Shown: one piece after another, positions 1 through 11,080 of the stretch | Numbering within the stretch: the first letter of the stretch is position 1 | Layout: the number at the start of each line of letters is the position of its first letter | Origin: a virus | Lineage: Duplodnaviria; Heunggongvirae; Uroviricota; Caudoviricetes | Reading direction: 5' to 3' (one strand) | IMG/VR virus record: IMGVR_UViG_2778261641_000016 | DNA length: 11,080 bases | Program-made: the position numbers and the translations under genes | The notes under the pieces: model-generated | Databases searched by the model: none | What the model was told of the DNA's origin: nothing | What the model saw: only the letters and a program-made list of their open reading frames with translations

Positions 1-225
1 CAATATGGTGCCGCAGTAAAAGCGGCAGAAGCACAGCGACAGTCACTGATTGATACTGCAATGGCTTCCATTAGTCTGATTCAACTGAAATTACAGGCCG
101 GACGGGAGTTGACGCAGGCAGAAACAACCCGACTTAACGCTGTGCTGGATTACATTGACGCGGTGACGGCAACAGATACCAGCACCGCACCGGATGTCAT
201 CTGGCCTGAACTGCCGGAGGCGTAG
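1..225 (+). CDS. phage tail fiber assembly protein, C-terminal part (5' end outside window)
   Basis: Frame 1 is open from base 1 to TAG at 223-225. Translation ends ...TQAETTRLNAVLDYIDAVTATDTSTAPDVIWPELPEA*, which matches the conserved C-terminal tail of lambdoid/P2-type Tfa chaperones as I recall them. No start codon in the window. Confidence 0.75.
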   Translation, partial: QYGAAVKAAEAQRQSLIDTAMASISLIQLKLQAGRELTQAETTRLNAVLDYIDAVTATDTSTAPDVIWPELPEA

Positions 226-459
226 GCCATTCAATATCTGGCACACAGGACAAAACTGAGACACACAAGGCTTTGCACTGTATTGCAAGGCTTTGTTCTC
301 TCCTGTGGATGTGTGTCTACATATTTGAAGATTGTTGTGCCGTATTTGTGACATACGCATGACAACATCATGCATCAACTTTCTGTTTGTGCCATCAACT
401 ATAGCTTAGTGAATGCGGTTAATGCTTGCTAAAACAGATAGTTATGATTGGTGCTACAG

Positions 460-505
460 ATTCGTAATGCGAAGGTCGTAGGTTCGACTCCTATTATCGG
501 CACCA
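460..505 (+). pseudogene. 3' half of a tRNA-Thr gene (thrW-type, anticodon loop through CCA); attachment-site remnant
   Basis: ATTCGTAATGCGAAGGTCGTAGGTTCGACTCCTATTATCGGCACCA contains an anticodon loop TTCGTAA (CGT), T-arm GTAGG-TTCGACT-CCTAT, acceptor 3' strand TATCGGC, discriminator A and CCA. The matching 5' acceptor strand GCCGATA is absent upstream, so this is a fragment and not a functional tRNA. Identity to E. coli thrW is from memory. Confidence 0.65.
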
Positions 506-1085
506 TCAACAGAAAATCCCGTAAAAACAGCATTCTTTAGCATGTTTATCTAACGGTTTGTAACTTCTGTTCTAACGTCTGTTAGCACTGGTAAACGCCT
601 TTGCGTTGTATCGGCTCAAGTATTGTACAACGTACTGGCGGGTAGTTACCAGGCTCAAGCCCGAACAGCATTAGAAATTATGCCATCCCTTGAAGCTAAA
701 AGAGTTGCCGGACTCTCTAAACACATCACTTGAACCCTTAGCGATACGTTCCGCGCTTCGTGCGGCGCTCAATGATGCTACACGTCGAGATGACGTTGCA
801 GAAAATAAACAGGCGTAATGTTGGGAAGACTAACCGGATCGGGAAAGAATCCGGCTCTGCCACGGTTTCGATCACCGGAGTATAACGATCACCTGATAAG
901 AGAACGTGCTAAGGCTTTATCCTCCCTGCGAAGGGATTACACCCTGCGGAAGCGCTACGCGCCGCCTTTTCTTATGTGCCCAACACGGCACGTAATGGTC
1001 ATCCATTATCTGCACCATTGTAACTTTCGTTGTACTGCCTCTCTGATGTACGTTGAGCGCTGGCAGATTCAGCGGAGGGGATATC

Positions 1086-1244
1086 ATGTCAAAAGCTAAC
1101 CAAAAAGCAGCCACGAAGCGCAACAACCGTAAGATTCACGCCCGTAAATTCCTGGCAACACCAGAGGGGAAAGCCTGGCTTGCTAAGAAGCAGGAAGAGC
1201 GAGAGGAAATCAAGTTGGCGCGAGCTGCAAACTTGATGTTTTGA
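1086..1244 (+). CDS. small, strongly basic hypothetical protein (52 aa)
   Basis: ATG at 1086 lies 6 nt after SD GGAGGG (1074-1079), in frame with track ORF 1053..1244. Product MSKANQKAATKRNNRKIHARKF... is Lys/Arg-rich. Stop TGA 1242-1244. Confidence 0.45.
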   Translation: MSKANQKAATKRNNRKIHARKFLATPEGKAWLAKKQEEREEIKLARAANLMF

Positions 1245-1247
1245 GAT

Positions 1248-1263
1248 GGGGCTAATCAGCCCC
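1248..1263. terminator. GC hairpin between convergent genes (possible terminator)
   Basis: GGGGCT-AATC-AGCCCC perfect 6-bp stem immediately after the stop of the 1086..1244 gene. It overlaps the stop codon of the convergent minus-strand gene and has no adjacent U-tract, so function is uncertain. Confidence 0.3.
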
Positions 1264-2029
1264 TATTGCCCCTATGCTTTTTTTCGAATCTTGTCACAAC
1301 TCTATCCAACCATTTGGGTTCTTCTCTAAGATCTGAGTAGTAACAATTTTCTGGAACCGCGTTCCAGAAAGCAGTTATTGCGTTAGCAAAATCTACAAAT
1401 TGATCTTCTGAGACATGTAAATCGTCATGGTTAGGGACAATCTGCGTGCCTCTAACATCGGTGGGGTTTGGGTAATACTCAGGATGATCAACTGATAGTG
1501 TTTGATGTGCAGGGCCGTCTCCATGCTTGTATACGTTTACCACCAAGTTACAGGCTTTTATCCTTTCTCCGTATTCGGTTCCATTGATTGTGAGGCCAAT
1601 CCATTCGAGCAAATCAATTAGCTGATGGAAAGTTAAATTCCAGATCATGGGGGTAATCAATTCTCTTTCACACCAATTACTTAGCTCTTTGATAGTATGT
1701 TCTCTTAGTTTTTTATCAAACTGATGATACATACCTGCTGTCAACGCCAACAATACGGTATTTTGCATCTCCAGAAGCGACCGTACATAATAAATTCCCT
1801 CATGATAGGCTTGCTCGTAGGCCGCCATTGGGTCATCGTTATCTTGATCAAAATACTCAGCAGTAGTCTCCAAAAACTGTTGTTCTCTCTTCTCTGCTTC
1901 TTGTTCTAAATCACCAAACTGAGAGAGAAGCCGCCGCCTTGCCTCAGAAACGTAAAATTCATGGGGTTCAAGAAAGTATGGAAGATCGGCTCTGGCTAAC
2001 CAGAAGGTGACAAAATTTTCAGTAGACAT
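1256..2029 (-). CDS. hypothetical protein (257 aa), function unknown
   Basis: Long minus-strand ORF. Preferred start is the ATG at 2029 (MSTENFVTFW...), preceded by SD GAGGAA with 4-6 nt spacing; the track start at 2056 has no SD. No motif I can assign. Confidence 0.6.
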   Translation of the reverse strand: MSTENFVTFWLARADLPYFLEPHEFYVSEARRRLLSQFGDLEQEAEKREQQFLETTAEYFDQDNDDPMAAYEQAYHEGIYYVRSLLEMQNTVLLALTAGMYHQFDKKLREHTIKELSNWCERELITPMIWNLTFHQLIDLLEWIGLTINGTEYGERIKACNLVVNVYKHGDGPAHQTLSVDHPEYYPNPTDVRGTQIVPNHDDLHVSEDQFVDFANAITAFWNAVPENCYYSDLREEPKWLDRVVTRFEKKHRGNRG

Positions 2030-2192
2030 ACATTTCCTCAATGAAGCGATAGACATTTTGAGGTTATGTTATCTTCGGTGAGGGTTAAAATCCTCAACTG
2101 ATTCAATGGAATTGTCATTTGGTTTGAAATGCGGTAAAAGAATAAAATTCGTAATGTACGCTTTGCAGAAACAATCTGAAAATGAGGTGGTT

Positions 2193-2420
2193 ATGAGTGA
2201 ACGTTACGAATTTTTACCCAATTGCTTCCTGAAAGTCTCTATCTCATCGGGTTACTTTACTGCCATCCTTGATGGTTCGCTTCCTCCTGATACCCCTGGT
2301 TCTGTTCATGCTGATAATGCCACGCAAGTCATAATCGTACTCGATTCCTACTTCCAATTGACTGACTTACAGCATCAAGGAATTGCTAATTATCTTTGCT
2401 CTCAAGGGATGGAACTTTGA
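2193..2420 (+). CDS. hypothetical protein (75 aa)
   Basis: ATG at 2193 preceded by SD GAGGTGG (2184-2190), in frame with track ORF 2106..2420. Divergent from the 257-aa gene. Confidence 0.4.
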   Translation: MSERYEFLPNCFLKVSISSGYFTAILDGSLPPDTPGSVHADNATQVIIVLDSYFQLTDLQHQGIANYLCSQGMEL

Positions 2421-2875
2421 TAGATTGGTTGCTTAATGTTGATAATCTGACCATGCTTGCCGCATGGGCTGGGTTTGCACTATCCATTTTCCAGCTATTA
2501 AAATCCAGAACAGATCTACGCCTTTTCTTAGGTTGCGATCAGTATGAAGACAGAATTTATGTTTCCAACAAAAGCGCCCATGATGTGACGATAAGTTCGG
2601 CGGGCATAGTAACCGCCAGCGGACGCCTTAGCGATTGTTCTAACGAACATTGTGATGAATACATGATCAGCCCCATGTTGCCACGCCGATTAAAAGCCCG
2701 TGATGAAATGATCTTAGAAGTACCATTCATCAATAAGGCTCACCATAATAAGGTGCATCATCGCGGAGGGGTGTATGTTACTACATCTGATGGGAAGCTG
2801 TTCAGTGATGTTAGTTGGCTGCGTCGTCGCTGGTGGTGGATATTGTCTCTGATCCTACGTGATTCCAAGCAGTGA
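2417..2875 (+). CDS. hypothetical protein with N-terminal hydrophobic (probable transmembrane) segment
   Basis: ORF in track (2396..2875) overlaps the stop of the upstream gene. Possible starts are TTG 2417 (after AGGGA at 2405-2409) or ATG 2453; the start is uncertain. Segment LAAWAGFALSIFQLL is hydrophobic. Confidence 0.4.
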   Translation: MIDWLLNVDNLTMLAAWAGFALSIFQLLKSRTDLRLFLGCDQYEDRIYVSNKSAHDVTISSAGIVTASGRLSDCSNEHCDEYMISPMLPRRLKARDEMILEVPFINKAHHNKVHHRGGVYVTTSDGKLFSDVSWLRRRWWWILSLILRDSKQ

Positions 2876-2933
2876 TTACTTATACACCGCACCAGACCAC
2901 GCTGGTTATCTGCTTGTCTTCCTTCTTCAATTG

Positions 2934-3131
2934 TTACTCCTCTTCAAAGGTCATTGTGTAGCGGCATTGCTGCGACGGCCTGAGCGTCACTGTCTCCGTA
3001 AAGTTGGCGTTGGAATAAACGCAAATCTTCGCGTTGTCTGTCTCCTGTTCGTCACTGAGAATCAGGGTTATCTGTCCGGCATTCGCCAGGACTGGCATTA
3101 CTGTCAGCGTCAGCACAAGCAAGCGTTTCAT
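2934..3131 (-). CDS. small secreted protein with Sec-type signal peptide (65 aa)
   Basis: ATG at 3131 preceded by perfect SD AAGGAG with 6-nt spacing. N-terminus MKRLLVLTLTVMPVLANA has an n-h-c signal-peptide layout. The SD overlaps the stop of the upstream recombinase gene, suggesting co-transcription. Confidence 0.55.
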   Translation of the reverse strand: MKRLLVLTLTVMPVLANAGQITLILSDEQETDNAKICVYSNANFTETVTLRPSQQCRYTMTFEEE

Positions 3132-3141
3132 GCGTATCTCC

Positions 3142-3702
3142 TTATAAGTCCATCTCATTGATCACACGGCTAACGGCTTGCTTGTCTAAATCCAGATAGC
3201 GCCTGGTGTCAGTGATGTTGCTGTGATTAAGCACGGTCATAGCTAAAGCGATGTTGTTTGCTGAACGCTTGTAGATGGCATTCCCGCCAGCTTTGCGGAA
3301 GCTGTGAGCTGATACAGTGCCATGAATACCGATAGCTTTAGCGGCCTCTGCGATCTGCTTGCTCACTTCTTCGCGTCGTACAGGCGCTTGCTTGTTCATT
3401 GATCGGTTACGCTGGCTTCTGAACACATGCACATCATGCGGATACTCAGCACGGCGACGAGCAATCATCTGCACCACTGGAGCAGGGAGAGTGAGGGCTT
3501 TACGCTTCCCTGTCTTCTGTTCTTCTATGTCAATCTCACCGTTGATCACTTCGTCGAAGCGTAACGCTACGGCATCCCCCACACGCAGTACAGCGGCTTG
3601 CATCATTAACGTAACGTCAGCTATCAGGCTCTTGTTATGAGCGTTTAGCCACTCCCTGATCGCTTTGGCTTGCTGTTCGTCTAACACTACTGCTCTGTTC
3701 AA
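3142..3702 (-). CDS. small tyrosine recombinase (catalytic domain only; FimB/FimE-size integrase/invertase, or truncated integrase)
   Basis: Product carries the catalytic signature in order: Arg in VLRVGDAVALRFDEV, HxxR in HSFRK, and HSNITDTRRY near the C-terminus. Probable start TTG at 3702 after SD GGGAGGG; the track start at 3774 is also TTG but has no SD. There is no N-terminal arm/core-binding domain. Confidence 0.65.
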   Translation of the reverse strand: MNRAVVLDEQQAKAIREWLNAHNKSLIADVTLMMQAAVLRVGDAVALRFDEVINGEIDIEEQKTGKRKALTLPAPVVQMIARRRAEYPHDVHVFRSQRNRSMNKQAPVRREEVSKQIAEAAKAIGIHGTVSAHSFRKAGGNAIYKRSANNIALAMTVLNHSNITDTRRYLDLDKQAVSRVINEMDL

Positions 3703-3799
3703 TTTACCCTCCCATAAAGACACACATCTAAACTCAACGAAACAAACAATATGATCAATTTCAGTAAGTTGCAATATAAATGATCAAAAATCGAACTGT

Positions 3800-4009
3800 C
3801 TTGTGTGTGGTAAATGGCGCGATTGCGTCCAGTGCTTAACGACCTCCAGGGCCGCCTCCAGATCGAAAATTTCTTCTCCTCTAAATATCTTGAACAAAAT
3901 CATGATGTTGGCATTTATAAACATGTGTTTGAACATTGCCAAATCCTCAACTCTGCACGAAGAACAGCGGCAACAGCGGAACATCACACTACCAATGCTT
4001 GTGTGTGGT
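3800..4009. repeat. pair of 12-bp direct repeats CTTGTGTGTGGT (3800-3811 and 3998-4009)
   Basis: Exact 12-mer present twice, 198 bp apart, directly upstream of the recombinase gene. Confidence 0.4.
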
Positions 4010-4080
4010 TATTGTCTATCTCATTGATTTAAATCTGATAAATGTAAGGTTGTTAGGCGAGGGCGGGGCTAACCTGCCTG

Positions 4081-4109
4081 TATGCACAAATTATGCGGAG
4101 TTTATGCAC
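4081..4109 (+). repeat. three TATGC(A/G) direct repeats phased at 11 bp (iteron-like)
   Basis: TATGCAC at 4081, TATGCGG at 4092, TATGCAC at 4103, with exact helical-turn spacing, directly after a GC box GGCGAGGGCGGGG (4056-4068). Confidence 0.4.
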
Positions 4110-4460
4110 TTGAAACTGAGTGTGTAATGAAATGATTAGAATGCTAATCAATTGGTGGATTTTGGCATGAAAAAGAAACATCGTTTCATTTTAGAAAACT
4201 CGTTCAGCACATTGCACCTGTCATGAAACTCCTCATTGTGGACAATGATCGCTGTGAGCCGCATGGCGCAAGGCTTTACGCAAAGTGAGTGATGGTTACT
4301 ATCTTGCTGACTATGGCAACTTTACCCATGTAACAACGGCAATCTTTACCTGTCATTTAAGATAGGCTTAGCTATGATTATCGTGTTGTTTTGATAGGAA
4401 TAACCTCTCGTTACTCTTAGTGTTGTTGCATGGATGAATCAGAGTTAGTTGGGGGCGTTA

Positions 4461-4541
4461 TACATCAAAATGATGTATAGATGCATGGGATACGCATCAA
4501 ATTGATGTATGGATCGGCAAACTACACATCAAATTGATGTT
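4461..4541. promoter_or_regulatory. array of three inverted-repeat sites CATCA-N3-TGATG phased at 32 bp (operator-like)
   Basis: tACATCAAAATGATGTa (centre 4469), cGCATCAAATTGATGTa (centre 4501), cACATCAAATTGATGTt (centre 4533). Half-site copies recur at the downstream promoters. Confidence 0.5.
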
Positions 4542-5091
4542 CTATACAAAGAGATTCTAAAAGCGATCTCTAAAAGAGAGCTTTTAGAAGATCTTGTTAA
4601 AGATTCGCTTTGCTGGCGCGTATCGCCTGGCAAGTGACCTGATTCGCCTTTGGGGGCTACTCGGTCAGCCGCTCACGACGCAGCGTAGCGCATCTGTCTG
4701 TGATTGTGCCAGGGCTTCGCCCTCGTGAAACGAGGCACAGAAGCTATGCGCCGTGTGCGCAATGTCTTTCAGCATAACTTCTGCCTGTCTTCCATGCTCC
4801 GCATTCATCCATGCAAAGTTAGCCCACGGCTAAGGATTCACTGGTCGCTGATGGCTCCAGTTCATCCAGCCTCAATCCAATACCATCACCTACTATCCTG
4901 ATAACTAACGTTATCCCTCAGTAGTTGTGCTATTGGTTTCGGGAGTAAGTGCCAGAGGGCGGCGGTAACGCAAACGGAACGCCCCAGACGCGCTGAGAGC
5001 GAATTTGAGAGGATAGGGAGGGGATTGCAACTCTCAGGCTTTCAAACCTGTTAGAAAGCGATAGACCGCGTTTTATGATGACATGAATGAA

Positions 5092-5120
5092 TTGATCACA
5101 ACGTGGAAATGCGCTATAAT
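5092..5120 (+). promoter_or_regulatory. sigma70-like promoter (TTGATC - 17 bp - TATAAT)
   Basis: -35 TTGATC at 5092-5097, 17-nt spacer, perfect -10 TATAAT at 5115-5120; points into the downstream operon. Confidence 0.5.
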
Positions 5121-5142
5121 TTGAAAGGGATTTAAATAAGTG

Positions 5143-5171
5143 TTGACATTTAAATCATTTCATGTTAAAGT
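5143..5171 (+). promoter_or_regulatory. second tandem sigma70-like promoter (TTGACA - 17 bp - TAAAGT with TG extension)
   Basis: Perfect -35 TTGACA at 5143-5148, 17-nt spacer, -10 TAAAGT at 5166-5171 preceded by TGt. The half-site AAATGATGTA (5172-5181) sits at the predicted transcription start. Confidence 0.45.
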
Positions 5172-5266
5172 AAATGATGTAGGGTAATGAAAGCATTCAT
5201 CCCGTCCTCATCTCAGGCATCCAGCCTAACGCAAACAATCCAACTTACACCGCACTATCAGGCAAC

Positions 5267-5515
5267 GTGATTAACGTTCTCCCTGGATGGTGTTTCTGTG
5301 TTTCTAACGCAAGGAGAACCAAAATTAAGTATTTTAATCCAGAACTTGTCTTCGAGGCTTTAAAGGCCGGAAGCCAGACGCGAAATGCAATAAACAGCCA
5401 GCGAGCAGCCGCACAACGGCAAGGATATTTCGAACACGCTGAAAGATTGCGTAAAGGAATCGAACTTTACGATCAATGGAAAGCTGAACAGGCTGAAACC
5501 ACCACCAACGAATAA
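5267..5515 (+). CDS. hypothetical protein; start codon uncertain
   Basis: Open frame in track from GTG 5267 to TAA 5513-5515. A strong SD AAGGAGAA (5311-5318) lies inside it but no in-frame ATG/GTG/TTG follows within 15 nt; only ATT at 5325. Confidence 0.35.
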   Translation: MINVLPGWCFCVSNARRTKIKYFNPELVFEALKAGSQTRNAINSQRAAAQRQGYFEHAERLRKGIELYDQWKAEQAETTTNE

Positions 5516-5533
5516 ACCAGAAGGAGAAACCAA

Positions 5534-5710
5534 ATGAGCGAAATCCAGAAGAAGAAACCAGCCGGAACATTCGTAAAACTGCCGGATGAAGTGTTTAGTA
5601 CTTTGTTCAAAGAGGCGCGAGCGAGAGGCGTAACAGTGCAGGAGATGTTAATTGACGCTGCAACCACACTTTCCACATCAATTAAGAACGGAGAACGTTC
5701 TACCAAATAA
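5534..5710 (+). CDS. small DNA-binding protein, ribbon-helix-helix-like (58 aa)
   Basis: ATG 5534 is 7 nt after perfect SD AAGGAG (5521-5526). Product MSEIQKKKPAGTFVKLPDEVFSTLFKEARARGVTVQEMLIDAA... has the beta-strand/helix/helix pattern of Arc/CopG-type proteins. Not in the ORF track because it is under 60 aa. Confidence 0.55.
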   Translation: MSEIQKKKPAGTFVKLPDEVFSTLFKEARARGVTVQEMLIDAATTLSTSIKNGERSTK

Positions 5711-5724
5711 GGATACACCCTAAC

Positions 5725-6465
5725 ATGACTGACATTATAAACAGTAAGGCTTTTAGTTTCACCAACACCGAAGACGCATTTAACGAATGCACCAGGATCA
5801 CCAATCTTAAAACAGGCGTAACAGAGTCCCTGTCTCCTGCTGATAAGCAGTTTTACGTCAGAATGCGCCATCGTTATTATCGCTTTGCGATAGAGTTGGG
5901 CGGTACTTATTACGATGACATTGATCAACTTGGTGCAAGTATTGGTGTCAGCTCGGCTACGGCAACACGTATTGTTGCAAAGTTGAAGAAAATCGGACTG
6001 ATCGCCAGTAATAAGCCAAAGCGCTCTAACCAATGGACTATAACGCCACTCACGCCGCAAAACTTCACCTTTGAACGTGATCGTAATGCGATGGAACGTG
6101 ATTCCGCGCCGGAATGGGTAGATTGTCTGAAACATCCCGTGTTTGGCAAAGCTAAAGAAGACGTAGCGCCAGAGGAAGAAAAACAGCAGTCAGTGCCAGA
6201 AGAGGCCAAAGCAGATCCGAAGCCGGAGAAGCCAAAGAAAATGCCTACGAAGAAACCCGCCTCCATTCCAGCTAAAGATATTAAGATAGAGCCAGTTAAT
6301 TTAAACTTTCTTGAGGGTTATCGGGATGAATGGGAGAATCCTGAAAAGAATCTACCAGTTTCACAACATCCGAAAATCAGATGGCTACTTATTAACGGAT
6401 ACCTGGACACAGAGAAGAATCCAAAACTTAAACCAATCTACGAGGAAATAGAACATTTATGCTGA
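5725..6465 (+). CDS. winged-helix DNA-binding protein with long Pro/Lys/Glu-rich linker (possible phage O-type replication initiator or regulator)
   Basis: 246-aa ORF. The N-terminal part has an HTH-like segment (DIDQLGASIGVSSATATRIVAKLKKIGLIAS), followed by a low-complexity linker (EEEKQQSVPEEAKADPKPEKPKKMPTKKPASIP). The domain layout resembles replisome-organiser proteins; assignment is from pattern only. Confidence 0.6.
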   Translation: MTDIINSKAFSFTNTEDAFNECTRITNLKTGVTESLSPADKQFYVRMRHRYYRFAIELGGTYYDDIDQLGASIGVSSATATRIVAKLKKIGLIASNKPKRSNQWTITPLTPQNFTFERDRNAMERDSAPEWVDCLKHPVFGKAKEDVAPEEEKQQSVPEEAKADPKPEKPKKMPTKKPASIPAKDIKIEPVNLNFLEGYRDEWENPEKNLPVSQHPKIRWLLINGYLDTEKNPKLKPIYEEIEHLC

Positions 6466-6920
6466 AAACGGTTATACCCAAACAATACAACGAACGTGAT
6501 CTTAACATCATCCATCTTGCCAGTTTATTAAATCCAGAAGTTGAAAGAGGTGTTGCATTCGAACAAGCGCAAGAACTTGTAGATGTTTACGCTGAGCGAG
6601 GTGAATCAAGTTACGCTAATGCTCTTGTTACGCTATTCAATGCAGCGATGAAGCCACCGAAAGAGATAGAATGTAAAATGACATCCCCACATCTTCACGA
6701 TAAGAATCTGTCTCCTTCGGAACGTCTGGTATTAATGCACCTCGAATCACTGCCATCATTAACAAATGTGAAACAGGAGTCAATAGCGATAGTGTTGGGG
6801 ATAAGTGTGGCAACTGTATCCAGTGCGATTCGCAAGCTTCGCCGCAATGATTATCTAACTACTACGTTAATCAAACCTGGTCGCGGTAAAGGATGCGACA
6901 TTACACTTACGACTAAATAA
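6459..6920 (+). CDS. hypothetical protein with C-terminal winged-helix DNA-binding motif (153 aa)
   Basis: Start overlaps the upstream stop (ATGCTGA), implying translational coupling. C-terminal region SPSERLVLMHLESL...ESIAIVLGISVATVSSAIRKLRRNDYL is HTH-like. Confidence 0.55.
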   Translation: MLKTVIPKQYNERDLNIIHLASLLNPEVERGVAFEQAQELVDVYAERGESSYANALVTLFNAAMKPPKEIECKMTSPHLHDKNLSPSERLVLMHLESLPSLTNVKQESIAIVLGISVATVSSAIRKLRRNDYLTTTLIKPGRGKGCDITLTTK

Positions 6921-7024
6921 CAACAATCGGGAAACTTTTATGATTACTGCTTTATGGTGGTTCACCATATTCTATGGCGTTTACGTTATAACCAGACAAG
7001 GAGTTTCCCCTCTACGAGGAATGA

Positions 7025-7408
7025 ATGGGACGAAAAGAACGAAGTAACCTTGTTAGAATCGAAAAAGCCACACGCATCAGCAAACGTAAATACACCTCTT
7101 CTCTACAAGACCTCGCACGAGAGTCTATTCCTGGTGAGATGGTGACAACTATTAAAGAATATCCCGCAGTAGTACCAAATGGATTAGAGTTTGAACTATT
7201 GCAGGATGTTCTATCGTCAACGGATAACGTTTATTACAAACCACGACGCAGACGCGAATATATTATAGATAGTAGCCATCTCAAGAAATGGCAAATAGCA
7301 GGATTTGAACATTACGCCGATTATATTGGGTATTGTCAAACCTGGGGGCTATCCCAGCACACACAAGAGTTTGATATTCTCTTTGACGACAAGGAAAACA
7401 ATGAATAA
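7025..7408 (+). CDS. hypothetical protein (127 aa), basic N-terminus
   Basis: ATG 7025 is 5 nt after GAGG (7016-7019). Its stop overlaps the next start (ATGAATAA). Confidence 0.5.
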   Translation: MGRKERSNLVRIEKATRISKRKYTSSLQDLARESIPGEMVTTIKEYPAVVPNGLEFELLQDVLSSTDNVYYKPRRRREYIIDSSHLKKWQIAGFEHYADYIGYCQTWGLSQHTQEFDILFDDKENNE

Positions 7409-7739
7409 TAAAACTATGGACACAGTGAACACCCTAATTAACTCTTTCCACGACAACTGGCATTTACCAACCTTACAGCTTGTTAATGCAGCGTGGCGTG
7501 AGAGAACGCCCTCCGCGCTTCTGGAAGCGGTGCAATACACTGAACAGGCAATCACTGCCCTTGAACATCTGCAAACGTCTGTAGCTCGTTTGGTGCAGCG
7601 TGACGGCAGTTCGATCACACCAGAAGAAGCGTGGCGTGTAGCTAATGACCTTGAGGAGCTTGCTTGCTCTCTGCAATACATCACCGTTGAACTCGGAGAG
7701 CTTTCCATCCAGATCGCGGAAGAATGCGCCATAACATAA
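7401..7739 (+). CDS. hypothetical protein (112 aa)
   Basis: ATG 7401 is 5 nt after AAGGA (7391-7395), in frame with track ORF 7305..7739. The longer track start has no SD. Stop TAA 7737-7739. Confidence 0.55.
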   Translation: MNNKTMDTVNTLINSFHDNWHLPTLQLVNAAWRERTPSALLEAVQYTEQAITALEHLQTSVARLVQRDGSSITPEEAWRVANDLEELACSLQYITVELGELSIQIAEECAIT

Positions 7740-7754
7740 AAGTTACTAAATGTC

Positions 7755-7783
7755 TTGACATTATGTGCTATATGTGTCATAAT
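7755..7783 (+). promoter_or_regulatory. near-consensus sigma70 promoter (TTGACA - 17 bp - TGtCATAAT)
   Basis: Perfect -35 TTGACA at 7755-7760, 17-nt spacer, extended -10 TGtCATAAT (7775-7783). It starts 16 bp after the stop of the upstream operon. Confidence 0.6.
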
Positions 7784-7789
7784 GAGTTA

Positions 7790-8334
7790 TAGGGTAAGTA
7801 TTCGAATCACTTCACCCTCGTATGTCAATACGCACTCCTTGAGAATGCCGTTCCCATAGCGGCATTCTCTCCCTCTGAATGCTATTTCTGAAAGTGTTGG
7901 TTCTTTGTCTTGTTTGTTCCGAAGGAATGCGCGGGATGTAATATCTCGTTGTGTTGGTATTGCATCGCAATCACCGCGCATCTCCGACTTTTTCAGAAAG
8001 GGCATTCGCTCTTTGCTCATTCATTCCGTTAGGATGAATGTAGTCAGACTGAATAAACGCCGTCAGCGGTAGTTACGTTCAGGCTGGCAATCTCTTATTA
8101 CTATTCCAGTGGTGATATTGAGATTCCATTCCCACTTCTCGCCATGACAGAAGGGCTTCTGTTTTGAAGTGGGAGCAATGACGGGCGATCCTACTTCTGT
8201 TATTCGTAACAGTTGCGCCCTTCATTTTTTCAAGAAGCCATTCTTTAACATCATAATCCTCCGAAACGAAAATGATTTTAACAGAATGCTTTCTAACAAG
8301 GGCATATTCTCCAGGGGCTTAATCGCCCCTTTTT
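7790..8334 (+). ncRNA. candidate ~545-nt non-coding leader transcript (promoter to intrinsic terminator); speculative
   Basis: No plus-strand ORF of 60 aa or more between the promoter and the terminator. Contains a perfect 10-bp stem hairpin (7841-7850 / 7860-7869). Only short ORFs without credible SD. Confidence 0.3.
8313..8334 (+). terminator. rho-independent terminator
   Basis: GGGGC-TTAATC-GCCCC stem-loop (8314-8329) followed directly by TTTTT (8330-8334). Confidence 0.6.
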
Positions 8335-8405
8335 AACAATCTGCATGTAACACTTCCGTTATCAATGGAAGGATAAACGCAGTTATAACGCGAAGGAACA
8401 ACACA

Positions 8406-8621
8406 ATGTTCTTAATAAACAATCGCGACCGAATCCTAAAATACAAATCCGAAGTGATTCAAGTTAATCCTGAGTTAATAGCTAAAGTGGCTGAAATGGC
8501 AGGATGTACCGTTGAAGAAATAGAAAAAGCTGTAGACCAGTATTTCCCTTCTGAGGACACACCTCAACTTAGTATGCAGGAACGGATCGCAATCAAATCC
8601 AAGGAAATCAAACAACAATGA
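8406..8621 (+). CDS. small hypothetical protein (71 aa), first gene of the head operon
   Basis: ATG 8406 is 7 nt after SD GAAGGAA. Its stop overlaps the start of the next gene (ATGA), implying translational coupling. Confidence 0.55.
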   Translation: MFLINNRDRILKYKSEVIQVNPELIAKVAEMAGCTVEEIEKAVDQYFPSEDTPQLSMQERIAIKSKEIKQQ

Positions 8622-8977
8622 TTGTAGACCTAACCGAACTTTTCCCAATTCGTAAGAGTTTCACTGACGTATTGAGCTACGCCACTGATTCTTTTGCAGT
8701 CGTAGAAGGCCGTGTTTTCGACCTGCCAGCAGATATTGAATGCGGCGATGTTATCGGCGCTGATGGCGCTCTATACACCTCCGGCGATGATGCCTTTGTG
8801 GTGGTAAGTGATTTCGTGAGTGCTGGCGACGGTAAAACCGTGAATGTCCTACGTGCGCCTAATGTTGGTAGCTTCGTAGCACTGAAAGCCGACAACCTGC
8901 ACGCAGCTAATCACGCCGCAGCTATCACCACGCTCGAATCCAAAGGGTTCGTATGCCGTCCATTCTTCACCTCTTAA
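8618..8977 (+). CDS. probable phage head decoration protein (119 aa)
   Basis: Gly/Ala/Asp/Val-rich small protein encoded immediately upstream of the major capsid gene, the same position as gpD before gpE in lambda-like heads. Assignment rests on position and composition, not on recognised sequence identity. Confidence 0.5.
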   Translation: MIVDLTELFPIRKSFTDVLSYATDSFAVVEGRVFDLPADIECGDVIGADGALYTSGDDAFVVVSDFVSAGDGKTVNVLRAPNVGSFVALKADNLHAANHAAAITTLESKGFVCRPFFTS

Positions 8978-8993
8978 TCAAGGAAGATAAATA

Positions 8994-10025
8994 ATGAGTA
9001 AAATCGCAATTGGGCGTGAGATGGTCGATTTAGCGCCAATCTTCCAGGCTCTGCCGGAACGTAACTATCTTATGAATGCCCTCGACCTATTCGACGGGGT
9101 AGGTGTTCAGAATCCGAAAGTGGTGGTGACACAGCTTCTGGATGATAACTACAGCCTGTTTAACACCCCGCAGAGCCGTTATTCATCAAACCACGACACT
9201 ACCGCGCGTCAGAATGGCAAAGAATACCTTATCGAGATTCCTTGGTTTGCAAGGGAAGATGAGTTTAAACCTGTAGACGTACAAGGCCGCAGAGTGCAGG
9301 GAACGGACTACGAGCAAACCGTTACCGACCTGTACACCGAATACACTGGCAAACATAAGATTGCTTATCTGCGTACCCGTGAGTCTTACCTGGCCCGTGC
9401 TCTGTTCAAAGGTGAAGTTTATACGCCTGCAACTGATGACCTACTGATCTCTTATGCTGAACTGTTCGGTGTGGTGCCAATGACAGCCAGCGTGAGCACA
9501 GCGACAGCGGCACAGGATTTTGATGCGATCTTAGACAAAGTTCAGGCTGCCGCAGGTGGATTGGCTGGACAGATTGAACGAGTGATCGTATTCGCTAAAC
9601 CTGCTGCATTTAGCCAGATTCGCTTCTCTGACAGTATGTCTAAGGCGTTCCAGTATGTAGCGCCATATGACGACCGTAACCTATTCTACCAGCGTCACGA
9701 GCTTCTCCCTGGTGTTAGTACGTTTAGCCTACCTGGTGCGCCTATCGACATTGTTAAAGTGACAGATCCGCTGATCCTTGCACAGATGCCAGATGATGCT
9801 GACATGGTGGCGGTTCCGGTGTTCAGTAAAGGCACAAATGCTTATCAGAACATCTACGGCGCTGCCTCTGGTAACTTTGCGCTGATCGATGCTGCACCTG
9901 CTGAATACTACTCTTGGGGCTACCTGAGCGAGCGCGGCGATGCTTACCACGTTATGCACGAAAACAGCGCATTACCAGTGAACCATGCGTTAGGTATGCA
10001 GGTGAAGATCACCATCACTGCTTAA
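8994..10025 (+). CDS. phage major capsid protein, lambda gpE-like (343 aa)
   Basis: ATG 8994 after AAGGAAG. Length matches the 341-aa lambda E protein, and local blocks (ALFKGEVY, VIVFAKP...F) resemble E-family blocks as I recall them. It follows the decoration-like gene. Confidence 0.75.
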   Translation: MSKIAIGREMVDLAPIFQALPERNYLMNALDLFDGVGVQNPKVVVTQLLDDNYSLFNTPQSRYSSNHDTTARQNGKEYLIEIPWFAREDEFKPVDVQGRRVQGTDYEQTVTDLYTEYTGKHKIAYLRTRESYLARALFKGEVYTPATDDLLISYAELFGVVPMTASVSTATAAQDFDAILDKVQAAAGGLAGQIERVIVFAKPAAFSQIRFSDSMSKAFQYVAPYDDRNLFYQRHELLPGVSTFSLPGAPIDIVKVTDPLILAQMPDDADMVAVPVFSKGTNAYQNIYGAASGNFALIDAAPAEYYSWGYLSERGDAYHVMHENSALPVNHALGMQVKITITA

Positions 10026-10088
10026 TGAGCAAGCGGGAGCCTGACCCGCTGGAAATAATCAGGCTATTGAATAGGGCGTGTGAACGTT

Positions 10089-10121
10089 GGGAACATCTCC
10101 CCAGTGTTCCCGCCCTTTTTT
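10089..10121 (+). terminator. probable intrinsic terminator after the capsid gene
   Basis: GGGAACA-(9 nt loop)-TGTTCCC stem (10089-10111), then GCCC and TTTTTT (10116-10121). Confidence 0.45.
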
Positions 10122-10144
10122 ATTTCCAGAATGAGGAAAGATAA

Positions 10145-10342
10145 ATGCAAGTGATTGTAAAAAGCGCGGGGCTTCACCTCGCCGTAAATGCTGAAACAGC
10201 AGAAGAGTTATTAAATCTGGCGGGAGTGTGTCGTGTGCTTGAAATAGATCACGGTCATCTACGTCAGTTATTACATCGTGGGCGTAGTGTATCAGATGCA
10301 CTTAATTATCTGGTGAGTAAAAAAGGCGGTGGCGATGCTTGA
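10145..10342 (+). CDS. hypothetical protein (65 aa)
   Basis: ATG 10145 after strong SD GAGGAAAG. Its stop overlaps the start region of the next ORF. Confidence 0.5.
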   Translation: MQVIVKSAGLHLAVNAETAEELLNLAGVCRVLEIDHGHLRQLLHRGRSVSDALNYLVSKKGGGDA

Positions 10343-10799
10343 GATTAATACAAGTAAGATCGTCAACACCGTAACTTTCACCGTTGACAAAGGGAGTATT
10401 GCAGAGGCTAAGGCCGCAGCGGATAACCTTCAAAAGCACTTCCAGAAAATAGCCGATCCCAAGATTCGCTTCCAGGATCTGAAGCAGCGCAGACAGAAAG
10501 CCCGTCAACAAGCCGATGATGCACGTTTTAATGATAAGCCTCGTGATACGAAGGAAATGAAAGCCCAACGTGCGGCGGAGAAGCAGAAAGCCAGGGATGA
10601 AAAGGCCAATCTGAAAGCGAAGCAGCAGCTACAGAAGCGCCAAGAGACAGCCGAGCTTAAACTTCGCCATGCAGGGCTACAAGTGTCAGGAATTAAAGGT
10701 AAATACGGGCTTGATCCTAAATCTCAGTATGAAGCGTTACGTTATATTCATCAGCAAAGCGAAGAGTTTGCGAAAAGGGTATTAACTTTCGCAGCCTGA
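10329..10799 (+). CDS. hypothetical protein, highly charged Lys/Arg/Glu/Gln-rich central region (156 aa)
   Basis: Track ORF overlapping the upstream stop (start ATG 10329 or 10335). Its last ~8 codons are read out of frame from invertase-homologous DNA. Confidence 0.5.
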   Translation: MAMLEINTSKIVNTVTFTVDKGSIAEAKAAADNLQKHFQKIADPKIRFQDLKQRRQKARQQADDARFNDKPRDTKEMKAQRAAEKQKARDEKANLKAKQQLQKRQETAELKLRHAGLQVSGIKGKYGLDPKSQYEALRYIHQQSEEFAKRVLTFAA

Positions 10800-11080
10800 C
10801 CGACAGCATAGATACGTCTTCACCAATGGGACGCTTTTTCTTCCATGTCATGGGCGCACTTGCAGAAATGGAAAGGGAGCTGATAGTCGAACGTACCAGG
10901 GCGGGATTGGCTGCGGCTCGTGAAGAAGGGCGAATAGGTGGGCGTCGATCAAAGCTAACTGATGAACAGTGGGCGCAGGCAGGCAGGTTGATTGCAGCAG
11001 GTGAATCACGACAGCGTGTGGCATTAATTTACGATGTTGGGATATCGACGCTATATAAAAAATTTCCGGCAACCAGGTAA
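10772..11080 (+). pseudogene. serine DNA invertase (Pin/Gin/Hin family) C-terminal fragment, lacking the catalytic N-terminus; runs off the window end
   Basis: Translation EKGINFRSLTDSIDTSSPMGRFFFHVMGALAEMERELIVERTRAGLAAAREEGRIGGRRSKLTDEQWAQAGRLIAAGESRQRVALIYDVGISTLYKKFPATR closely matches the C-terminal half of e14 Pin as I remember it. The frame is closed by TGA at 10730-10732 and no serine-nucleophile N-terminal domain exists in any frame upstream. Confidence 0.65.

Follow-up and report, generated by a model that had tools for sequence, protein, structure and literature searches.

An orphan tRNA-Thr 3' half behind a tail fibre assembly gene as the probable attR of a thrW prophage within a decayed tandem array

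The orphan 3' half of a tRNA-Thr gene that follows a tail fibre assembly gene in the stretch of DNA analysed here (11,080 nucleotides, hereafter the window) very probably belongs to an attR, composed of a P arm, a core and B' (positions 226-506), of a temperate phage with a tyrosine-integrase module of the SfX/P22 type, resident in the chromosomal tRNA gene thrW. As such, the orphan half is an ordinary attR, an already known kind of feature that departs in nothing from known systems. The window corresponds to positions 3-11082 of NLVW01000049.1 (24,023 bp; assembly GCA_002513175.1), a contig that begins inside the tail fibre assembly gene, 2 nt before window position 1. Upstream of this contig start within the gene, we infer the body of the prophage and an attL with an intact thrW.

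The window opens on the 3' end of the tail fibre assembly gene (tfa, 1-225, plus strand), the last gene of the left-hand prophage, of which the C-terminal 74 residues (1-222) and the TAG stop codon (223-225) are present. The fragment matches the Pfam family Caudo_TAP (E = 2.7e-19) and is ~95% identical in nucleotide sequence to HK97 tfa (gp29) and to tfaE-type genes, but the type of the left prophage cannot be told from these 225 bp of tfa, as siphovirus, myovirus and podovirus prophages all carry this att-int module. The att core lies further to the right on the plus strand (46 nt, 460-505) and comprises the thrW 3' half from the anticodon loop to the CCA. Its sequence, ATTCGTAATGCGAAGGTCGTAGGTTCGACTCCTATTATCGGCACCA, matches the final 46 nt of the 76-nt thrW gene (tRNA-Thr CGU; anticodon CGT) of E. 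coli AR_0128, where thrW is annotated beside proA, at 46 of 46 positions, and it is also identical to the attP cores of phages mEp213, HK446 and SfX. The identity shared with phage attP as well as with thrW and its flank reaches T506, one base past the CCA, and the shared segment thus measures 47 nt. Since both core copies are identical, a displaced chromosomal origin and a phage-supplied origin of the copy in the window are indistinguishable. The final 25 nt of the core occur once in the window, with an expectation of 0.00 (200 shuffles, up to 3 mismatches).

No more of the tRNA gene than this half is present. When the Rfam tRNA model was applied to the stretch starting at 460, positions 460-502 aligned to model positions 30-71 as a 5'-truncated match (27.8 bits, E = 1.3e-4), and the addition of 60 nt of upstream sequence gave only a sub-threshold 19-bit match requiring a 40-nt insertion. 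ARAGORN found no complete tRNA in the window, Rfam gave no match to a full-length tRNA in the whole window or in 400-520, and the 30 nt immediately upstream of the core (430-459) agree with the thrW 5' half no better than by chance (9 of 30 positions). Together, these results rule out a complete tRNA hidden upstream of the core, and the full cloverleaf of a functional tRNA gene, with acceptor stem and D arm, is lacking from the window. The original prediction, which had described a CCA-ended 46-nt tRNA-Thr 3' half preceded by a tail fibre assembly gene and devoid of a 5' half, is therefore borne out, including upon the re-examination of the 30 nt upstream.

The 234 bp separating tfa from the tRNA half (226-459) are, judged by their sequence, the P arm of a characterised thrW-specific attachment site of the SfX/HK446/mEp213 type, that is, the phage-derived side of the attR, as recognised by alignment and by blastn against 50,697 phage records. 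In the blastn comparison, window positions 249-506 were 94.6-96.5% identical to the attP region of coliphages HK75, HK446, mEpX2 and HK542 and 92.5% identical to that of Shigella phage SfX, and a longer segment including the end of tfa (175-506) was 88% identical to mEp213 and mEp043. The gene order of mEp213 comprises the tail fibre gene, tfa, ~225 bp of spacer, attP, and int with xis (SfX-type, minus strand), and in HK446 the attP directly follows the tail fibre gene. In the phage records, the site is labelled attP, "type CP4-6; similar to thrW and ptwF". The P arm of the window further contains two copies of the motif TTGTGCCRT (335-343 and 387-395), compared to 0.14-0.20 expected, and mEp213 contains four, two in the P arm and two in the P' arm, of which the P'-arm copies are missing from the window. 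This pattern is as expected of arm-type sites, and the motif may thus be considered a putative arm-type Int-binding site.

Two other features of the P arm were inspected. A stable hairpin is predicted at ~259-318 (fold z = -3.2), and it lacks a T tract; as a consensus scan gave no hit on the plus strand either, a rho-independent terminator following tfa was rejected. At 400-410, TATAGCTTAGT resembles the thrW D-arm segment TATAGCTCAGT, and the resemblance is kept in phage attP regions. As a vestigial D arm, this stretch (10 of 11 positions identical to thrW positions 6-16) was discarded, since 7% of shuffles equal the match and it is not significant.

In lambda-type integration at a tRNA gene, the attP core equals the tRNA 3' end and is bordered by P and P' arms with arm-type Int sites, and Int exchanges strands within the core. 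A multiple alignment and a comparison of the junctions placed the end of phage homology in the window at 506. In the phages, the core is followed by the P' arm (beginning TTTAAATCAAT) and then by int, and both are absent to the right of the core in the window; in a partner attL, the P' arm would be expected to read TTAAAATCAA or TTTAAATCAA. A complete arrangement of this kind is found in the finished genome Z1323CEC0012, where proA and an intact thrW are followed by the P' arm, int, xis, a P22-like prophage of ~35 kb, a tailspike gene, a P arm 97% identical to that of the window, the 46-nt core and the flank. A four-way comparison of the attP from mEp213, the thrW site from AR_0128, and the attL and attR from Z1323CEC0012 fits the Campbell model base for base, with the window displaying the P-O-B' pattern of an attR.

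What is expected of an attR was thus found at each point of the junction. The core is identical to the 3' end of the target tRNA up to the CCA. One flank is homologous to a known P arm and joined to phage late genes (249-459 at 92.5-96.5%; 175-459 at 88%), while the other is, from 507 onwards and at ~100% identity, the DNA that lies downstream of the intact tRNA in genomes lacking this prophage. Finally, the arm-type repeats, whose binding by Int is predicted from the motif, occur on the retained arm only. The original prediction had interpreted the tRNA half as the scar of an integrase-mediated insertion at which the tfa-containing prophage ends, with a second element at the same tRNA to its right. 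All three parts of this interpretation agree with the analysis: the 234 bp before the core are the P arm expected of a characterised attP, the P' arm and int are missing beyond 506, and the DNA to the right is shared with an element that follows intact thrW in nine genomes. The exact junction of P arm, core and this second element occurs in no complete E. coli genome of the collection.

The chromosomal setting can be read from the remainder of the source contig. Beyond the window, NLVW01000049.1 carries SRAP, HEPN, lysR', paoD and paoC, the same chromosomal neighbourhood as in AR_0128. Since the contig continues into this thrW-pao neighbourhood, the locus corresponds to the chromosomal thrW region, and flank identity together with chromosomal context supports the reading of the window as a probable genuine thrW junction. 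In addition, the Logan contig SRR3957065_63 displays the same structure and starts at window position 477, with exactly 30 nt left to the end of the shared segment (506). With an assembly k that we take to be 31, a break at this position would be expected if SRR3957065 contained a second core copy with another right flank, e.g., an attL.

The thrW array of AR_0128 also contains an 82-nt "tRNA-Pro" annotated by PGAP downstream of the SRAP gene (14725-14806 of locus extract L003). ARAGORN found no tRNA in the locus of the source contig (L007) that spans this stretch by coordinate mapping. The annotated "tRNA-Pro" may be a pseudo-tRNA or the remnant of another att site.

To the right of the core, the window consists of a second element, here called element A, of which the left 10.3 kb are present before a truncation at 10774 (507-10774, plus strand; delimited by megablast and annotated by domain searches). 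Positions 460-10774 form a single megablast block of 10,315 bp that is ~100% identical in nine complete E. coli genomes, including AR_0128, AR_0118, AR_0119 and Ecol_224, where it directly follows an intact thrW. Within the window, element A encodes a phrog_19541 protein (1256-2029, minus strand), a tyrosine recombinase of 193 aa comprising the catalytic domain only (3142-3723, minus strand), a RepO/DUF6945 protein (5725-6465), an HTH_36 protein (6459-6920), a major capsid protein of the Phage_cap_E family (8994-10025) and, from 10335, the N-terminal part of a 614-aa "TolA-like" protein. Three iterons of 18 nt (4459-4540) are situated within an ORF-poor region.

The complete form of element A is seen in AR_0128, where the order is proB, proA, thrW and element A, the last measuring 13.7 kb (6047-19749 of locus extract L001). 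At its far end, a 407-aa tyrosine integrase is encoded on the minus strand with DUF6538, SAM-like and catalytic domains, and this gene is followed by ACTCCTATTATCGGCACCA, a 19-nt direct repeat of the thrW 3' end. Beyond the repeat lie a P'-type arm and the integrase, 57% identical to that of mEp213, of a degraded prophage (prophage B). The target repeats and own integrase that characterise an integrative element are thus seen in the full copies of element A in AR_0128 and XYEH3934, and in the window copy the integrase and the right repeat have been deleted. In XYEH3934, a variant of element A stands alone between thrW and the 19-nt repeat, beyond which are situated a P' arm remnant, lysR' and paoD. 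The left neighbour of element A in MS6192 is another island, whose integrase has become a pseudogene, and neither the annotation nor a search showed a tRNA at the core of this genome. Tandem accretion is thus a common occurrence at thrW, in agreement with the published experimental case of SfI and SfX (PMC3306764).

Additional details of the element were observed in these copies. At the right end of element A in AR_0128 (19683-19749 of L001), GCGAAGGTCGTAG is separated by 36 unrelated nt from ACTCCTATTATCGGCACCA, and these split pieces of the thrW 3' half suggest an older, longer att identity that was interrupted. The iteron, TAC(G/A)CATCAAATTGATGT, is an 18-nt near-palindrome present three times at a spacing of 32 nt upstream of the replication-initiator gene, and this region is probably an origin or operator of element A. 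The interval from the recombinase gene to the ORF next downstream of it is 32 bp longer in the element A of MS6192, a difference that fits one extra iteron.

At its right end, the window passes from within the TolA-like gene of element A to a point inside a pin-type invertase gene. The match to element A extends as far as 10774 and that to the pin gene of AR_0128 (100% identity) starts at 10772, leaving a 3-nt microhomology, GAA, at the junction (10772-10774). The remainder of the window (10775-11080, plus strand) is the 3' part of a Pin/Gin-type serine invertase, matching the Pfam Resolvase profile at positions 109-144 only together with HTH_7; it lacks the first ~81 of 183 codons, with the fusion at codon ~82. 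The resulting fusion ORF (10335-10799) would encode a chimera of 154 aa. NLVW01000049.1 and SRR3957065_63, contigs of two assemblies, share this junction, and it occurs in no finished E. coli genome. In AR_0128, pin is annotated as a "recombinase family protein" at the end of prophage B, beside gp53-like and tfa fragments, and the two breakpoints lie ~10,680 bp apart in the same orientation, such that ~10.68 kb are missing from the window. This fits an illegitimate deletion that removed the distal part of element A, its integrase, the right repeat and most of prophage B.

As no more than 1.6 kb separates tfa from pin in genomes such as APEC20/16, the tfa and pin fragments of the window were also considered as parts of one prophage split by an insertion. 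This was rejected because tfa and the P arm are natively linked in both mEp213 and YD786, and because the position of the pin fragment, 10.7 kb past the breakpoint in element A, is collinear with the AR_0128 array.

From these observations, the following history can be proposed. A phage attP with a 46-47-bp core identical to the thrW 3' end would have recombined at thrW, producing an attL in which the thrW 5' half is followed by the core, the P' arm and int, and where the 3' half supplied by the phage keeps the tRNA intact. The attR would then consist of tfa, the P arm, the core and the DNA formerly downstream of thrW, with the orphan 3' half remaining. This downstream DNA would already have been occupied by the 13.7-kb element A and then by the degraded, invertase-bearing prophage B, and a tandem array would have resulted. 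Later, an illegitimate deletion of ~10.7 kb removed the right part of element A with its integrase, the 19-nt repeat and most of prophage B.

The order of arrival is not readable from the sequence, and the entry of the prophage to the left of a resident element A would be the more parsimonious order, because the AR_0128-type array, which has no left prophage, matches element A, the pin remnant and the flank at ~100% identity. The reverse order, in which the tfa-containing prophage came first and element A later entered the orphan 46-nt half at the attR, would lead to the same final structure and a sequence indistinguishable from that observed, and the repeat used by element A, being only the last 19 nt of thrW, is indeed contained in the 46-nt core. 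Nevertheless, this order is considered unlikely, as the AR_0128-type array carries element A at an intact thrW in the absence of a left prophage, which makes a single extra integration at thrW the simpler account, and as the newcomer in an experimental tandem integration used the attL with the intact tRNA (PMC3306764).

That tfa, the P arm and the core represent a fossil junction, an inactive relic within a composite or rearranged element, is less probable still and can be regarded as very doubtful. A precedent for such a relic exists in YD786, in which a copy of window positions 5-508 (96.8% identical) lies ~4.3 kb inside a complete SfV/e14-like prophage in dusA, and as this fossil lies away from thrW, the presence of an orphan tRNA half is insufficient by itself to demonstrate a live junction. 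The core of the window, however, is followed by exactly the DNA downstream of thrW in a contig running into the thrW-pao neighbourhood, and the break in the Logan contig indicates a second core copy with another right flank.

The YD786 copy itself (8222-8504 of locus extract L002; L010) is followed by a HAD hydrolase, a glycosyltransferase, IS1 and the dusA-side integrase, and by neither a P' arm nor the thrW flank. It represents a fossil thrW att site that has outlasted an apparent switch to another integrase module, possibly via tandem residence and aberrant excision.

The last explanation, an artefact of short-read assembly joining a free or differently located attP-bearing phage to thrW and element A across the 47-bp repeat, has a negligible probability, for although the source is a draft assembly whose join spans this repeat and whose contig ends in the repeated gene tfa, and although the k = 31 assembly breaks in the core, ordinary reads, like the larger k-mers of standard assemblers, exceed 47 bp in length, and the same attR architecture is present in finished genomes such as Z1323CEC0012.

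Returning to the attR reading, the partner on its right deserves separate consideration. The capsid protein of element A matches Phage_cap_E over its full length (E = 8e-15), has homologues in only 46 clusters, whose source-named members are all Enterobacterales, and has no relative above 27% identity among the 50,697 phage records. Relatives of the element in Pantoea and Citrobacter are situated at tRNA-Leu(CAA), in tandem with P4-like satellites, and keep the gene order of a small recombinase, an ORF-poor region, the replication module, the capsid gene, a gene for a ~620-aa protein and a DUF6538 integrase; a PhiTE-type adaptor or a Dit-like protein is encoded in addition. The ~190-aa recombinase is conserved at 22-27% identity in the same position in these relatives, beside the ORF-poor region of ~1.3 kb, and its invariant residues include the Arg, the Lys, the HxxR motif and the Tyr of the expected tyrosine-recombinase active site. 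Being conserved at the same position, it is predicted to be a functional part of the element and not a truncated integrase or a pseudogene fragment. A FimB-like invertible switch formed by the 193-aa recombinase and the 1.3-kb ORF-poor region found no support, as all relatives compared were collinear and had no inverted pieces.

The classification of element A as a capsid-bearing satellite was weighed against the cfPICI definition. According to SatelliteFinder, the cfPICI core set includes, besides the capsid, the large terminase, the head-tail adaptor, the connector, the portal and the prohead protease (PMC10085698). Profile searches with Pfam, PHROGs and NCBIfam found no portal, terminase or protease in element A and detected only the Phage_cap_E capsid, the replication initiator, the HTH protein and the recombinases, so that element A was rejected as a cfPICI. 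A tentative alternative, which we hold to be possible yet less likely than not to be correct, is that at this junction a thrW prophage meets an element from an undescribed family of phage satellites of 13-14 kb that bear a capsid gene and integrate at tRNA genes. Such a family would, with the same reservation, combine a Phage_cap_E capsid, a catalytic-only recombinase, iterons with an initiator, a coiled-coil protein of ~615 aa and a DUF6538 integrase. Members are repeatedly found in tandem with phage-related elements, both at thrW (in the window, AR_0128 and MS6192) and at tRNA-Leu(CAA) (in Pantoea and Citrobacter), and the co-residence of this satellite-like family with other elements might be functional rather than accidental. 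Even if the satellite-family reading were true, the tRNA half would still be an ordinary attR.

The junction is of low significance in itself, as it is fully explained by textbook integrase biology with published precedents at thrW. It delimits the end of a prophage and is useful for annotation and for drawing prophage boundaries, and it reveals that thrW in the source strain is the site of a decayed tandem array made up of a prophage, a truncated satellite-like element and an invertase remnant. The family of element A, conserved, little characterised and bearing a capsid gene, may deserve a study of its own.

Among known systems, thrW is an established target of temperate phages. A 46-bp att is found at both ends of the thrW prophages SfI, SfIV and SfV (PMC3851460), P22-like phages also use thrW (PMC2629481), and in an experimental case SfI entered the attL of an SfX prophage already in place, so that both came to lie in tandem at thrW (PMC3306764). 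In the cryptic prophage CP4-6 of E. coli K-12, flanked by thrW and the pseudo-tRNA ptwF, an orphan thrW-like fragment marks the far end of the DNA inserted at thrW as in the window, whereas the content of CP4-6, judged by the annotations consulted, is unrelated to the elements of the window. The att sites of SfX, HK446, HK75, HK542, mEpX2, mEp213 and mEp043 share with the window the 46-nt core, a P arm at 88-96.5% identity and the paired TTGTGCCRT motif, and mEp213 also displays the same order of tail fibre, tfa, ~225-bp spacer and att. The window differs from the attP of these thrW phages in containing the P side only, with the P' arm, int and xis replaced by the DNA downstream of thrW. The tandem of SfI and SfX in S. 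flexneri resembles the window in its tRNA target by proA, its 46-bp core and the single core copy between two elements. Yet, the right partner in the window is a capsid-gene-bearing, satellite-like element, since truncated, instead of a serotype-converting phage, and its integrase is of the DUF6538 type and uses only the last 19 nt of thrW.

Follow-up and report, generated by a model that had tools for sequence, protein, structure and literature searches.

A putative structured RNA and a small basic protein gene at the attachment-site end of capsid-encoding integrative elements of the Enterobacterales

Organisation of the thrW-integrated element

The DNA analysed here, referred to as the window, is a stretch of 11,080 nucleotides from a virus of the Caudoviricetes (IMG/VR record IMGVR_UViG_2778261641_000016). 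Its first 459 nucleotides are the end of a prophage and contain a tfaE-like tail-fibre-assembly gene (1-225). This prophage is integrated into thrW, so that two elements lie in tandem, and its junction with thrW was found in 15 genomes at 95-97% identity. The initial annotation had placed an att remnant to the left of position 506; this proved correct, as the segment consists of the 3' end of thrW (Table 1). It is the att duplicate left by the left-hand prophage and, at the same time, the left boundary of a second element. No complete tRNA was detected in the window by ARAGORN.

The second element could be followed in complete E. coli genomes. Positions 460-10774 are 99.99% identical to a region of E. 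coli AR_0128 (NZ_CP021722.1), and positions 460-1300 are present with 100% identity in nine complete genomes (AR_0128 and eight others), where they are located directly 3' of an intact thrW gene. In AR_0128, the element has a size of around 13.7 kb and is bounded by thrW on one side and, just past a gene for a 407-aa integrase, by a 16-19 nt copy of the tRNA end on the other. The order is thrW, around 580 nt without annotation, an ORF of 52 amino acids, variable cargo, a 186-aa recombinase, around 1.5 kb without annotation, small regulators and a Rep-like winged-helix protein, an ORF of 119 amino acids, a capsid protein, a 614-aa TolA-like protein and the integrase. The capsid gene, which is directly preceded by the 119-aa ORF, is annotated in RefSeq as major capsid protein, and the recognisable virion genes of the AR_0128 element are capsid-related only. 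In the window, the element breaks off inside the TolA-like gene at position 10774 and is fused to a Gin/Pin-type invertase gene, of which the 3' part is present; in AR_0128, this gene lies around 10.7 kb further on. Due to this break, the window copy lacks the integrase gene and the right attachment site. The junction at 10774 was found in none of 5,426 complete E. coli genomes.

The initial annotation had described the region to the right of the att remnant as the degraded edge of a second integrated element. It is indeed the edge of such an element, since it adjoins intact thrW at the left end of the ~13.7 kb element in E. coli genomes; however, it is not degraded: the 506-1085 side is the best-conserved non-coding part of the element, and the damage is located at the opposite end.

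The cargo that follows the 52-aa ORF differs between related elements. No match of the 257-aa protein encoded in the window was found in the defence library; the same position is occupied by PD-Lambda-2 B and C in a Winslowiella locus (L054, 6267-8625), by the RelA/SpoT-like system PDC-S33 in a Kluyvera locus (L038, 6156-7820) and by other genes in XYEH3934. This position is a variable anti-phage cargo hotspot of the element family. The adjacent tyrosine recombinase is replaced in clade B by a serine resolvase/invertase of around 180 amino acids (L006, 10286-10837; L002, 7266-7805), and the exchange of non-homologous recombinases at one position suggests a shared role in local recombination. 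Next to the recombinase gene, around 1.5 kb of the window (3703-5266) lack a gene call, and the equivalent gap measures 1.5-3 kb in relatives. The gap contains conserved blocks in a mosaic arrangement (3884-3947, 4129-4406, 4538-4598 and 4804-5012) as well as inverted repeats, one of which is a perfect 14-nt pair (4426-4439/4803-4816). An invertible switch was considered on account of the inverted repeats and was rejected, because all nine genomes show one orientation.

The region between the tRNA end and the 52-aa ORF is present in 515 of the 5,426 complete E. coli genomes (66-100% identity) and in many viral and metagenome contigs. Among the E. coli carriers are BEN2908 and O104:H4 2011C-3493, in which it occupies roughly 4156313-4156918 of NC_018658.1 on the minus strand. 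In other genera, 20 of 21 loci have it on the 5' side of the small ORF, some of them only in part, and it is missing in locus L042; these loci include elements integrated at tRNA-Leu(CAA). Three loci (L046, L050 and L052) are filed under Chryseobacterium and Bacillota MAG assemblies and are probably contaminated or mis-binned contigs. Judged by its gene content, the element family probably represents phage satellites.

Table 1. Positions of the features in the window; paired strands of a helix are separated by a slash, and "RNA" denotes the putative RNA at 588-1010
Feature	Position	Strand	Remarks
3' end of thrW, tRNA-Thr(CGU), 46 nt	460-505	+	identical to the 3' part of intact thrW in loci L001-L007
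att-proximal arm	506-587		similar among thrW-integrated elements
Long-range helix	596-600/811-815	+	RNA
Helix	602-611/625-634	+	RNA
Helix	640-642/660-662	+	RNA
Variable insertion domain	~663-690	+	RNA
Hairpin with GCC loop	701-705/712-716	+	RNA; stem differs per clade, GCC loop constant
Long-range helix	736-742/908-914	+	RNA; covaries over ~170 nt, well supported
Long-range helix	749-751/902-904	+	RNA; covaries, well supported
Helix	753-757/764-768	+	RNA
Helix	782-785/793-796	+	RNA
Loop-to-strand pseudoknot	819-825/979-985	+	RNA; loop CCCAACA (979-985) of the 3' hairpin pairs with 819-825
Hairpin of the initial annotation	834-840/847-854	+	one helix of the RNA; GGGAAAG loop
Helix	864-866/891-893	+	RNA
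Helix	870-873/887-890	+	RNA
Candidate protospacer (881-913) with GAG 5' of it (878-880)	878-913	+	equals the single spacer of phage KP13-16
Hairpin with GCGA/GUGA loop	923-927/932-936	+	RNA
Terminator-like hairpin GCGG..CCGC (~946-966), then conserved U-rich tract	~946-973	+	RNA
Hairpin	972-995	+	RNA
Variable linker	1011-1085	+	low sequence conservation (alignment A4, columns 660-774)
Clade-specific hairpin	1058-1062/1070-1074	+	abuts Shine-Dalgarno sequence GGAGGGG (1074-1080)
52-aa basic ORF with KRNNRKIHARKFLATPEGKAWL motif	1086-1244	+	conserved; constant neighbour of the RNA
Variable cargo	1256-3131		in the window: 257-aa phrog_19541 protein and small ORFs
186-aa tyrosine recombinase, catalytic domain only	3142-3702	-	Pfam Phage_integrase, 2-171 of 172, E 4e-16
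Major capsid protein, lambda gpE family	8994-10025	+	Pfam Phage_cap_E, 2-328 of 329, E 8e-15

The conserved region between the attachment site and the small ORF

Two short ORFs had been noted between the att remnant and the 52-aa ORF, and both are present: a 42-aa ORF with a TTG start (690-818), which ends in ...EPLAIRSALRAALNDATRRDDVAENKQA* with the stop codon at 816-818, and a 93-aa ORF with an ATG start (818-1099). Direct inspection of the sequence confirmed that neither of them is preceded by a Shine-Dalgarno sequence. Their interpretation as frame-shifted remnants of genes found no support in comparisons with protein families or homologous loci. The plus-strand ORFs (818-1096 and 690-815) matched no family in Pfam, PHROGs and NCBIfam, and an ORF on the minus strand (920-1126) matched none in Pfam and PHROGs. 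A search of 5.8 billion proteins with the 93-aa ORF returned only three ORF calls of 85-98% identity, which contain most or all of the ORF, and no independent protein family. Protein homology was thus absent for the ORFs at 690-818 and 818-1099, while the remaining frames of 506-1085 were tested indirectly; by the criterion set in the initial annotation itself, this outcome speaks against gene remnants. Moreover, none of the 60 E. coli genomes listed carries an annotated feature or pseudogene under the match of the region. The coding tests were based on 33 homologues with less than 96% identity to one another. Of 32 homologues, 30 have stop codons in the 818-1099 frame and 28-30 have indels that break it, and the mismatch frequency is flat across its three codon positions (0.21/0.23/0.22), whereas the neighbouring 52-aa ORF shows the expected difference of a coding sequence (0.12/0.14/0.39). 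Coding remnants were therefore rejected on the basis of missing family matches, broken frames and the absence of codon periodicity. In all 33 aligned homologues, some frame stays open over 61-134 amino acids, so that the short ORFs of 690-1099 are at chance level. What lies above chance in 588-1010 is conservation and the covariation of paired bases, not ORFs.

Homologues of the region were obtained from species-representative genomes, which were searched via the 52-aa ORF, from viral contigs and from metagenomes. The species-representative search yielded 21 loci of about a dozen genera, and a profile search with nhmmer found the region at 160 places; homologues of the whole RNA were searched with nhmmer profiles rather than a covariance model. 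Compensatory changes were already visible in a first alignment of seven E. coli loci, in which CCGGAU/AUCCGG is exchanged for CUUGAU/AUCAAG, GCGC/GCGC for ACAC/GUGU, and UCCC-UGCGA-AGGGA for GCUUUU-GUGA-AAAAGC. For 33 sequences with less than 96% identity, RNAalifold predicted 67 base pairs, 33 of which show changes on both sides; 96.4% of the pair cells are paired, and the covariation score is 0.315 compared to 0.03-0.07 with slid partners. In a refined model of 61 pairs, two long-range helices replace weaker local ones, 97.0% of the cells are paired, compared to 34-42% with slid partners, and 31 pairs covary. In the slid-partner controls of both models, only 32-43% of the cells are paired, and the covariation amounts to 0.32-0.34 across models versus 0.03-0.08 in these controls; the structure was predicted on the same alignment as the counts, which inflates this comparison somewhat, but the margin is still large. 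None of 500 shuffles reached the observed covariation. G-U cells outnumber A-C cells by 264 to 32, which identifies the plus strand as the folding strand. Taken alone, the sequence does not fold with unusual stability (z = -1.5 for either strand), and the case for an RNA thus rests on the comparison between sequences. By this comparison, the window very likely encodes a conserved structured RNA of around 420 nt on the plus strand, at around 588-1010.

No match at the gathering score of Rfam 15 was obtained for the window, nothing relevant appeared in 440-1300 up to an E-value of 10, and four divergent homologues did not match Rfam either. Similarly, no description was found in the literature on thrW elements, satellite RNAs, large non-coding RNAs and phage mini-arrays. 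The putative RNA thus appears to be previously unrecognised, as it matches no Rfam family and none of the papers searched.

The proposed architecture combines local hairpins with long-range helices (Table 1). The hairpin CCGGAT-N9-ATCCGG of the initial annotation, which had been placed at ~832-852, is present two bases further to the right, at 834-854, and constitutes one helix of the predicted structure. The pattern occurs once in the window and in none of 200 shuffled sequences. Its stem is CCGGAU/AUCCGG in most homologues, CUUGAU/AUCAAG in clade B and CCAGCU/GGCUGG in two others; three pairs show double changes, and 97.8% of the cells are paired. A function of this hairpin as intrinsic terminator was dismissed, as no plus-strand terminator was called in 200-1400 and the stem is followed by CUCUGCCACGG. 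The pseudoknot between the 3' hairpin loop and 819-825 shows a swap from U-A to A-U in two clades. In the 3' part, the AAGGG segment (930-935) could pair alternatively with UCCC (923-926) or with CCUUUU (965-970). Two further pairings were discarded: a 3-bp pairing of GCC (707-709) with the Shine-Dalgarno sequence proposed by RNAalifold is unsupported, since GCC forms the loop of a covarying hairpin, and a perfect complementarity of 10 nt between 753-762 (GCGCUUCGUG), within one of the hairpins of the RNA, and small-ORF codons at 1112-1121 was not accepted as a conserved pairing. This complementarity is absent in clade B and about at chance level, and is thus probably fortuitous.

The 5' boundary of the putative RNA was deduced from two loci with different integration sites. 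The first ~95 nt past the tRNA are unrelated between L050, which is integrated at tRNA-Leu, and L052, which is integrated at tRNA-Thr; beyond that, identity climbs until both are nearly identical. This divergence close to the tRNA indicates that 506-587 is an integration-type-specific arm and that the RNA starts near 588. The arm, which contains a tandem 12-nt repeat (TTGTAACTTCTG/TTCTAACGTCTG, 558-581), is the only integration-type-specific sequence of the region; from around 588 onward, the sequence is common to tRNA-Thr and tRNA-Leu elements. A role of the RNA as integration guide was rejected, because the RNAs of L050 and L052 are nearly identical while their targets differ. At the 3' side, conservation runs to about 1010, and each clade possesses its own hairpin directly 5' of the Shine-Dalgarno sequence of the small ORF. 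In L002 and L054, neither a sigma-70 consensus promoter nor a plus-strand terminator was found in the stretch that reaches from the tRNA through the small ORF.

The 52-aa ORF is located downstream of 32 of the 33 RNA representatives, and its mismatches accumulate at the third codon position as described above; the protein is under purifying selection. It falls into 177 clusters, all of which belong to the Enterobacterales where an organism is named (many are unnamed), and the sources call it a hypothetical protein in all cases but one. No Pfam domain, no NCBIfam family and, in a fold search, no match was found. AlphaFold predicts a hairpin of two helices (residues 3-23 and 26-51; pLDDT 88). 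A resemblance to ribosomal protein L34 seen by eye found no support in Pfam. In two loci, L053 and L056, the ORF is disrupted and the RNA is kept.

A phage mini-CRISPR directed at the region

When 50,697 phage records were compared with the region, a single match was obtained, a stretch of 35 nt with 100% identity in Klebsiella phage KP13-16. It is located in an unannotated gap after an array of 12 tRNA genes (locus L178) and is part of a mini-array at L178 2472-2563, which corresponds to around 19365-19456 of OP617741.1. The mini-array consists of a type I-E-like repeat (GTGTTCCCCACATGCGTGGGGATAAACCG), one spacer and a second repeat (GTGTTCCCCACATACTTGGGATAAACCG). The spacer matches 40 of the fetched loci at 33 of 33 positions and nine at 32 of 33. 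The GAG trinucleotide 5' of the match is a functional E. coli type I-E PAM. Based on spacer identity and PAM, 881-913 qualifies as a protospacer, at which interference might take place. KP13-16 is a lytic phage of the Stephanstirmvirinae; the part of the RNA gene that its spacer reproduces exactly is the most conserved one.

No cas genes were detected in the 5 kb examined around the array, and the array would therefore need Cas proteins of the host. Since type I-E spacers target DNA, the match indicates that the phage targets the element and says nothing on whether the RNA itself matters; a spacer against the RNA gene fits an element that is harmful to such phages. The Salmonella phage vB_SEnST11_KE23 (PP856722.1, Vequintavirinae; L179, around 695-835) has a homologous mini-array, which comprises three repeats and, between them, two spacers. 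This array is partly overlapped by small 'hypothetical protein' calls and adjoins a transposase gene, and neither of its two spacers matches any of the fetched loci.

Possible role of the RNA and related systems

The RNA and the 52-aa ORF form a conserved att-proximal module of integrative elements of ~13-14 kb in Enterobacterales. Besides this module, the elements contain lambda-E-like capsid genes, a gene for a Rep-like protein, a hotspot for anti-phage cargo and, distally, an integrase gene. Overall, the data are best explained by a module of an RNA gene and a small ORF whose RNA acts together with the protein in the dealings of the element with phages, which we regard as probable. In this model, the RNA and the small ORF would be made as one transcript driven from upstream. 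Where the element directly follows an intact tRNA gene, the tRNA promoter could drive this transcript; this cannot apply in the genome of the window, because only a tRNA fragment lies upstream of the RNA there. The RNA would act as RNA, most likely in a complex with the basic helical-hairpin protein, and would function in the interplay of the element with a helper or an attacking phage. The partnership of RNA and protein is suggested by their adjacency, the charge of the protein and its predicted shape. A trans-acting role as an RNA-protein complex, taken separately, has in our estimate slightly less than an even chance of being correct. The most far-reaching version is tentative and, taken as a whole, rather doubtful: the RNA might represent a new class of large pseudoknotted RNA that forms a particle with the 52-aa protein and serves as the core device by which a hitherto undescribed family of capsid-encoding satellites would sense, exploit or block phages, and lytic phages might answer with a mini-CRISPR that directs the type I-E system of the host at the RNA gene.

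The main rival, which we consider unlikely, is that the RNA is a purely cis-acting 5' leader of the mRNA of the 52-aa ORF, either riboswitch-like or autoregulated by the protein, which would control read-through into the ORF or its translation and have no function beyond that. It lies directly upstream of the ORF on the same strand, is always linked to it and is separated from it by no promoter or terminator consensus; furthermore, the GCGG..CCGC hairpin with the U-rich tract in the 3' part, the alternative pairings of 930-935 and the clade-specific hairpin abutting the Shine-Dalgarno sequence would suit a leader. However, for a gene of 52 codons, a leader of ~420 nt that folds into long-range and pseudoknot helices would be large, and the conserved core is followed by 75-110 nt, variable in both sequence and length, before the Shine-Dalgarno sequence is reached. 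In addition, conservation extends beyond the terminator-like hairpin, and the RNA is retained in the two loci with a disrupted ORF.

A site that acts at the level of DNA, such as att arms bound by integrase or accessory proteins, an origin of replication, single-stranded DNA that folds, or a cos or pac site for packaging, is very improbable. In favour of such a site, the region adjoins the attachment core, 506-587 with its tandem repeat behaves as an integration-type-specific arm, and satellites often carry their packaging site close to one end; yet the sequence from ~588 onward is shared by tRNA-Thr and tRNA-Leu elements and is hence not bound to the integrase type. Protein-binding sites on double-stranded DNA do not account for 31 pairs with compensatory changes over distances of up to 170 nt, nor for a strand-specific excess of G-U over A-C cells, and the region is not shared as cos or pac by any phage genome in the collection, the sole match being the CRISPR spacer. 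Finally, it is hardly credible that the region holds frame-shifted remains of protein genes, one or several, at a decayed edge of an integrated element: stop-free stretches of 42 and 93 aa do occur in different frames and the window's copy of the element is truncated, though at its far end, but the searches and coding tests described above speak against them, and decay would not preserve 97% of 61 base pairs across genera.

The proposed module of RNA and small ORF resembles several known systems in part. P4 is a satellite of enterobacteria that integrates at tRNA genes, carries a variable anti-phage hotspot and uses an RNA from a leader transcript as key regulator. The present elements share with it the integration at tRNA genes of Enterobacterales and the hotspot with variable anti-phage cargo. 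In contrast, the CI RNA of P4 has a length of ~70 nt and a relative in Rfam, c4, which does not match the 588-1010 RNA; the element carries lambda-E-like capsid genes, no P4 marker gene was found among those scanned, and no target repeats of the seqA/seqB type were seen in the element. The arrangement of a small, very basic protein beside a structured RNA on the same strand is reminiscent of ribosomal-protein leaders and RNase P-type pairs and would fit either autoregulation or a stable RNA-protein particle; however, neither the 52-aa protein nor the RNA shows homology to such families.

The large RNAs GOLLD and ROOL contain many covarying helices and GNRA-type loops, have a length of 500-800 nt and assemble into homo-oligomeric cages. 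The likeness to them is one of location only, a mobile element beside a tRNA gene: the 588-1010 RNA has no match in Rfam, is smaller (~420 nt), is paired with a 52-aa basic ORF and is found in Enterobacterales, whereas GOLLD and ROOL occur in Lactobacillales and in rumen or lake samples. Both are described as Rfam families of large structured non-coding RNAs of prophage-type elements, typically near tRNA genes (PMC5737381, PMC12286853), and their structures are reported from cryo-EM (PMC12286853).

With regard to the mini-CRISPR, a lytic phage with a spacer aimed at a chromosomal element recalls the phage ICP1 of Vibrio cholerae and the satellite PLE, for which a transcriptome has been published (PMC7567579). 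KP13-16 differs from ICP1 in that it possesses only a repeat-spacer-repeat mini-array with type I-E repeats. ICP1 itself is a lytic phage that carries CRISPR-Cas spacers against PLE, which antagonises ICP1.

To our knowledge, bacteria have only a small number of large structured RNAs without an assigned function, and each of those studied so far gave unexpected biochemistry. The RNA gene, which occurs in about one in ten E. coli genomes, would turn a stretch of ~500 bp that is blank in the inspected E. coli genomes into a gene. In a family of small capsid-carrying elements that transport anti-phage systems, among them PD-Lambda-2 and PDC-S33, it is the end that stays constant, and the carriers include E. 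coli, among them O104:H4 and avian pathogenic strains, Klebsiella and Enterobacter; as these hosts are well studied, genetics, RNA-seq and structural work could start at once. The spacer in a Klebsiella phage of the therapeutic type suggests that satellites and lytic phages are in ongoing conflict, which would be relevant to phage therapy.

What the first reader, a model, noticed from the sequence alone, without database searches (positions are those of the whole stretch)
1256..3131. Four uncharacterised cargo genes between the att remnant and the small recombinase
A 257-aa cytoplasmic protein, a 75-aa protein, a ~150-aa membrane protein and a 65-aa secreted protein are arranged in divergent/convergent units directly beside a recombinase and a tRNA att remnant. 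This is a typical position for phage-defence or other accessory cargo. None carries a motif I recognise, so any defence or toxin role is hypothesis only.
Basis: inference. Interest (0 to 1): 0.45.

Follow-up and report, generated by a model that had tools for sequence, protein, structure and literature searches.

The report
Swappable cargo slot of satellite-like element
The four small genes are real and sit in the exchangeable cargo slot of a rare phage-satellite-like island, and one of them belongs to a large unnamed protein family whose predicted fold resembles HEPN RNA-cutting toxins, so they are plausible but unproven anti-phage genes.

Summary
All four ORFs match RefSeq gene calls in nine identical E. 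coli copies, have homologs elsewhere and show purifying selection (dN/dS 0.11-0.54). Relatives with conserved flanks differ exactly across window 1173..3140, so this is a replaceable cargo slot. In other relatives it holds a SieB superinfection-exclusion gene, a YecR lipoprotein, secreted proteins or a four-gene operon.

The four genes form three units, not one system.
- P2-P3 is a translationally coupled pair: a small acidic protein and a membrane-anchored protein. It is largely confined to Enterobacterales.
- P4 is a secreted peptide co-transcribed with the small recombinase. Its mature part is hypervariable.

P1-P2-P3 form a 1.63-kb cassette shared at 87% identity by two very different backbones.

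An anti-phage role is supported only circumstantially. No known defence system is present.

The parts
460..505 (+). 3' 46 nt of tRNA-Thr (thrW): the attL core, or 'att remnant', at the left end of the element
   Evidence: Identical to the 3' part of the thrW tRNA of E. coli AR_0128, while the sequence upstream differs. No complete tRNA is found in the window. Homology to the E. coli copies starts at 460.
1086..1244 (+). Conserved 52-aa very basic protein (pI 10.8), the left conserved flank of the slot
   Evidence: PGAP-called. 73% identical homologs occupy the same position in L016 and L018. Nucleotide homology to the variants ends at 1172.
1256..2029 (-). P1: 257-aa acidic cytoplasmic protein with a HEPN-like all-helical fold and the signature V164-N165-x-Y-K168-H169-G-x-G172. 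Stand-alone mobile gene.
2030..2192 (.). Divergent intergenic region between P1 and P2, presumed to hold promoters; it is carried inside the shared cassette
   Evidence: It lies within the continuous 86.8% match 1298..2929 to L029. A 19-nt inverted repeat at 2144-2162/2196-2214 spans the P2 start. Promoter function was not tested.
2193..2420 (+). P2: 75-aa acidic (pI 4.2) cytoplasmic protein, the upstream partner of P3
   Evidence: An RBS (GAGGTGG) precedes the ATG. Nine clusters, all Enterobacterales, and located directly upstream of P3 in every locus that contains P3. dN/dS 0.33-0.54.
2417..2875 (+). P3: 152-aa basic protein with an N-terminal hydrophobic anchor, a beta-rich middle and an Arg/Trp-rich C-terminal helix. 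Translationally coupled to P2 (TTGA overlap).
   Evidence: Sequence. 32 clusters at 65% identity or more, plus a distant Pseudomonas plasmid homolog at HMM E=3e-17. The AF2 model is low-confidence, so only secondary structure is used. dN/dS 0.11.
2934..3131 (-). P4: 65-aa pre-protein with a Sec signal peptide (cleavage predicted after ANA) and a 47-aa mature peptide with two Cys. Co-transcribed downstream of the small recombinase.
   Evidence: Its start lies 10 nt after the recombinase stop, with an AAGGAG RBS. phrog_4641 at 7e-15. Homologs occur in Phapecoctavirus and other lytic phages. A P4-like gene follows the recombinase in L019-L021 and L029. The mature part is hypervariable.
3142..3702 (-). 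Small (186-aa) tyrosine recombinase with the catalytic domain only: the right conserved flank of the slot
   Evidence: PF00589 at 3.9e-16. 96-99% identical in elements integrated at tRNA-Thr, tRNA-Leu and tRNA-Gly. dN/dS 0.02-0.06. The complete element has a separate 407-aa integrase at its far end.

Best explanation
Window 1173..3140 is the exchangeable accessory slot of a rare integrative element of about 13.7 kb that inserts at tRNA genes. The element carries a lambda-E-type capsid gene and a tape-measure-like gene but no portal or terminase, so it is probably a phage satellite.

Shown:
- The slot is bounded by a conserved 52-aa gene on the left and a conserved small tyrosine recombinase on the right.
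- It holds different genes in different relatives.
- Here it holds three independent, selectively maintained units.

Inferred function: the units act as phage-exclusion or abortive-infection cargo that benefits the element and its host.
1. P1 is a stand-alone HEPN-fold protein. It most likely acts as a latent cytoplasmic RNase-type or nucleotide-binding effector that is triggered on infection. Its active site would be built around the invariant N165/K168/H169-G-x-G loop rather than the canonical Rx4-6H motif.
2. P2-P3 is a translationally coupled pair. The basic P3 is anchored in the inner membrane with its body in the cytoplasm. The small acidic P2 holds it in check, so the pair behaves as a toxin-antitoxin-like or Sie-like membrane module.
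3. P4 is exported to the periplasm. Its fast-changing mature peptide acts at the envelope, for example by blocking entry of superinfecting phage DNA or a phage lysozyme.
For: Slot status:
- Homology breaks at 1172 and 3141 against L016 and L018.
- At least five alternative cargo sets occupy the slot.
- These include SieB (PF14163, 1.5e-27) and YecR.

Real genes:
- dN/dS is below 1 for all four, and all have homologs.

Modularity:
- The 1,633-bp cassette 1298..2929 is 86.8% identical in L029. L029's recombinase and capsid are only 23% and 22% identical to the window's.
- P2-P3 occur without P1 in Serratia and Gibbsiella.
- P1 occurs without P2-P3 in eight or more contexts.
- P4 is linked to the recombinase in both lineages.

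P1 fold:
- pLDDT is 91.5.
- There are faint hits of family members to PADLOC HEPN models.
- The invariant His with a conserved Asn four residues upstream mirrors the N...H of the canonical R-N-x-x-x-H.

P1 neighbourhoods:
- EcoRII-type restriction-modification genes plus AbiEii.
- AbiJ, AAA_15/21 and UvrD genes.
- DUF262 and a superinfection-immunity gene.
- A prophage end after the tail fibre gene.

P3 and P4 features.
Against: - None of the four proteins hits PADLOC, Pfam or NCBIfam.
- The canonical catalytic Arg is absent: V164 occupies its place, and R161 of the family consensus is Asn in this protein.
- P1 has no match in 50,697 phage genomes.
- Some P1 neighbours are anti-defence genes (ArdA, KlcA, PsiB and Tad2-like).
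- The P3 model is unreliable (pLDDT 46), and its hydrophobic segment is only moderate.
- P2 has no recognisable DNA-binding or antitoxin domain.
- There is no functional evidence of any kind.
Confidence: 0.5

Rival explanations
1. P1, P2 and P3 form one three-gene system: a HEPN-like effector with a membrane-anchored sensor or partner and a small regulator, transcribed divergently from a shared control region. They are not independent modules.
For: The three genes and their intergenic region move as one continuous 1.63-kb cassette between two very different backbones. P1 and P2 homologs are also paired divergently in L026 at much deeper divergence, 70% and 51% identity.
Against: P2-P3 occur without P1 in the Serratia loci L012-L015 and in Gibbsiella. 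P1 homologs occur without P2 or P3 on plasmids, a phage-plasmid, a prophage and islands. HMM searches of all fetched loci find no hidden P3-like or P1-like partner.
Confidence: 0.15
2. The cargo serves counter-defence or the satellite's own life cycle. For example, P1 might neutralise a host immune system or manipulate the helper phage, rather than protect the host from phages.
For: P1 homologs lie beside a Tad2-like gene on a P1/P7-like phage-plasmid. On a Pantoea plasmid they lie within the leading region among ArdA, an Antirestrict-family gene, PsiA and PsiB. P4 homologs are carried by strictly lytic phages among early or DNA-metabolism genes.
Against: In the Pantoea plasmid the P1 homolog is on the opposite strand to the leading-region genes. 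As far as I know, HEPN folds are typical of toxins and defence effectors, not of known anti-defence proteins. The same slot holds SieB, a host-protective exclusion gene, in a relative.
Confidence: 0.15
3. The genes have nothing to do with phages. P2-P3 is simply an addiction (toxin-antitoxin) module that stabilises the island, and P4 and P1 are host-fitness or envelope 'moron' genes.
For: P2 plus a truncated P3 persist in a decayed thrW island in Gibbsiella. The layout of a small acidic upstream gene overlapping a larger basic downstream gene is the classical type II toxin-antitoxin arrangement. Other slot variants carry lipoproteins and secreted proteins of unknown role.
Against: There is no match to any toxin or antitoxin family. 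P4's pattern, a hypervariable mature peptide behind a conserved signal peptide, suggests an antagonistic interaction rather than housekeeping. P1's contexts are rich in defence and anti-defence genes.
Confidence: 0.18
4. The ORFs are non-functional remnants or chance reading frames.
For: They have no family annotation, the genes are short, and the element copy in this window is truncated at 10774.
Against: dN/dS is 0.11-0.54. Lengths are conserved across 40-90% identical homologs. P2 and P4 are preceded by ribosome-binding sites, and P3's TTG start overlaps the P2 stop. The P1 family is large, and the P1 structure prediction is confident.
Confidence: 0.02

Closest known systems
HEPN toxins of HEPN-MNT toxin-antitoxin systems (e.g. 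Shewanella SO_3166, PDB 5YEP; Aphanizomenon HEPN toxin, 7AE2/8XDJ)
   Different: P1 is twice as long. No MNT (nucleotidyltransferase) antitoxin gene is adjacent in any context. P1 lacks Rx4-6H and has V-N-x-Y-K-H-G-x-G instead. There is no detectable sequence similarity.
Single-gene HEPN abortive-infection and defence proteins (AbiD/AbiF, AbiJ, AbiU2, AbiV, ApeA, RT-associated HEPN of DRT systems); the comparison with the lactococcal Abi genes rests on my own knowledge
   Same: They are stand-alone or self-contained HEPN-domain genes carried on plasmids, prophages and islands. A few P1 relatives give faint hits to the ApeA, RTasHEPN and CARF_HEPN models of PADLOC (E about 1e-3).
   Different: The window protein itself hits none of them. 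No Pfam HEPN or Abi model is matched by any of 61 relatives. The motif is non-canonical. Activity has not been tested.
Defence hotspots of P4-like satellites and P2-like phages (abstract of PMC13586616, seen; Rousset et al. 2022 from my own knowledge)
   Same: Both have a short variable region flanked by conserved core genes near one end of an integrated satellite. The region holds rapidly swapped cassettes that are shared between different backbones.
   Different: The element family is different: a Phage_cap_E capsid, a tape-measure-like gene, a DUF6945/HTH_36 replication module and a small extra recombinase, with no P4 hallmark genes. None of the cargo here is a recognised defence system.
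Superinfection-exclusion proteins (SieB of P22/lambda; T4 Imm and the periplasmic Sp); the comparison rests partly on my own knowledge
   Same: A SieB-family gene occupies the equivalent slot in relative L017. P3 is a small membrane-anchored protein, and P4 is a small periplasmic protein also encoded by lytic phages.
   Different: P3 and P4 have no sequence similarity to the SieB or Imm_superinfect Pfam models. The mechanism is unknown.
Type II toxin-antitoxin modules
   Same: In P2-P3 a small acidic upstream gene overlaps the start of a larger basic downstream gene by 4 nt, and the pair is retained in a decayed island.
   Different: There is no match to any toxin or antitoxin family. P3 is predicted to be membrane-anchored, which is unusual for type II toxins. 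In Pseudomonas the P3-like gene has a different upstream partner.

Membership tests
HEPN superfamily (P1) | Four-helix up-down bundle core, the HEPN fold | tested here: met
HEPN superfamily (P1) | Conserved Rx4-6H catalytic motif | tested here: not met
   The most conserved motif is V164-N165-V-Y-K168-H169-G170-D-G172. The residue before N165 is Val in at least 90% of members. The consensus R161 lies 7 residues before H169 and is Asn in this protein.
HEPN superfamily (P1) | Sequence match to a curated HEPN family model | tested here: not met
   The window protein has no Pfam, NCBIfam or PADLOC hit. Among 61 relatives there is no Pfam HEPN model at E<=1, and only faint PADLOC hits to ApeA, RTasHEPN and CARF_HEPN.
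HEPN superfamily (P1) | Metal-independent RNase activity | not testable with these tools
   This needs purified protein, or in vivo RNA cleavage mapping with H169A, K168A and N165A controls.
Known anti-phage defence systems (PADLOC-DB v2.0) | Match of at least one protein to a defence-system model | tested here: not met
   P1, P2, P3, P4 and the small recombinase all give zero families at E<=0.1.
Accessory or defence hotspot of an integrated satellite | Variable gene content between conserved flanking core genes in related elements | tested here: met
   Breakpoints lie at 1172 and 3141. Five or more alternative contents were seen. The cassette is shared between backbones.
Accessory or defence hotspot of an integrated satellite | Recognised defence or exclusion genes present in the slot of some members | tested here: met
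   SieB (PF14163, 1.5e-27) lies in the slot of L017. Only one such case was found, and most of the cargo is unannotated.
Phage satellite (the host element) | Integrase, a replication module and some helper-related structural genes, but no complete virion or packaging gene set | tested here: met
   Present: a 407-aa integrase, a DUF6945 protein (with replication-initiator PHROG hits) and an HTH_36 protein, a Phage_cap_E capsid and a tape-measure-like protein. No portal, terminase or protease is annotated in the roughly 13.7-kb element. Induction and transfer by a helper phage were not tested.
Type II toxin-antitoxin pair (P2-P3) | Two small co-directional, overlapping genes | tested here: met
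   The P2 stop (TGA, 2418-2420) overlaps the P3 start (TTG, 2417-2419). The pair is conserved in every locus that contains P3.
Type II toxin-antitoxin pair (P2-P3) | Recognisable toxin or antitoxin domain, and toxicity neutralised by the partner | tested here: not met
   No family hit was found in Pfam, NCBIfam, PHROGs or PADLOC. Toxicity and neutralisation cannot be tested here.
Integron-like cassette platform (small recombinase plus slot) | IntI-type integrase and repeated attC-like sites bounding co-oriented cassettes | tested here: not met
   The recombinase scores 20 bits against the integron-integrase model, whose cut-off is 265. No repeated boundary sites were found. The genes lie in mixed orientation.
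Sec-exported periplasmic protein (P4) | Signal peptide with a basic n-region, a hydrophobic h-region and an AxA cleavage motif, and no lipobox Cys | tested here: met
   The sequence is MKRLLVLTLTVMPVLANA|GQ. The Kyte-Doolittle maximum is 1.64 over residues 4-25. The signal peptide is conserved in homologs. The assessment is by inspection; no dedicated predictor was available.

The most novel reading that the evidence does not exclude
P1 represents a large, unrecognised branch of HEPN-like proteins: more than 1,300 clusters at 50% identity, from Gammaproteobacteria to Firmicutes, with no Pfam model. This branch has replaced the canonical Rx4-6H site with a (V)NxxKHGxG loop and acts as a self-contained abortive-infection effector. 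In addition, the slot next to the small recombinase in this undescribed capsid-bearing satellite family is a reservoir of new exclusion genes, including the P2-P3 membrane module and a hypervariable periplasmic peptide, P4.
Probability: 0.3. Interest if true: 0.6.

Novelty: new variant of a known kind. Interest (0 to 1): 0.42.

Why it matters
Variable slots on satellites and prophages have been the richest source of new anti-phage systems. This one sits on an element type that the satellite papers I found in the library searches do not appear to describe.

It yields three concrete, clonable candidates. The most useful is P1. It has a confident structure, an obvious mutational target (N165/K168/H169) and more than a thousand relatives that currently have no annotation. 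A single positive phenotype would therefore annotate a large family and would test whether a HEPN fold can work without its canonical Arg-His site.

If no phenotype appears, this remains an ordinary patch of unknown mobile-element cargo.

Tried and rejected
- The AFDB50 fold library was unavailable.
- Foldseek of the P1 model against BFVD and against PDB gave nothing significant.
- Profile searches of the P1 family against PDB sequences gave only one spurious hit, or none.
- tblastn of P1 and P3 against 50,697 phage genomes gave no match.
- The P3 structure prediction failed (pLDDT 46), so I ran no fold search on it.
- I looked for a conserved partner of P1. Two similar-sized downstream neighbours, in Paraburkholderia and on a Klebsiella plasmid, are unrelated, and no partner recurs.
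- I considered an integron-like cassette platform and rejected it. The recombinase is not IntI-like, there are no attC-like repeats and the gene orientations are mixed.
- I considered a fim-like invertible switch using the perfect 14-bp inverted repeat at 4426/4803. All nine E. coli copies have the same orientation, and the repeat lies in the swappable replication block rather than next to the conserved recombinase. I did not pursue it.
- Rfam finds no RNA family in the window.
- A literature search for the RefSeq accessions of these proteins found nothing.
- I noticed a PilZ-like RxxxR/DxSxxG reading of P3 by eye and rejected it, because the motif order is wrong and there is no Pfam hit.
Full report
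**Where the window comes from.** Window 460..10774 is 99.7-100% identical to a chromosomal element found in nine complete E. coli genomes. In those genomes it lies immediately downstream of proA and tRNA-Thr (thrW) and runs for about 13.7 kb to a 407-aa tyrosine integrase. The element encodes a lambda-E-type major capsid protein (PF03864, 8.4e-15). It also encodes a 614-aa protein that PGAP names 'TolA' but that matches a tape-measure PHROG (phrog_16051, 2.5e-98). Its replication module contains a DUF6945 protein with weak PHROG matches to replication initiators, and an HTH_36 protein. No portal, terminase or protease is annotated. That gene content fits a phage satellite better than a prophage, although mobilisation was not tested. 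In this window the element begins with the 3' 46 nt of thrW (460..505). Sequence to the left of that is the end of a lambdoid prophage. The element is truncated at 10774.

**Checking the observation.** They are genuine genes.
- The P1 family has 57 clusters in a word-seeded search and 1,333 representatives (704 at E<=1e-10) in an exhaustive profile search.
- P3 has 32 clusters, and P2 has 9.
- P4 matches phrog_4641 and has homologs in 136 phage records.
- Nei-Gojobori dN/dS against diverged homologs is 0.15 for P1, 0.11 for P3, 0.33-0.54 for P2 and 0.22-0.37 for P4.
P1 and P2 have no hydrophobic segment. P3 has a moderately hydrophobic N-terminal segment followed by positive charges. P4 has a Sec signal peptide ending ANA|GQ with no lipobox.

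**Is it cargo?** Yes. Against variant elements in E. coli XYEH3934 (L016) and Citrobacter (L018), nucleotide homology runs from 460 to 1172, disappears, and resumes at 3141, the stop codon of the small recombinase. The same position holds other genes in relatives:
- a 126-aa protein, a YecR lipoprotein and a 136-aa protein in L016;
- a 189-aa protein, a SieB-family protein, a 110-aa protein and an IS3 in L017;
- a P4 homolog, a 155-aa protein and two secreted proteins in L019;
- a four-gene operon in L034 and L035.

SieB (PF14163, 1.5e-27) and YecR (PF13992) were confirmed. The backbone is rare: 18 of 5,426 complete E. coli genomes carry it, and nine of those have this cargo.

**The four genes are three units.**
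- *P4.* P4 starts 10 nt after the recombinase stop behind an AAGGAG ribosome-binding site. A P4-like gene follows the small recombinase in both backbone lineages (L019-L021 and L029). Its dN (0.44-0.52) and dS (1.2-2.0) far exceed those of the adjacent recombinase (dN 0.005-0.02, dS 0.24-0.35). In L019, homology to the window ends at 3063, just after the signal peptide. The exported mature peptide is therefore the variable part.
- *P2-P3.* P3's TTG start overlaps P2's TGA stop. The pair occurs together in Serratia, Gibbsiella and other Enterobacterales without P1, P4 or the recombinase. A distant P3-like ORF on a Pseudomonas syringae plasmid (HMM E=3e-17) has a different small upstream gene.
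- *P1.* P1 homologs occur alone in several settings: on a Paraburkholderia element beside an EcoRII-type restriction-modification system and AbiEii; in a Cupriavidus island with AbiJ, AAA_15/21 and UvrD genes; at a Moellerella prophage end after the tail fibre; in a Pantoea plasmid leading region (on the opposite strand to ArdA and PsiB); beside a Tad2-like gene on a P1/P7-like phage-plasmid; and on 124 plasmids, including a Klebsiella plasmid with DUF262 and a superinfection-immunity gene nearby. No neighbour recurs.

P1, P2 and P3 nevertheless travel together at short range. A single 1,633-bp alignment (1298..2929, 86.8% identity) links the window to metagenomic contig L029. L029's small recombinase and capsid are only 23% and 22% identical to the window's. 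A P1/P2 pair also occurs at 70% and 51% identity in L026.

**What P1 is.** No Pfam, NCBIfam or PADLOC model matches P1. Its only family match is phrog_19541, of unknown function. AlphaFold2 with a 51-sequence alignment gives a confident all-helical model (pLDDT 91.5, pTM 0.86).

- 1wwp, 1jog, Las1L, 8xdj, 2hsb and sacsin HEPN, with Csm6 and LsoA lower down.

There are two caveats.
- Foldseek does not reproduce the HEPN ranking, and sequence profiles see no HEPN family. The only sequence-level trace is faint PADLOC hits of a few relatives to the ApeA, RT-associated HEPN and CARF_HEPN models.
- The defining Rx4-6H motif is absent. Across the broad family the invariant residues are H169, G170 and G172, with V164, N165 and K168 conserved in at least 90% of members. 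N165 and H169 have the spacing of the canonical R-N-x-x-x-H motif, but the Arg position is Val. The consensus R161 is Asn in this protein.

I therefore file P1 as HEPN-like in fold, not as a member of a known HEPN family. Any RNase activity is inference.

**What P2-P3 and P4 are.** Nothing is known about them.
- The P3 model is unreliable (pLDDT 46). It supports only a layout of an N-terminal helix, a beta-rich body and a C-terminal Arg/Trp-rich helix.
- The charge distribution around the anchor suggests that the body of P3 is cytoplasmic (inference from the sequence).
- P2 is small and acidic (pI 4.2). The pair has a toxin-antitoxin-like layout, and P2 plus a truncated P3 survive in a decayed island.
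- P4's carriage by lytic Phapecoctavirus and related phages and its hypervariable mature peptide fit an envelope-level antagonistic function.

**Verdict.** The interpretation as accessory cargo is confirmed by comparative evidence. A phage-defence role remains a reasonable but untested hypothesis. It is strengthened by the HEPN-like fold of P1, by SieB in the same slot of a relative, and by the company P1 homologs keep. It is weakened by the lack of any match to known defence systems and by the non-canonical motif.

The idea of a variable defence slot on a satellite is established; the abstract of PMC13586616, seen, describes such hotspots in P4-like satellites and P2-like phages. What is new here is the element type, the unannotated HEPN-like family and the two unknown modules. 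I rate it a new variant of a known kind, of moderate interest.

Noticed in passing
window 460..10774 (complete copy: L002 4001..~17700): The host element looks like an undescribed satellite type. It has a Phage_cap_E capsid (8994..10025), a 119-aa gene at the position of a decoration protein (8618..8977), a 614-aa tape-measure-like protein (starting at about 10335) and a DUF6945/HTH_36 replication module. It carries two tyrosine recombinases but no portal, terminase or protease. Only 18 of 5,426 complete E. coli genomes carry this backbone. Two backbone lineages exist whose recombinases and capsids are 22-23% identical.
   Followed up: partly
window 3703..5266: A non-coding gap of about 1.5 kb between the small recombinase and the replication genes is present in all relatives. 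The part at 3141..4288 is 88% conserved even when both neighbouring blocks are swapped. The gap contains three 18-nt iterons (4459..4540, 32-nt spacing) and a perfect 14-bp inverted repeat (4426-4439/4803-4816). Rfam gives no hit. Its function (origin, pac site, regulatory RNA or recombinase target) is unknown.
   Followed up: partly
window 3142..3702 (-): The 186-aa tyrosine recombinase has only the catalytic domain. It is 96-99% identical (dN/dS 0.02-0.06) in elements integrated at tRNA-Thr, tRNA-Leu and tRNA-Gly, each of which has its own large integrase. It therefore probably does something other than integration. It is neither IntI-like nor a clear FimB/E relative.
   Followed up: partly
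window 1..459: The left flank is the end of a lambdoid prophage: a tail-fibre-assembly-like ORF at 61..225 and an attP-type arm at 236..459, 93-96% identical to thrW-integrating phages HK75 and mEp213. The element therefore sits in tandem with a possible helper phage at thrW.
   Followed up: partly
window 10775..11080: The element is truncated inside its tape-measure-like gene. It is joined to the 3' part of a serine recombinase (Pin/resolvase-like) gene, ORF 10826..11080. The copy in this window is therefore probably defective.
   Followed up: partly
window 4289..6918: This is a second swappable block. The replication module (82-aa, 58-aa, DUF6945 and HTH_36 proteins) is replaced by a DEAD/DEAH helicase in E. 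coli XYEH3934. It is shared at 87-91% identity with L029, which otherwise has a divergent backbone.
   Followed up: partly
L012 14721..16576 and L013 6220..8075: The Serratia relatives carry a DUF4062 plus DUF2971 gene pair in the middle of the element. This may be a second cargo or defence hotspot.
   Followed up: no
L034/L035 2369..4490: E. coli elements at tRNA-Gly (next to actS and xdhA) fill the slot with a co-directional four-gene operon (188, 165, 200 and 134 aa), all hypothetical. It is another unexplored candidate system.
   Followed up: no
L032 3429..3881 (Pseudomonas syringae plasmid pHelA): An unannotated ORF encodes a P3-like protein (HMM E=3e-17). It lies downstream of a 225-aa integrase, a PapB/FocB-type regulator and a small protein that I judge HTH-like by eye (it has no Pfam hit). 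This suggests the P3 family reaches beyond Enterobacterales with other partners.
   Followed up: partly
window 1247..1262: A GC-rich hairpin (GGGGCT-AATC-AGCCCC) lies between the convergent 52-aa gene and P1 and overlaps the P1 stop codon. It may be a bidirectional terminator, but no adjacent T-run follows it on either strand.
   Followed up: no

Follow-up and report, generated by a model that had tools for sequence, protein, structure and literature searches.

The locus raises the question of which DNA is recombined by a tyrosine recombinase that consists of a catalytic domain only. Thousands of phages, plasmids and islands carry such a "second integrase" of about 190 amino acids, annotated generically. 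An earlier note on the window (the whole 11,080-nucleotide stretch of viral DNA analysed here) had described a stand-alone recombinase gene and read it either as the decayed remnant of an island integrase or as a dedicated invertase acting on a nearby switch. The gene and its expression signals are:

3142..3702, minus strand: coding sequence of the short tyrosine recombinase (186 aa, TTG start, catalytic domain only)
3707..3712, minus strand: Shine-Dalgarno sequence GGAGGG, 4 nt ahead of the TTG and, by sequence and alignment, kept in close relatives
3746..3774, minus strand: conserved promoter-like element (TTGCAA, 17 nt, TATTGT), read from the sequence in a 13-island alignment

The TTG start codon is the complement of 3700-3702, and the PGAP annotation of E. 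coli AR_0128 contains the same 186-aa coding sequence (WP_032937054.1). A longer, 210-aa version of the reading frame, extending to 3774, was rejected as not credible because it would start inside the promoter-like element, within its conserved -35 hexamer. The spacer of this element contains a TGATCA sequence, and with it GATC, at 3752-3757, and a second TGATCA is present at 3781-3786. We found that the TGAAAWTGATCA motif of the element persists even in the module of island L133, whose recombinase is 24% identical.

The 186-aa product matches positions 2-171 of the 172 in the Phage_integrase profile (PF00589; E=3.5e-16) with 59.9 bits, the curated Pfam cut-off being 27.1 bits. The catalytic signatures that had been reported, Arg, HxxR and Tyr, are all there, and R40, K63 (in the motif EQKTGK), H133-x-x-R136, H160 and Y169 are invariant in an alignment of 13 sequences that reaches down to 26% identity. 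K63 aligns with XerD K172, with residues counted by hand on the hhalign alignment. The AlphaFold2 model (pLDDT 92.1) consists of one catalytic-domain fold, with core-binding and arm-binding domains absent, and Foldseek matched it to the catalytic domains of XerH, XerA, lambda Int and Cre with a probability of 1.0. Judged by its residues, its profile match and its predicted fold, the product is an intact tyrosine recombinase of the PF00589 superfamily. Its description as a stand-alone enzyme, now with a complete Phage_integrase catalytic domain and no N-terminal DNA-binding domain, was borne out, as was its FimB/FimE-like size (186 aa, compared with 200 aa for FimB and 198 aa for FimE).

Homology searches returned more than 6100 homologous proteins at E<=1e-10 and 449 homologue clusters at E<=1e-30, and so placed the recombinase in an uncharacterised and very large group of related enzymes, about 180-200 aa in length. 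Homologues down to about 25% identity fall nearly all within 180-200 aa, as do nearly all of the best 150 of the 449 clusters, which match end to end. Homologues are present in 323 plasmid records. On a 20.7-kb circular E. coli plasmid the homologue is the sole annotated recombinase, and a streptococcal phage with a 398-aa integrase carries one as its second recombinase. In several distant homologues a single lox-like palindrome lies 50-400 bp upstream. Among close relatives of the gene in the window, synonymous codon differences numbered 22-37 and non-synonymous differences 2-7 (28 versus 4, for example). Since synonymous changes far exceed non-synonymous ones, this codon comparison indicates that the short recombinase gene is under purifying selection.

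These results bear directly on the proposal that the gene is a decayed C-terminal remnant of the island integrase. The proposal draws on the lack of any other tyrosine recombinase in the window and on an upstream open reading frame, 3784-3987, which is indeed in frame with the recombinase and separated from it by a single TGA, as the earlier note stated. However, this reading frame is not conserved, because in relatives indels break the frame and substitutions are heavy across 3816-3892. In addition, a conserved Shine-Dalgarno sequence and promoter lie immediately upstream of the recombinase gene itself. Uniformly short homologues and purifying selection also argue against decay, and in intact islands the true integrase lies elsewhere, at the opposite island end, and shows only remote kinship to the short recombinase (hhalign probability 84.5%). 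On the sequence comparisons the decayed-integrase reading is refuted, and we regard such an origin as vanishingly improbable.

The islands that carry the gene are att-flanked, measure about 13.5-13.7 kb and lie at tRNA genes in Enterobacteriaceae. Three of their parts, as seen in the window, are:

460..505, plus strand: 3' 46 nt of tRNA-Thr (thrW), the attL-side core of the island
1173..3141, no strand: variable cargo region, between the att arm and the recombinase stop codon
5267..6920, plus strand: divergent replication module (82-aa ORF, 58-aa ORF, DUF6945 Rep-like protein, HTH_36 protein)

The last 19 nt of 460-505 recur as a direct repeat at attR in intact islands, and this 19-bp att repeat sets the island boundaries, with the large integrase adjoining one copy. 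Starting from att, the island order is variable cargo, the short recombinase (leftward, about 2.6 kb from attL), 1.5-1.9 kb of non-coding DNA with an iteron origin, the replication module (rightward), a decoration-like gene, a capsid-E gene, a TolA-like gene of about 620 aa, the large integrase and att. The same synteny was found in E. coli, Citrobacter, Leclercia, Kluyvera, Phytobacter, Buttiauxella and Enterobacter. The islands insert at tRNA genes by means of an integrase of their own, about 405 aa long (DUF6538 and PF00589), which is located beside attR in intact islands; in the window a 10.7-kb deletion has removed the island end that bears it. Neither this large integrase, which is 33-65% identical from one island to another, nor the choice of att site (thrW, tRNA-Gly or tRNA-Leu) follows the short recombinase, and in L133 the same island slot is occupied by the 24%-identical short recombinase. 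Comparison of the island sequences showed that the short recombinase is a conserved core gene and the second recombinase of the island family. The family is a clean setting for the role of a "second integrase", which sits in a fixed slot and is swapped together with its upstream DNA, independently of integrase and att.

Traits of PICI- or P4-like phage-satellite islands are present: att flanks, a size within about 10-15 kb, an integrase, a replication module, and a few morphogenesis genes in place of a full virion set. We found no near-identical DNA in plasmid and phage collections, and no close relative of the island capsid protein in 50,697 phage records; the decoration-like and TolA-like genes likewise lack close relatives in phages. 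Literature searches on the island, DUF6945 or short "second integrases" returned nothing relevant; PMC6177240, which had a promising title, concerns an unrelated ampC island and was set aside. The host island may represent a new satellite type, with a hotspot for cargo, and the greater novelty may lie in the island family rather than in the recombinase.

Homology between islands stops exactly at the recombinase stop codon in L003, L004 and L011, and in others at about 3063-3067 or at 2930. The cargo of L015 is 93% identical over 1.6 kb, though its recombinase is merely 41% identical. PADLOC defence-system models gave zero matches for the recombinase or the cargo. Both the sharp end of homology at the stop codon in three islands and the exchange of cargo between islands with 41% identical recombinases would be consistent with a recombinase that targets DNA outside its module, be it a helper-phage or chromosomal site or an exchange of the adjacent cargo. 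We consider this very unlikely. The cargo breakpoints vary (3141, about 3065 and 2930), and since they differ between islands the exchange is not site-specific. Moreover, the cargo is found 3' of the gene, which is not the integron arrangement, and the module has no significant match in the 50,697 phage records, where no second copy of it or of its palindromes rose above noise (E>=0.1).

We found that the recombinase and about 0.5-0.65 kb of upstream DNA move between islands as a single module, independent of cargo, replication module, integrase and att site. The upstream part contains two candidate recombination sites and several repeats:

3703..4365, no strand: upstream non-coding module, co-inherited with the recombinase (right limit between about 4209 and 4365)
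3800..3816, plus strand: direct repeat CTTGTGTGTGGT, copy 1 (repeat family D4)
3908..3942, no strand: imperfect 35-bp palindrome TTGGCA-N23-TGCCAA, candidate recombination site 1
3998..4014, plus strand: direct repeat CTTGTGTGTGGT, copy 2 (repeat family D4)
4080..4110, plus strand: three direct TTATGCR-type repeats, GTATGCACA, TTATGCGGA and TTATGCACT, with 11-nt spacing
4130..4153, no strand: 9-6-9 palindrome AAATGATTA GAATGC TAATCAATT, candidate recombination site 2

The palindrome at 3908-3942 can be read as a 14-7-14 site that is symmetric at 10 of 14 positions, and it occurs in one copy per island at a constant distance of 230-240 nt from the start codon. By its sequence it might just as well be a second promoter (TTGGCA, 17 nt, TATAAA). 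L004, L011 and L053 have a degenerate form of it, and L009 and L133 lack it. The palindrome at 4130-4153 is the only lox-like palindrome within the co-inherited module; its position is conserved and its left arm variable. Both candidate sites are single-copy, neither is perfectly symmetric and neither is universal among the islands. Their co-variation with the recombinase groups is not clean, the combinations being mixed. The direct repeats at 3800 and 3998, which had been named as possible targets, do exist, with 12 bases matching exactly and 15 of 17 overall, but as a target they amount to a weak candidate accessory site; both CTTGTGTGTGGT copies are retained only in six islands with 96-99% identical recombinase. 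The TTATGCR-type triple repeat is found in all three close recombinase groups. Searches returned no dif-like site anywhere in the window, even when 3 mismatches were allowed, no GTAACA-type half-site (common to some distant relatives) in the module, and no Rfam family in the non-coding region at E<=0.1.

Further repeats lie between the module and the replication genes:

4426..4439, no strand: left arm of a 14-bp perfect inverted repeat (pair I7), which flanks the iterons
4446..4541, no strand: palindromic iterons, three copies of ACATCAAAWTGATGT with 32-bp spacing (repeat family D1)
4803..4816, no strand: right arm of the 14-bp perfect inverted repeat (pair I7)

The palindromes at 4461-4541, also put forward earlier as targets of the recombinase, do exist, but they do not track it: different iterons are found in islands with 98% identical recombinases, and the same iterons in islands with 41% identical ones. 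We rejected them as targets, as they are origin iterons of a type that is independent of the recombinase. The 14-bp inverted repeat encloses a 363-bp segment and was rejected as the required ends of a switch, being missing in L004, L011, L012, L013, L014 and L053. Islands whose recombinases are 98-99% identical do without it, so it is not a required target.

A FimB/FimE-like invertase would switch the expression of island genes by flipping either the cargo or a segment within the 3.8-5.2-kb non-coding region. FimB and FimE share the catalytic-domain-only architecture and the size of the recombinase, and hhalign against FimE gave a probability of 97.7%, with residues 6-168 on 5-173 of 198, whereas BLASTP against FimB gave E=5. 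The invertase idea is not absurd, because three distant relatives are bracketed by inverted lox-like sites of 25-31 nt. These genes are found beside csrA-flagellin, in Gastranaerophilales and between divergent polysaccharide operons, and from their sequences the three lineages look like self-inverting cassettes. The perfect 14-bp repeat around the 363-bp segment would also suit an invertase, but it is missing at 98-99% recombinase identity and flanks origin iterons. The inverted-repeat search returned no pair that is co-inherited with the recombinase gene, and no further pair is conserved with it. All 22 related island loci were colinear, with no minority-orientation alignment, assemblies giving the majority orientation only, and nine identical E. 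coli genomes were colinear. With no co-inherited inverted pair and 22 colinear loci, the claim of a dedicated invertase of a nearby switch is unsupported, and we consider inversion by this enzyme unlikely.

Our preferred reading, a plausible though tentative one, is that the recombinase acts on a single site in the co-inherited upstream module and resolves or circularises the replicating island in the manner of Cre/lox. Its substrate would be one site in the upstream module, for which 3908-3942 and 4130-4153 are the candidates. When the island is integrated in single copy, the partner site would be lacking and hence no reaction would occur. When the island is excised and replicating, or arrives as a concatemer, directly repeated copies of the site could recombine, which would reduce multimers to monomers or close the DNA into monomeric circles. 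By binding next to its promoter the enzyme may, in addition, autoregulate the recombinase gene. It is possible, but more doubtful, that the recombinase and its module of about 0.6 kb form a self-regulating Cre/lox-like cassette in an undescribed family of capsid-gene-carrying, tRNA-integrating Enterobacteriaceae satellites. If resolution or circularisation is the role of the enzyme, it would explain the monomeric genomes of small replicating satellites. It would also mean that catalytic-domain-only tyrosine recombinases, without a core-binding domain, resolve as well as invert, and would be the first function assigned to the very large family of about 190 aa with this architecture.

Several observations touch on resolution. 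In its favour are an intact enzyme from a truly short family, its position as a core accessory gene in islands that have an integrase of their own, and the inheritance of gene and upstream DNA as one module. The occurrence of the 35-bp palindrome once per island, the lack of a co-inherited inverted pair and the lack of an inverted segment in 22 loci speak for resolution at one site; that neither candidate site is retained in every island, and that the 35-bp palindrome may be a mere promoter, speak against it. The Rep-like genes and variable iterons adjoining the recombinase gene are in its favour, as they can be read as those of a replicating element; on the other side, excision and replication of the island are themselves only predicted. 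Resolution would also fit homologues on plasmid records, on a circular plasmid and as a phage second recombinase, and the single palindromes upstream of homologues. Less in keeping with it, FimB and FimE, the characterised catalytic-domain-only enzymes, are invertases, three lineages of the family resemble self-inverting cassettes, and Cre and XerC/D have a core-binding domain, whereas the 186-aa recombinase is without one. No recombination event is detectable in the sequence data, which also counts against it.

In PICI/SaPI-type islands the master repressor occupies the slot where the short recombinase sits here, and Tn3 resolvase doubles as a repressor at res. By analogy, the recombinase could be mainly a DNA-binding, immunity-like repressor of the divergent replication operon, with catalysis secondary. 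It is the sole conserved leftward gene opposite the rightward replication operon, no recognisable cI/Stl-like repressor is present in the island, and promoter-proximal motifs around the recombinase's own promoter are strongly conserved. However, the six catalytic residues are invariant family-wide and a pure repressor would need none of them, and the 58-aa ORF of the rightward operon, which looks ribbon-helix-helix-like in sequence, could be the regulator. We are aware of no catalytic-domain-only tyrosine recombinase that serves as an immunity repressor, and we judge this role to be quite unlikely.

For resolution at a single upstream site, the system to compare is Cre/loxP, which resolves multimers for the phage-plasmid P1, as Xer/cer does for plasmids. 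The proposed role would be analogous, with one enzyme and one site beside its gene on an element that has a further lifestyle module, and would include the circularisation of redundant DNA as it enters; in both cases the recombinase gene adjoins replication and packaging functions. Unlike the 186-aa recombinase, Cre is 343 aa, has an N-terminal core-binding domain and acts on a perfect 13-8-13 site. No perfect lox-like site was identified in the island, and the likeness to Cre is at the level of the fold only.

FimB and FimE are the type 1 fimbrial switch recombinases of E. coli. Like the short recombinase they are about 200 aa and contain a catalytic domain only, and the profile alignment at 97.7% probability runs end to end. 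Direct sequence similarity, in contrast, is not significant (BLASTP E=5.3), the island gene is without co-conserved short inverted repeats around a promoter segment, and no orientation variants were seen. FimB and FimE are chromosomal adhesin regulators, whereas the short recombinase is a core gene of a mobile island.

Scanning the recombinase with NCBIfam models gave weak Xer and integron-integrase matches only. The closest solved structure is XerA-like (4a8e, E=5e-18) and the closest NCBIfam model is NF040815 (E=6e-11), but the scores fall far short of the cut-offs for XerA (42 versus 220 bits), XerD (29 versus 330) and XerC (28 versus 335). The SAM-like N-terminal domain of Xer proteins (PF02899) is absent from the recombinase, and a dif-like 11-6-11 site from the window. 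Integron integrases differ too, with 20 bits against a cut-off of 265 for TIGR02249, and in the island the cargo lies 3' of the gene with variable breakpoints. Integrases with an arm-binding domain are at least 330 aa, have N-terminal domains and lie beside att, unlike the 186-aa recombinase. A 2021 classification of tyrosine recombinases gave every class at least a core-binding and a catalytic domain.

The remaining comparisons are within the family of about 190 aa. The self-inverting cassettes (L046-48, L039/L040 and L135-L138) encode enzymes with 25-30% identity to the island recombinase and have lox-like sites with arms of about 9-11 bp and a 4-6-bp spacer, with no extra DNA-binding domain. 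There the gene lies between two inverted sites, which is not the case in the island. Functionally, these cassettes would be comparable to Hin/Gin cassettes and to the RecV-type switches of C. difficile. The short "integrase" of streptococcal temperate phages (for example Javan477) and of Firmicute and Vibrio plasmids belongs to the same family (26-31% identity). In Javan477 the gene lies between early and packaging genes, not beside an iteron origin; like the island recombinase, these relatives are short enzymes found beside a full-length integrase or on a circular replicon.

The recombinase gene lies on the minus strand, where the longest open frame (3142-3774) would encode 210 aa. The real start is TTG at 3700-3702, which is located 3' of GGAGGG (complement of 3707-3712), and the NCBI pipeline calls the identical 186-aa CDS in E. 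coli AR_0128. An alternative TTG at 3772-3774 was rejected since it falls within a conserved promoter-like element, in the -35 hexamer. The product covers the whole catalytic-domain profile of Pfam PF00589 (positions 2-171 of 172, E=3.5e-16), and R40, K63 (in EQKTGK), H133, R136, H160 and Y169 are invariant in an alignment reaching down to 26% identity. A confident AlphaFold2 model (pLDDT 92.1, pTM 0.88) matches XerH, XerA, IntI4, lambda Int and Cre over their catalytic domains by superposition and contains no counterpart of their N-terminal domains. Thus the protein is predicted to be a complete tyrosine recombinase made of the catalytic domain only, which agrees with the earlier note's description of a stand-alone enzyme lacking N-terminal DNA-binding domains.

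That note also offered the gene as a decayed remnant of the island integrase. A word-indexed search returned 25 homologues, down to 28% identity, all of 185-195 aa save obvious fragments. When 1.84 billion representatives were searched exhaustively with a profile, 449 clusters scored at E<=1e-30; nearly all of the best 150 are 180-200 aa long and match the profile end to end. More than 6100 proteins, with generic names only, were recovered at E<=1e-10 in a second profile search. Synonymous codon differences vastly outnumber non-synonymous ones between close relatives (28 to 4, 22 to 2 and 34 to 3). The in-frame upstream ORF at 3784-3987, which the note judged not integrase-like, is broken in relatives by indels and heavy substitution. 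The island also has a separate large integrase of its own, to which the short recombinase is only remotely related (hhalign scores: FimE 79.7, XerD 63.2, large integrase 44.5). We therefore rejected the truncated-integrase explanation, which we consider extremely improbable.

Window positions 460-10774 are 99.99-100% identical to a thrW-adjacent segment in nine E. coli chromosomes, and the 3' 46 nt of this tRNA-Thr gene form 460-505. E. coli XYEH3934 (locus L004) shows the layout cleanly: after thrW come variable genes, the leftward short recombinase, a gap of ~1.5 kb, the rightward replication module, four small ORFs, the major capsid protein (Phage_cap_E), the TolA-like protein of ~620 aa, a pair of small ORFs and a leftward 404-aa integrase. 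The final 19 nt of thrW recur just past the large integrase in L004 and in AR_0128 (L001), which sets the island bounds at 13.5-13.7 kb.

Extent of the att-flanked island (~13.7 kb)
L001, 17661-31409: full island
L004, 8001-21574: full island
Window, 460-10774: part of the island

Compared with AR_0128, the window copy has lost 10,680 bp (L001 27976-38655) in a truncating deletion with ~3 bp of microhomology. At the junction (10772-10775) the TolA-like ORF runs on without a frame change into a Pin-type serine invertase, of which the C-terminal half is left (10775-11080). The deletion removed the large integrase and attR, and this is why the short recombinase looks stand-alone here. Positions 1-459, the left flank, are where another prophage ends: they hold the C-terminal part of a tail-fibre assembly gene and a further 234 bp, and they adjoin the 46-nt piece of thrW. 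The source genome thus appears to have elements in tandem at this tRNA gene.

The same architecture was found in Leclercia, Citrobacter, Pseudenterobacter, Buttiauxella, Kluyvera, Phytobacter, Enterobacter and IMG/VR provirus calls, and is maintained at short-recombinase identities of 96-99%, 63-66% and 41-44%. In E. coli E203449 (L133) the island sits at tRNA-Leu and the recombinase slot is filled by a 192-aa catalytic-domain-only enzyme that is only 24% identical. Citrobacter sp. NCU1 carries two family islands in tandem (L013 159-12000 and 13133-20227) with different large integrases. The island contains a replication module, a decoration-like 119-aa gene, the Phage_cap_E gene, the ~620-aa TolA-like protein and a DUF6538-type integrase; terminase, portal and tail genes are all absent. 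A comparison of the capsid protein with 50,697 phage records gave one weak match (27% identity) and no close relative. Non-exhaustive literature searches found no description of the island; it has the appearance of a satellite-type family, as yet undescribed, that is distributed over Enterobacteriaceae.

Four features change from island to island without regard to the short recombinase: the large integrase (33-65% identical among islands), the att site (thrW, tRNA-Gly, tRNA-Leu and others), the cargo, and the replication module, which has either DUF6945 plus HTH_36 or a DEAD-box helicase. This independence, together with its remote kinship to the large integrase, indicates that the short recombinase is a conserved accessory recombinase and not the integration enzyme. 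By comparison of sequences, it is intact, under selection and fixed as an accessory gene of an integrase-equipped, putatively replicating island.

A variable cargo hotspot occupies 1173-3141, from the att arm to the stop codon of the recombinase gene. The three main ORFs there (266, 104 and 159 aa) are 93% identical in L015, whose recombinase is only 41% identical, and in L133 a sieB-family superinfection-exclusion gene occupies this position. PADLOC and Pfam gave no matches for the cargo ORFs; the sole match was phrog_19541, for the 266-aa protein.

Comparison of 13 islands showed that the gene is co-inherited with upstream DNA to about 4209-4365. On the other side, homology stops exactly at the stop codon (3141/3142) in L003, L004 and L011, and near 3065 or 2930 in others.

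Elements upstream of the recombinase gene
3746-3774, minus: promoter-like element (TTGCAA 3769-3774, 17-nt spacer, TATTGT 3746-3751), conserved across islands
3752-3757 and 3781-3786: two TGATCA (Dam GATC) sites, within and just upstream of the promoter
3800 and 3998: 12-bp direct repeats flanking the 35-bp palindrome, conserved only in the 96-99% group
3908-3942: imperfect 35-bp palindrome TTGGCA-N23-TGCCAA in single copy, at a constant 230-240 nt from the start codon
4080-4110: three TTATGCR-type repeats at 11-nt spacing, conserved in the module
4130-4153: 9-6-9 palindrome, the module's only lox-like palindrome by formal scan
4446-4541: three palindromic iterons of the origin, right of the module

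The motif TGAAAWTGATCA at the recombinase promoter is retained even in the 24%-identical L133 module. The TGATCA sites may couple recombinase expression to methylation or replication; something similar has reportedly been seen for P1 cre. Farther upstream, an 11-bp core (4261-4271, within 4257-4275) between AGCC and GGCT is reverse-complemented in L012 and L014, a putative hairpin-loop-type micro-inversion, and in the nearby palindrome CATTGTGGACAATG (4234-4247) the GG/CC at the centre differs in orientation from island to island. A possible 21-codon ORF, MKLLIVDNDRCEPHGARLYAK (4223-4288, plus strand; L012 counterpart MEVLIVDNDRCKPCAVRLYAK), read by eye, falls in the most conserved non-coding block, 4120-4352.

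The palindromes at 4461-4541, proposed previously as recombinase targets, turned out to be origin iterons, since iteron type does not track the recombinase. The window and L003 have 98% identical recombinases and different iterons; the window and L017 have 41% identical recombinases, the same iterons and 90% identical Rep N-termini. Other islands have entirely different iterons swapped in at 4446-4541 between conserved flanks, with at least five unrelated types among the window and the equivalent positions in L003, L013, L015, L016, L018 and L021. This region is best read as a swappable origin-specificity cassette. A long imperfect hairpin at 4870-4935 lies in a block that is ~80% conserved even where the islands' recombinases share just 41% identity. 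The hairpin folds with unexceptional energy (z = -1.06, minus strand), has no Rfam match, and could be a regulatory RNA or origin element.

The earlier note's other proposal was a dedicated invertase acting on a nearby switch. The sole strong inverted repeat, a perfect 14 bp (4426-4439 / 4803-4816), brackets the iterons and is missing from six islands with 98-99% identical recombinases. BLAST of the full island against 22 related loci gave no minority-orientation alignments, and the nine E. coli genomes are identical and colinear, although consensus assemblies could miss a rare flipped subpopulation. Likely invertases do occur elsewhere in the family: in three independent distant lineages of ~190-aa relatives, inverted lox-like sites of 25-31 nt lie on both sides of the gene. 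These are a Firmicute locus adjoining csrA-flagellin (L046 7793-8877; ATGCAACGGTT-TGTCTA-AACTGTTGCAT, 31-nt arms 1023 bp apart), a Gastranaerophilales locus (L040 9835-10488; 31-nt arms, 592 bp apart) and a Lachnospiraceae gene between divergent polysaccharide operons (L137 3763-4796; GTAACATAA-TAGAGA-TTATGTTAC, arms 984 bp apart). Such loci are probably self-inverting tyrosine-type phase-variation cassettes, and they indicate that enzymes of this kind can work on ordinary core sites even when they lack a core-binding domain. Two distant relatives, P0228 and P0273, each have an identical gene with differing neighbours across metagenome contigs. The inverted-site pair is absent from most phage- or plasmid-borne members, several of which have a single palindrome 50-400 bp upstream. 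For the window gene, the repeat, BLAST and colinearity results leave inversion unsupported, and we consider it unlikely.

No partner inverted site for the short recombinase exists in the island. Its substrate would be one site within the ~0.6 kb of co-inherited upstream DNA, and recombination would occur only when two copies meet, either after the excised island has replicated into multimers or when concatemeric DNA enters a new cell. The products would be monomer circles, by analogy with Cre/loxP in P1 and Xer/cer in plasmids, possibly with autoregulation by the recombinase added. Relatives occur on 323 plasmid records; one is the only annotated recombinase of a 20.7-kb circular E. coli plasmid, and another accompanies a full-length integrase, as second recombinase, in a streptococcal phage. 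These contexts are consistent with single-site resolution or circularisation, which we favour tentatively, at somewhat less than even chances. A repressor-like regulator in the immunity slot seems improbable, action on foreign DNA or cargo slightly more so, and the remaining probability goes to something outside these readings.

The short recombinase would be expected to work like tyrosine recombinases generally, and in architecture and size it resembles FimB (200 aa) and FimE (198 aa). It does not belong to the Fim family, having neither sequence similarity nor an inverted-repeat pair, nor to Xer, as it lacks the N-terminal domain and a dif-like site and scores far below the cut-offs; it is likewise neither an integron integrase nor an arm-type integrase. 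The classification of tyrosine recombinases in PMC8138268 credits every class with a core-binding domain and a catalytic domain as a minimum, so catalytic-domain-only enzymes of this family are poorly covered. The gene itself is already known under a generic annotation, and the greatest novelty lies in the host island.

Follow-up and report, generated by a model that had tools for sequence, protein, structure and literature searches.

What purpose is served by a GC-rich box and the three phased repeats directly behind it in the non-coding DNA of a small phage-like element? A first-pass annotation of the 11,080-nucleotide stretch analyzed here (the window) had placed a GC box at 4056–4068, followed by three TATGC(A/G) repeats at exact 11-bp spacing, and had proposed a P2/P4-like cos core and hence a packaging or replication site of a helper-dependent element. 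Both features lie where they were described: the window reads GGCGAGGGCGGGG at 4056–4068, with TATGCA at 4081–4086, TATGCG at 4092–4097 and TATGCA at 4103–4108, corresponding to start-to-start distances of 11 and 11 bp. The interpretation placed on them fared less well, as detailed below.

The window derives from an integrative element of ~12–13 kb. Positions 460–10774 are 100% identical to an island that nine complete E. coli genomes carry beside thrW (tRNA-Thr), and complete copies extend past the window to a full-length integrase. E. coli AR_0128 (NZ_CP021722) is one carrier of the element. Gene order runs from variable cargo to a minus-strand gene for a 186-aa recombinase, a 1.5-kb non-coding region (3775–5266), small ORFs and the replication genes, after which come two conserved small proteins and a second non-coding leader (660 bp). 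The last genes of the window encode products of 71, 119 and 343 aa, the 343-aa product being a lambda-E-family major capsid protein (best match 27% identity among 50,697 phage genomes, no close relative). In complete copies the capsid gene is followed by one for a 614-aa coiled “TolA/tape-measure-like” protein and then by the integrase. The capsid operon seems to be under separate leader-terminator control. Genes for terminase, portal, protease, terS, alpA, sid, psu, delta and alpha, and P4-type genes generally, were not found in the element. Relatives occur in E. coli, Citrobacter, Pseudenterobacter, Buttiauxella, Enterobacter, Leclercia and metagenomes, integrated at tRNA-Thr (thrW), tRNA-Gly (glyU-type) and tRNA-Leu (leuX) genes. 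With capsid, Rep and integrase genes and neither terminase nor portal, the element looks like a helper-dependent, satellite-like island, as had been supposed from the window, although it has no P4-type genes. The literature searched yielded no published description of it. Integrative mobilizable elements (PIMEs) of Pseudomonadota were considered and set aside as a different kind of element, with tra genes.

To follow conservation, we aligned ~30 loci, equal to ~20 distinct sequences, which form two diverged lineages: type 1 is window-like, and type 2 comprises Leclercia and others with a recombinase 63–66% identical. A further type 3 is treated separately below. The features discussed are collected in Table 1.

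Table 1. Positions of the features in and around the non-coding region (window coordinates)
Feature	Position	Strand	Sequence or description
Small tyrosine recombinase	3142–3702	-	186 aa, catalytic domain only; R, K, HxxR, H, Y conserved
Two TGATCA (GATC) boxes	3752–3786	.	Just upstream of recombinase start; types 1, 2 and 3
Direct repeat D1a	3800–3816	+	CTTGTGTGTGGTAAATG
Direct repeat D1b	3998–4014	+	CTTGTGTGTGGTTATTG
GC box block	4052–4078	+	GTTAGGCGAGGGCGGGGCTAACCTGCC; type 1-specific, usually ...GGGCGGCGCTAAC...
Box R1	4080–4088	+	GTATGCACA; other relatives TTATGCAC[G/T]
Box R2	4091–4099	+	TTATGCGGA; elsewhere GTATGCAGA or ATATGCAGG; weak middle box
Box R3	4102–4110	+	TTATGCACT; variants TTATTCACT, TTATGCATA
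Palindrome	4130–4153	.	AAATGATTAG-AATG-CTAATCAATT; candidate operator or core-type recombination site
Segment kept in all element types	4160–4290	.	Variable hairpins ~4175–4205; AAAACTCGTTCAGCA; GAGCC..GGCTTT
Iterons	4446–4541	+	Three, 32 bp each; palindrome ACATCAAAnTGATGT in each
AT-rich imperfect inverted repeat	4541–4603	.	29-nt arms, GATC sites; after iterons
Replication module	5725–6920	+	DUF6945/winged-helix initiator-like (5725–6465) and HTH_36 protein (6459–6920)

The GC box and the P2/P4 cos question

The P2/P4 cohesive end had been given correctly in the first-pass annotation, since the P2 and P4 records both begin with GGCGAGGCGGGGAAAGCAC (19 nt). Compared with the first 12 nt of this sequence, GGCGAGG(G)CGGGG agrees at 12 of 13 bases with one G inserted, and the last 7 nt are unmatched. 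The resemblance is thus real and yet at chance level: the best local cos alignment score was 19, and 16 of 100 shuffled windows scored at least as high. The alignments that had been proposed as a check gave nothing significant either, whether with the 19-mer (no match in the window at ≤3 mismatches) or with its context, as 140-bp P2 or P4 cos queries aligned best elsewhere in the window, away from the GC box. Flanks common to P2 and P4 (left ..TTAAAACCGCCCCG..AAGCGGGCG, right GCGCGC) are missing at the box. A blastn search with 4035–4125 against 50,697 phage records returned no relevant match at E-values up to 10, exact matches to the site region in IMG/VR were confined to three copies of the element itself, and no sequence shared with any phage or plasmid was found. 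A lambda-type cosN (GGGCGGCGACCT, 12 nt) was likewise rejected, with four matches at three mismatches in the window against 4.7 expected and none at the site. One relative, L217, ends exactly at GGCGAGG; it is a 110-kb bacterial metagenome contig, and its end was rejected as a DNA terminus, being an assembly break.

Conservation of the box follows lineage. Within type 1 the block is nearly constant, usually reading GGCGAGGGCGGCGCTAAC, and in this usual form it makes an imperfect inverted repeat, GTTAG(G)CG-N7-CGCTAAC. The cos-like GGGG of the window is a minority variant, most type 1 relatives carrying GGCG (GGCGAGGGCGGCG). In type 2 (L088 and L091) the block is replaced by AGGAGAGGTGAGGGGAGG, and in type 3 elements it is absent; both types carry the same capsid module.

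A packaging role would have an obvious rationale, in that an element with a capsid gene and without a terminase must carry a packaging signal recognized by its helper. Such a signal could take the form of a P2/P4-like cos core in the GC box, whose GGCGAGGGCGGGG equals the first 12 nt of the cohesive end bar the inserted G, or of terminase small-subunit sites in the repeats, since phased repeats are typical of such sites. We nonetheless consider this very improbable, given a cos similarity that does not exceed chance, the missing 3' part of the cohesive end and both flanks, the prevalence of GGCG among relatives, the loss of the box in types 2 and 3 with their unchanged capsid module, the absence of the sequence from all 50,697 phage genomes, the lack of a lambda-type cosN and of P4 genes in the element, and a sole contig end at the box that is an assembly break. 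A P2/P4 cos was therefore rejected, and the claim of a packaging site is not supported. On sequence comparison the GC box (4056–4078) is best described as a lineage-specific flank of the array and not as a cohesive-end site, which removes a tempting mis-annotation as a P4-like cos. What remains plausible of the original proposal is its replication half: phased 11-bp repeats are of a kind to which initiator-type proteins bind, and these share their non-coding region with an iteron origin.

The phased array and the modules around it

The window contains a single TATGCR-N5-TATGCR-N5-TATGCR, and 200 dinucleotide-preserving shuffles contain none. Types 1 and 2 together supply 11 distinct variants of the array, all of which have TATGC at exact 11-bp phasing, while the spacers of the array and nearly all of its flanks have diverged between the two types, partly past alignment. 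Viewed as 9-mers, R1 to R3 share one orientation and are separated by 2-bp gaps, a register of 11 bp that is kept in all relatives with the array, and each repeat unit has seven conserved and four variable positions. In R1, positions 2–8 are constant and positions 1 and 9 variable (11 distinct family variants); in R2, TATGC, G8 and the next GT are kept across relatives. For 16 homologues aligned over 298 columns, the RNAalifold consensus reached -6.5 kcal/mol and its covariation term was ~0, i.e., no conserved RNA structure, and an Rfam scan produced no match. As neither a conserved RNA structure nor an Rfam family or conserved ORF explains the conservation, the constraint acts on double-stranded DNA. 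We consider 4080–4110 to be a genuine conserved array of three putative protein-binding sites on one face of the helix.

Neither the array nor the 4130–4153 palindrome has a second copy within the element, and all ~20 distinct homologous sequences (~30 loci) are collinear, none of them being an inverted or deleted allele. This makes an invertible switch unlikely, and it was rejected; a single resolution-type site is possible. Separately, a family of Pseudomonas sequences carries TATGCAC-N4-TATGCGC-N4-TATGCAA at the start or promoter of prtR, an unrelated context, and serves as a warning that triples of this kind can have other origins.

Natural module exchanges show to which neighbor the array belongs. 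In L007 and L091 the replication module is swapped for a DEAD-box helicase together with the DNA past ~4290: up to that point their DNA is common to the other relatives, and past it wholly different. In the window, the DNA beyond ~4290 holds the iterons, the AT-rich inverted repeat and, behind the latter, a GC-rich stretch (4600–5000), and relatives with a diverged Rep have a different palindrome in their iterons. This portion is, by its predicted features, a Rep-specific, iteron-type origin. The converse exchange is seen in type 3 (L277, at leuX), which has the same Rep, iteron and hairpin origin and a small recombinase only 24% identical. L277 has no GC box, TATGCA array or 4130–4153 palindrome, and its similarity to the window restarts at ~4160. 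Since type 3 has the same origin without the array, the array is not an obligatory part of the origin; it adjoins the origin and appears separable from it. The segment from 4160 to 4290 contains a palindrome, ATTGTGGACAAT, at 4235–4246, within which lies a DnaA-like TTGTCCACA on the minus strand.

On the left, the ~450 bp upstream of the recombinase gene, array included, always accompany that gene. Hence, the comparison of L277 with L007 and L091 assigns the array to a recombinase cassette, made up of the gene and these ~450 bp (3142 to ~4155), that is apparently inherited as a unit. Its palindrome, AATGATTAG-AATG-CTAA, is kept with the array in types 1 and 2 and absent in type 3; it can be read as 8+8+8, with arms (AATGATT) unlike the TATGCAC repeats. 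Both copies of the D1 pair (CTTGTGTGTGGT at 3800 and 3998) co-change in type 2, with L091 having TTTGTGTGATGTT twice. The TGATCA boxes are probably part of the recombinase promoter or operator. Cassettes of other relatives hold other repeats: ATAAAGTG occurs three times in L277, along with a palindrome that matches it, ATACACTTT-N3-AAAGTGTAT, and TGATTAAA occurs ~6 times at ~11-bp spacing in L279. These different repeat sets hint at cassette-specific readers such as the recombinase.

Candidate readers of the array

The reading that we rank first, and hold tentatively, is that the repeats are phased DnaA-type sites with DnaA as the most likely binder. DnaA contacts bases at positions 2, 3, 4, 7, 8 and 9 of its box, two mismatches to the box are typical of low-affinity sites, and in oriC the low-affinity arrays have a separation of 2 bp and are filled cooperatively from stronger sites (PMC6727663). 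In a match that was spotted post hoc, R1 and R3 each differ from the DnaA box TTATNCACA at one of nine positions and R2 at two, and in R1 of the window all six base-contact positions match. Within the R3 core there is a single variant, a G-to-T change, and it lies where that box is degenerate (N). Further support comes from other viruses. When IMG/VR was scanned for such triples, 43 distinct arrays turned up outside this element family; in 14 of them a canonical TTAT[ACT]CACA box lies no more than 46 nt away (for 10 of the 14 in the 11-bp register), against ~0.1 expected by chance on our own rough estimate. Viral contigs unrelated to the element have TTATGCACA units interleaved, in register, with canonical DnaA boxes (e.g., ...TGTGGATAAC TTTATGCACAAC TTATGCACAGC TTATGCACAAC CTGTGGATAAC...), and this co-occurrence indicates that TTATGCACA units phased at 11 bp are a form taken by real DnaA-box clusters. 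Moreover, the array stays constant while the D1 repeats co-change, as expected if its reader were a slowly evolving host protein, and iterons, an AT-rich inverted repeat and a GC-rich stretch follow 350–900 bp to the right, as in iteron-plasmid origins.

Several observations speak against DnaA. Position 9, one of the base contacts, can be A, G or T in R1 and is T in R3, and almost every box has G at the nominally “free” position 5 (one G5 to T change in R3); a variable position 9 and a kept G5 fit a dedicated reader of TATGCA better than DnaA. Over the entire window, 9-mers resembling the DnaA box are no more frequent than expected (11 observed, 11.9 expected). The array is missing from type 3 and tracks the recombinase lineage, and other recombinase cassettes bear phased or dispersed repeats of their own with different motifs. 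If DnaA is nonetheless the reader, it would bind the strong R1 and R3, and the weak R2 would then be filled cooperatively on one helix face, as in oriC low-affinity arrays. The resulting short DnaA oligomer might help to open or organize the nearby origin, or it might serve the recombinase cassette in an architectural or regulatory role. Both the binder and the role of such a complex are what we infer from these comparisons.

The main rival reading takes the repeats as sites for the small tyrosine recombinase or another protein encoded by the element, and we regard it as possible and only slightly less likely than DnaA sites. Accessory repeats and a crossover palindrome at 4130–4153 would together form a res-like site that resolves or rearranges the replicating element, comparable to the core and direct repeats of the Tn4430 internal resolution site (IRS), to loxP upstream of cre and to rfsF with ResD. 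The catalytic residues of the enzyme are intact, and the ~450-bp block with array, palindrome and GC box tracks the gene and is swapped as a whole where an otherwise similar element has a recombinase of another lineage (24% identity), although such co-segregation may reflect mere physical linkage. The separate repeat sets of L277 (which also has a palindrome) and L279 point the same way, and so do the kept G5 and free position 9, which suit a TATGCA reader more than DnaA. Yet the TATGCAC motif is unlike the palindrome arms (AATGATTAG), in contrast to known core-plus-accessory sites, and between types 1 and 2 the enzymes have drifted to 63–66% identity with the array unchanged and the D1 repeats co-varying. 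The site is also present only once in the element, and rearranged alleles are absent from the ~30 loci. The site is not dif-like: a search for Xer/dif-like sequences (GGTGCGCATAA-N6-8-TTATGTTAAAT) reached at best 13 of 22 there, compared with 14–17 in shuffled windows, and this candidate was rejected.

Ranked third, and in our judgment unlikely, are operator or activator sites of a host- or helper-encoded transcription factor, for instance a winged-helix or response-regulator-type protein on 11-bp direct repeats as at Pho boxes or phage late-activator sites. Units of seven conserved and four variable positions at 11-bp phasing would suit such a factor, as would a conserved TAGAAT hexamer (4137–4142) ~30 bp downstream and a location between divergently transcribed genes; since the capsid operon seems to have its own leader-terminator control, regulation by a helper factor is plausible. 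However, inspection and a sigma-70 promoter scan, which returned nothing at the site, revealed no convincing conserved -35/-10 pair with proper spacing beside the array, no plus-strand gene starts within 1.1 kb, and there is neither a conserved terminator-bounded RNA nor RNA structure. Least likely of all, to the point of being negligible, is that the site is coding, either within a 63-aa TTG-initiated ORF (3936–4127) or as a short peptide from the ATG in R1 (MHKLCGVYA...). Three type 1 sequences keep the 63-aa frame open, and some of the changes among them are synonymous; in type 2 the frame is interrupted by stops. All types would allow an ATG-initiated MHx[LIV]C..YA peptide, ahead of which type 2 has a purine-rich Shine-Dalgarno-like run; against this, the peptide would be anywhere between 9 and 17 aa long, no ribosome-binding site precedes it in type 1, its third codon is unconstrained (K, R, G, L or V), and the three repeats stand in three different codon phases.

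A broader and more speculative proposal, to which we give little credence at present, is that GC box, triple repeat and palindrome are the target of an undescribed kind of site-specific recombination cassette, in which a catalytic-domain-only tyrosine recombinase would assemble on the helically phased repeats, possibly with host DnaA, in undescribed capsid-gene-only satellites of enterobacteria. If true, the recombination cassette might couple host replication status to maintenance or switching of the element. Whichever protein reads it, the array is an ordinary kind of cis-element; the family of elements that carries it is less usual. The cos annotation gives way to a testable description, that of conserved DnaA-box-like repeats in helical phase with a minimal tyrosine recombinase on one side and an iteron origin on the other, and identifying the reader protein would show how the element is linked to host or helper functions and where its real packaging signal should be sought.

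Comparison with known systems

The array resembles the low-affinity arrays in E. coli oriC and the DnaA-box clusters at plasmid and phage origins in its 9-mers with one or two mismatches from TTATNCACA, single orientation, 2-bp gaps and strong-weak-strong layout, in the presence of iterons and AT-rich DNA in the same intergenic region, and in the identical TTATGCACA units that alternate with canonical boxes in viral contigs. The array differs from such clusters in having three boxes only, with position 9 unconserved and position 5 conserved, and in lying 350 bp from the iterons and being dispensable in a sister lineage with the same type of origin. The likeness to the cos sites of P2, P4 and 186 extends to the first 12 nt of the 19-nt end and to an element that is small, integrative and probably helper-dependent. 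It stops at one inserted base, at the conserved left flank (AAAACCGCCCCG..AAGCGGGCG) and right GCGCGC, which are absent here, and at gene content, as the element is without sid, psu, delta and alpha and its capsid gene is of the lambda-E family and not P2-N.

Tn4430 TnpI/IRS, P1 cre-loxP, F ResD-rfsF and cer/psi are recombination sites with accessory repeats beside a recombinase gene. Here the repeat and arm motifs differ from each other, the recombinase has no N-terminal core-binding domain and no recombination products were seen; shared with these systems is a conserved non-coding block upstream of a tyrosine recombinase gene, with a palindrome and direct repeats, that is inherited as a cassette. 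Relative to P4-like, PICI and cf-PICI satellites, the element stands apart in having only a lambda-E-type major capsid gene without a close phage relative, small neighboring genes and a 614-aa coiled protein, and in being devoid of portal, protease, terS, alpA, sid and psu. It is otherwise built much as they are, with a size of 12–13 kb, an integrase, a tRNA att site, an iteron replication module, variable cargo, and a capsid gene without a terminase.

The element carrying the repeats and the ends of the window

The three phased TATGC(A/G) repeats lie within a compact, integrative element of ~12-13 kb, which occupies window positions 460-10774 and runs on to locus position ~19200 in L001, a locus carrying it past the window end. 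Its capsid gene belongs to the lambda-E family and lies downstream of two genes encoding proteins of 119 aa and 71 aa; the capsid protein is without a close phage relative (best match, 27% identity). A 614-aa "TolA/tape-measure-like" protein and an integrase are also encoded, alongside variable cargo, a cassette with a small recombinase, and replication modules that can be swapped; terminase and portal are absent. It is found at thrW, tRNA-Gly and leuX in several enterobacterial genera, and no description of it was found in the literature searched.

Positions 1-506 of the window differ from the usual proA-thrW context. The tRNA-Thr at this end is represented by its 3' part only, and ARAGORN detected no tRNA there. 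Together with the end of a tail-fibre assembly gene and the attP match (see table), this partial tRNA fits a lambdoid prophage in tandem, integrated immediately upstream of the island. On the right, the island is interrupted at 10774, within the gene for its 614-aa protein, and fused to part of an invertase gene. In e14-like prophages, about 1 kb separates this invertase gene from the tail-fibre assembly gene whose 3' end is also found at the left end of the window. The right junction represents either a rearrangement, with loss of the right end of the island including the integrase, or an assembly chimera.

Features of the window, with their positions
Feature	Position	Remarks
Prophage tail-fibre assembly gene	1 to about 230	3' end
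Match to attP region	236-506	thrW-integrating lambdoid phages (mEp213, HK75)
14-bp inverted repeat	4426-4439 and 4803-4816	perfect; TTGCATGGATGAAT / ATTCATCCATGCAA
Three 32-bp iterons plus AT-rich inverted repeat	4446-4603	palindrome ACATCAAAnTGATGT inside each iteron
Conserved non-coding stretch	7740-8405	second long one; capsid operon directly downstream
Strong promoter	near 7755-7785	TTGACAT-N17-CATAAT
Hairpin	near 7845-7868	AATGCCG..CGGCATT; conserved
Terminator-like stem	8314-8334	GGGGC..GCCCC + TTTTT
Pin/Gin-type serine invertase gene	10775-11080	3' half

Iterons and leader-like stretch

The iteron region is probably the origin core. It is followed by a conserved, AT-rich inverted repeat with 29-nt arms and GATC sites. 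In a relative, L006, four copies of ATACGGGAAAAACCCGTAT take the place of the iterons, which amounts to a swap of binding specificity. The 14-bp repeats enclose 363 bp holding the iterons, the adjoining hairpin and a GC-rich stretch; inverted alleles of this segment were not seen among the relatives examined.

The non-coding stretch preceding the capsid operon looks like a leader of ~560 nt with a terminator at its end, where the stem shows compensatory changes in type 2 elements (those of Leclercia and others). Such a layout points to antitermination-type control of late gene expression, perhaps through a helper factor.

Similar repeat arrays elsewhere

Near the small recombinase gene of a related but different cassette, located at tRNA-Gly in E. 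coli ZJ3920, TGATTAAA occurs about six times with a spacing of roughly 11 bp (L279:3020-3110). Arrays of phased repeats seem general to these recombinase cassettes, with motifs that differ from one cassette to another. In addition, TATGCAC-gaca-TATGCGC-aatt-TATGCAA, accompanied by two further TATGC units, precedes the Pseudomonas pyocin/prophage regulator gene prtR in L240 (8060-8150) and about 10 similar IMG/VR contigs. This locus is unrelated, and its triple is very similar to the one described here.

Follow-up and report, generated by a model that had tools for sequence, protein, structure and literature searches.

Seven E. coli chromosomes carry, adjacent to the tRNA-Thr gene thrW, an island that is 100% identical to positions 460-10774 of the window, by which the whole stretch of 11,080 nucleotides analysed here is meant; in two more chromosomes the identity is 99.7%. 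Full-length copies of the island measure approximately 13.7 kb. The island is organised as a few cargo genes, a minus-strand gene for a short tyrosine recombinase (3142-3702, 186 amino acids), a non-coding region of 1.5 kb and a plus-strand operon, which codes for small proteins, a DUF6945 protein of 246 amino acids, an HTH_36 protein of 153 amino acids, several unknown proteins and then a major capsid protein of the lambda E type (8994-10025). At its far end, the island has an integrase gene on the minus strand. A gene for a 119-amino-acid protein is found just upstream of the capsid gene (window 8618-10025 for the pair), and beyond it the operon encodes a protein of about 615-625 amino acids, named TolA in RefSeq and weakly tape-measure-like at its N-terminus, and a Dit-like protein (L001 12876-14720; L016 7193-7861). 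Genes for a portal, a protease or a terminase were not found in the island.

The only part of the region matched by phage genomes is the att-like segment 236-506, which shows 93-96% identity to the attP/thrW region of lambdoid phages. The ends of the window (1-459 and 10775-11080) differ from the E. coli thrW island, and the island's long gene breaks off at 10774, with a fragment of a DNA invertase (10826-11080) after it; this points to a rearranged or tandem arrangement. Two Logan contigs of 13,685 and 13,698 bp equal the whole island and were considered as circular episomes, but one of them simply ends in a tRNA-derived direct repeat of 17 nt, which does not prove a circle. No description of the island family or of DUF6945 was found in the published literature searched, nor a described satellite family that it matches, and the family appears undescribed there.

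The features of the non-coding region and of the operon that are relevant to the present analysis are as follows.

4462-4476, no strand: iteron 1, ACATCAAAATGATGT, centre 4469, within the first 32-nt unit (4446-4477)
4494-4508, no strand: iteron 2, GCATCAAATTGATGT, centre 4501, 32 bp from iteron 1
4526-4540, no strand: iteron 3, ACATCAAATTGATGT, centre 4533, 32 bp from iteron 2 and bordering the AT-rich element
4541-4603, no strand: AT-rich element, proposed unwinding region, about 70% A+T, with GATC at 4565 and 4590
4555-4589, no strand: inverted repeat TTCTAAAAGC (4555-4564) / GCTTTTAGAA (4580-4589) with a 15-nt spacer, overlapping a palindrome at 4565-4593
4606-4958, no strand: non-coding element rich in G+C, lying after the AT-rich element and ahead of the promoters, conserved across genera
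5092-5120, plus strand: promoter-like site P1 ahead of the operon, sigma-70-like match, TTGATC-17-TATAAT
5143-5171, plus strand: promoter-like site P2 ahead of the operon, sigma-70-like match, TTGACA-17-TAAAGT
5172-5181, plus strand: single iteron half-site, AAATGATGTA, just past P2
5725-6465, plus strand: proposed initiator, 246 amino acids, Pfam DUF6945, with an N-terminal winged helix, a disordered linker and an exchangeable C-terminal domain
6459-6920, plus strand: HTH_36 protein, 153 amino acids, co-occurring with type 1 of the initiator C-terminal domain and a possible partner of it

The sequence ACATCAAAWTGATGT occurs three times at 4462-4540 in exact 32-bp phase, and the array adjoins the AT-rich, GATC-bearing element. 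An earlier note had described three inverted repeats centred at 4469, 4501 and 4533 in an ORF-free stretch. The repeats are borne out by the window sequence and by a repeat finder, which returned three 32-nt direct-repeat units (4446-4541, spacings 32 and 32); the arms of iteron 1 can be extended to TATACATCA/TGATGTATA (4459-4479), and another GATC lies within the array at 4512. The interval 3775-5266 is without a convincing gene and the sole reading frame that overlaps the array is a mechanical one of 42 codons, so that the stretch is essentially free of ORFs, as described. In a motif scan, CATCANNNTGATG was confined to the array: all three exact matches in the 11-kb window fall within it, as compared with 0.47 matches expected when one mismatch is allowed, and 43 of the 46 exact matches in all the 30 loci retrieved lie inside equivalent arrays. 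These match statistics, together with the conservation across genera described below, exclude a chance cluster. The array is a real functional element.

The AT-rich element lies about 2 SD above the window mean in ΔG, that is, it is less stable, yet it is not the least stable stretch. Its core (4548-4594) carries 0-1 mismatches in most of the related islands, including those of other genera, and the dyad element reads ...CTATACAAAGAGATTCTAAAAGCGATCTCTAAAAGAGAGCTTTTAGAAGATCT in most loci (0-1 mismatches); a variant form is present in the loci L003 and L015 and a more diverged one in L010, from Kluyvera. A scan of viral contigs with the pattern AAAGATCT gave no match because this departs from the pattern of the element, GAAGATCT. 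The near-perfect palindrome reported earlier at 4565-4593 does exist, as a 12-nt arm, AGAG and a 13-nt arm with one extra base, but comparison favours the register 4555-4564/4580-4589 instead: the pairing of TTCTAAAAGC with GCTTTTAGAA is kept through paired changes in L003/L015 (TTTTCAAAGC/GCTTTGAAAA) and in L010 (TTTTAGAAATC/GATTTCTAAAA), and the 4565-4593 palindrome is destroyed in L003/L015. Since no island protein that covaries with the variant element of L003/L015 was found among the neighbours, a hairpin or cruciform function for the dyad is as likely as a protein-binding site. A search of Rfam over the palindrome returned only a meaningless miRNA match (24 bits against a threshold of 90 bits). 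In Klebsiella-type islands, a gene for a Dam-family methyltransferase is located between the short recombinase gene and the proposed origin (L012 4826-5494; L029 2928-3614), which, with the conserved GATC in the AT-rich element, hints at methylation-dependent control of the origin.

A perfect 14-bp inverted repeat, TTGCATGGATGAAT (4426-4439) / ATTCATCCATGCAA (4803-4816), brackets the iterons and the AT-rich element. An invertible switch, with this repeat beside a gene for a FimB-sized recombinase, was considered and dropped because the repeat is without a counterpart in all ten of the other related loci checked; the repeat is thus probably not part of a conserved invertible switch. Downstream of the AT-rich element, RNAalifold predicts 80 pairs in the conserved element 4606-4958, 24 of which are kept through changes on both sides; one such stem reads GTGCC-AGGGC-TTC-GCCCT-CGT-GAAA-ACG-AGGCAC in the window and GTGCAA-TGGC-TTT-GCCA-CCGT-GAAA-ACGG-TTGCAC in L004. 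The minus strand folds better than the plus strand (alifold -51 against -42 kcal/mol; z -3.3 against -1.2), and Rfam contains no match to the element. Going by these folding predictions, a structured RNA is one possibility for the element, and a signal in single-stranded DNA by the origin is another.

To examine the conservation of the array, equivalent loci were compared from E. coli (L002-L005), from Phytobacter, Buttiauxella, Scandinavium and Kluyvera (L006-L008 and L010), from Klebsiella (L012-L014), from Logan assemblies of sequencing runs (L015, L029, L030) and from IMG/VR viral contigs (L020, L025). Three to six semi-palindromic repeats, mostly phased at 32 bp, are present at the same place in islands of seven enterobacterial genera. 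Thirteen loci beyond the window possess an equivalent array, and every one of these arrays adjoins the AT-rich dyad element; outside Kluyvera, this element hardly varies. The repeats lie about 1.1-1.25 kb upstream of the DUF6945 gene in every locus that has the gene and enough upstream sequence, and where the copies can be resolved the first interval is 42-44 and the later ones are 32-33. All share one design, that of short inverted arms flanking an A-tract, and they fall into the following types.

Type A, ACATCA-AAW-TGATGT: the window, L002, L006, L012, L025, L029 and L030
Type A', a one-base asymmetric variant, CCATCAAATTGAGG: L015
Type B, GGTGTC-AAAA-TGGCACC: L003, L005, L007 and L008
Type C, ACGGG-AAAAA-CCCGT: L004 and L020, and L010 with other flanks

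Nearly all relatives of the window possess four or more iterons, as against three in the window itself. E. coli MS6192/MS6193 carries four (L002 2580-2693) by virtue of an exactly duplicated 32-bp unit, the remaining island being 99.7% identical. Vestigial type-B repeats (GGTGTCAAAATGGCAC) are present directly upstream of a complete type-A array in L012 of Klebsiella (5549-5610) and in L025 (about 3235-3255), and look like the scar of a replicon-module replacement. The extra unit of MS6192 and the vestigial repeats both point to unit duplication and module replacement. In two islands with a 98-99% identical capsid gene (L018 and L022), the DUF6945 gene, the iterons and the AT-rich element are absent together. 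Their position is occupied by a gene for a 494-amino-acid DEAD/ResIII helicase-like protein (L018 5839-7323; L022 6137-7621) and by different repeats, two copies of GGTTATTTAGAAT at a distance of 44 bp; on its left side the exchange is bounded near window 4280. This joint replacement indicates that initiator, iterons and AT-rich element behave as an exchangeable replication module. L018 retains, at 5262-5300, the sequence ACATCAAAATTATGT, one mismatch away from a type-A iteron.

Two candidate binders of the repeats had been named previously, a ribbon-helix-helix (RHH) protein (5534-5710) and a winged-helix (wHTH) protein (5725-6465), and the comparison favours the latter. In an identity matrix of 14 loci, the iteron type partitions exactly with the cluster to which the N-terminal domain of the DUF6945 protein belongs: identities of this domain are 66-100% within type A including A', 71-99% within type B and 85% within type C, and 40-61% between types. 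The identity of the C-terminal domain is decoupled from the iteron type, this domain being shuffled independently. The window and L003, with different iterons, share 43% identity in the N-terminal and 83% in the C-terminal domain; the window and L006, with the same iterons, share 98% and 37%, and L003 and L005, also with the same iterons, 99% and 39%. Within the winged helix, the recognition helix and the wing show the largest differences. None of the other neighbouring proteins follows the iteron type. The RHH-like protein of 58 amino acids is not the binder, since it hardly differs between islands that have three different types of repeat. It is nearly invariant in most islands, with a diverged version in L006, L010 and the Klebsiella islands, and covariation with the iterons or the AT-rich element was not seen. 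An 82-amino-acid ORF and the short recombinase were likewise rejected as binders, being the same in the window and L004 despite different iteron types, as was the HTH_36 protein, nearly identical in the window and L003, which differ in iteron type. The gene that follows the DUF6945 gene goes with the C-terminal domain: type 1 of this domain is accompanied by the 153-amino-acid HTH_36 protein (the window, L003, L016 and L030) and other types by a protein of about 94 amino acids (L004, L013/L014, L015 and L029, the four loci in which the next gene was identified). This pattern suggests that the C-terminal domain and the product of the next gene may interact as partners.

Database labels of the 5725-6465 protein include ArsR/MarR family, wHTH, DUF6945 and even transposase, and never replication protein. 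Pfam searches gave DUF6945 at 27.9 bits, against a cut-off of 28 bits, and generic wHTH families. Among the PHROGs, it matches a 'replication initiation protein' family (E = 5e-10) and, weakly, PHROG 391, 'replication initiation O-like' (E = 4e-5). A profile of the N-terminal family matches PDB 4RO3, the N-terminal domain of RepA of the Vibrio cholerae phage satellite PLE (PMC7145576), with E = 3.2e-5 when built from 4 sequences and 3.8e-6 when built from 55; the homology to PLE RepA is based on this one solved structure and on the sub-threshold DUF6945 score. Most of residues 20-130 are modelled with confidence by AlphaFold, and in a fold comparison the PLE RepA N-terminal domain matched far better than all else and no terminase was matched; the N-terminal domain has the RepA_N/DnaD-NTD winged-helix fold. 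Pfam RepA_N (PF06970) gave no match at E <= 0.01. Homology to lambda O was not detected (hhalign probability 0.2%; no match to Pfam Phage_rep_O). As tblastn searches with the initiator found nothing similar in 72,556 plasmids or in 50,697 phage genomes, its initiator function lacks the backing of an autonomous replicon. By profile and by fold, the protein is a homologue of a replication initiator, through the PLE RepA N-terminal domain, and it has little of a classical repressor; the databases, which label it a transcription regulator, mis-annotate it.

Taken with the permanent fusion of the array to the AT-rich element, which is the anatomy of an origin, these results make it highly probable that the array supplies the iterons of a RepA_N/PLE-type replication origin with an adjacent unwinding element, an origin function that we infer. 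The array most likely belongs to a tRNA-integrated mobile island of about 13.7 kb with phage-like genes and is recognised by the island's own initiator. An AT-rich element, the expected neighbour of the iterons in an iteron-type theta origin, abuts the last iteron in every locus examined. In the proposed mechanism, the RepA_N-like winged-helix domain of the 5725-6465 protein would bind each semi-palindromic iteron as a dimer; the phasing of 32 bp, about three helical turns, would place the dimers on one face of the DNA, and the central A-tracts would add bends in phase. The resulting nucleoprotein complex would strain the adjoining AT-rich element (4541-4603) and lead to its opening, and the exchangeable C-terminal domain would recruit the helicase or replisome of the host or of a helper phage, possibly via the downstream partner protein. 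The unwinding and recruitment steps of this scheme are, like the origin function, proposals. The single dimeric protein with cooperative binding that the earlier note envisaged is retained here: the repeats look like sites for such a protein, lie on the same face and are probably bound cooperatively, and the protein is encoded in the downstream operon; its role in controlling that operon is a separate matter, considered below.

Since the island has no recognisable helicase or primase gene, its replication would need host or helper functions. The DnaA box TTWTNCACA has no match in the window, and the IHF consensus WATCAANNNNTTR has a single, distant one (7364-7376). Such sites are not obligatory for helper-dependent replicons, and their absence near the array fits an origin dependent on a helper or on the host replisome, such as that of PLE. 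The array region found no match among the 72,556 plasmids, and the oriT or oriV of a known plasmid is therefore rejected. A phage origin was rejected likewise, as neither the array region nor the initiator has a match in the 50,697 phage genomes.

The earlier proposal that the array controls the operon from a distance ranks first among the alternatives. In the form considered here, the wHTH or another protein would bind the palindromes cooperatively and loop to the half-site at P2, about 640 bp away. The half-site copy at 5172-5181 is indeed exact (AAATGATGTA) and directly follows P2, and plasmid iteron initiators commonly autoregulate. L006, which has the same initiator wHTH, possesses the half-site although its P1 region has diverged, and islands of types B and C with a conserved P2 backbone differ at exactly the half-site bases. 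The half-sites of the window and L006 are, however, not independent, their P2 regions being nearly identical, and the site is restricted to the window lineage and L006, being absent from L025 and L012 of the same iteron type; islands of type B or C have no half-site of their own type at P2. Of the weaker copy reported at 5090-5099, the sequence is there (AATTGATCAC, 7 of 10 positions), but it coincides with the P1 -35 box TTGATC, which is conserved whatever the iteron type, as is TAAATCATTT at 5151-5160. Iteron-like promoter sites that covary with the iteron type, as expected of an autoregulatory operator, were thus not found. Moreover, the binder is homologous to a replication initiator, and the constant partner of the array is the AT-rich element and no promoter. 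Given this initiator homology, the constant AT-rich fusion, the non-conserved half-site and the iteron-independent -35 box, remote control of the operon is not the best reading of the array and is considered improbable. The half-site at 5172-5181 may serve autoregulation in this lineage only or may have arisen by chance, and a secondary autoregulation of the operon is possible in the window lineage and unsupported as a feature of the family.

The architecture could also be read as a packaging site like lambda cosB, in which the repeats bind a small-terminase-like wHTH protein, the dyad is the cut site and the C-terminal domain matches the terminases of helpers. This is very unlikely, as the fold of the binder is nearest to that of the PLE RepA N-terminal domain and matches no terminase, and its PHROG matches are replication initiators. 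In L018/L022, the module is exchanged for a helicase-like gene and the capsid gene stays constant. Such a site would account for variable repeats beside an invariant dyad, for a binder whose DNA-binding N-terminus varies and whose C-terminus can be swapped, and for a lambda-E-type capsid gene in an island without a recognisable terminase; neither the region nor the protein, however, resembles anything in the 50,697 phage genomes, which argues against mimicry of a helper cos. A partition centromere, another architectural site or a chance cluster of palindromes is the least credible reading, as the phased repeats bound by small dimeric proteins that plasmid centromeres can also carry are here accompanied by no ParA- or ParM-type ATPase gene seen in the island, and chance is ruled out by the statistics and the cross-genus conservation given above.

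The origin reading is strengthened by comparison with known systems, of which PLE is the nearest. PLE RepA binds to the iterons of PLE, and PLE needs both of them in order to replicate (Barth et al., PMC7145576); RepA was placed in the RepA_N family by structure and not by sequence, and by that account no initiator of the RepA_N type had been characterised in a Gram-negative before it, such initiators being a rarity there (PMC7145576). In PLE1, an extensive non-coding region contains three iterons of about 30 bp, about 1 kb upstream of the repA operon (PMC7145576). The proposed origin of the islands is placed alike: it too sits in extensive non-coding DNA, about 1 kb ahead of the rep operon, PLE being an integrated, helper-dependent island. 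In both systems the repeats are semi-palindromic and converge on an A-tract, with three 32-bp units in the window; by the definition of semi-palindromic A-tract iterons used for PLE (PMC7145576), ACATCA-AAA/AAT-TGATGT occurs three times in the window. The RepA_N domain and the origin of PLE covary as a module and the C-terminal part recombines independently (PMC8263062), which is what the 14 loci show for the N-terminal domain with its iterons and the shuffled C-terminal domain. As in PLE, the copy number and spacing of the iterons vary by duplication. The differences are that N-terminal identity to PLE RepA does not exceed about 20% and the two C-terminal domains have no relationship; that the islands reside in Enterobacteriaceae and use a tyrosine recombinase at a tRNA gene in place of the large serine recombinase of PLE; that the island, known here from sequence alone, carries lambda-E-type capsid and tail-like genes; and that a nearly invariant AT-rich dyad element, as observed on the island side, abuts the iterons.

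The lambda origin has four dyad iterons around an A-tract (TCCCTCAAAACGAGGGA), followed by an AT-rich region and a palindrome. In lambda O, the N-terminal domain sets the iteron specificity and the C-terminal domain contacts the helicase loader P. The iterons of lambda are, in contrast, 20-24 bp apart and inside the O gene, and the initiator has no detectable homology to O; the resemblance is one of design only and not of family. In the RepA_N plasmids of Firmicutes, iterons usually lie within the rep coding sequence, whereas here they are non-coding and 1.1 kb upstream, and the Pfam model of that family fails to match. Semi-palindromic A-tract iterons, bound by a dimer in those plasmids, and a C-terminal domain that is host-specific there are the points of likeness (pSK41, pTZ2162; PDB 4PTA, 5KBJ). 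Iteron-type origins as such are already known, and what is new here is a probable enterobacterial example in an apparently undescribed island family.

More tentatively, and less likely than not, the islands could constitute an undescribed and widespread satellite-like family of Enterobacteriaceae of about 13.7 kb, coding for a capsid protein, tail-like proteins, an integrase of the tyrosine type and an initiator like PLE RepA. Replicon specificity (N-terminal domain and iterons) would then be shuffled separately from partner specificity (C-terminal domain and downstream gene). The driver might be helper phages with a weapon against origins, such as the Odn of ICP1 that acts on PLE, and the structured element of about 350 nt might act in priming or control. 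If so, RepA_N-like replicons, reported as rare in Gram-negatives, would be common in Enterobacteriaceae.

The origin reading would give a function to a protein family annotated as ArsR/MarR, DUF6945 or transposase and would explain the conserved non-coding region of 1.5 kb. The picture of their rarity in Gram-negatives would be altered by a clade of PLE-RepA-like replicons to be found in E. coli, Klebsiella, Enterobacter and Citrobacter as well as in further genera. The three or four natural iteron specificities on exchangeable domains offer a system for studying how the DNA specificity of an initiator changes, and knowledge of the origin is a first step to testing the replication of the island on induction and to identifying its helper phage.

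Follow-up and report, generated by a model that had tools for sequence, protein, structure and literature searches.

The DNA analysed here is a window of 11,080 nucleotides (IMG/VR virus record IMGVR_UViG_2778261641_000016, Caudoviricetes), which several E. coli chromosomes match at 99.9% identity. Its 5' end is the end of proA, followed by tRNA-Thr at 430-505 and then by an element of about 13.5 kb that is integrated at this tRNA gene and whose terminal integrase gene lies outside the window. Besides cargo genes, which are variable, the element carries a small recombinase gene and, on the plus strand, an early operon that encodes two small proteins (one of them RHH-like) and a winged-helix Rep-like protein (DUF6945, phage O-like), and further an HTH protein, several unknowns, a major capsid protein resembling lambda gpE and a match to a tape-measure family. 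Judged from this gene set, the capsid-encoding element of E. coli and its relatives is probably a phage satellite. Phage and plasmid collections held no DNA match to the window, near or distant, so that no similarity to a helper-phage cos or pac site was demonstrable, and the searchable literature gave no relevant description of the element family, of DUF6945 or of a satellite-borne structured RNA. The region of interest is the gap between the recombinase gene and the early operon, which is organised as follows:

3142-3774, minus strand: small tyrosine recombinase gene, from the Pfam scan
3775-5266: unannotated 1.5-kb gap between the minus-strand recombinase gene and the plus-strand early operon, containing the structured block
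4446-4541: repeat array, 3 x 32 bp, with a palindrome of 15-19 bp in every unit, ACATCAAAATGATGT (context, outside the structured element)
4541-4589: AT-rich imperfect palindrome (about 30% GC), a putative DNA-unwinding element, with GATC at 4565 and 4590
5092-5171, plus strand: predicted tandem sigma-70-type promoters P1 and P2, ahead of the early operon (context)
5178-5323, plus strand: early-operon leader, a paralogue of the core of the block

The left part of the gap has the layout of an iteron-type origin, for which iteron replicons and the phage lambda ori served as models: a repeat array and an AT-rich stretch (4541-4600) lie close to a Rep gene, and we regard them as a putative origin. 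In relatives the array is always found to the left of the block and is likewise followed by the AT-rich stretch; its sequence varies, with other palindromes or TACCCCTATCA direct repeats in its place. These repeats change with the Rep variant and not with the near-constant RHH-like small protein, and were therefore taken as putative Rep-binding iterons of the origin of the element. Distant family members share the AT-rich stretch (54 nt) at 98% identity. Neither the number of DnaA boxes nor the clustering of GATC sites was above chance. A perfect 14-nt inverted repeat of the window (4426-4439/4803-4816) is ambiguous, since other variants share only its 8-mer TTGCATGG.

To the right of the block, promoters P1 (TTGATC-17-TATAAT) and P2 (TTGACA-17-TG-TAAAGT) have hexamers that are conserved in relatives. 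They precede a leader of about 145 nt, after which come AAGGAG and, at 5324, an ATT that is probably the start codon; the annotated GTG start at 5267 is in frame with it. Along the leader a hairpin GGG..ATGAA/TTCAT.CCC is followed by a hairpin AGGC/GCCT, a C/A-rich unpaired linker and a long terminator-like hairpin (ACACC at 5247-5251 pairing with GGTGT at 5289-5293), after which comes TTTCTGTGTTTCT. This predicted hairpin and its T-run (5247-5306) together have the form of an intrinsic terminator or attenuator. Five leader types were distinguished in a grouping of our own, read by eye, and in each of them a hairpin with a T-run lies ahead of the first gene, downstream of the promoters; some are textbook terminators, for example GCCTCCACC...GGTGCGGGGGC TTTTTT. 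Because every leader type shows this arrangement, the early operon is very probably under attenuation or antitermination control, as far as can be read from sequence.

Between these two regions lies the block itself, which a sequence-only reading had described as a GC-rich, ORF-free and hairpin-dense segment at 4600-5050. The composition was as described: the GC content was 0.58 at 4601-4800 and 0.525 at 4701-5000, and the flanks (4401-4600 and 5001-5200) had 0.36-0.40. A sizeable ORF was indeed lacking: short ORFs of 44-65 aa are present in the block and the longest in 4590-5075 has at most 65 aa, both strands considered. The extent was roughly right, the real unit being slightly wider, from about 4590 to about 5075. 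Both hairpins singled out by that reading exist, at coordinates 1 to 4 bases away from those given (GGCG-CGTAT-CGCC at 4615-4627 instead of 4616-4628, and CCTCG-TGAAA-CGAGG at 4721-4735 instead of 4717-4733). Folding of 4541-5000 gave a z-score of -2.3 for the plus and -3.7 for the minus strand; by sub-domain it was -3.4 in the core (4826-4945), -0.7 in the 5' domain (4605-4745) and -1.0 in the 3' domain (4946-5076). Folding energy alone is thus only moderately unusual, and the 5' and 3' domains are no more stable than shuffles. For this reason an impression of many hairpins is insufficient by itself, and what sets the block above chance is its conservation and the compensatory change among its relatives, not hairpin density. 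A scan of the whole window with Rfam 15 (4,227 models, gathering threshold), a check which that reading had proposed, gave no family match, and a permissive search of 4000-5600 (E-value up to 10) returned only chance-level microRNA and snoRNA matches on the AT-rich palindrome. The search for tRNA and tmRNA genes yielded none.

Among 5,426 complete genomes of E. coli, 26 contain the block; AR_0128, Ecol_224 and MS6192 are E. coli strains that carry the element. The capsid-encoding element has three variants in E. coli, inserted at tRNA-Thr, tRNA-Leu and tRNA-Gly; a different E. coli island with the block is inserted in the thiM TPP riboswitch and carries genes for an integrase, a TIR protein, a serine invertase/resolvase and a Rep-like protein, without the capsid gene. 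A wider scan, performed with a degenerate pattern derived from two invariant motifs, matched genomes of Phytobacter, Buttiauxella, Kluyvera and Serratia, 5 IMG/VR contigs and 41 metagenome contigs. The relatives form 35 clusters at 96% identity, 34 of which were used as representatives, and their mutual identity is 48-95%. About 55 loci carry the block (57 including the window and a duplicate), all of them co-linear and none inverted. Their layout is constant, with a left-pointing small recombinase gene 1.1-1.4 kb upstream of the core, then a non-coding stretch, and small ORFs and a right-pointing Rep gene about 0.4 kb to the right of the core. The recombinases beside the block are site-specific and fall into two distant tyrosine types and a serine type; a conserved spacer separates the recombinase gene from the repeats. 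In every locus the block, which is 450-600 nt long in relatives, lies between the iteron or palindrome array with its AT-rich stretch and two strong promoters, the very position that the sequence-only reading had assigned to it. Protein modules are mosaic between elements, recombinases being 98% or 23% identical and capsid proteins 54% or 20%. Over the same comparisons in which capsid protein and recombinase have diverged, the non-coding block is 76-88% identical and outdoes the flanking proteins.

The block has a modular architecture, with a 5' domain that includes a three-way junction, a core and a 3' domain. Its features, all given for the plus strand, are:

4590-4605, plus strand: predicted hairpin S1, GATCTT-GTTA-AAGATT
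4609-4613/4630-4634, plus strand: helix S3, TTTGC/GCAAG, enclosing S2
4615-4627, plus strand: hairpin S2, GGCG-CGTAT-CGCC, enclosed by S3
4635-4667, plus strand: S4/S5 hairpin, TGACC (4635-4639)/GGTCA (4663-4667) around GCC/GGC
4668-4704, plus strand: linker CCGCTCACGACGCAGCG..., near-invariant in alignments, pairing not assigned
4705-4739, plus strand: three-way junction with closing helix TGTGCC/GGCACA
4712-4722, plus strand: junction hairpin a, GGG-CTTCG-CCC
4723-4733, plus strand: junction hairpin b, (C)TCG-TGAAA-CGA(G)
4747-4761, plus strand: hairpin TGCGC-CGTGT-GCGCA, kept as TTGCGCTGTGCGC in relatives
4826-4945, plus strand: near-invariant core, one copy per locus, same-strand paralogue of the early-operon leader
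4828-4871, plus strand: core helix P1, GGCT..GGAT..CTGG/CCAG..ATCC..AGCC
4872-4892, plus strand: core linker, C/A-rich and G-poor
4877-4936, plus strand: core hairpin P2, CCAATA..CAC.CTAC[GATAAC-TAAC-GTTATC]GTAG..GTG.TATTGG, then TTTC
4948-4958, plus strand: invariant AGTGCCAGAGG
4957-4984, plus strand: variable hairpin GGGCG[GCG-GTAA-CGC]..CGCCC
within 4946-5075, plus strand: conserved stretch of the TAGAGCG/AGGGTAGGGA type
to 5076, plus strand: GATAGAC (GATACAG in relatives), then GTTTTAT at 5070-5076

In the 5' domain, S1 is swapped for TTGCG-CTTGT-CGCAA in other variants. The outer helix S4 occurs, depending on the variant, as TGACC/GGTCA, CAGCC/GGCTG or TGTCC/GGACA, and an inner pair of S5 switches from G.U to A-U (L002 vs L039). 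The three-way junction was found in at least 13 sequence variants. Since its MAFFT alignment was not structure-consistent, these variants were folded one by one and compared by an own-vs-cross pairing count. Minimum free energy (MFE) folds contained the closing helix in 13/13 variants and both hairpins in 8/13; in the other five (L003, L015, L007, L010 and L025) they gave a single alternative hairpin inside the closing helix, and the two-hairpin junction proposed for these was read by eye from the sequence. Hairpin a appears as GGG-CTTCG-CCC, AAA-CTTCG-TTT, TGGC-TTT-GCCA, AGGC-TTTG-GCCT or AGC-TTT-GCT, and hairpin b as CTCG-TGAAA-CGAG, ACCG-TGAAA-CGGT, GCG-TGAAA-CGC, TTCG-TGAAA-CGAA, CTGAC-GAGA-GTCAG or TGAC-GTGA-GTCA. 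An extra hairpin, confined to long variants, takes the forms TTTGCC/GGCAAA, TATGCC/GGCATA, TTCGCC/GGCGAA and TTACGCC/GGCGTAA. Over nine helices the arms pair to 98% with their own partner compared with 57.5% with the partner of another variant, in a count whose arms were chosen by hand and which is thus biased towards structure. RNAalifold gave no consensus fold on MAFFT alignments of the whole region or of the 5' and 3' blocks, because the modules differ in length, and part of the covariation evidence comes from structural alignments made by hand.

The core sequences, 16 of them distinct, gave a structure-consistent alignment with MAFFT alone. In it 91% of the cells were paired, compared with 21-43% when the partners were slid, and seven pairs had both sides changed; the covariation score was 0.110 against 0.057 in shuffles, with 0/500 shuffles reaching 0.110. 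Compensatory examples are the changes from CTGG/CCAG to CCGT/ACGG and from CCAATA/TATTGG to CCAATT/AATTGG. Matches to a covariance model of the core scored 74-166 bits; this model is too narrow (effective sequence number 1.29) and missed the leader paralogue even when run with filters off. No other DNA of the element family is as conserved as the core, whose near-invariance exceeds what RNA structure alone requires. In two distant E. coli members (L057 and L058) unrelated AT-rich DNA replaces the core while the 5' and 3' domains are kept, so that the core is not the universal functional centre. The only complementary target for its C/A-rich stretch within the window was the stretch itself.

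In the 3' domain, the apical loop of the variable hairpin is GTAA, GTGA or GCAA depending on the variant, and the helix beside the T-run co-varies (AGCCTG/CAGGCT, AGCTC/GAGCT, ATCTC/GAGAT, GCTCT/AGAGC and CGCTC/GAGCG). As terminators, core hairpin P2 (TATTGG then TTTC) and the 3' end (GTTTTAT) are no more than suggestive. Two similarities to known sites were considered and set aside: the lambda cosN-like GGGCGGCG (4957-4964) falls within the variable hairpin, which is absent from many relatives, and the ops/JUMPStart-like GGCGGTAACGCA belongs to the same hairpin and is not conserved.

The core and the early-operon leader aligned with a score of 60, compared with 24 +/- 4.7 (maximum 41) for shuffles. 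Their folds are parallel, with the parts in the same order, and the alignment includes a remnant of the extended -10 of promoter P2. Some variants contain further degenerate copies of the core-like module or duplicated 5' parts, and TAACGTT in the apical hairpin is common to all copies of the module. Antisense complementarity between block and leader was at the level of chance, the longest runs in 9 variants being 7-9 nt and those with shuffled leaders having a mean of 8 and a maximum of 10-12.

Several signs point to the plus strand as the one on which the structure acts. Among 45 predicted tetraloops GNRA occurs 7 times on the plus strand and 2 times on the minus strand, with about 1.4 expected by chance; the exchange of GTAA, GTGA and GCAA loops, the G.U to A-U switch in S5, the T-run at the 3' end and the homology of core and leader agree with this. 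Other signs are mixed. The MFE is lower on the minus strand in 26/34 relatives, the three-way junction shows no strand preference in folding, and a wobble census in the core counted 5 G.U against 3 A.C. A search of the window and of two relatives for a promoter of the block gave no convincing candidate. On balance a plus-strand RNA is favoured, though not decisively.

Conservation across diverged elements, co-varying helices and the lack of a conserved frame support the earlier proposal of a structured RNA, and the compensatory base changes which that proposal called for were found in the core, the three-way junction and the S4 hairpin. We consider it highly probable that 4590-5075 is a functional non-coding structured element; that it acts as a plus-strand RNA is somewhat better than an even guess. 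The block belongs to a hub of putative origin and early control, whose layout ends with the leader and its terminator ahead of the early/replication operon; neither this setting nor the kinship of core and leader had been recognised in the sequence-only reading. Our preferred overall reading, which we hold tentatively and at slightly less than even chances, is that of a plus-strand RNA of about 480 nt that belongs to the control hub of a capsid-encoding, satellite-like element and takes part in the decision on replication or the early operon. Such an RNA would be transcribed rightward from the origin-proximal end, would stop at the T-run before promoter P1, and would exert its effect, as RNA, on the decision over replication of the element or over its early operon. 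As to mechanism, in the version that we prefer the core would mimic the leader, with its hairpin, C/A-rich single strand and terminator-like hairpin, and would compete for, or share, the factor, from host or helper, by which the balance of termination and read-through at the terminator of the leader is set; this role of the core as a mimic or competitor, a decoy in an attenuation mechanism, is a rather unlikely proposal. It is possible, though doubtful, that the block represents a hitherto undescribed class of large (0.45-0.6 kb) multi-domain structured RNAs, specific to one family of capsid-encoding phage satellites and to related defence islands of Enterobacterales, working as an RNA switch that passes helper or host signals on to replication and early read-through.

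Two other explanations, which we judge unlikely and of equal weight, compete most directly with a plus-strand control RNA. The block might be a single-stranded DNA signal of the origin: opening of the AT-rich stretch by Rep would expose, on its right, the plus strand as lagging-strand template, whose hairpins would recruit host priming proteins in the manner of G4-type, PriA-type or RSF1010-type signals. The known single-strand initiation (ssi) signals (G4 ori-c type, PriA sites, RSF1010 ssiA/ssiB and F Frpo) are likewise groups of strand-specific hairpins, conserved in nucleotide sequence, that adjoin iterons and an AT-rich region, and the position of the block, which directly adjoins the repeat array and AT-rich stretch, and its hairpins are compatible with such a function. 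The ambiguity of the structure as to strand also fits, as does hairpin a, which on the minus strand reads GCGAAGC, a very stable DNA mini-hairpin, and the near-invariance of the core amid diverged proteins would be in line with recognition by conserved host proteins. However, known ssi signals measure 60-140 nt, and the block, at 450-600 nt, is three to eight times longer; its GNRA loops are enriched on one strand, the plus strand, there is a terminal T-run after a co-varying helix, the core has a transcribed leader as its paralogue, and DnaA boxes do not exceed chance. Alternatively, the block could be debris with an insulating role, a stack of duplicated and decayed promoter-leader-terminator modules that stops transcription coming from the left from entering the early operon. 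The core as a diverged copy of the -10 region of promoter P2 and of the leader, the extra core-like modules or duplicated 5' parts of some variants, the recurrence of C/A-rich and hairpin modules with their common TAACGTT motif and the TTTC after core hairpin P2 are what such a history would leave behind. Decaying duplicates would nevertheless be expected to diverge, whereas no other DNA of the family is as well conserved as the core; moreover, pairing in the three-way junction and the S4 hairpin has survived many replacements of the sequence, which implies selection on structure.

The remaining explanations fare worse. A pre-primer RNA on the minus strand, comparable to ColE1 RNA II, would run leftward from near 5075 and prime with its 3' end at the AT-rich origin. 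ColE1 RNA II is a densely structured RNA of about 0.5 kb that lies, together with RNA I, beside a replication origin; the block resembles it in size and density of structure, its minus strand folds more stably, and the 3' end of a minus-strand transcript, and of that strand only, would adjoin the AT-rich stretch. We consider this explanation very unlikely: there is no match to RNAI or to any other Rfam family, no conserved minus-strand promoter was seen on reading the sequences of the relatives, the replicon has Rep-type proteins and repeat arrays, unlike ColE1, and the GNRA loops and T-run lie on the plus strand, on which the 5' end of the block and not its 3' end adjoins the origin. It is more improbable still that the block is a substrate of the small recombinase, either a multimer-resolution site or an invertible switch bounded by 4426-4439/4803-4816. 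A gene for a small tyrosine or serine recombinase always lies 1.1-1.4 kb upstream and the window does hold the perfect inverted repeat, but no inverted locus was seen among the approximately 55, other variants keep only the 8-mer of the repeat, and since two unrelated recombinase families flank the same conserved block it is unlikely to be their specific site. The sequence-only reading had also offered a decayed gene and had weighed a retron msr-msd RNA. These alternatives, and that of unannotated small proteins, are scarcely credible. The short ORFs could suggest a coding past or present; none of them matched Pfam, the longest open frame switches strand and phase among the 34 relatives, and the indels between variants, 1, 2, 4, 7, 8, 9 and 14 bases long, count against coding. 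Neither the Pfam scan nor the comparison of frames disclosed frame-shifted remnants of a protein family. For the retron, the absence of a reverse transcriptase gene held for the 18 ORFs scanned in the window and the rest of the element, which had no RVT domain in Pfam, and no retron model of Rfam matched.

Among known systems, the immunity region of P4 (CI RNA, seqA/seqC) and c4 of P1/P7 (C4, RF01695) are likewise ORF-free, hairpin-dense control regions of a satellite or prophage, in which a terminator within an untranslated leader determines whether the downstream operon is expressed. The block differs in having no RF01695 match and no complementarity to the leader above chance, by which a mechanism of this type is not supported, and in lying upstream of the operon promoters and not inside the leader, at about six times the size. 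Phage leader attenuators, such as the lambda PR'-tR' 6S RNA, resemble the leader (5178-5323) and the core in the succession of 5' hairpin, C/A-rich stretch, long hairpin and U residues. In contrast to them the core has no recognisable -35 and only TGcAAAGTT as a remnant of the extended -10 of promoter P2, it has a short U-tract, and the element has no known antiterminator. GOLLD, ROOL, HEARO/omega RNA and OLE are similar as multi-domain RNAs of several hundred nucleotides on phage-like elements whose function was initially unknown; the block differs from them by the lack of a match to any Rfam model, by its Enterobacterales hosts and by its fixed position beside an origin-like region. Structured RNAs in control regions of satellites and plasmids are already a known kind, and no curated Rfam family contains the block.

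If the block is an RNA, it would constitute a new large structured RNA family in enterobacterial mobile elements that are easily manipulated; if it is instead an origin structure at the DNA level, it would still be unusually long and conserved. Its fixed place between the origin-like region and an attenuator-controlled operon makes the timing of satellite-like replication accessible to experiment. As a conserved DNA marker, GGCTAAGG...AGTGCCAGAGG finds elements whose proteins are too mosaic to be tracked.

The features considered here are listed below; positions are those of the window unless a relative's locus (L-number) is named.

430-11080, and 4100-16851 in L001: host mobile element (about 13.5 kb), integrated at tRNA-Thr (thrW)
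2475-11463 in L010/L011: island without a capsid gene
3142-3774, 4542-5120 in L002 and 6209-6766 in L011: small site-specific recombinase gene, always left of the non-coding hub
4426-4439 and 4803-4816: perfect 14-nt inverted repeat, TTGCATGGATGAAT / ATTCATCCATGCAA
4446-4541: repeat array in which the palindrome ACATCAAAATGATGT occurs in each of three 32-bp units
4906-4913, 5271-5278 and the L007-type upstream module: palindromic octamer TAACGTTA or its 7/8 version TAACGTTC
5178-5330: early-operon leader, about 145 nt
5247-5293: terminator-like hairpin followed by a T-rich tail, in the leader
5534-5710: 58-aa protein, MSEIQKKKPAGTFVKLPDEVFSTLFKEARARGVTVQEML...

The host element codes for a capsid protein resembling lambda E and for a 614-aa protein similar to tape-measure proteins. 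Among those of its ORFs that were searched against Pfam or PHROGs, none hit a terminase or portal family. The element has the appearance of an uncharacterised family of phage satellites. Relatives occupy tRNA-Leu, tRNA-Gly or the thiM TPP riboswitch; in the last case the insertion lies within the riboswitch and duplicates it. The capsid-less island has only the recombinase, the non-coding block and the Rep module in common with the host element, and it encodes a protein of about 870 aa with a TIR domain, which indicates that this recombinase/non-coding block/Rep module also serves defence-island-like elements.

The recombinases to the left of the hub are of three kinds, unrelated or very distantly related: one is a serine invertase/resolvase, and the other two are tyrosine types with 23% identity between them. 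That a recombinase is always present, though of three kinds, suggests that resolving multimers or inverting DNA at the hub is a conserved requirement. In the unannotated gap next to this gene, the left half (3775-4440) is likewise conserved between variants, for instance in GAGCCGCATGGCGCAAGGCTTTACGCAAAGTGA at 4256-4288 and in TGGCAACTTTACCC..TGTAACAACGGCAATCTTTA, and contains no conserved ORF. It may contain another regulatory or structured element, or the target site of the recombinase. In one distant member (L058), a DNA adenine methyltransferase gene (4001-4687) interrupts the spacer that separates the recombinase gene from the origin-like region.

At the position of the repeat array, relatives carry palindromes of other sequence (GTGACAAAATGGCAC, TACGGGAAAAACCCGTA) or, instead, direct repeats (TACCCCTATCA), and comparison of these relatives showed that the type of repeat varies together with the Rep variant. 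In two E. coli genomes, MS6192 and MS6193, the array region is 32 bp longer, which is consistent with a fourth unit. One arm of the 14-nt inverted repeat lies to the left of the array and the other beyond the 5' domain of the structured block, with the AT-rich stretch also enclosed. Of this repeat, relatives keep only TTGCATGG/CCATGCAA or a different 8-mer, TGGGTGAA/TTCACCCA, a retention close to chance level for 8-mers. No flipped orientation between the 14-nt repeats was seen among the approximately 50 loci compared.

Translation of the first early-operon gene probably starts at ATT 5324, 7 nt downstream of AAGGAG, and not at the annotated GTG 5267. The Shine-Dalgarno sequence GGAGAA is complementary to TTCTCC in the 3' arm of the leader hairpin. 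The 58-aa protein, which had no match in Pfam, looks by eye like a ribbon-helix-helix repressor and is 87-100% identical between variants with differing repeat arrays.

The octamer recurs at the apex of the hairpin or in its 3' arm, not only in the core of the structured block but also in the leader and the additional core-like modules, and could be a protein-binding motif at the DNA or RNA level. Three loci (L024, L028 and L054) have an extra hairpin, similar to the long P2 hairpin of the core, immediately upstream of the core. L041 and L046 show a partial tandem duplication: the AT-rich hairpin, together with the first part of the 5' domain (CTGGCG motif), is present in two copies, which lie upstream of the core by about 235 and 460 nt.

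Follow-up and report, generated by a model that had tools for sequence, protein, structure and literature searches.

RepA_N initiators are mainly found on theta-replicating plasmids of Firmicutes, and their iterons consist of direct repeats that are semi-palindromic and converge on a poly-A tract (PMC7145576). Initiators of this type are reported to be rare in Gram-negative bacteria (Barth et al., PMC7145576); as far as that paper and literature searches reveal, a single Gram-negative example has been characterised, the RepA of the Vibrio cholerae PLE, the N-domain of which is known as structure 4RO3 (Barth et al., NAR 2020, PMC7145576). Experiments on PLE RepA revealed that it binds to iterons in a non-coding region and drives replication of the satellite only during ICP1 infection (PMC7145576). 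The initiators of PICIs and P4, on the other hand, possess helicase and primase activities and are sufficient for autonomous replication (PMC7145576).

The window, i.e. the whole stretch of 11,080 nucleotides analysed here, carries at 5267-7739 what is probably (about 0.75) the early operon of an island of Enterobacteriaceae that resembles phage satellites and integrates at tRNA sites, with a PLE-RepA-like initiator, orf3, as its central gene. This agrees with the initial annotation as far as a replication module of a small mobile element and an initiator-type 246-aa protein are concerned; besides its N-terminal winged helix and linker, the protein has a C-terminal domain. Six RefSeq coding sequences are annotated in the region in nine E. 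coli chromosomes, with 100% identity. In related elements (designated by locus numbers, L001 to L019), the island extends over ∼13 kb, with a tRNA gene at one end and a tyrosine integrase of 404-415 aa at the other. The element has the properties of a satellite in the PICI/PLE sense: it is an integrated island of small size that has an integrase, a replication module of its own and few structural genes, and is devoid of lysis and packaging enzymes. Of phage-like structural genes, the relatives have only those for a major capsid protein and a 614-aa 'tape-measure-like' protein, joined in some cases by one for a Dit-like protein. The window copy is a truncated one without the integrase or the distal part of the 614-aa gene, and may therefore be inactive. 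For one Klebsiella variant alone, the index of a contig collection lists 396 blocks. No member of the orf3 family was detected on plasmids in a search of a plasmid collection, hence autonomous replication is not implied.

The open reading frames are located on the plus strand where they had been placed earlier, apart from the corrections given below, and are tightly packed and partly overlapping as described. The overlaps read from the sequence are 7 nt (ATGCTGA) between orf3 and orf4 and 8 nt between orf5 and orf6, while the gaps are 18 nt between orf1 and orf2 and 14 nt between orf2 and orf3. The start of orf1, initially taken as GTG at 5267 (82 aa), is the ATT codon listed in the table, preceded by AAGGAG at 5311-5316 with a spacer of 7 nt. 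At the homologous position, L002 and L004 have ATT, L006 has TTG, and L009 and L011 have ATG; no canonical in-frame start exists further upstream in L002 and L004. The extent of orf6 has likewise been revised from 7305-7739, and the 35-aa mini-ORF between orf4 and orf5 had been overlooked; its peptide is retained in L001, L003, L006 and L015 despite differing nucleotides and is absent from L002. Synonymous changes exceed non-synonymous ones in orf1 (17 vs 3, window vs L004), orf4 (33 vs 14, window vs L002) and orf2 (8 vs 5), which supports their coding nature. The genes orf5 and orf6 evolve faster, yet their reading frames are intact in every relative. Searches of Pfam, PHROG and further families gave no match for orf1.

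Features of the early operon and its surroundings, with positions in the window
Feature	Position	Strand	Description
Iterons (three)	4446..4541		32-bp spacing; semi-palindrome around A-tract, ACATCAAAWTGATGT at 4462-4476, 4494-4508 and 4526-4540
AT-rich dyad adjoining iterons	4541..4603		69% A+T; 29-nt arms; GATC at 4565 and 4590
Conserved non-coding block	4604..5010		∼400 nt; accompanies every DUF6945-type module
Promoter-like site P1	5092..5120	+	TTGATC-17-TATAAT
Promoter-like site P2	5143..5171	+	TTGACA-17-TAAAGT, extended -10 TG
Leader hairpin, then U-rich tract	5252..5305	+	terminator/attenuator-like; -21 kcal/mol, z -3.0
orf1	5324..5515	+	63 aa; ATT start
orf2	5534..5710	+	58 aa; predicted ribbon-helix-helix-like small DNA-binding protein
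orf3	5725..6465	+	246 aa; putative PLE-RepA-like replication initiator
orf4	6459..6920	+	153 aa; HTH_36 winged helix
Mini-ORF	6940..7047	+	35 aa; one hydrophobic helix and basic tail; overlaps orf5 start
orf5	7025..7408	+	127 aa; part of conserved core common to capsid module
orf6	7401..7739	+	112 aa; all-helical; part of conserved core
Near-consensus promoter-like site	7755..7783	+	TTGACA-17-CATAAT, TG; conserved in relatives
Terminator-like hairpin and T5	8314..8334	+	conserved in 5/7 relatives

The AlphaFold model of orf3 confirmed the N-terminal winged helix and the Pro/Lys/Glu linker noted earlier. The N-domain (∼13-140) is a winged helix of DUF6945/RepA_N type with a DnaD-NTD-like fold (pLDDT 80-95 for residues 13-140) and ends in the invariant motif PEWVDCLKHPVFG at 129-141. 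It is followed by a disordered acidic, Pro- and Lys-containing linker (141-192, pLDDT < 40) and a type-I C-terminal domain, the model of which is of low confidence. Pfam DUF6945 (PF22182) scored 27.9 bits on orf3 (E 2.5e-6), 0.1 bit under the gathering score of 28; close relatives bear a precomputed PF22182 assignment, and 115 of the 119 remote relatives match the model. The profile of these 119 relatives matched 4RO3 with an E of 1.2e-18, and the RepA_N structures 5KBJ, 4PQL and 4PT7 with ∼1e-3 over the whole N-domain. Alignment of the close orf3 family with 4RO3 by hhalign gave a probability of 88.8% and an E of 2.5e-6, and the 4RO3 sequence itself scores 83 bits on Pfam DUF6945. The emergence of 4RO3, the N-domain of PLE RepA, as the top structural and the top sequence-profile match of orf3 refutes the earlier view that no product bears the signature of a known satellite. 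As judged by the sequence profile of its N-domain, orf3 is a member of the PLE-RepA/DUF6945 family. Pfam RepA_N (PF06970) gave no match to orf3 at E ≤ 1 and was matched by only 2 of the 119 remote relatives, and the kinship with RepA_N is at the superfamily level only. The PHROG matches of orf3 are replication initiators (5e-10 and 4e-5), tblastn recovered phage proteins that carry the annotation replication initiation or protein O, and in BFVD its neighbours comprise DUF6945 proteins as well as replication proteins and replisome organisers.

The three repeats upstream of the operon have the form of cognate iterons as defined in PMC7145576, being direct repeats with semi-palindromes that converge on a poly-A tract, and the same design was observed in six related loci. 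The ACATCAAAWTGATGT pattern gave 6 strand-matches as compared to 0.12 expected, and 0 of 200 shuffles reached 6; all the matches fall within 4462-4540 and none inside the orf3 gene. One extra 32-bp iteron copy is present in L001, and an equivalent array of other sequence occupies the same place in L002, L004, L011, L015, L018 and L019. The array may constitute the binding sites of orf3 and the core of an origin, with the adjoining dyad as a putative DNA-unwinding region; the conservation of the dyad is 85-100%, L019 and the Klebsiella L011 included. The conserved block beyond it has no match in Rfam and is lacking in the modules of helicase type (L003 and L006); it could either belong to the origin region or form a structured RNA.

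Palindromic sites would equally suit a repressor. A transcriptional regulatory or immunity module, with orf3 and orf4 as MarR/ArsR-type and orf2 as RHH repressors acting on palindromic operators to silence the element, would be in line with the source names (ArsR, MarR or winged helix-turn-helix), with weak Pfam matches to MarR, HTH_Crp_2 and Fe_dep_repress, and with near-consensus promoters that are each followed by a terminator-like hairpin and suggest tight regulation. Such a role is nevertheless unlikely, since the MarR match (20.9 bits) falls below the cut-off of 24.6, an N-domain joined through a 50-residue disordered linker to an exchangeable C-domain is unlike a MarR or ArsR dimer, and sister elements exchange the whole block for a helicase-type module. 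The iterons, moreover, lie 550-700 bp from the operon promoters, and are therefore not placed as operators of these promoters. Nothing was found in support of the immunity function proposed initially; there is no repressor-type gene, and the ArsR/MarR names given by NCBI are generic winged-helix labels. As MarR/ArsR repressor candidates, orf3 and orf4 were rejected on the family cut-off and on the lack of a compact single-domain dimer. Databases list orf3-type proteins as 'ArsR/MarR regulator' or 'DUF6945'.

The assignment of orf3 as an initiator is consistent with the manner in which iterons and N-domains vary together. The window and Klebsiella L011 combine the recognition helix SSATATRIVAKLKK with the iteron ACATCAAAWTGATGT, L002 and L015 combine SKRTALRCLEDLKQ with GTGACAAAATGGCAC, L004 combines KYDAASDALKKLQA with ATACGGGAAAAACCCGTAT, and L018 combines SDVGTVSSAIGKLEA with ACACGGGAAAAACCCGAC, while a very different N-domain in L009 is accompanied by 22-bp GGGTCGGTCA repeats. 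L019 is an exception, as its helix SPATATRIVAKLRK is nearly that of the window but its iterons are CCTCAAATTGAGG. Across the sequences of nine related elements, the type of iteron hence changes along with the class of the orf3 N-domain, though not exactly, owing to L019. This association favours the link between the operon and its upstream repeats that had been proposed earlier, as far as the array at 4446-4541 is concerned. Between the window and L002, the iterons of which differ, orf2 and orf4 are still ∼90% identical.

The N-domain classes and the C-domain types of orf3 recombine independently; two unrelated C-domain types occur in combination with several N-domain classes, and a third type is found in L009. 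In L003 and L006, a helicase-type module takes the place of the entire segment from ∼4365 to 6919, comprising the iterons through orf4. The region is thus not the single operon unit described at first: orf1 to orf4 together with the iterons form a swappable module, and orf5 and orf6 are inherited with the capsid module.

The Pfam model HTH_36 matched orf4 with 34.6 bits (cut-off 25) over residues 82-133; it also matches 49 of the 119 DUF6945 relatives, which indicates that the two models overlap. The N-domain of orf4 (residues 1-64) is nearly invariant, in contrast to the variable winged helix (82-133). The gene follows orf3 with a type-I C-domain in 4/4 cases (window, L002, L015 and L018) and with a type-II C-domain in 0/3 (L004, L011 and L019). 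This pattern suggests that orf4 is a co-inherited partner of the type-I C-domain of orf3, with which it may be in contact. Apart from the winged helix, searches of Pfam, PHROG and further families revealed no similarity of orf4 to lambda P, DnaC or any other loader.

The last observation also bears on the proposal of a lambda O/P-type module, with orf3 as a Phage_rep_O initiator and orf4 as a P-like helicase loader. The same domain logic applies, in that an iteron reader at the N-terminus is connected by a flexible linker to a C-domain matched to a downstream partner; phrog_391 ('replication initiation O-like') was matched at 3.7e-5, the distant BFVD neighbours of orf3 include a protein that has the N-terminal domain of lambda GpO (E 8e-3), and some phage homologues are annotated as protein O. 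On the contrary, orf3 has no Phage_rep_O match in Pfam at E ≤ 1, its gene contains no iterons, all three being 1.2 kb upstream, and its best matches are DUF6945/PLE RepA and RepA_N. A lambda-type module is therefore very improbable, and the 'phage O-type' label of the initial annotation has been replaced by the DUF6945/PLE RepA family.

For the 58-aa orf2, the RHH character claimed earlier is weakly supported. Alignment with Arc/Mnt/CopG by hhalign placed residues 12-46 in the expected register (probability 22%, P 1e-3); Pfam, NCBIfam and PHROG gave no match. The protein is 86-93% identical among elements with different iterons, and going by these sequences it is not the iteron reader.

Both of the tandem promoter-like sites claimed earlier are present ahead of orf1. 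P1 is retained in about half of the modules (only the window, L001, L015 and L004), and P2 in every DUF6945-type module as well as in the helicase-type L006, none being scored in L003. The leader hairpin ends ∼6 nt upstream of the ribosome-binding site of orf1. In the homologous hairpins of L004, L002, L011 and L009, the outer stem GCACU.../...GGUGU is constant, whereas both sides of the inner stem are altered; a clearer U-run is present in L002, L011 and L009. At the other end of the region, the promoter-like site at 7755..7783 opens the leader of the capsid operon and marks the downstream boundary of the finding. This leader of ∼550 nt ends with the hairpin at 8314..8334, located 70 nt before the first gene of the capsid module; a minus-strand ORF within it is not conserved, hence the leader is non-coding.

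The position of orf5 and orf6 directly before this near-consensus promoter, with a non-coding leader ending in a terminator before the capsid genes, raises the question of whether one or both are late-gene regulators outside replication, for example Q-like antiterminators. The two genes, the promoter, the leader and the capsid genes form one inherited block irrespective of the replication module, and both the promoter and the terminator are conserved. Such a role is doubtful, as neither protein is homologous to an antiterminator or activator in Pfam, PHROG and further searches, the structure model of orf5 is unreliable (pLDDT 56), and the arrangement is merely analogous to lambda Q, pR' and tR'. 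It would concern the last two genes only and is compatible with orf3 as the initiator. The products of the region are not all homologous to those of a well-characterised prophage early region.

On the basis of these results, orf3 is proposed to be a replication initiator of the PLE-RepA/RepA_N kind. Its winged-helix N-domain would bind as a dimer to the 32-bp-spaced A-tract semi-palindromes at 4446-4541, and these iterons together with the adjoining AT-rich GATC stretch, in the long non-coding region 5' of the operon, would fire as the origin of the element. The disordered linker and C-domain would recruit further factors; in the window variant, the recruited factor may be orf4, the invariant N-domain of which is inherited together with the type-I C-domain. 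The presumed role of orf2 is that of a small RHH-type regulator of the operon, one that does not read the iterons, and orf1, the mini-ORF, orf5 and orf6 would be accessory early proteins, of which orf5 and orf6 form the core preceding the capsid operon.

Over its C-terminal 390 aa, the 614-aa protein has 40% identity with a protein of the lytic myoviruses Phapecoctavirus/Justusliebigvirus, and this match is the sole lead on a helper phage. Speculatively, and with low confidence, the element could correspond to PLE in enterobacteria, as a family of tRNA-integrated satellites that is undescribed yet widespread (E. coli, Klebsiella, Enterobacter and Citrobacter) and has its own major capsid protein. 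Its RepA-like initiator, unable like PLE RepA to fire alone, would borrow its replisome from a virulent helper. This helper might be a 150-kb myovirus of Phapecoctavirus type, which has a virion-protein homologue in common with the element. The early and late operons would be held by leader terminators read through only on infection, with orf5 and orf6 as late antiterminators.

The mechanism itself is not new. The present analysis assigns a homologous initiator, along with recognisable iterons, to an island family of many clinical Enterobacteriaceae, and offers a better annotation for proteins named 'ArsR/MarR regulator' or 'DUF6945'. The initiator and iteron specificity classes provide a natural series for the study of DNA recognition, and E. 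coli a tractable system for how satellite initiators of RepA_N type recruit the replisome, a question left open by PMC7145576.

In comparison with known systems, lambda O, ori-lambda and P are alike in outline, by analogy, in the dimeric N-terminal winged helix, the dyad-symmetric iterons, the AT-rich neighbouring stretch and the flexible linker, as well as in a C-domain matched to the product of the next gene and in N- and C-domains shuffled among relatives. The element differs in that its putative origin lies outside the initiator gene and the partner orf4 is a winged-helix protein unlike P. The Pri-Rep/ori modules of PICIs (SaPIs, EcCICFT073-type) and P4 alpha resemble it as exchangeable initiator-specific modules of small integrated satellites with an early rightward operon, and sister elements bear a helicase-type alternative at the same position; orf3, like PLE RepA, has no helicase or primase family match in Pfam, PHROG and further family searches. 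The RepA_N plasmid initiators of Firmicutes (pSK41 and pTZ2162 RepA; 4PTA, 4PT7, 4PQL, 5KBJ; PF06970) share with orf3 a DnaD-NTD-like winged-helix N-domain for A-tract-centred semi-palindromic iterons, binding by orf3 being predicted, and a lineage-specific C-domain. They differ in that orf3 has no direct PF06970 match and no counterpart in the plasmid collection, and that its iterons lie in the upstream non-coding region of a chromosomal island.

There is also a close resemblance to PLE. The N-domain identity between orf3 and PLE RepA is ∼20-23%. Tyrosine recombinases and tRNA sites are used here as against the large serine recombinase of PLE, orf1 and a gene for an RHH-like protein precede the initiator, the initiator is coupled to the partner orf4 in the window variant, and the element has its own major capsid protein and the 614-aa protein common to Phapecoctavirus-type phages. 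Both are chromosomal phage satellite-like islands with an initiator C-domain unrelated to anything known, and both carry semi-palindromic iterons around an A-tract in a long non-coding region between leftward and rightward gene clusters, ∼1 kb 5' of the cluster of the initiator.

The product of orf3, the 246-aa protein of the operon at 5267-7739, belongs to the lineage of PLE RepA, the replication initiator of the Vibrio cholerae phage satellite PLE, i.e. to the RepA_N proteins, and not to that of lambda O. Its first matches were all weak: the Pfam family DUF6945 (27.9 bits, cut-off 28), two replication-initiator families of PHROG (5e-10 and 4e-5), and proteins of Rheinheimera phages that carry the annotation replication initiation or protein O. 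All 230 close homologues of orf3 come from Enterobacteriaceae, under the names ArsR, MarR or DUF6945, and profile searching retrieved only 199 relatives among 1.84 billion representatives. When 119 relatives were scanned against Pfam, DUF6945 was recorded in 115, HTH_36 in 49, DnaD_N in 6 and RepA_N in 2. Single-sequence PDB searches with orf3, orf4, orf5 and orf6 gave no match; the structure 4RO3, which is the N-domain of V. cholerae PLE RepA (PMC7145576), was found solely by a profile of remote orf3 relatives, and its own sequence scores 83 bits against DUF6945. The initial annotation had seen no signature of a known satellite in these proteins; the link to PLE through 4RO3 and DUF6945 does exist. 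A tblastn search of plasmids with orf3 gave no match. In the AlphaFold model of orf3, the N-domain (13-140) is confident, the linker (141-192) disordered and the C-domain poorly defined. The motif PEWVDCLKHPVFG terminates the folded N-domain, immediately before the linker. It is invariant or nearly so in all N-domain classes and with both C-domain types, and may be where a host or helper protein docks.

The iterons bound by PLE RepA lie in a long non-coding region, some 1 kb upstream of the repA-containing gene cluster, and RepA together with that region is sufficient for replication only during ICP1 infection (PMC7145576). The iterons of RepA_N proteins are direct repeats, semi-palindromic in form, that converge on a poly-A tract (PMC7145576), and the iterons of the window fit this description exactly, as ACATCAAAWTGATGT is present in three copies with 32-bp spacing and nowhere else in the window (0.12 expected by chance). 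The earlier proposal of a replication module with an initiator tied to upstream repeats stands, except for the likening of the initiator to the O type. The dyad adjoining the iterons is conserved, has 69% A+T and carries two GATC sites; 2 sites in 70 nt represent no clear enrichment of GATC at the putative origin. The near-identical copy in MS6192 (L001 13102-14064) has one extra 32-bp iteron unit as compared to the three of the window, and is otherwise 99.7% identical.

Related elements display the same array design in the same place with other iteron sequences, and the iteron sequence varies in step with the N-domain class of orf3, a rule that is imperfect. The window and the Klebsiella locus L011 have iterons and N-domain in common, and their C-domains are unrelated. 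An inner CAAAATG is common to the iterons of classes with the wing motif SNQW, and CGGG-A5-CCCG to those with the wing motif YEW. The exception is L019, in which the helix is almost as in the window and the iterons are CCTCAAATTGAGG. Window and L002 differ in their iterons, yet their orf2 and orf4 remain about 90% identical, so neither of these proteins reads the iterons. In Klebsiella variants (L011 7826-8494, 8549-8750), the non-coding region contains a Dam-type methylase gene immediately upstream of the iterons, and two iteron types stand side by side, three of the TGTCAAAATGGCAC type and four of the ACATCAAAATGATGT type.

Features of the window and iteron classes of the related loci (window coordinates unless another locus is named)
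Feature or locus	Position	Strand	Sequence	Remarks
Short tyrosine recombinase, 186-210 aa	3142-3774	-		Catalytic domain only; core of every element; transcribed away from non-coding region
Iteron array	4462-4540			Adjoined by dyad
Non-coding block, ~400 nt	4604-5010			Between iterons and operon promoters
P1	5092-5120			Promoter-like
P2	5143-5171		TTGACA-17-TAAAGT, TG	Promoter-like
orf1 start	5324	+	ATT	AAGGAG seven bases before it
orf3 motif	6109-6147	+	PEWVDCLKHPVFG	orf3 residues 129-141
Mini-ORF, 35 aa	6940-7047	+	MITALWWFTIFYGVYVITRQGVSPLRGMNGTKRTK	Unannotated; one hydrophobic helix, basic tail; overlaps orf5 start
orf6 start	7401	+		
Near-consensus promoter	7755-7783			After orf6; followed by leader (region 7755-8405)
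Terminator-like hairpin	8314-8334			Closes leader
614-aa protein	10329-10799; L001 19069-20913			RefSeq TolA; phrog_16051 'tape measure', 2.5e-98
Window, Klebsiella L011			Iteron ACATCAAAWTGATGT	orf3 recognition helix SSATATRIVAKLKK
L002, L015			Iteron GTGACAAAATGGCAC	orf3 recognition helix SKRTALRCLEDLKQ
L004			Iteron ATACGGGAAAAACCCGTAT	orf3 recognition helix KYDAASDALKKLQA
L018			Iteron ACACGGGAAAAACCCGAC	orf3 recognition helix SDVGTVSSAIGKLEA
L009			22-bp GGGTCGGTCA repeats	orf3 N-domain very different

The non-coding block that separates the iterons from the operon promoters is kept in every module with a DUF6945-type initiator and is absent from the helicase-type modules (L003 and L006). 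In its diverged copies the hairpins are altered on both sides and insertions of 50-80 nt occur. RNAalifold recorded some compensatory pairs, the + and - strands fold about equally well in an eight-sequence alignment, and no Rfam family was found at E <= 1; the block could be a structured RNA or a part of the origin.

The tandem promoters postulated for the operon were recovered as two promoter-like sites. All DUF6945-type modules retain P2, as does L006, with none scored in L003; P1 is retained in about half of the modules. The interval between the promoters and orf1 holds a hairpin, after which comes a U-rich run; the outer stem of the hairpin is conserved and its inner stem alters on both sides among relatives. 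The promoter after orf6 is followed by a conserved non-coding leader of ~550 nt, closed by a terminator-like hairpin just before the capsid-module genes. Because a promoter and then a terminator-like hairpin precede both operons, both look gated after initiation; that orf5 and orf6 act at these leader terminators is a speculation. A minus-strand ORF of 77 aa in this leader (7787-8020) was considered as a hidden repressor gene; it carries stops or frameshifts in L006 and L015 and is not a gene.

The operon of six closely packed + strand ORFs is real, with its boundaries corrected at the starts of orf1 and orf6 and the mini-ORF added. The same six CDS are present in RefSeq in nine complete E. 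coli chromosomes, 100% identical across the operon stretch, five being named hypothetical and one 'helix-turn-helix domain-containing'. Direct reading of the sequence gives overlaps of ATGCTGA for orf3/orf4 and ATGAATAA for orf5/orf6, and short spacers. Substitutions relative to diverged copies reveal purifying selection, with 17 synonymous and 3 non-synonymous substitutions in orf1 (window vs L004), 33 and 14 in orf4 (window vs L002), and 8 and 5 in orf2; orf5 and orf6 are faster-evolving, yet their ORFs are retained in all relatives. The mini-ORF peptide is conserved in L001, L003, L006 and L015 despite different codons, and is absent in L002.

The AAGGAG before the ATT start of orf1 is perfect and the ATT is conserved (5311-5326). 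At the homologous position L002 and L004 have ATT, L006 has TTG, and L009 and L011 have ATG, and no canonical in-frame start lies upstream of the ATT in L002 or L004. E. coli rarely uses non-canonical starts of this kind, infC and pcnB being examples, and they can render translation sensitive to IF3 levels. The orf2 product could be aligned, weakly, with Arc/Mnt/CopG in RHH register, and orf1, orf5 and orf6 gave no informative match in Pfam, PHROGs, NCBIfam, PADLOC, PDB or phage genomes. The AlphaFold model of orf5 is unreliable (pLDDT 56) and too poor as a search query, tblastn of orf5 against phages gave no match, and PDB profile searches with orf5 and orf6 returned noise or designed coiled coils only. 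PADLOC found no defence system and NCBIfam nothing specific; nothing was found in support of the 'immunity' function once suggested for this module.

Only 460-10774 of the window matches the element that carries the operon, and this span also matches the nine E. coli chromosomes; the ends, with a tail-fibre assembly gene at the left (1-459) and a Pin-type recombinase at the right (10775-11080), belong to an e14-type prophage. At the right junction, which is L001 position 30189, the gene for the 614-aa protein is cut at 10799 and joined to the Pin-type recombinase gene, which in MS6192 is found 10.7 kb further along; the window copy has thus lost the distal part of the element and is truncated, the large integrase being missing. 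Intact relatives adjoin tRNA-Thr, tRNA-Leu or tRNA-Gly and consist, in order, of cargo genes, the short tyrosine recombinase, 1.5-1.8 kb of non-coding DNA, this operon, the second promoter with a leader of ~600 nt, a 71-aa gene, a 119-aa gene, the Phage_cap_E major capsid gene, a 65-aa gene, the 614-aa protein, sometimes a Dit-like gene, and a tyrosine integrase of 404-415 aa. One genome (L017 1-20750) carries two elements in tandem, a capsid module with integrase being followed by a second complete copy. Multimer resolution or help in excision are possibilities for the short recombinase; the idea that it forms an invertible promoter switch with the non-coding region was dropped, as no supporting flanking inverted repeats were found.

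The element showed no portal, terminase or lysis genes, and this gene content gives it the make-up of a phage satellite. Nucleotide searches gave no phage match, the only plasmid matches were to a 190-490-nt piece of the late module, and no phage protein is closely related to the capsid protein. The C-terminal 390 aa of the 614-aa protein share 40% identity with a protein of Phapecoctavirus and Justusliebigvirus, which are lytic myoviruses of 150 kb from E. coli and Klebsiella; this similarity is a lead to a possible virulent helper. No literature description of this element family was found, and the element matches no family found described. The mechanism is known and the host element is new and uncharacterised; the more novel questions lie around the finding and not in it, namely the nature of the element and its helper, the 400-nt block and the leader terminators.

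Alignment of the window with L003 and L006 covers 3063-4365 and resumes from 6919 on, so that orf5 and orf6 go with the capsid module. In these two loci the stretch from the iterons through orf4 is replaced as a block by a diverged orf1, an RHH gene and a P-loop helicase-like protein of 482-485 aa, with a 94-aa winged-helix protein also read in L006, which identifies it as an exchangeable replication module. Free recombination around the invariant motif combines the N-domain classes of orf3 with two C-domain types. An overlapping orf4 follows every type-I C-domain (window, L002, L015, L018) and no type-II C-domain (L004, L011, L019). In the orf4 protein, which has only 11 homologues, the N-domain (1-64) is nearly invariant and the HTH_36 winged helix varies; judged from these sequences, its N-domain would contact the type-I C-domain of orf3. 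Although orf4 has no homology to P, such a pairing would follow the same logic as that of lambda O and P.

Follow-up and report, generated by a model that had tools for sequence, protein, structure and literature searches.

Immediately upstream of the capsid genes in the viral DNA analysed here (11,080 nucleotides in full, hereafter the window), a near-consensus promoter drives about 545 nt with no credible open reading frame (ORF) up to an intrinsic terminator, which raises the question of what this transcription unit makes and what it is for. An earlier, sequence-only reading had proposed either an antitermination-controlled switch for the capsid genes or a stand-alone regulatory RNA. The core shared by both proposals, a selected non-coding transcription unit, stood up to comparative analysis, but the lambdoid Q mechanism that had been invoked for the switch is unsupported. 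We are nearly certain that positions 7755–8335 are the gene for a highly structured non-coding RNA of ~545 nt with a strong, activator-independent σ70 promoter and an intrinsic terminator.

The promoter lies on the plus strand at 7755–7783 and consists of the −35 box TTGACA (7755–7760), a 17-nt spacer and the extended −10 element TGtCATAAT (7775–7783). With a match of 11/12 plus the TG, it ranks first of the 23 promoter-like sites found by a scan of the window, in agreement with its earlier description as one of the strongest-looking in this DNA. As the number of such sites is not in excess of chance (18.1 ± 3.3 in shuffled sequences), the significance of this promoter rests on its conservation. 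A TTGAC[AT]-type −35 box, 17–18 nt from the −10 element and mostly accompanied by the TG, recurs at this site in 30 of 34 unique homologues, its position being kept while the spacer sequence differs; the L008 lineage carries TTGCAT-17-TGtTAAAGT. From these signals we infer that transcription would start at about 7790 (7789–7791), giving an RNA that spans 7790–8335 of the plus strand and ends within the U-tract at 8330–8335. The initial transcribed sequence, (A/T)TA(T/A)AGGG, is conserved and doubles as the 5′ arm of helix P1. A likeness of TATAGGG at the start site to T7-type promoters was dismissed: compared by eye with the T7 consensus, the match is limited to positions −4 to +3.

The intrinsic terminator t1 (8313–8335, plus strand) has the stem AGGGGC/GCCCCT and the loop UUAAUC, followed by a U-tract. 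Its elements, GGGGC (8314–8318), TTAATC, GCCCC (8325–8329) and TTTTT (8330–8334), form a G+C-rich hairpin (ΔG about −11.7 kcal/mol) followed by five U and thus bear out the textbook terminator that had been placed at 8314–8334. All 34 homologues possess t1 (ΔG −10 to −17), and its stem covaries among lineages (GGGGC/GCCCC, GGGGCTAC/GTAGCCC, GGCGAC/GTCGCC); promoter and t1 are present throughout all lineages. The output of the window terminator scan did not contain t1, possibly because extension of the stem by one A–T pair leaves only four T in the tail window. The distance from t1 to the ATG of the first capsid-module gene (8406) is 71 nt, close to the ~70 bp estimated earlier. This spacer (8336–8405) contains a small inverted repeat that is conserved (CTGC...GCAG), an inner hairpin (CTTCC...GGAAG) and the ribosome-binding site (RBS) GAAGGAA (8391–8397), and no σ70 promoter was found in it by the promoter scan of the window.

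The longest ORFs within 7790–8335 comprise 55 codons on the plus strand and 77 and 48 codons on the minus strand. The two minus-strand ORFs and the near-chance number of promoter-like sites could suggest a decayed protein gene, or promoter-like and terminator-like motifs that lie together by chance, an explanation we hold to be extremely improbable. Among 29 homologues, no ORF keeps its frame, strand or position; indel lengths modulo 3 are distributed as 324/135/32, so that 459 of 491 are not multiples of three; and the variable columns spread evenly over the codon phases (125/129/126), without codon periodicity. RefSeq annotates no gene over the RNA in any genome. A protein-coding ancestor, of which this copy would be a decayed version, is ruled out by this absent coding signal together with the covariation described below, which keeps base pairs through compensatory change; the earlier statement that some 545 nt hold no credible ORF is thereby confirmed.

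More than 40 homologous loci were collected overall, with 34 unique ones used for the promoter and terminator, 29 for ORFs and 22 unique variants for the boxA-like element discussed below. The minimum free energy (MFE) of the plus strand is −195.6 kcal/mol (z = −9.7), and that of the minus strand is −164.4 kcal/mol (z = −5.3). Conservation of structure across homologous loci, which had been suggested as a check, was examined by scoring the 189 pairs of the window MFE structure on 28 distinct sequences that were aligned by sequence only. The pairs are formed in 82.6% of cases, compared to 43–47% when the partner is slid; cells with double changes number 231, compared to 54–112 in the slid controls; and the covariation score is 0.178, compared to 0.06–0.076. 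None of 500 shuffles matched the observed value for percentage paired, double-change cells or covariation score. Compensatory changes are carried by 41 pairs, and RNAalifold reports 17 compensatory pairs. G–U cells outnumber A–C cells about three to one (660 and 230, respectively), which assigns the structure to the plus strand.

In the window MFE structure, the 5′ end of the RNA (7791–7832) is occupied by hairpins P1 (7791–7799/7809–7818), which has three compensatory pairs, and P2 (7819–7823/7828–7832); this module is swapped for another in RNAs of the L006/L012 type. It is followed by P3 (7841–7869), a hairpin of 10–12 bp with 93% of its cells paired and the most invariant part of the region. 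The sequence of P3 is near-constant in all homologues and served as the search pattern for them, whereas a second pattern scan, with CAATCACCGYGCAYNTYC, gave mostly chance matches and four real ones. The perfect 10-bp stem that had been reported here is indeed formed by GAGAATGCCG (7841–7850) and CGGCATTCTC (7860–7869). In the 5′ domain (7877–8007), the long-range helix P4 (7877–7900/7984–8007) encloses P5 (7901–7907/7920–7926), P6 (7927–7934/7974–7981) and P7 (7935–7945/7956–7966). Near and far lineages independently yield the same architecture of this domain from differing sequences, such as GCGCGG/CCGCGC versus GCACGG/CCGUGC and GAUGUAAUAUC/GGUAUUGCAUC versus UCACAUUAUUAU/GUAGUAGUGUGA.

The segment 8007–8040 carries a boxA-like sequence, CGCTCTTTG (8007–8015), and hairpin P9 (8018–8027/8032–8040), in which the loop CCGUUAGG is invariant and the stem covaries (four compensatory pairs). 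The 3′ domain (8043–8303) is a multi-helix junction composed of P10 (8043–8088), P11 (8089–8125), P12/P13 (8129–8175), P14/P15 (8177–8226) and P16 (8233–8294), each helix being 68–94% paired and displaying compensatory pairs. P8 (8008–8013 with 8298–8303) is a possible closing helix of this domain in the predicted structure, for which covariation gives no proof. P10 is deleted in L028 and L039, and P14/P15 is exchanged for a different hairpin in L006, L010, L011 and L022. With its size, its ornate fold and its covariation, a feature that the earlier reading had not recognised, the RNA goes far beyond the needs of a pR′ leader.

This RNA occurs in hundreds of contigs and matches no known family; carriers include E. 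coli MS6192 and MS6193, AR_0128 and K. aerogenes CP024885. A cmscan of both strands of the whole window against Rfam 15 (4227 families, E ≤ 1) returned a single match, a chance miRNA located elsewhere in the window, and the covariance models of GOLLD, ROOL, OLE, HEARO, C4/CI antisense RNA, riboswitches, 6S RNA and tmRNA gave none. No similarity at the DNA level, of the sort that a cos/pac site or regulatory region shared with phages would produce, was found by blastn in 50,697 phage genomes. Likewise, neither an nhmmer profile nor the covariance model R1 of the 5′ domain matched the head and tail region of a candidate helper.

The neighbouring genes place the RNA in a widespread integrative element of 12–13 kb from Enterobacteriaceae, which contains a replication module, a gpE-like capsid protein, a homologue of the tape-measure protein of Stephanstirmvirinae phages and an integrase. 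The capsid genes, previously called orphan, are not orphan, as they belong to this element and are accompanied by a tape-measure gene. Among the proteins of the window and of locus L001 that were scanned against Pfam, PHROGs and NCBIfam, only the gpE-like capsid protein, the tape-measure homologue, the DUF6945/HTH_36 replication module and tyrosine recombinases were recognised; the other proteins scanned had no family match in these three libraries. Marker genes of P4-like satellites (Sid, Psu, Delta, alpha primase), PICIs (AlpA and Pri-Rep), capsid-forming PICIs (an HK97 head module with portal, protease and terminase), PLEs (PLE genes) and PICMIs were sought among the same proteins, and none was present. 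No relevant description of the element family or of DUF6945 was found in the literature, and the element appears to represent an undescribed satellite-like family of enterobacteria.

The upstream (replication/early) operon ends with two genes on the plus strand. The second-to-last, p127 (7025–7408), encodes a small basic protein with the N-terminus MGRKERSNLVRIEKA and a central YYKPRRRR motif, and has homologues in 165 clusters from Enterobacteriaceae. Its arginine/lysine-rich N-terminus is conserved, the homologue in L071 being without it, and its AlphaFold2 model is uninformative (pLDDT 56). The stop codon of p112 (7401–7739), which encodes a helical protein, is 15 nt before the −35 box. Neither p127 nor p112 has a match in Pfam, PHROGs, NCBIfam or the PDB. 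The structural operon, also on the plus strand, comprises in order p71, a decoration-like protein, the gpE-like capsid protein, the terminator t2, p65 and the tape-measure homologue. Its first gene, p71 (8406–8621), encodes a four-helix protein that, judging by its AlphaFold2 model (pLDDT 67), is possibly of the helix-turn-helix type; a fold search with this model gave no significant match, and p71 has no family match. The next gene, p119 (8618–8977), has the position of a head-decoration gene and is syntenic with the decoration and major head genes of Klebsiella phage phi1_175008, the local match being weak. The major capsid protein of the lambda gpE family (8994–10025; Pfam Phage_cap_E, 8.4e-15) falls into 46 clusters, of which all named ones are from Enterobacterales, and has no close phage relative.

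A second intrinsic terminator, t2 (10089–10121, plus strand), follows the capsid gene, and its U-tract ends 24 nt before the start codon of p65. The segment 10145–10799 encodes p65 and the N-terminal part of the tape-measure-like protein, which is truncated in the window at ~10775–10800 and has its full length of 614 amino acids in L001. This protein belongs to PHROG 16051 (tape measure, 2.5e-98) and is ~40% identical to the tape-measure protein of Stephanstirmvirinae phages, a group that includes phAPEC8/ESCO5-like and phi1_175008-like phages. Four profile/sequence libraries, two AlphaFold2 models and one fold search gave nothing usable when the neighbouring genes were searched for regulators of the Q, N or another known type. 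The earlier remark that no Q-like protein is encoded nearby agrees with this result, although a novel antiterminator unrelated to known ones may be present.

The RNA behaves as a cassette with sharp boundaries. Nucleotide homology to the window is limited to 7782–8423 in L036 and to 7782–8398 in L043 (92% identity), a stretch that begins at the start site and reaches as far as the RBS or the start codon of p71, and the proteins that flank the RNA in these two loci are only 20–36% identical to those of the window. Homology stops at 8398 in L017, L019 and L043, showing that the spacer 8336–8405 moves along with the RNA instead of the capsid genes. Further downstream, a 38-nt island (10113–10149) is 97% identical in L036 and L043. 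The RNA is always located between the replication/early operon and the structural operon, and in every locus that extends far enough it is directly upstream of the capsid module. This position is shared by three capsid-module lineages, the capsid proteins of which are only 20–55% identical. The gene immediately upstream, at the position of p112, varies (27–95% identity or not detected) while the RNA stays conserved. More distant elements, from Pantoea and a metagenome, have capsid proteins 41–44% identical to that of the window, and their RNAs cannot be aligned with the window RNA; the leaders of L070, L071 and L073 show no homology by nhmmer or covariance model R1. The layout is nevertheless kept: a −35 box TTGCAA or TTGCAT and a near-consensus −10 element (with the extended TG in L070 and L071) precede a leader of 290–690 nt without an ORF, with a folding z of −3.6 to −8.9 and at least one terminator just before the capsid module. 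A strong promoter and a terminated RNA before structural genes that have no σ70 promoter of their own resemble pR′/tR′, as originally noted, and this layout extends to distant elements.

The most likely interpretation, to which we assign close to an even chance, is that the RNA acts in cis: as a promoter-proximal leader, it would gate the structural operon. In the resting element, a polymerase that starts at 7790 or arrives from the upstream operon would stop at t1 and free the folded RNA. Upon a signal, which would probably be infection by a helper myophage of the Stephanstirmvirinae type, the polymerase might be made terminator-resistant or t1 might be bypassed, and read-through of t1 and t2 would then allow the genes for capsid and tape measure, lacking σ70 promoters of their own, to be transcribed. 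The folded RNA would serve as a platform recognised by a conserved host or helper factor. The transcription signals, the fold, its conservation, the cassette boundaries and the gene order are observed, whereas we infer transcription itself, the read-through, the signal and the factor. A link in cis to the structural operon is supported by the following features: (i) there is no σ70 promoter between t1 and p71, and just 24 nt separate the t2 U-tract from the p65 start; (ii) the RNA adjoins the capsid module across three capsid lineages; (iii) the homology of L036 and L043 is confined to the interval from the start site to the p71 RBS or start codon; and (iv) distant elements without detectable homology to the RNA retain the promoter–leader–terminator design. 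The location of t2 directly before the next gene block also fits a read-through design. Against this, the start site, termination and read-through are predictions, and a gate of the pR′/tR′ or attenuator kind needs no 18 helices in two multi-helix domains, a complexity more typical of RNAs that act as molecules themselves. No antiterminator was found, as p112, p127 and p71 are without family, PDB or fold matches, and the immediate upstream gene varies without matching changes in the RNA. We noticed no conserved alternative (anti-terminator) pairing that competes with the t1 hairpin, although this was not searched for systematically, and only 5 of 22 variants retain an intact boxA-like element. 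The constant position of the RNA could reflect a general conservation of gene order in these elements, and t1 and t2 might simply attenuate transcription and thereby fix the ratios of expression.

The complexity of the fold is better accommodated if the RNA acts in trans or has a structural role, similar to GOLLD and ROOL or the RNAs of ICP1 and PLE, with the terminator ending its gene and insulating the capsid operon. This has an appreciable, though less than even, chance of being correct. Such an RNA could serve a conserved protein of the host or helper as decoy or scaffold, or could be a ribozyme or part of a ribonucleoprotein (RNP), and a helper factor would activate the capsid operon separately. 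It has a promoter and terminator of its own, a large size, two multi-helix domains and many covarying helices, and, like other large RNAs, it retains its core where hairpins at the periphery have been lost or replaced. Furthermore, it is far better conserved than its neighbours and is exchanged as a cassette among elements with very different proteins, as would be expected if its partner were conserved and lay outside the element. Abundant non-coding RNAs of unknown role are a known feature of both satellites and their helpers (PMC7567579). However, the RNA is never found apart from the capsid module, the conserved cassette runs past the terminator to the p71 RBS, the structural genes would be left without a recognisable promoter, and the RNA has neither significant complementarity to the rest of the element nor a match to an Rfam family. 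In this connection, antisense control of the capsid mRNA was considered and rejected. The only inverted repeat of at least 13 nt that involves the RNA pairs 8070–8084 with 9053–9067 (15 nt), and a similar one seemed present in a second capsid lineage. When all 120-nt windows of each locus serve as an empirical null, the ranks obtained for the capsid gene's 5′ region are 9/261, 3/189, 42/287, 18/295 and 185/451, which is chance level, and the hairpin carrying 8070–8084 is deleted in L028 and L039.

A more specific version of the gate, in which the boxA-like element (8007–8015) and the P9 loop CCGUUAGG constitute a nut site and the basic p127 acts as an N-like protein together with host Nus factors against t1 and t2, is improbable. 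The sequence CGCTCTTT(A/G)CTCATTC matches lambda nutR, CGCTCTTACACATTC (taken from J02459), at 14 of the 15 positions of the lambda sequence, the element having one additional base, and a hairpin with an invariant loop and a covarying stem follows. The conserved arginine/lysine-rich N-terminus of p127, its poorly ordered model and two successive intrinsic terminators with no promoters between them also agree with this proposal. Yet the window boxA is GCTCTTTGCTC, GCTCTTTA is present in only 5 of 22 unique variants, and T occupies boxA position 4 in 11 of 22; in suhB, boxA no longer functions in a double mutant in which C4T is one of the changes (PMC5725501). The Nus consensus GYTCTTTAANA (PMC5725501) is matched at no more than 8 of 10 specified positions. 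In addition, the P9 loop does not resemble a GNRA loop, no similarity to N proteins was detectable in p127, its L071 homologue is without the basic N-terminus, and the remainder of the RNA is left unexplained. The likeness of boxA and P9 to nutR is a lead only. Still less probable, and in our estimate very much so, is that the conservation stems from a protein that binds dsDNA, the region being a cos/pac packaging site recognised by a helper or p71, or a replication origin. In lambda, cos is situated shortly before the genes for the small terminase and the head. The possibly helix-turn-helix-like p71 and the conserved inverted repeat in the spacer 8336–8405 would suit a DNA site, as would GACGGGCGATCCT (~8181), which presumably bears a loose resemblance to lambda cosN. 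What is conserved, however, is base pairing rather than sequence, the ~660 G–U cells being A–C mismatches on the other strand. Promoter and terminator bracket the region in all lineages, no phage genome searched shows similarity to it, and iterons at 4459–4540 are the likelier candidate for a replication origin. A packaging site could overlap part of the region.

Comparison with characterised systems helps to define what is unusual about this locus. The lambda late unit consists of pR′, the 194-nt 6S RNA and tR′, and is controlled by the antiterminator Q, the hallmarks of such control being a Q-binding element in the promoter and a σ70-dependent pause signal close to it. The element resembles it in having a strong promoter, a short RNA with an intrinsic terminator directly before structural genes, terminators within the operon and small regulatory-type genes upstream. 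It differs in that its RNA is ~545 nt long and has a conserved, covarying multi-domain fold, no Q-family protein was found at the element, which is not a lambdoid phage, and its candidate helpers belong to the lytic myophages. In prophages and Gram-negative PICIs, processive Q-like antiterminators of the AlpA type release a structural or lysis operon silenced by a promoter-proximal terminator. The element likewise has an operon behind such a terminator, but no Phage_AlpA (Pfam) is among the window proteins scanned, and its leader is a large conserved RNA. The put RNAs of HK022, which are ~70 nt long and have two stems, bring about constitutive antitermination by acting on the β′ subunit of RNA polymerase. 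A put-like RNA that acts in cis on the host polymerase would account for a conservation of the RNA that does not depend on the element proteins, although ~545 nt is far from a two-stem RNA of ~70 nt. The P4 CI RNA (~69 nt) acts by complementarity to sites in the same leader. As a member of the C4 antisense family (PMC7567579), it provides a case of a constitutively made, structured RNA in a satellite leader that controls premature termination, whereas the element RNA has no Rfam match or significant complementarity, and the genes under control would be structural and not those of replication. GOLLD, ROOL and the ICP1/PLE RNAs (PMC7567579) are structured, 500–800 nt long, found in phage-like elements and equipped with their own transcription signals; the element RNA, in contrast, is fixed before capsid genes, so far restricted to Enterobacteriaceae and unmatched in Rfam. 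Nus-factor boxA antitermination operates at rrn, suhB and CRISPR arrays (PMC5725501, PMC7665894). The element shares with N/nut systems a boxA-like sequence and a conserved-loop hairpin in a long untranslated transcript with terminators, as well as a small basic protein encoded upstream, but its boxA is degenerate in most lineages and is embedded in a folded RNA, ~218 nt from its 5′ end, and not in an open leader, its loop is not of the N-binding type, and no homology to N was found.

A broader proposal, which we regard as rather unlikely, is that the RNA represents a new class of large structured RNAs that serve as the helper-sensing switch of undescribed enterobacterial satellites. It would bind a helper or host factor or RNA polymerase directly and cause the two terminators to be read through, or it would be an RNP or structural component of satellite particle production. 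The satellites in question would build their own gpE-type capsid, bring their own tape measure and parasitise lytic Stephanstirmvirinae myophages.

Few large non-coding RNAs with covariation exist, and it is very rare for a new one to turn up in Escherichia, Klebsiella and Enterobacter, the most thoroughly studied of bacteria; this one is unannotated in RefSeq and absent from Rfam despite its presence in hundreds of contigs. It is located at the decision point between the replication and particle genes of an apparently undescribed phage satellite. If it is a gate, commitment to particles would be controlled by a folded RNA of 0.5 kb and not by a short leader; if it acts in trans, it would offer a genetically tractable case for what large phage-associated RNAs do. 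The RNA is also the best-conserved marker of the element family and could help to find and classify its members.

On the + strand, sequence reading and a motif scan both place a σ70 promoter at TTGACA (7755–7760), 17 nt, TGtCATAAT (7775–7783). The gap that follows holds only short ORFs (+ strand, 55 aa; − strand, 77 and 48 aa), and RefSeq carries no annotation between the 112-aa gene (end 7739) and the 71-aa gene (start 8406) in any of 13–14 E. coli genomes with this DNA. The gap contains a hairpin with a perfect 10-bp stem (7841–7869, + strand) and ends with the intrinsic terminator t1 (GGGGC-TTAATC-GCCCC-TTTTT, 8314–8334, + strand), 71 nt upstream of the ATG at 8406. The promoter, ORF-poor stretch, hairpin and terminator of the sequence-only reading are thus confirmed by the combination of sequence reading and motif scan. 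The scan did not list t1, which was identified by reading the sequence, presumably because the scan adds one pair to the stem, which leaves its count of T residues too low. The promoter is the top scorer (11/12, with TG) among 23 promoter-like sites in the window, a count so close to the 18.1 ± 3.3 expected by chance that its weight must rest on comparison with homologues.

A 21-base query taken from the invariant hairpin brought in homologous loci from viral (8) and metagenomic (30) sequences, a second pattern four additional loci, and protein-anchored look-ups yielded copies in Klebsiella aerogenes, Buttiauxella and Atlantibacter. The set comprises 33 unique full-length sequences (first pattern scans plus L002), which are 60–100% identical to the window with RNA lengths of 520–641 nt, and eight more loci from later searches. 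A TTGAC[AT] box lies 17–18 nt from a good −10 element, mostly with TG, in 30 of 34 unique homologues, and the boxes are kept despite spacers of at least five sequence types; the remaining lineage has TTGCAT-17-TGtTAAAGT. All homologues have the terminator t1, with ΔG between −10 and −17 kcal/mol and covariation in the stem. In some lineages, operator-like palindromes lie just 5′ of the −35 element (AGTGAATAACTATTCACT in L027, AGTGAATAATTATTCACT in L036 and GAATAAGTATTC in L018; window equivalent ~7730–7755), and the promoter in these elements may be under the control of a DNA-binding protein. The window's own promoter region has no such palindromes.

Between promoter and terminator there is almost certainly a genuine RNA gene. 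The + strand folds with −195.6 kcal/mol (z = −9.7) and the − strand with −164.4 kcal/mol (z = −5.3). RNAalifold, applied to an alignment of 29 sequences made by sequence alone, predicts 60 pairs, 17 of which show double compensatory changes. We projected the minimum-free-energy (MFE) fold of the window (189 pairs) onto the same alignment and used as controls the fold with the partner slid by 1–3 columns. Forty-one of the 189 pairs changed on both sides; 82.6% of cells were paired, as opposed to 43–47% in the slid controls, with 231 versus 54–112 double-change cells and a covariation score of 0.178 versus 0.06–0.076. None of 500 shuffles reached the observed value of any of these three measures. 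Structure conservation across homologous loci, a comparison that the sequence-only reading had called for, is thereby borne out. When the two main lineages were aligned and folded separately, they gave an identical 5′-domain architecture from different sequences. Predicted pairs contain 660 G-U cells versus 230 A-C cells, which places the fold on the + strand only. The sequence-only reading had also allowed that homologues might carry an intact protein gene here, but a search of all frames across the homologues found no conserved ORF. Of 491 indels, 459 have lengths that three does not divide, and variable columns are spread over the codon phases without a signal (125/129/126). A search of Rfam 15 returned no family match, and the RNA thus represents a large structured family new to that collection.

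In the window MFE, the RNA begins with three 5′ hairpins (P1–P3), followed by a 5′ domain (7877–8007) closed by a 22-pair long-range helix and a 3′ multi-helix domain (P9–P16, 8018–8294) with at least five hairpin arms, all on the + strand. P8 (8008–8013 with 8298–8303) is a possible closing helix of the 3′ domain for which covariation gives no proof, and the terminator forms the last part of the fold. P10 (window equivalent ~8045–8087) is deleted outright in two natural variants (L028:701–1220 and L039:6032–6553), and P14/P15 are swapped for an unrelated hairpin of similar size in several lineages, which indicates that peripheral arms are dispensable or exchangeable. In E. coli CFSAN051542 (NZ_CP020835.1; matches H10/H23), IS1 is inserted within the RNA gene, a natural knock-out that could serve as a comparison.

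Wherever a locus is long enough to show it, the RNA lies immediately 5′ of the capsid module, and these loci span three lineages of the module, between which capsid proteins share only 20–55% identity. The motif scan found no σ70 promoter between t1 and the downstream gene p71. A second strong intrinsic terminator, t2 (10089–10121), directly follows the capsid gene, and the start codon of p65 is 24 nt further on, so that p65 and the tape-measure gene should be reachable by read-through only. The clearest result comes from two divergent loci, in which nucleotide similarity to the window (92%) is limited to 7782–8423 (L036) or 7782–8398 (L043), from the last −10 bases to the p71 RBS or start codon, plus a 38-nt island (10113–10149, 97% identical) covering the t2 U-tract, the RBS and the p65 start codon. 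The flanking proteins of these loci are far less similar (p127 36%, p112 28%, p71 26%, capsid protein ~20–24%), and the sequence around the island has diverged beyond nucleotide alignment. Homology ends at 8398 in L017 and L019 as well. By these boundaries, the selected or exchanged unit is the RNA with its terminator and spacer.

More distant elements from two Pantoea genomes and one metagenome (L070:4640–5200, L071:4620–5335, L073:4960–5306), with capsid proteins 41–44% identical, showed no RNA homology by nhmmer or by a covariance model of the 5′ domain (R1). They have near-consensus promoters (TTGCAA-17-TGcTATAAT, TTGCAA-17-TGtTATACT or TTGCAT-17-TATAAT), leaders of 290–690 nt without a conserved gene (fold z = −3.8, −8.9 and −3.6) and one or two terminators right before the capsid module, and so retain the promoter-leader-terminator design. 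Their transcripts would begin with (U)AGGG(U)AAG or AUGGGAG, similar to the start of the window's RNA.

The missing promoter of the structural genes, the constant position of the RNA, the shared RNA-to-RBS unit and the distant design favour a role in cis. The structural operon would then have the RNA as its terminated leader, with read-through at t1 and t2 as the regulated step, the same logic as that of lambda pR′–tR′, where a terminated leader has regulated read-through into structural genes. We give such a cis gate, its N/nut version included, about an even chance at best. The RNA is, however, much more complex than the known leaders of this kind, profile, sequence and fold searches identified no antiterminator among the neighbour proteins, and no conserved alternative fold that could serve as an anti-terminator stood out. 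A stand-alone RNA that works as a folded molecule, trans-acting or structural, is therefore a serious rival, although we consider it the less probable of the two. The leader/terminator logic of the sequence-only reading thus remains plausible and its stand-alone RNA possible, while its Q analogy is unproven. Next to a fold confined to the + strand, a function as a DNA site only is very improbable. We class the RNA as a terminated leader or a large mobile-element RNA; that it is a new kind of RNA-based switch or ribonucleoprotein is less likely but a real prospect. Its conservation independently of the element's own proteins suggests a conserved host or helper component as its partner.

A gate specifically of the N/nut type is improbable, its attractions notwithstanding. 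The upstream protein p127 (7025–7408) has a conserved, basic, arginine/lysine-rich N-terminus (MGRKERSNLVRIEKA), in which R11, E13 and K14, aligned by eye, occupy the positions that they have in lambda N, and a central KPRRRR motif. Most of its AlphaFold2 model is of low confidence, and p127 is possibly a nucleic-acid-binding regulator. The majority sequence CGCTCTTTACTCATTC (with G for the A in the window) resembles lambda nutR, CGCTCTTACACATTC (from J02459), and the boxA-like sequence is followed by the P9 hairpin with its covarying stem and invariant loop CCGUUAGG. However, GCTCTTTA is kept in only 5 of 22 unique variants, and half of the 22 have T at position 4 of boxA (consensus GYTCTTTAANA), where, for suhB, a double mutant including C4T lost function (PMC5725501).

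The elements that carry the RNA seem to form an undescribed satellite-like family in Enterobacteriaceae, of which our literature search found no description, and none of their other modules is as conserved as the RNA. The p127 family comprises 165 protein clusters, one of them in 545 collection blocks, which makes the element common in these bacteria. It measures 12–13 kb, is integrated beside tRNA-Thr (L002) or tRNA-Leu (L008), and carries a short tyrosine recombinase gene, an iteron-containing stretch of 1.5 kb without genes, a replication module (DUF6945/HTH_36), the small proteins p127 and p112, the RNA gap, p71, p119, the capsid protein, p65, a 614-aa tape-measure match and an integrase. 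The capsid protein belongs to the lambda-gpE family (Pfam, 8.4e-15), and the 614-aa protein matches the tape-measure family PHROG 16051 (2.5e-98); the ‘TolA’-annotated protein (window 10329–10799; L001:11636–13480) is this tape-measure homologue. Over the C-terminal 385 aa it shares ~40% identity with the bona fide tape-measure protein of ~150-kb myophages in the Stephanstirmvirinae, namely Phapecoctavirus, Justusliebigvirus and Klebsiella phage phi1_175008, and this similarity makes lytic Stephanstirmvirinae candidate helpers. In these phages, a decoration gene also precedes the major head gene; the element's capsid protein is distant from theirs (21% identity), as from all other phage capsid proteins. 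Among the scanned element proteins, no portal, protease or terminase was identified, nor any marker of the P4-like, PICI, capsid-forming PICI or PLE families. With its own capsid protein and tape measure, the element falls outside the satellite families described so far, and we infer its helper dependence.

Compared with E. coli MS6192 (L001), the window copy is shortened at both ends (window 1–460 and 10775–11080): the tape-measure gene is cut at ~10775, the integrase is absent, and the flanks carry a tail-fibre-assembly gene fragment (61–225, Caudo_TAP) and the C-terminal half of a resolvase/invertase (10826–11077). A rearrangement could account for these ends, as could an assembly join or insertion of the element within the tail-fibre region of a prophage. 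The gene-free stretch (3775–5267, ~1.5 kb), which RefSeq leaves without annotation, lies between the short recombinase gene and the early operon and contains three 18-nt iterons at 32-nt spacing (4459–4540) that probably mark an origin. The adjoining block 4541–4961 shares 88% identity with the divergent element L008, and both its strands fold more stably than shuffled versions (z = −3.6 on the + strand, −4.9 on the − strand); it may be a further structured RNA or a long − strand leader of the recombinase gene. The tyrosine-recombinase-like protein encoded by that gene (3142–3774, − strand; 186–210 aa) is a catalytic domain alone (residues 30–199 match Pfam Phage_integrase) and is kept across the element family, which also has a full-length integrase at its other end.

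Follow-up and report, generated by a model that had tools for sequence, protein, structure and literature searches.

The three head genes at positions 8406-10025 of IMGVR_UViG_2778261641_000016 are probably the capsid-shell module of a 12-14 kb integrative element, one of an enterobacterial family that behaves like a phage satellite. The window, by which we mean the whole 11,080-nucleotide stretch analysed, carries a very recent deletion derivative of this island, of which near-identical intact copies exist. No description of such islands was found in the literature searched, which covers few subscription journals, and the family is apparently widespread but undescribed. The first-pass annotation had read the head genes as a decayed prophage or a helper-dependent, satellite-like unit, and that reading is partly supported.

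The head module

The module consists of three plus-strand ORFs, encoding a 71-aa protein (8406-8621), a 119-aa head decoration protein of gpD-like fold (8618-8977) and a 343-aa major capsid protein of the lambda-E/HK97 type (8994-10025). Its description as an orphan module stands: all three head genes are confirmed, and none of the scanned window ORFs matched a portal, terminase or protease in Pfam or PHROGs. The claim that the genes are translationally coupled holds for the first two, which overlap in ATGA, but not for the third, which starts 16 nt past the second, close but non-overlapping, and is preceded by an AAGGAAG Shine-Dalgarno sequence.

Structure prediction, which had been proposed as a check, returned an HK97 fold for the 343-aa product and a decoration fold for the 119-aa product. 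The capsid protein matches Pfam Phage_cap_E (PF03864) over profile positions 2-328 of 329 (E 8.4e-15; 55.1 bits against a gathering cut-off of 22.9 bits) and has no delta domain. Foldseek searches with its AlphaFold model (pLDDT 79.5) gave E values of 1e-17 to 1e-8 against PhiTE, ICP1, Bas63, Sf14 and lambda gpE, the best solved HK97-fold match being PhiTE at 7e-17; encapsulin shells lie far down the list. The closest homologue in any phage record is 27% identical, and none of these records holds a close one. Had the module been decaying neutrally, disrupted capsid genes would be expected in relatives; the capsid ORF measures 342-357 aa in 46 of 49 loci.

The 119-aa product is predicted to be a gpD-like head decoration protein from its fold and from the position of its gene directly upstream of the capsid gene. 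By sequence it has no match in Pfam, the PHROG decoration families or NCBIfam, HMMs of its family had no significant match among the ORFs of the Phapecoctavirus ESCO5 and of three further phages, and its comparison by hhalign with the ESCO5 decoration protein returned a probability of 8%. Its homology to decoration proteins is thus one of fold.

The 71-aa protein likewise has no family match in Pfam, PHROGs or NCBIfam, and belongs to a conserved family (dN/dS 0.13). It is a candidate mini-scaffold, in that it ends in a C-terminal tail like that of gp255, the ESCO5 scaffold protein, whose C-terminus ranks first of 821 ESCO5 ORFs for similarity to the C-termini of the 71-aa family. The likeness spans about 18 residues and the motif was noticed before being tested, making the hypothesis post hoc and the comparison suggestive only.

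A putative terminator-gated leader

Directly before the head genes lies a structured leader of roughly 550 nt, conserved at the nucleotide level in alignments (7755-8345 with its promoter, plus strand). The promoter is sigma-70-like (7755-7783, plus strand) and the best promoter match of the region, at 11/12 positions with a TG. RNAalifold yields 85 pairs for the leader, 32 of them with compensatory double changes, and two hairpins, at about 8181-8232 and 8313-8334, are terminator-like; in relatives, another complementary stem takes the place of the stem of the second. Transcription through the leader and a regulatory role for it are putative. Downstream of the capsid gene, an intrinsic terminator (10088-10121, plus strand) comprises a 9-bp stem followed by a T-run. 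The module is accordingly bracketed by terminators as first described, by the hairpin at 8313-8334 upstream and that at 10088-10121 downstream. Rfam searches of the whole window gave nothing at the gathering threshold, and there are no tRNA genes within it.

A family of tRNA-integrated islands

A survey of homologous loci found the same island gene order in about 50 loci of at least eight genera, with capsid protein identities of 41-100%. Carriers include Escherichia, Enterobacter, Klebsiella, Citrobacter, Cronobacter, Kluyvera and Pantoea. By a rough estimate, 5-10% of complete E. coli genomes carry a member of the family, as do many strains of Enterobacter, Klebsiella, Citrobacter, Cronobacter and Pantoea. 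In 24 loci the element is bounded by direct repeats and measures 12.0-14.2 kb. The repeats are the 3' ends of tRNA-Thr, tRNA-Gly(ccc) or tRNA-Leu(caa) genes, the site of the window copy being thrW. A variable accessory region occupies the left end of the elements and a DUF6538-type tyrosine integrase the far end, and a replication-initiator-like module is also carried. The conserved late block runs from the 71-aa gene through the decoration, major capsid and 65-aa genes to a tape measure gene. Nearly all members encode a tape measure protein, the E. coli lineage a Dit-like protein and only the Pantoea lineage an adaptor. In one lineage a Kiwa defence system stands in place of the tape measure gene, and the latter is therefore not indispensable for persistence.

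No member possesses portal, terminase, protease, sheath, tube or lysis genes, as surveyed through precomputed Pfam matches for the called genes of loci L002-L008 and L057-L060. Within those elements the Pfam matches are to integrases, Phage_cap_E, Dam, DUF6945, HTH_36 (weak), DEAD (faint), a PhiTE-type adaptor and Kiwa. No packaging signal or small-terminase-like gene was identified in the elements. With capsid-shell and tape measure genes of its own and neither portal nor terminase, the island most likely depends on a helper phage for its spread. The family shows the general hallmarks of satellites, namely its own integrase and att sites, an incomplete set of virion genes, restricted to those of the shell and tape measure type, and a small, narrow size. 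The satellite-like alternative raised in the first-pass annotation fits a discrete 12-14 kb family that integrates at tRNA genes, with conserved synteny, purifying selection and no portal, terminase or protease in any member. Free or circular element genomes were not found: the IMG/VR matches are 19-76 kb long and were called as prophage regions, and metagenome and Logan contigs of 13.7 kb either end within the att repeat or run across it.

It is conceivable that the island is an ordinary prophage remnant, left by neutral loss of terminase, portal and protease from a lambdoid or myovirus prophage. The window copy is indeed deleted, IS insertions and partial copies of the element occur in some genomes, and strain MS6192 has pseudogenised terminase genes at a distance of about 19 kb. 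Those pseudogenes are, however, beyond two integrases and part of another remnant. In an ordinary prophage, terminase, portal and protease genes would adjoin the decoration and capsid genes; neither the window nor any intact relative has them there. One and the same reduced set of genes, in one order and within one size range, is found in different genera whose synonymous sites are saturated with change, and each element has its own att repeats and integrase. Frames remain intact across the family despite this saturation, and the capsid, decoration and tape measure genes give dN/dS values of 0.1-0.16 wherever dS is measurable. Neutral loss is thus largely refuted for the family and has only a very small probability; of the suggestion of a recently decayed prophage, what survives is the recent decay of the window copy alone.

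The family might instead be an autonomous miniature phage, its portal, terminase and tail functions hidden among hypothetical proteins, given that roughly half of its genes have no detectable family. We consider this highly improbable. Outside the tape measure (about 615 aa) and the integrase (about 400 aa), core proteins are at most 353 aa and most are shorter than 160 aa, too small for a large terminase or portal; furthermore, genes for sheath, tube, baseplate wedge and lysis are missing, though the tape measure is of the contractile-tail type.

A shell without a portal also invites the idea of domestication as an encapsulin-like compartment or a gene-transfer-agent-like particle that benefits the host. 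Formally, an encapsulin is encoded by just such portal-less HK97-fold shell genes, encapsulins do appear low in the structural match list, and the 71-aa protein could be a cargo or tag peptide. Nevertheless, the closest structures are phage capsids with gpD-like decoration, the shell genes are linked to the tape measure and other tail genes, and the elements are mobile and patchily distributed, with their own integrases, at three different tRNA sites. The domesticated option of the earlier reading finds scant favour in this distribution, and we hold it to be very unlikely.

Other genes of the element in the window

The left boundary of the island is an attL core formed by the 3' 47 nt of tRNA-Thr (thrW; 460-506, plus strand), read from the sequence by its T-arm and acceptor end. 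The core is repeated in L001 at 12129-12175, 25891-25910 and 39410-39455, and locus L055 has an intact thrW at the left end of a related element. Upstream of attL, positions 1-459 are the end of a different prophage with a tail fibre assembly gene (Caudo_TAP match, 61-225).

The variable accessory region (1256-2875) holds a 266-aa ORF of unknown function (1256-2056, minus strand; PHROG 19541) and two small plus-strand ORFs (2106-2420 and 2396-2875). Other members have other genes at this position, among them a type IV restriction-like HNH protein in L005, and defence cargo in the family comprises this type of protein and Kiwa. PADLOC returned one type IV restriction-like match for ten accessory-region proteins and nothing for the cargo of the window copy itself.

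Next to this region, a 65-aa protein with an apparent signal peptide (2934-3131, minus strand; PHROG 4641) is a homologue of ESCO5 gp105. The HMM of its family, 66 aa in length elsewhere, matches gp105 at 2.4e-19; the signal peptide is putative, having been read by eye from the sequence. It is followed by a short tyrosine recombinase of 186 aa with a catalytic domain only (3142-3702, minus strand; Pfam Phage_integrase, 3.9e-16). We rejected its interpretation as an integrase fragment since it is conserved at the same place in most lineages. No inversion was seen beside this FimB/E-sized recombinase that would indicate an invertible switch, all loci being colinear.

A 1.5-kb gene-free stretch (3775-5266) contains three tandem 32-nt iteron-like repeats (4446-4541), each with a ACATCAAnnTGATGT palindrome. 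Between L001 and the window there is at this place a single 32-nt gap, exactly one repeat length. The repeats are a candidate origin or operator. A rightward operon then starts with two small conserved genes encoding 82 and 58 aa (5267-5710, plus strand), of families f7 and f8 kept across loci; these are likely regulators, judging from their position, and have no family matches. The next genes (5725-6920, plus strand) encode a 246-aa DUF6945/winged-helix protein and a 153-aa HTH_36 protein. The former scores 2.5e-6 and 27.9 bits against Pfam DUF6945, just below the 28-bit gathering cut-off, the latter 1.6e-8 against HTH_36, and PHROG 8102, 'replication initiation protein', matches at 5e-10. 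The upstream genes first taken for regulators thus look more like replication initiators; some members have a 485-519-aa protein in their place. Two further conserved plus-strand genes of unknown function, encoding 127 aa (7025-7408) and 112 aa (7401-7739), belong to families f9 and f10 and have no family matches.

The tape measure gene and the deletion

Downstream of the head module, the genes initially considered unrelated are a conserved 65-aa gene (10145-10342, plus strand) and, coupled translationally to it by an 8-nt overlap, the 5' quarter of the tape measure gene (10335-10774, plus strand; about 147 codons); the invertase fragment reported beyond them is present. At a deletion junction the tape measure gene is cut at 10774 and joined to a pin-type DNA invertase gene, of which only the 3' part is present (10772-11080, plus strand; Resolvase and HTH_7 matches), the frame running on to a stop at 10799. 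The invertase part lies outside the element and is 100% identical to L001 33156-33464; it comes from a neighbouring prophage remnant, joined by a 10.7-kb deletion. None of the 5,426 complete E. coli genomes contains the junction, and the window copy differs from L014 by 2 mismatches in 9.7 kb. Compared with near-identical intact copies, it keeps attL, but the remaining three quarters of the tape measure gene, at its 3' end, are gone, as are two small genes, the integrase and attR. The intact protein in L001 is 614 aa long, of which the window retains residues 1 to about 147. These losses leave the copy crippled, and its head module, though intact, is probably stranded.

Links to virulent myoviruses

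The intact tape measure protein matches PHROG 16051, the Stephanstirmvirinae tape measure family, over its full length and at both termini (2.5e-98). By BLASTP, the L001 protein is 32% identical to ESCO5 gp244 (E 8e-88; residues 1-614 against 1-662), and matches occur in 138 phage records, nearly all of them Stephanstirmvirinae. The Dit-like protein of the E. coli lineage is 57% identical to gp243, encoded directly after the ESCO5 tape measure gene, and the Pantoea adaptor matches gp251 at 7e-24. For the tape measure, Dit-like, adaptor and small, putatively secreted proteins, the closest phage homologues are those of virulent Stephanstirmvirinae myoviruses of roughly 150 kb. The element order of scaffold-like, decoration and capsid genes, then tape measure and Dit-like genes, is colinear with ESCO5. 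The HMM of the capsid family matches the ESCO5 major head protein at 7.6e-13, and the capsid protein obtains slightly higher scores with Vequintavirus and a Curvibacter phage than with ESCO5; its kinship with the capsid proteins of this wider group of myoviruses is distant. The relatives are rV5-, phAPEC8- and PhiTE-type myoviruses, and the lambdoid framing of the module falls away. At the DNA level, a search for similarity to ESCO5, such as a pac or cos site or shared promoters, gave only chance-level matches over the genome up to its last 9 kb. Identities to the proteins of the candidate helper are only 32-57%, and this, together with the better capsid score elsewhere, implies that the true helper may be an unsequenced relative of the candidate phages.

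We propose that, when a Stephanstirmvirinae-type phage infects, the element would excise and replicate, and transcription would pass through the terminator-gated leader. Its own shell proteins would then build small capsids on the portal of the helper, whose terminase would fill them with element DNA, and the filled capsids would join helper-built tails that carry the tape measure of the element. The narrow size range of the elements would reflect the capacity of the small capsid. In its fullest form, the proposal is of an unrecognised enterobacterial satellite family that parasitises virulent phAPEC8/phi92-type myoviruses, with its own decorated shell on a stolen portal, its own tail-internal proteins and leader-gated late genes, as the first satellites with tail components and the first intermediate between PICIs and cf-PICIs; we would give this whole combination an even chance. 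If true, it offers a natural test of a foreign capsid protein assembling on the portal of another phage, and raises the question of why a parasite should bring its own tape measure protein.

The same homologies could be read differently, with the island serving interference or defence: its diverged structural proteins would be dominant-negative decoys that poison myovirus assembly, and it would not travel in virions but move rarely by other means. In the alignment, both ends of the phage protein, N-terminal and C-terminal, are conserved in the tape measure, which would suit co-assembly into phage tails; recognised defence genes occur in members, a small, putatively secreted protein is common to element and phage, and no packaging function was found. 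Conversely, only the formation of closed capsids would give a purpose to a full shell set with a decoration protein, and with the best phage capsid match being just 27% identical, co-assembly becomes less likely. Element size is also held to 12-14.2 kb despite variable cargo, as for a headful limit rather than a defence island. We regard this reading as unlikely; interference and satellite transfer are, in any case, not mutually exclusive.

Comparison with known satellites

Like the family, cf-PICIs such as EcCIEDL933 are small islands of narrow size range with an integrase, a replication module and their own HK97-fold capsid protein, taking the rest of the virion from a helper, as is proposed for the family from its genes alone. 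They differ in encoding a complete set for head and packaging, made up of protease, portal, head-tail connectors, TerS, TerL and HNH, and in lacking tail genes, whereas the family possesses only shell proteins (scaffold-like, decoration and a Phage_cap_E capsid protein with gpD-like decoration) plus tail-internal proteins. Of the portal, prohead protease, connector or adaptor, TerS and TerL that define cf-PICIs, only an adaptor is found, in the Pantoea lineage, and the tape measure and Dit-like proteins are at odds with the rule of no tail genes. Current classes divide satellites into whole-capsid thieves (P4, PICI, PLE) and makers of a full capsid and packaging set that steal tails only (cf-PICI). 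An element with shell proteins and a tape measure breaks the rules of both, including the use of tail genes as an exclusion criterion; in SatelliteFinder, tail genes are forbidden components (PMC10085698). The tape measure gene of the family is, moreover, mislabelled 'TolA'. Together, the exclusion and the mislabel would explain how a family present in hundreds of E. coli genomes stayed unnoticed.

Acinetobacter Phanie and Streptomyces MiniFlayer resemble the family in having small genomes and capsid proteins of their own, and in relying on a helper, a myovirus or a siphovirus, for tail function. Phanie has a linear, phi29-like replicon, a packaging system of its own and a short tail, and MiniFlayer is not known to integrate into the host chromosome. 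The encapsidation machinery of MiniFlayer is encoded by the satellite itself (PMC10690885). Unlike the family, neither of the two is an island that sits at a tRNA gene and lacks portal and terminase genes.

For the 71-aa protein there is a possible parallel in its putative role with CpmB of SaPIs, given that its C-terminus resembles that of a phage scaffold, in this case of ESCO5. CpmB is a small helical protein of about 70 aa whose C-terminus mimics the coat-binding tail of the helper scaffold and which directs small capsids. It differs in acting on the coat of the helper, where the family has its own, and there is no sequence homology between CpmB and the 71-aa protein.

PLE of Vibrio cholerae and PICMIs are satellites of virulent phages, the PLE helper ICP1 having a genome of about 126 kb (PMC12772148). 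If the helper of the family is a Stephanstirmvirinae myovirus, its lifestyle would be that of PLE, induced by infection and not by prophage induction. PLE differs in using the ICP1 coat protein with an external scaffold, TcaP, PICMIs have no capsid genes, and neither PLE nor PICMIs encode a capsid or tape measure protein of their own. A satellite of large virulent myoviruses that are under development for therapy would, if real, bear on phage therapy escape and on gene transfer.

P4-like satellites are, like the family, enterobacterial, 11-13 kb long and tRNA-integrated, with cargo hotspots. P4 controls its gene expression through RNA and transcription termination, and the structured leader of the family, with its terminator-like hairpins, resembles this. 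P4 differs in reshaping the helper capsid protein with an external scaffold, Sid, in encoding Psu, Delta and an alpha primase, and in having no capsid or tail genes; Pfam and PHROG searches of the element gave no matches to Psu, Delta, Sid or alpha primase. We also considered Sp1/Sp2 of strain Sakai, at thrW, as the same element and rejected it, these being a lambda-like remnant and a P4-like element. A separate P4-like element adjoins the Pantoea member of the family.

The head module and the history of its copy in the window

Three ORFs called on the same strand make up the head module: a 71-aa gene (8406-8621), a 119-aa decoration gene (8618-8977) and a 343-aa capsid gene (8994-10025). The 343-aa protein covers the entire Pfam Phage_cap_E profile (E 8.4e-15, 55 bits against a cut-off of 22.9), and its AlphaFold model (pLDDT 79.5) matches solved HK97-fold capsid proteins, the best being those of PhiTE, ICP1, Bas63, Sf14, YSD1 and lambda gpE, which answers the capsid half of the structural check proposed in the first-pass annotation. 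The description given there of an orphan module bracketed by terminators also holds, as no portal, terminase or protease was found among the window ORFs scanned, a hairpin with a T-run (8313-8334) precedes the head genes and a terminator (10088-10121) lies 3' of the capsid gene. Of the three genes proposed to be translationally coupled, the 71-aa and 119-aa ORFs overlap by ATGA, and the capsid gene, closely spaced rather than overlapping, starts 16 nt farther on and is preceded by a Shine-Dalgarno sequence.

Between 460 and 10774 the window differs from an intact copy in E. coli MS6192 by 1 mismatch and one 32-nt gap, and it differs from an IMG/VR contig by 2 mismatches in 9,689 nt. Read from the sequence, 460-506 is the 3' 47 nt of the tRNA-Thr gene thrW, and to its left lies the end of a different, lambdoid prophage (1-459, a Caudo_TAP tail fibre assembly gene); the element thus begins at about 507, and its left 10.3 kb lie in the window. 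At 10774 the sequence continues into a pin-type invertase gene situated 10.7 kb farther along in MS6192, a junction present in none of the 5,426 complete E. coli genomes checked. Through this deletion a 614-aa gene lost its 3' three quarters, and two small genes, the gene for a tyrosine integrase of the DUF6538 type and the right-hand att copy disappeared altogether; the 3' part of the invertase gene (10772-11080) is now fused to what was a tape measure gene. The two alignments overlap by 3 nt at the junction, and thrW here hosts a tandem array of mobile elements, this one among them.

A conserved family of integrative elements

The capsid protein has homologues, 41-100% identical to it, in Escherichia, Enterobacter, Klebsiella, Citrobacter, Cronobacter, Kluyvera, Buttiauxella, Scandinavium, Dryocola, Pantoea and Erwinia. 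The survey of synteny that had been suggested, taken across about 50 fetched loci, revealed a constant order that includes the upstream operon. A variable accessory region is followed by minus-strand genes for a small secreted-looking protein and a 186-210-aa tyrosine recombinase, a long stretch without genes, two small genes with a replication-initiator-like module, two or three further small genes and a conserved non-coding leader; then come the 71-aa, decoration, capsid, 62-65-aa and ~615-aa genes, and lastly small genes and a minus-strand integrase gene. The boundaries are direct repeats containing the 3' end of tRNA-Thr, tRNA-Gly(ccc) or tRNA-Leu(caa). Element length is 12.0-14.2 kb (24 loci), one locus reaching 16.9 kb because its 615-aa gene carries an insertion. 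No product of a conserved core gene exceeds 353 aa, the 615-aa protein and integrase excepted. The capsid ORF measures 342-357 aa in 46 of 49 loci, the exceptions being two at contig ends and one over-long ORF (locus L051). Most comparisons show saturated dS, and in those that allow its measurement the capsid, decoration and 615-aa genes have dN/dS values of 0.10-0.16. Among the precomputed Pfam assignments for the called genes of the loci, none within an element denotes a portal, terminase, protease, sheath, tube or lysis function. In E. coli, a related lineage has matches in 544 of 5,426 complete genomes, 284 of which match at least 80% of the head-to-tape-measure block; in STEC 2013C-4225 it is inserted cleanly at thrW. 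A number of copies carry IS insertions or are truncated, damage that is usual among mobile elements.

The family is size-constrained, integrative and under purifying selection, carrying a shell, a tape measure and a replication module with no other virion function. We are highly confident that it constitutes a discrete mobile element carrying these genes. Recent decay, one of the readings offered earlier, describes the window copy with its deletion at 10774 but not the family, since the element is discrete, mobile and conserved, which a decaying prophage does not fit. The satellite-like alternative is the one that comparative genomics backs.

Leader and putative replication region

The best match to a sigma-70-like promoter in the region, itself conserved, lies at 7755-7783, and the ~550 nt 3' of it (to 8345) show stronger nucleotide conservation than the genes on either side. 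Terminator-like hairpins occur in this leader at about 8181-8232 and 8313-8334, and in relatives the stems of both are exchanged for other complementary sequences. From ten sequences RNAalifold predicts a structure of 85 pairs, of which 32 show compensatory double changes. Given the exchanged stems and predicted pairing, termination within the structured leader seems to gate the head genes, and a helper factor could relieve it. The stretch 7755-8345 matches nothing in Rfam and could represent a regulatory RNA or leader of a new type.

A 1.5-kb gene-free stretch (3775-5266) holds three tandem 32-nt iteron-like repeats, each with a palindrome (4446-4541), and it is here that MS6192 and the window differ by a gap of one repeat length. 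Further non-coding blocks at 3880-3947, 4129-4288, 4599-4634 and 4804-5020 are conserved in divergent elements. Together with the DUF6945/HTH_36 proteins, which match PHROG 'replication initiation', the repeats suggest that the element replicates autonomously.

Tail genes and phage relatives

The downstream genes had been regarded as unrelated; instead, they include a tape measure gene. At its full 614 aa, the protein hits PHROG 16051, 'tail length tape measure protein' (2.5e-98), and aligns end to end with gp244 of Phapecoctavirus ESCO5, a virulent Stephanstirmvirinae myovirus (32% identity, E 8e-88), the termini being conserved and the centre 48 residues shorter in the element protein. The position of gp244 after sheath, tube and chaperone genes identifies it as a genuine tape measure protein. 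Using tblastn, homologues were found in 138 phage records, nearly all ~150-kb Stephanstirmvirinae, and bacterial genomes contain more than 1,600 clusters. The best 120 bacterial matches measure 604-621 aa, and the annotation pipeline has called many of them 'cell envelope integrity protein TolA', a name borne in many RefSeq genomes by the MS6192 gene (locus L001, 22036-23880) and its homologues. The naming appears to be a systematic annotation error, for which the charged coiled-coil region is probably responsible.

Further links to ESCO5 exist. The capsid family HMM has a sole match among ESCO5 ORFs, the major head protein (7.6e-13), that of the small minus-strand protein family matches gp105 (2.4e-19), and the Pantoea lineage carries a PhiTE-type adaptor matching gp251 (7e-24). 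In the E. coli lineage a Dit_like protein (Pfam 3e-29; 14791-15504 in the thrW locus L055) is encoded directly after the tape measure gene and is 57% identical to gp243, whose gene directly follows the ESCO5 tape measure gene. In the same locus, ~3 kb (5422-8362) has no annotated gene. The order scaffold, decoration, capsid, then tape measure and Dit-like, is that of ESCO5 minus the intervening neck, sheath and tube genes. As to the scaffold, the 71-aa family ends in 18-20 residues that look like the C-terminus of the ESCO5 scaffold, which came first among 821 ESCO5 ORFs in a scan without gaps; this likeness is no more than suggestive, the segment being short and the idea having arisen after the sequences were viewed.

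The capsid protein scores 83-88 bits against Vequintavirus and Curvibacter phage capsids, from which it is about equally distant, and 67.5 against that of ESCO5. No close homologue occurs in phage records (best 27% identity); hence the shell genes are specific to the elements, and the case for a helper leans mainly on the tail-side genes. Two UNVERIFIED records classified as Vequintavirinae, 'Campylobacter phage C12/C14' (MG065635, MG065653), look like coliphage-type genomes under a misleading name.

The conserved gene order across genera, own att repeats and integrase, low dN/dS and phage-linked tail genes together make it very improbable that these are ordinary prophage remnants, and they weigh as heavily against a domesticated or encapsulin-like shell and an autonomous mini-phage, each of which we consider equally remote.

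A proposed satellite lifestyle

We infer that the element is a phage satellite. A phAPEC8/phi92-like myovirus, or a relative not yet sequenced, would on infecting the host trigger excision, replication and late-gene expression of the element. A small decorated capsid made of element proteins would then form around the portal of the helper, whose terminase would fill it with element DNA, and the filled capsid would be joined to helper tails built on the satellite's tape measure protein. Helper-dependent encapsidation seems to us reasonably probable; that Stephanstirmvirinae are the helpers is a tentative proposal, somewhat short of an even chance. P4 has an 11.6 kb genome and a T=4 small capsid (10.1101/2025.06.18.659913), and an element of 12-14 kb would fit small P4-like capsids. 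Possible uses of its own tape measure are control of DNA delivery, evasion of entry-blocking immunity or sabotage of helper tails. The main alternative, a pure interference or defence island deploying structural proteins as decoys, is made unlikely by the constrained size and by the presence of a decoration gene and a full set of shell genes.

In mode, a satellite of this kind most resembles the cf-PICIs, but it lacks their defining portal, protease, connectors and terminases and, unlike them, has tail genes. P4's Psu, Delta, Sid and alpha primase are absent, and PLE and PICMI have no capsid genes. A December 2025 commentary gives P4, PICIs, cf-PICIs, PLEs and new I55 elements as the known kinds (PMC12772148). 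The family was not found described in the literature searched, coverage of which is incomplete, so its novelty is unproven; we regard it as a putative new satellite family whose list of parts is without precedent.

Accessory and minus-strand genes

On the minus strand (2934-3702), the gene for a FimB/E-sized 186-aa tyrosine recombinase overlaps that of the 65-aa secreted-looking gp105 homologue. No DNA inversion was seen near the recombinase gene among the loci, and we would guess at a role for the 65-aa protein in superinfection exclusion. In a Pantoea-like lineage, Kiwa (KwaA/KwaB) fills the tape measure slot on the opposite strand (9566-11108 in L057, 9541-11083 in L058), indicating that the tape measure gene is not strictly required for persistence; there, the replication module is exchanged for a 519-aa protein. 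The left end of the element seems to be a cargo or defence hotspot, and the accessory region of an Enterobacter member (L005, 2311-3036) encodes an HNH protein with a PADLOC match to type IV methyl-directed restriction enzymes (6e-23).

What the first reader, a model, noticed from the sequence alone, without database searches (positions are those of the whole stretch)
10730..11080. Invertase C-terminal half fused out of frame to an unrelated upstream gene
Pin/Gin-like homology begins abruptly near 10772. Upstream in that frame there is a stop at 10730-10732 and no catalytic domain. The 156-aa upstream ORF instead terminates inside invertase-derived DNA in another frame. This is a clean recombination or deletion breakpoint; the surviving HTH half could still bind invertase sites.
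Basis: partly seen in the sequence, partly recalled or inferred. Interest (0 to 1): 0.35.

Follow-up and report, generated by a model that had tools for sequence, protein, structure and literature searches.

The report
Deletion-truncated prophage invertase pseudogene
The window ends in the dead back half of a phage DNA-invertase gene, left when a 10.7-kb deletion fused two neighbouring decaying mobile elements in an E. coli chromosome; this is ordinary prophage decay, but the same few bases of this gene are a breakpoint in several other deletions.

Summary
Window 10772-11080 is codons 82-183 plus the stop of a 183-aa Gin/Pin-type serine invertase. It is 100% identical to the intact gene in E. 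coli AR_0128. The frame has a stop at 10730-10732, and no catalytic half exists in the window or in the 10 kb downstream. The upstream ORF (10335-10799) is the first 147 codons of a 614-aa tape-measure-like gene of a tRNA-Thr island, running out of frame into invertase DNA. Relative to nine complete E. coli genomes, the window carries a 10,680-bp deletion with its crossover in a GAA trinucleotide. The deletion removed both elements' integrases, the island's right attachment site, the gix site and the invertase N-terminal half. The same junction is in two public assemblies, so it is not an assembler artefact. It is one of many short-microhomology deletions eroding this prophage. The remnant is a pseudogene: no start context, no promoter-like site, no gix site. 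One feature is unexplained. At least five different left-hand sequences, in two allele lineages, are joined within 5 nt of the same point (GGGAA|AAGGG). Two other endpoints in the same prophage are also reused. This points to break hotspots or junction reuse.

The parts
10772..11080 (+). 3' remnant of a Gin/Pin-type serine invertase gene: codons 82-183 plus the TAA stop. It covers the last part of the catalytic-domain profile, helix E and the HTH_7 DNA-binding domain.
   Evidence: 100% identical to L001 31156-31464. tblastn places residues 82-183 here, E 1.5e-65. Pfam Resolvase 89-144/145 and HTH_7 1-44/45. The intact gene is colinear with Mu Gin 3UJ3, E 9e-92.
10772..10774 (.). Deletion crossover: the GAA trinucleotide shared by both parent sequences (codon Glu82 of the invertase).
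   Evidence: Three-way comparison of the window, L001 20446-20506 and L001 31129-31189. BLAST blocks overlap by 3 nt.
10335..10799 (+). Truncated fusion ORF of 154 aa (156 aa from GTG 10329). It holds residues 1-147 of a 614-aa tape-measure-like island protein plus 7 out-of-frame residues (RVLTFAA) read from invertase DNA, with the stop at 10797-10799.
   Evidence: The parent CDS is L001 20036-21880, annotated 'TolA'. The parent matches phrog_16051, tail length tape measure protein, E 2.5e-98 over residues 167-614.
10730..10732 (+). Stop codon in the invertase frame, 40 nt upstream of the junction. It lies in island-derived DNA.
10826..11080 (+). Longest ORF left in the invertase frame: 84 aa from Met100. 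The ATG lies inside a hairpin at 10815-10833 and has no Shine-Dalgarno-like sequence.
   Evidence: Gene callers in public assemblies call this ORF.
507..10771 (+). Left 10.3 kb of a ~13.7-kb island integrated at tRNA-Thr. It carries a replication-initiator-like gene, HTH genes, a lambda-E-like major capsid gene at 8994-10025 and the tape-measure-like gene. The deletion removed its right 3.4 kb, including the integrase and the right attachment site.
   Evidence: 99.99% identical to L001 10208-20475. Annotation. Pfam and PHROG results. The island's right-end core TGCGAAGGTCGTAG is at L001 23842-23855.
460..506 (+). 47-nt copy of the 3' part of tRNA-Thr (attachment-site core). It is not a complete tRNA.
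   Evidence: Equals L001 10161-10207 and is repeated at L001 38187-38232 and L003 16693-16738. ARAGORN finds no tRNA in the window.
1..459 (+). Right end of a different prophage, comprising the 3' end of a tail-fibre-assembly gene and a spacer, lying in tandem to the left of the island.
   Evidence: Positions 5-508 are contiguous at 96-97% identity in many E. coli genomes, under 'tfaE/tail fiber assembly protein'. The ORF at 61-225 has a Tfa-like C-terminus.

Best explanation
This is a deletion junction inside a tandem array of decaying mobile elements at the tRNA-Thr (thrW) locus of an E. coli chromosome. In the undeleted arrangement, a ~13.7-kb capsid/tape-measure island is followed by the already eroded remnant of a ~35-kb contractile-tail prophage. 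The last genes of that prophage are an invertible tail-fibre segment and a Gin-type invertase. One illegitimate recombination event joined codon 147 of the island's tape-measure-like gene to codon 82 of the invertase through a 3-nt microhomology (GAA). It removed 10,680 bp. The lost DNA holds the rest of the tape-measure-like gene, two small ORFs, the island integrase and right attachment site, the prophage integrase, its immunity region and leftover head and tail genes, the last gix site and the invertase N-terminal half. That half carries the Ser9 nucleophile and, by homology to Gin, the enhancer. The result is two pseudogenes: a 154-aa truncated fusion ORF and a promoterless invertase remnant. 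Both elements are also left without an integrase and so cannot excise. The deletion itself and the gene content lost are shown by the data. The joining mechanism is inferred: RecA-independent short-homology joining, by template switching or end joining. The position of the right-hand break is not random. The same few bases are used by other deletions, for a reason not established here.
For: Colinearity with the undeleted parent is base-exact on both sides of the junction. Eight complete genomes show identical spacing between the two parent sites, and EC361 shows a shorter variant. The content of the lost interval comes from the annotation. The exact fusion protein and junction occur in NCBI GCA_002513175.1 contig NLVW01000049.1 and in the Logan assembly of SRR3957065. 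No N-terminal half exists anywhere in the window or downstream. The gix sites lie only in the deleted part. The same prophage in AR_0128 already carries five internal deletions relative to the intact copy in APEC20/16. These are 357-10,156 bp long, each with 1-5 nt of microhomology, which is the same signature as the window's deletion. Further decay states exist in EC361, L007, L009, SZQ1 and L008; the L008 state is a nonsense codon in the invertase. Loss of integrase or attachment sites followed by deletional decay is the described fate of 'grounded' prophages (PMC6379469).
Against: Random microhomology joining does not explain the reuse of the right end. The same AA/GAA (L001 31156-58) is joined to the island integrase gene (L007), to the ymfQ stop codon (L021) and to a truncated integrase next to a large serine recombinase (L014-L023). 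A fifth context joins 3 nt away (L032). The two assemblies that carry the window's junction may derive from one isolate. They therefore exclude an assembler artefact but do not prove independent strains.
Confidence: 0.92

Rival explanations
1. The right-hand break is made by a site-specific event, and the deletion is its repair product rather than a chance slippage. The event could be a strand-specific nick, a protein-protected end or a replication stall at GGGAA|AAGGG in the invertase gene. This refines the mechanism of the best explanation and does not compete with the conclusion that this is a deletion.
For: Five distinct left contexts end within L001 31154-31158, in two allele lineages whose intact parents both exist (AR_0128 and SZQ1). 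A 493-nt contig of E. coli G213 starts exactly at 31157. Only one other truncation point was seen, at 31096. With roughly 300 nt of ascertainable target, three independent hits within 5 nt have a probability of about 3e-4 (own estimate). The site is the centre of a 10-nt purine mirror repeat. Deletions with one end fixed at a nick site are known from rolling-circle replication origins (own knowledge: Michel and Ehrlich 1986).
Against: No nuclease, relaxase or recognisable site was identified. There is no significant DNA hairpin (z -0.1). The site is unlike a gix site. The K-12 pinH pseudogene retains residues 42-94 and so is not cut there. None of 39 matching complete E. coli genomes is truncated there. 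Some of the shared ends could be inherited, if later deletions restarted at an existing junction.
Confidence: 0.35
2. The island's tyrosine integrase promoted the deletion by recombining secondary (pseudo-core) sites.
For: The left breakpoint TTGCGAA|GG is identical over 9 nt to the island's right attachment-site core AGTTGCGAAGGTCGTAG, with the crossover in its GAA. The three GAA-type sites share the pattern G-N-GAA.
Against: Neither partner is the true attachment site. The invertase site and the integrase-gene site resemble the core only weakly. Arm-dependent integrases are not expected to recombine two bare pseudo-sites. The same right end is also used in lineages that carry different integrases. 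The match was noticed after the fact.
Confidence: 0.06
3. The invertase itself made the deletion by recombining pseudo-gix sites that share an AA core.
For: All junctions of this family cross over in AA, which is the central dinucleotide of this invertase's own gix sites. AR_0128 retains an intact invertase with only one gix site.
Against: Read by eye from the sequences, the half-sites flanking the AA match the gix half-site consensus at only 1 of 12 positions on either side. No junction partner is a true gix site. The predicted cleavage position of the only half-site-like stretch lies 6-8 nt from the observed crossover.
Confidence: 0.03
4. The 84-aa helix-E plus HTH fragment is retained as a functional DNA-binding protein, for example as a competitor of resident Pin-type invertases.
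For: The HTH_7 domain is complete. The isolated Hin DNA-binding domain binds hix sites (own knowledge). Several independent inactivations keep this part intact.
Against: There is no Shine-Dalgarno-like sequence and no promoter-like site, and the ATG lies in a hairpin. There is no local target site. All the events are too recent for intactness to indicate selection, since the flanks show 0-1 SNP.
Confidence: 0.04
5. The junction is an assembly chimera or a sequencing error.
For: The junction 50-mer is absent from the GTDB representative genomes and from IMG/VR, and no complete E. coli genome carries it.
Against: The same junction appears in two assemblies made by different pipelines. Only 3 nt are shared at the joint, far too few for a k-mer chimera. 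Both flanks are otherwise 99.99-100% identical to the parent.
Confidence: 0.02

Closest known systems
Gin of phage Mu (PDB 3UJ3, 4M6F) and the Pin/Cin/Hin DNA invertases
   Same: The intact parent gene (AR_0128) aligns without gaps over residues 1-183 with Gin, E 9e-92 and 78% identity. Upstream of it lies an invertible tail-fibre segment flanked by gix-type sites, TTCTCCCAAACC-AA-....
   Different: The window copy lacks residues 1-81, which include the Ser9 nucleophile and the rest of the catalytic core. It also lacks its promoter, the 5' coding region that holds the enhancer in Gin and Hin (own knowledge), and both gix sites. It cannot be an invertase.
pinH (b2648), the invertase pseudogene fragment of E. 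coli K-12
   Same: It is a Pin-family invertase gene reduced to a fragment within degraded horizontally acquired DNA, and it is annotated as a pseudogene.
   Different: pinH keeps residues ~42-94 and so has different breakpoints. It lies at another locus, and it retains the stretch where the window copy is cut.
'Grounded' or cryptic prophages (e14, CPS-53, Qin, Rac) decaying by deletion
   Same: The pattern is loss of integrase or attachment sites followed by stepwise deletions (PMC6379469). The thrW prophage here shares ymfL, ymfQ, ymfR, yfdR and yfdT homologues with e14 and CPS-53.
   Different: Here one deletion spans two different elements lying in tandem and disables both at once.
Deletions anchored at a nick site of rolling-circle origins (M13, pC194; own knowledge)
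   Same: One end is fixed to the base, the other end varies, and the joints show a few nucleotides of microhomology.
   Different: No origin, relaxase or Rep protein is associated with the invertase site. The resemblance is one of pattern only.

Membership tests
Functional Gin/Pin/Hin-type serine DNA invertase | N-terminal catalytic domain with the serine nucleophile (Ser9/10) and the Arg/Asp active-site residues | tested here: not met
   Only residues 82-183 are present. The first 81 residues have no match in the window or in 10 kb downstream. Only Pfam Resolvase profile positions 89-144 are present.
Functional Gin/Pin/Hin-type serine DNA invertase | C-terminal helix-turn-helix DNA-binding domain (HTH_7) preceded by helix E | tested here: met
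   HTH_7 positions 1-44 of 45, E 5e-13. Colinear with Gin residues 82-183 at 78% identity.
Functional Gin/Pin/Hin-type serine DNA invertase | Two inverted gix/hix-type 26-bp sites flanking an invertible segment next to the gene | tested here: not met
   The sites are present in the intact relative (L002 5783-5806 and 7677-7700). None occurs in the window with up to 3 mismatches, and there is no AAACCNNGGTTT in the downstream loci.
Functional Gin/Pin/Hin-type serine DNA invertase | Fis-dependent enhancer inside the 5' part of the invertase gene | not testable with these tools
   The whole 5' 243 nt of the gene is deleted. The enhancer position is known only by analogy with gin and hin (own knowledge).
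Deletion-derived pseudogene in a decaying prophage array | Both flanks colinear with a longer, intact arrangement in close relatives, with a single joint | tested here: met
   Window 460-10774 and 10772-11080 map to L001 10161-20475 and 31156-31464. Nine complete genomes carry the undeleted form.
Deletion-derived pseudogene in a decaying prophage array | Reading frames disrupted, with no intact start context for the remnant | tested here: met
   The frames differ, and there is a stop at 10730-10732. The first canonical start is ATG 10826, which lacks a Shine-Dalgarno-like sequence. No + strand promoter-like site was found.
Deletion-derived pseudogene in a decaying prophage array | Junction seen in independent data, so not an assembly artefact | tested here: inconclusive
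   The junction is found in an NCBI assembly and in a Logan assembly made by different pipelines. Whether these are different isolates could not be determined.

The most novel reading that the evidence does not exclude
The invertase gene, and two further points in the same tail-fibre/invertase region, contain base-specific break or joining hotspots that repeatedly anchor large one-sided deletions. This would mean that decay of this prophage family is driven by a defined, perhaps enzyme-made or replication-stall lesion at GGGAA|AAGGG, and not by random slippage. The window's junction would then be one product of that process.
Probability: 0.3. Interest if true: 0.45.

Novelty: already known. 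Interest (0 to 1): 0.17.

Why it matters
As flagged, the finding matters little. It is a textbook example of how tandem prophages and islands are immobilised and eroded, and it should be annotated as two pseudogenes and not as a recombinase. It does warn annotators that the 84-aa 'Resolvase/HTH_7' ORF and the 154-aa 'TolA-like' ORF called in public assemblies are debris. The reuse of the same breakpoints by different deletions is the only part that could teach something new. If real, it offers a natural system for studying what fixes one end of spontaneous deletions in enterobacterial chromosomes.

Tried and rejected
- **Junction in reference collections.** The exact 50-mer junction was searched in GTDB representative genomes and in IMG/VR, with no hits. 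The 40-mer right flank in metagenome contigs gave only intact genes.
- **Hairpin at the breakpoint.** None was found (z -0.1).
- **Gapped local similarity as the driver.** The tape-measure site ranks in the top 1.8% of GAA sites for similarity to the invertase site. The integrase-gene site is unremarkable at 76%, and the three left partners of the other reused end rank at 72-98%.
- **Chi-limited RecBCD resection.** A perfect Chi sequence lies 66 nt to the left (L001 31083-90, read). Its orientation protects the deleted side, not the retained side.
- **CRISPR type I-E self-targeting.** An AAG PAM adjoins the site, but the PAM and protospacer survive the deletion, so survivors would be cut again (reasoned from the sequence only).
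- **IS-mediated adjacent deletion.** No IS sits at any of these junctions, although an IS1 end starts contig L007 and IS100 lies 65 bp from one reused end in EC361.
- **Family-wide hotspot.** K-12 pinH has other breakpoints.
- **Common motif among the three reused sites.** Only GTAATCC is shared, by two of them.
- **Other searches.** Rfam found nothing in the window. The truncated-integrase context (L014) has no full-length match in the plasmid or phage collections. A search for further truncated copies in complete E. coli genomes found none. A search of the tfa'/gp53 module was swamped by full-length hits.

Full report
**What is in the sequence.**
Translation of window 10730-11080 begins with a stop codon and then reads ...EKGINFRSLTDSIDTSSPMGRFFFHVMGALAEMEREL...YKKFPATR*. 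Pfam finds the last third of the Resolvase catalytic-domain profile (positions 89-144 of 145, E 2e-17) and a complete HTH_7 domain (E 5e-13). The ORF list shows an upstream ORF at 10329-10799 in a different frame, ending 25 nt inside this homology.

**Where it comes from.**
A megablast of 10300-11080 against 5,426 complete E. coli genomes split cleanly into two parts.
- Query bases 1-475 matched a CDS annotated 'cell envelope integrity protein TolA'.
- Query bases 473-781 matched a 'recombinase family protein'.
- No genome carried the two parts side by side.

In strain AR_0128 (locus L001) both parts lie in one region downstream of proA and tRNA-Thr.
- Window 460-10774 equals L001 10161-20475, with one mismatch in 10,315 nt.
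- Window 10772-11080 equals L001 31156-31464, with no mismatch.

The window is thus the AR_0128 arrangement minus L001 20476-31155, which is 10,680 bp. The three-way comparison shows that the crossover lies in a GAA shared by both parents. Eight complete genomes have exactly the AR_0128 spacing, and EC361 has a shorter variant.

**What was joined.**
The left partner is a 614-aa protein.
- It matches PHROG 16051, 'tail length tape measure protein' (E 2.5e-98 over residues 167-614), and no Pfam family.
- The 'TolA' name reflects its Lys/Glu/Ala-rich N-terminus.
- The window keeps residues 1-147 and adds RVLTFAA from invertase DNA read out of frame.

The right partner is a 183-aa invertase.
- It aligns without gaps over its whole length with phage Mu Gin (PDB 3UJ3, E 9e-92, 78% identity).
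- The window keeps residues 82-183.
- The first 81 residues, which carry the serine nucleophile, have no trace in any frame of the window or of the 10 kb that follow it in the source contig.

**What was lost.**
According to the AR_0128 annotation, the deleted interval holds the following.
- The rest of the tape-measure-like gene and two small ORFs.
- The island's 407-aa integrase.
- The prophage integrase, an XRE repressor and a Cro-like gene.
- Fragments of ymfL, terminase, sheath, tube and tail-assembly genes.
- A gp53-like tail-fibre tip.
- The invertase 5' half.

The interval also holds the island's right attachment-site core, TGCGAAGGTCGTAG at L001 23842-55.

The gix sites of this invertase are typical, with half-sites around an AA core. 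They lie at L002 5783-5806 and 7677-7700. The proximal one, at about L001 30833-30856, is inside the deletion. No gix-type site remains in the window or downstream.

**Is the junction real?**
The junction 50-mer is absent from the GTDB representative genomes and from IMG/VR. However, the exact 154-aa fusion protein is encoded on NCBI contig NLVW01000049.1 (GCA_002513175.1, 24 kb) and on a Logan contig of SRR3957065, with identical flanks. From the coordinates, the window appears to be bases 3-11082 of the NCBI contig (inference). Two assembly pipelines and a 3-nt joint exclude a k-mer chimera. Whether two isolates are involved is unknown.

Downstream, the contig continues as in AR_0128, with a umuC fragment, hypothetical genes, an SRAP peptidase and a second 47-nt tRNA-Thr repeat.

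**Context: a decaying array.**
APEC20/16 carries the near-intact ~35-kb prophage directly at tRNA-Thr. It runs from the integrase through immunity, lysis, terminase, HK97-type head, contractile tail and baseplate genes to the tail fibre, the invertible segment and the invertase.

Against that reference, the AR_0128 remnant has five internal deletions of 1,989, 10,156, 5,907, 357 and 9,578 bp. Each has 1-5 nt of microhomology. Other decay states are seen elsewhere.
- EC361, L009 and SZQ1 show further, different deletions.
- L008 has a nonsense codon at invertase codon 76.
- L007 has a deletion from inside the island integrase gene to the invertase.

The window's deletion has the same size range and microhomology signature. 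It fits the described route of 'grounding' followed by deletional decay of prophages (PMC6379469). Truncated Pin-family genes are already known, for example K-12 pinH, which retains residues 42-94.

**Function of the remnant.**
- The first canonical start in frame is ATG 10826 (Met100).
- Reading, the 12 nt before it contain no Shine-Dalgarno-like sequence.
- The ATG lies in a hairpin at 10815-10833.
- The scan found no promoter-like site on the + strand in 9900-11080.

The isolated DNA-binding domain of Hin is known to bind hix sites (own knowledge), so binding is conceivable. There is nothing to express the fragment and no local site for it to bind. I treat it as a pseudogene.

**The unexplained part.**
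The deletion in L007 (Logan ERR5311846) has a different left end, L001 23103, but crosses over in the same GAA. Looking up the other members of the 84-aa ORF's 90% cluster and aligning their contigs gave more cases. These lie in a second allele lineage (97% identical), whose intact parent with umuDC downstream is seen in SZQ1.
- The ymfQ stop codon is joined at L001-equivalent 31157 (L021).
- A truncated integrase next to a large serine recombinase is joined at 31157 (L014-L023, L031, L033).
- Another prophage left arm is joined at 31154 (L032).
- The ymfQ stop codon is also joined 61 nt further left, at 31096 (L025-L030).
- A 493-nt contig of E. coli G213 starts at 31157 (L024).

Five distinct left contexts therefore end within 5 nt, at the centre of GGGAA|AAGGG.

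A second right end shows the same behaviour. The point ref 44393 (L001 30410, GTA) is shared by three different left ends: 34817, 13483 and 12843. The ymfQ stop codon, in turn, serves as a shared left end for two right ends.

Either these points are break hotspots, or later deletions tend to restart exactly at an older junction.

I tested and could not support the following explanations; the details are in the field listing what was tried and rejected.
- A hairpin at the breakpoint.
- Extended local similarity between the partner sites.
- gix-like pseudo-sites.
- The integrase core, although the tape-measure site shares 9 nt with it.
- Chi orientation.
- IS elements.
- A hotspot common to the whole invertase family.

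None of the 39 matching complete E. coli genomes is truncated there.

**Verdict.**
The only unusual feature is the recurrent use of the same breakpoints. This is documented here but not explained.

Noticed in passing
window 507-10774 (the island continues to L001 23855): A ~13.7-kb tRNA-Thr island encodes a lambda-E-like major capsid protein (Pfam Phage_cap_E, E 8e-15), a 119-aa ORF just upstream of it, a tape-measure-like 614-aa protein, a replication-initiator-like protein and HTH proteins, and two integrase-type genes. It has no portal, terminase or tail genes. The capsid protein has almost no relative among 50,697 phage records; the best is 27% identity to a Curvibacter phage. It may be an undescribed satellite-like or defective element.
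   Followed up: partly
window 4446-4541: Three tandem 32-nt repeats each end in CATCAAA(A/T)TGATGT(A/T). They lie inside a ~1.5-kb ORF-poor stretch (3775-5266) upstream of the replication-initiator-like gene. They look like iterons or an operator array. Rfam finds nothing in the window.
   Followed up: partly
window 1-506: The window starts in the 3' end of a tail-fibre-assembly gene of another prophage. This is followed by 47 nt of the tRNA-Thr 3' part without the 5' half. At least three elements therefore sit in tandem at this tRNA locus in the source strain.
   Followed up: partly
L001 30410 (= APEC20/16 reverse-complement coordinate 44393); L011 17569; L009 724: A second reused deletion end: the same GTA(A) in the inverted tail-fibre-assembly gene is joined to three different left ends (reference 34817, 13483, 12843). 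Two of these left sites, and the right site, carry GTA(A)TCC. A 7-bp-stem hairpin (CTCTTTC/GAAAGAG) starts 6 nt to the right.
   Followed up: partly
L021 201-202 and L025 ~73-76 (= L002 5499, the ymfQ stop codon): The ymfQ stop codon (GGAGTAA|TCCATG) is a shared left end for two deletions that end at invertase positions 31096 and 31157.
   Followed up: partly
L001 20467-20475 versus L001 23840-23848: The left breakpoint of the window's deletion (TTGCGAA|GG) is identical over 9 nt to the island's right attachment-site core. This could be chance or a secondary integrase site.
   Followed up: partly
L007 1-30: The Logan contig with the alternative deletion begins with 30 nt that I recognise from memory (no tool check) as an IS1 terminal repeat, abutting island position L001 15027. 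IS1 has apparently inserted in the island in that strain.
   Followed up: no
L008 ~1343-1345 (L001 ~31139): The same invertase is inactivated in another sample by a point mutation that creates a stop at about codon 76 (TTG to TAG). This is a third route to the same 84-aa leftover ORF.
   Followed up: partly
L001 31083-31090: A perfect Chi octamer (GCTGGTGG) lies in the invertase gene, 66 nt left of the reused breakpoint, on the side that is always lost.
   Followed up: partly
L001 31658-31818 versus L014 3452-4847 and L034 3660-5350: In the AR_0128 and window lineage the umuDC operon that follows the invertase in SZQ1 and in the metagenomic relatives is reduced to a umuC 3' fragment (DUF4113 pseudogene). 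This is another deletion just beyond the window's end.
   Followed up: partly
literature (PMC11047700), relating to the region downstream of the window: In monophasic Salmonella 4,[5],12:i:- clones, a 70-kb deletion ending in hixL next to hin is replaced by a ~5.3-kb insert with prophage genes, umuC and an SOS-response-associated peptidase. That gene set resembles the cargo downstream of this invertase. It suggests such prophage right ends take part in invertase-site rearrangements.
   Followed up: no
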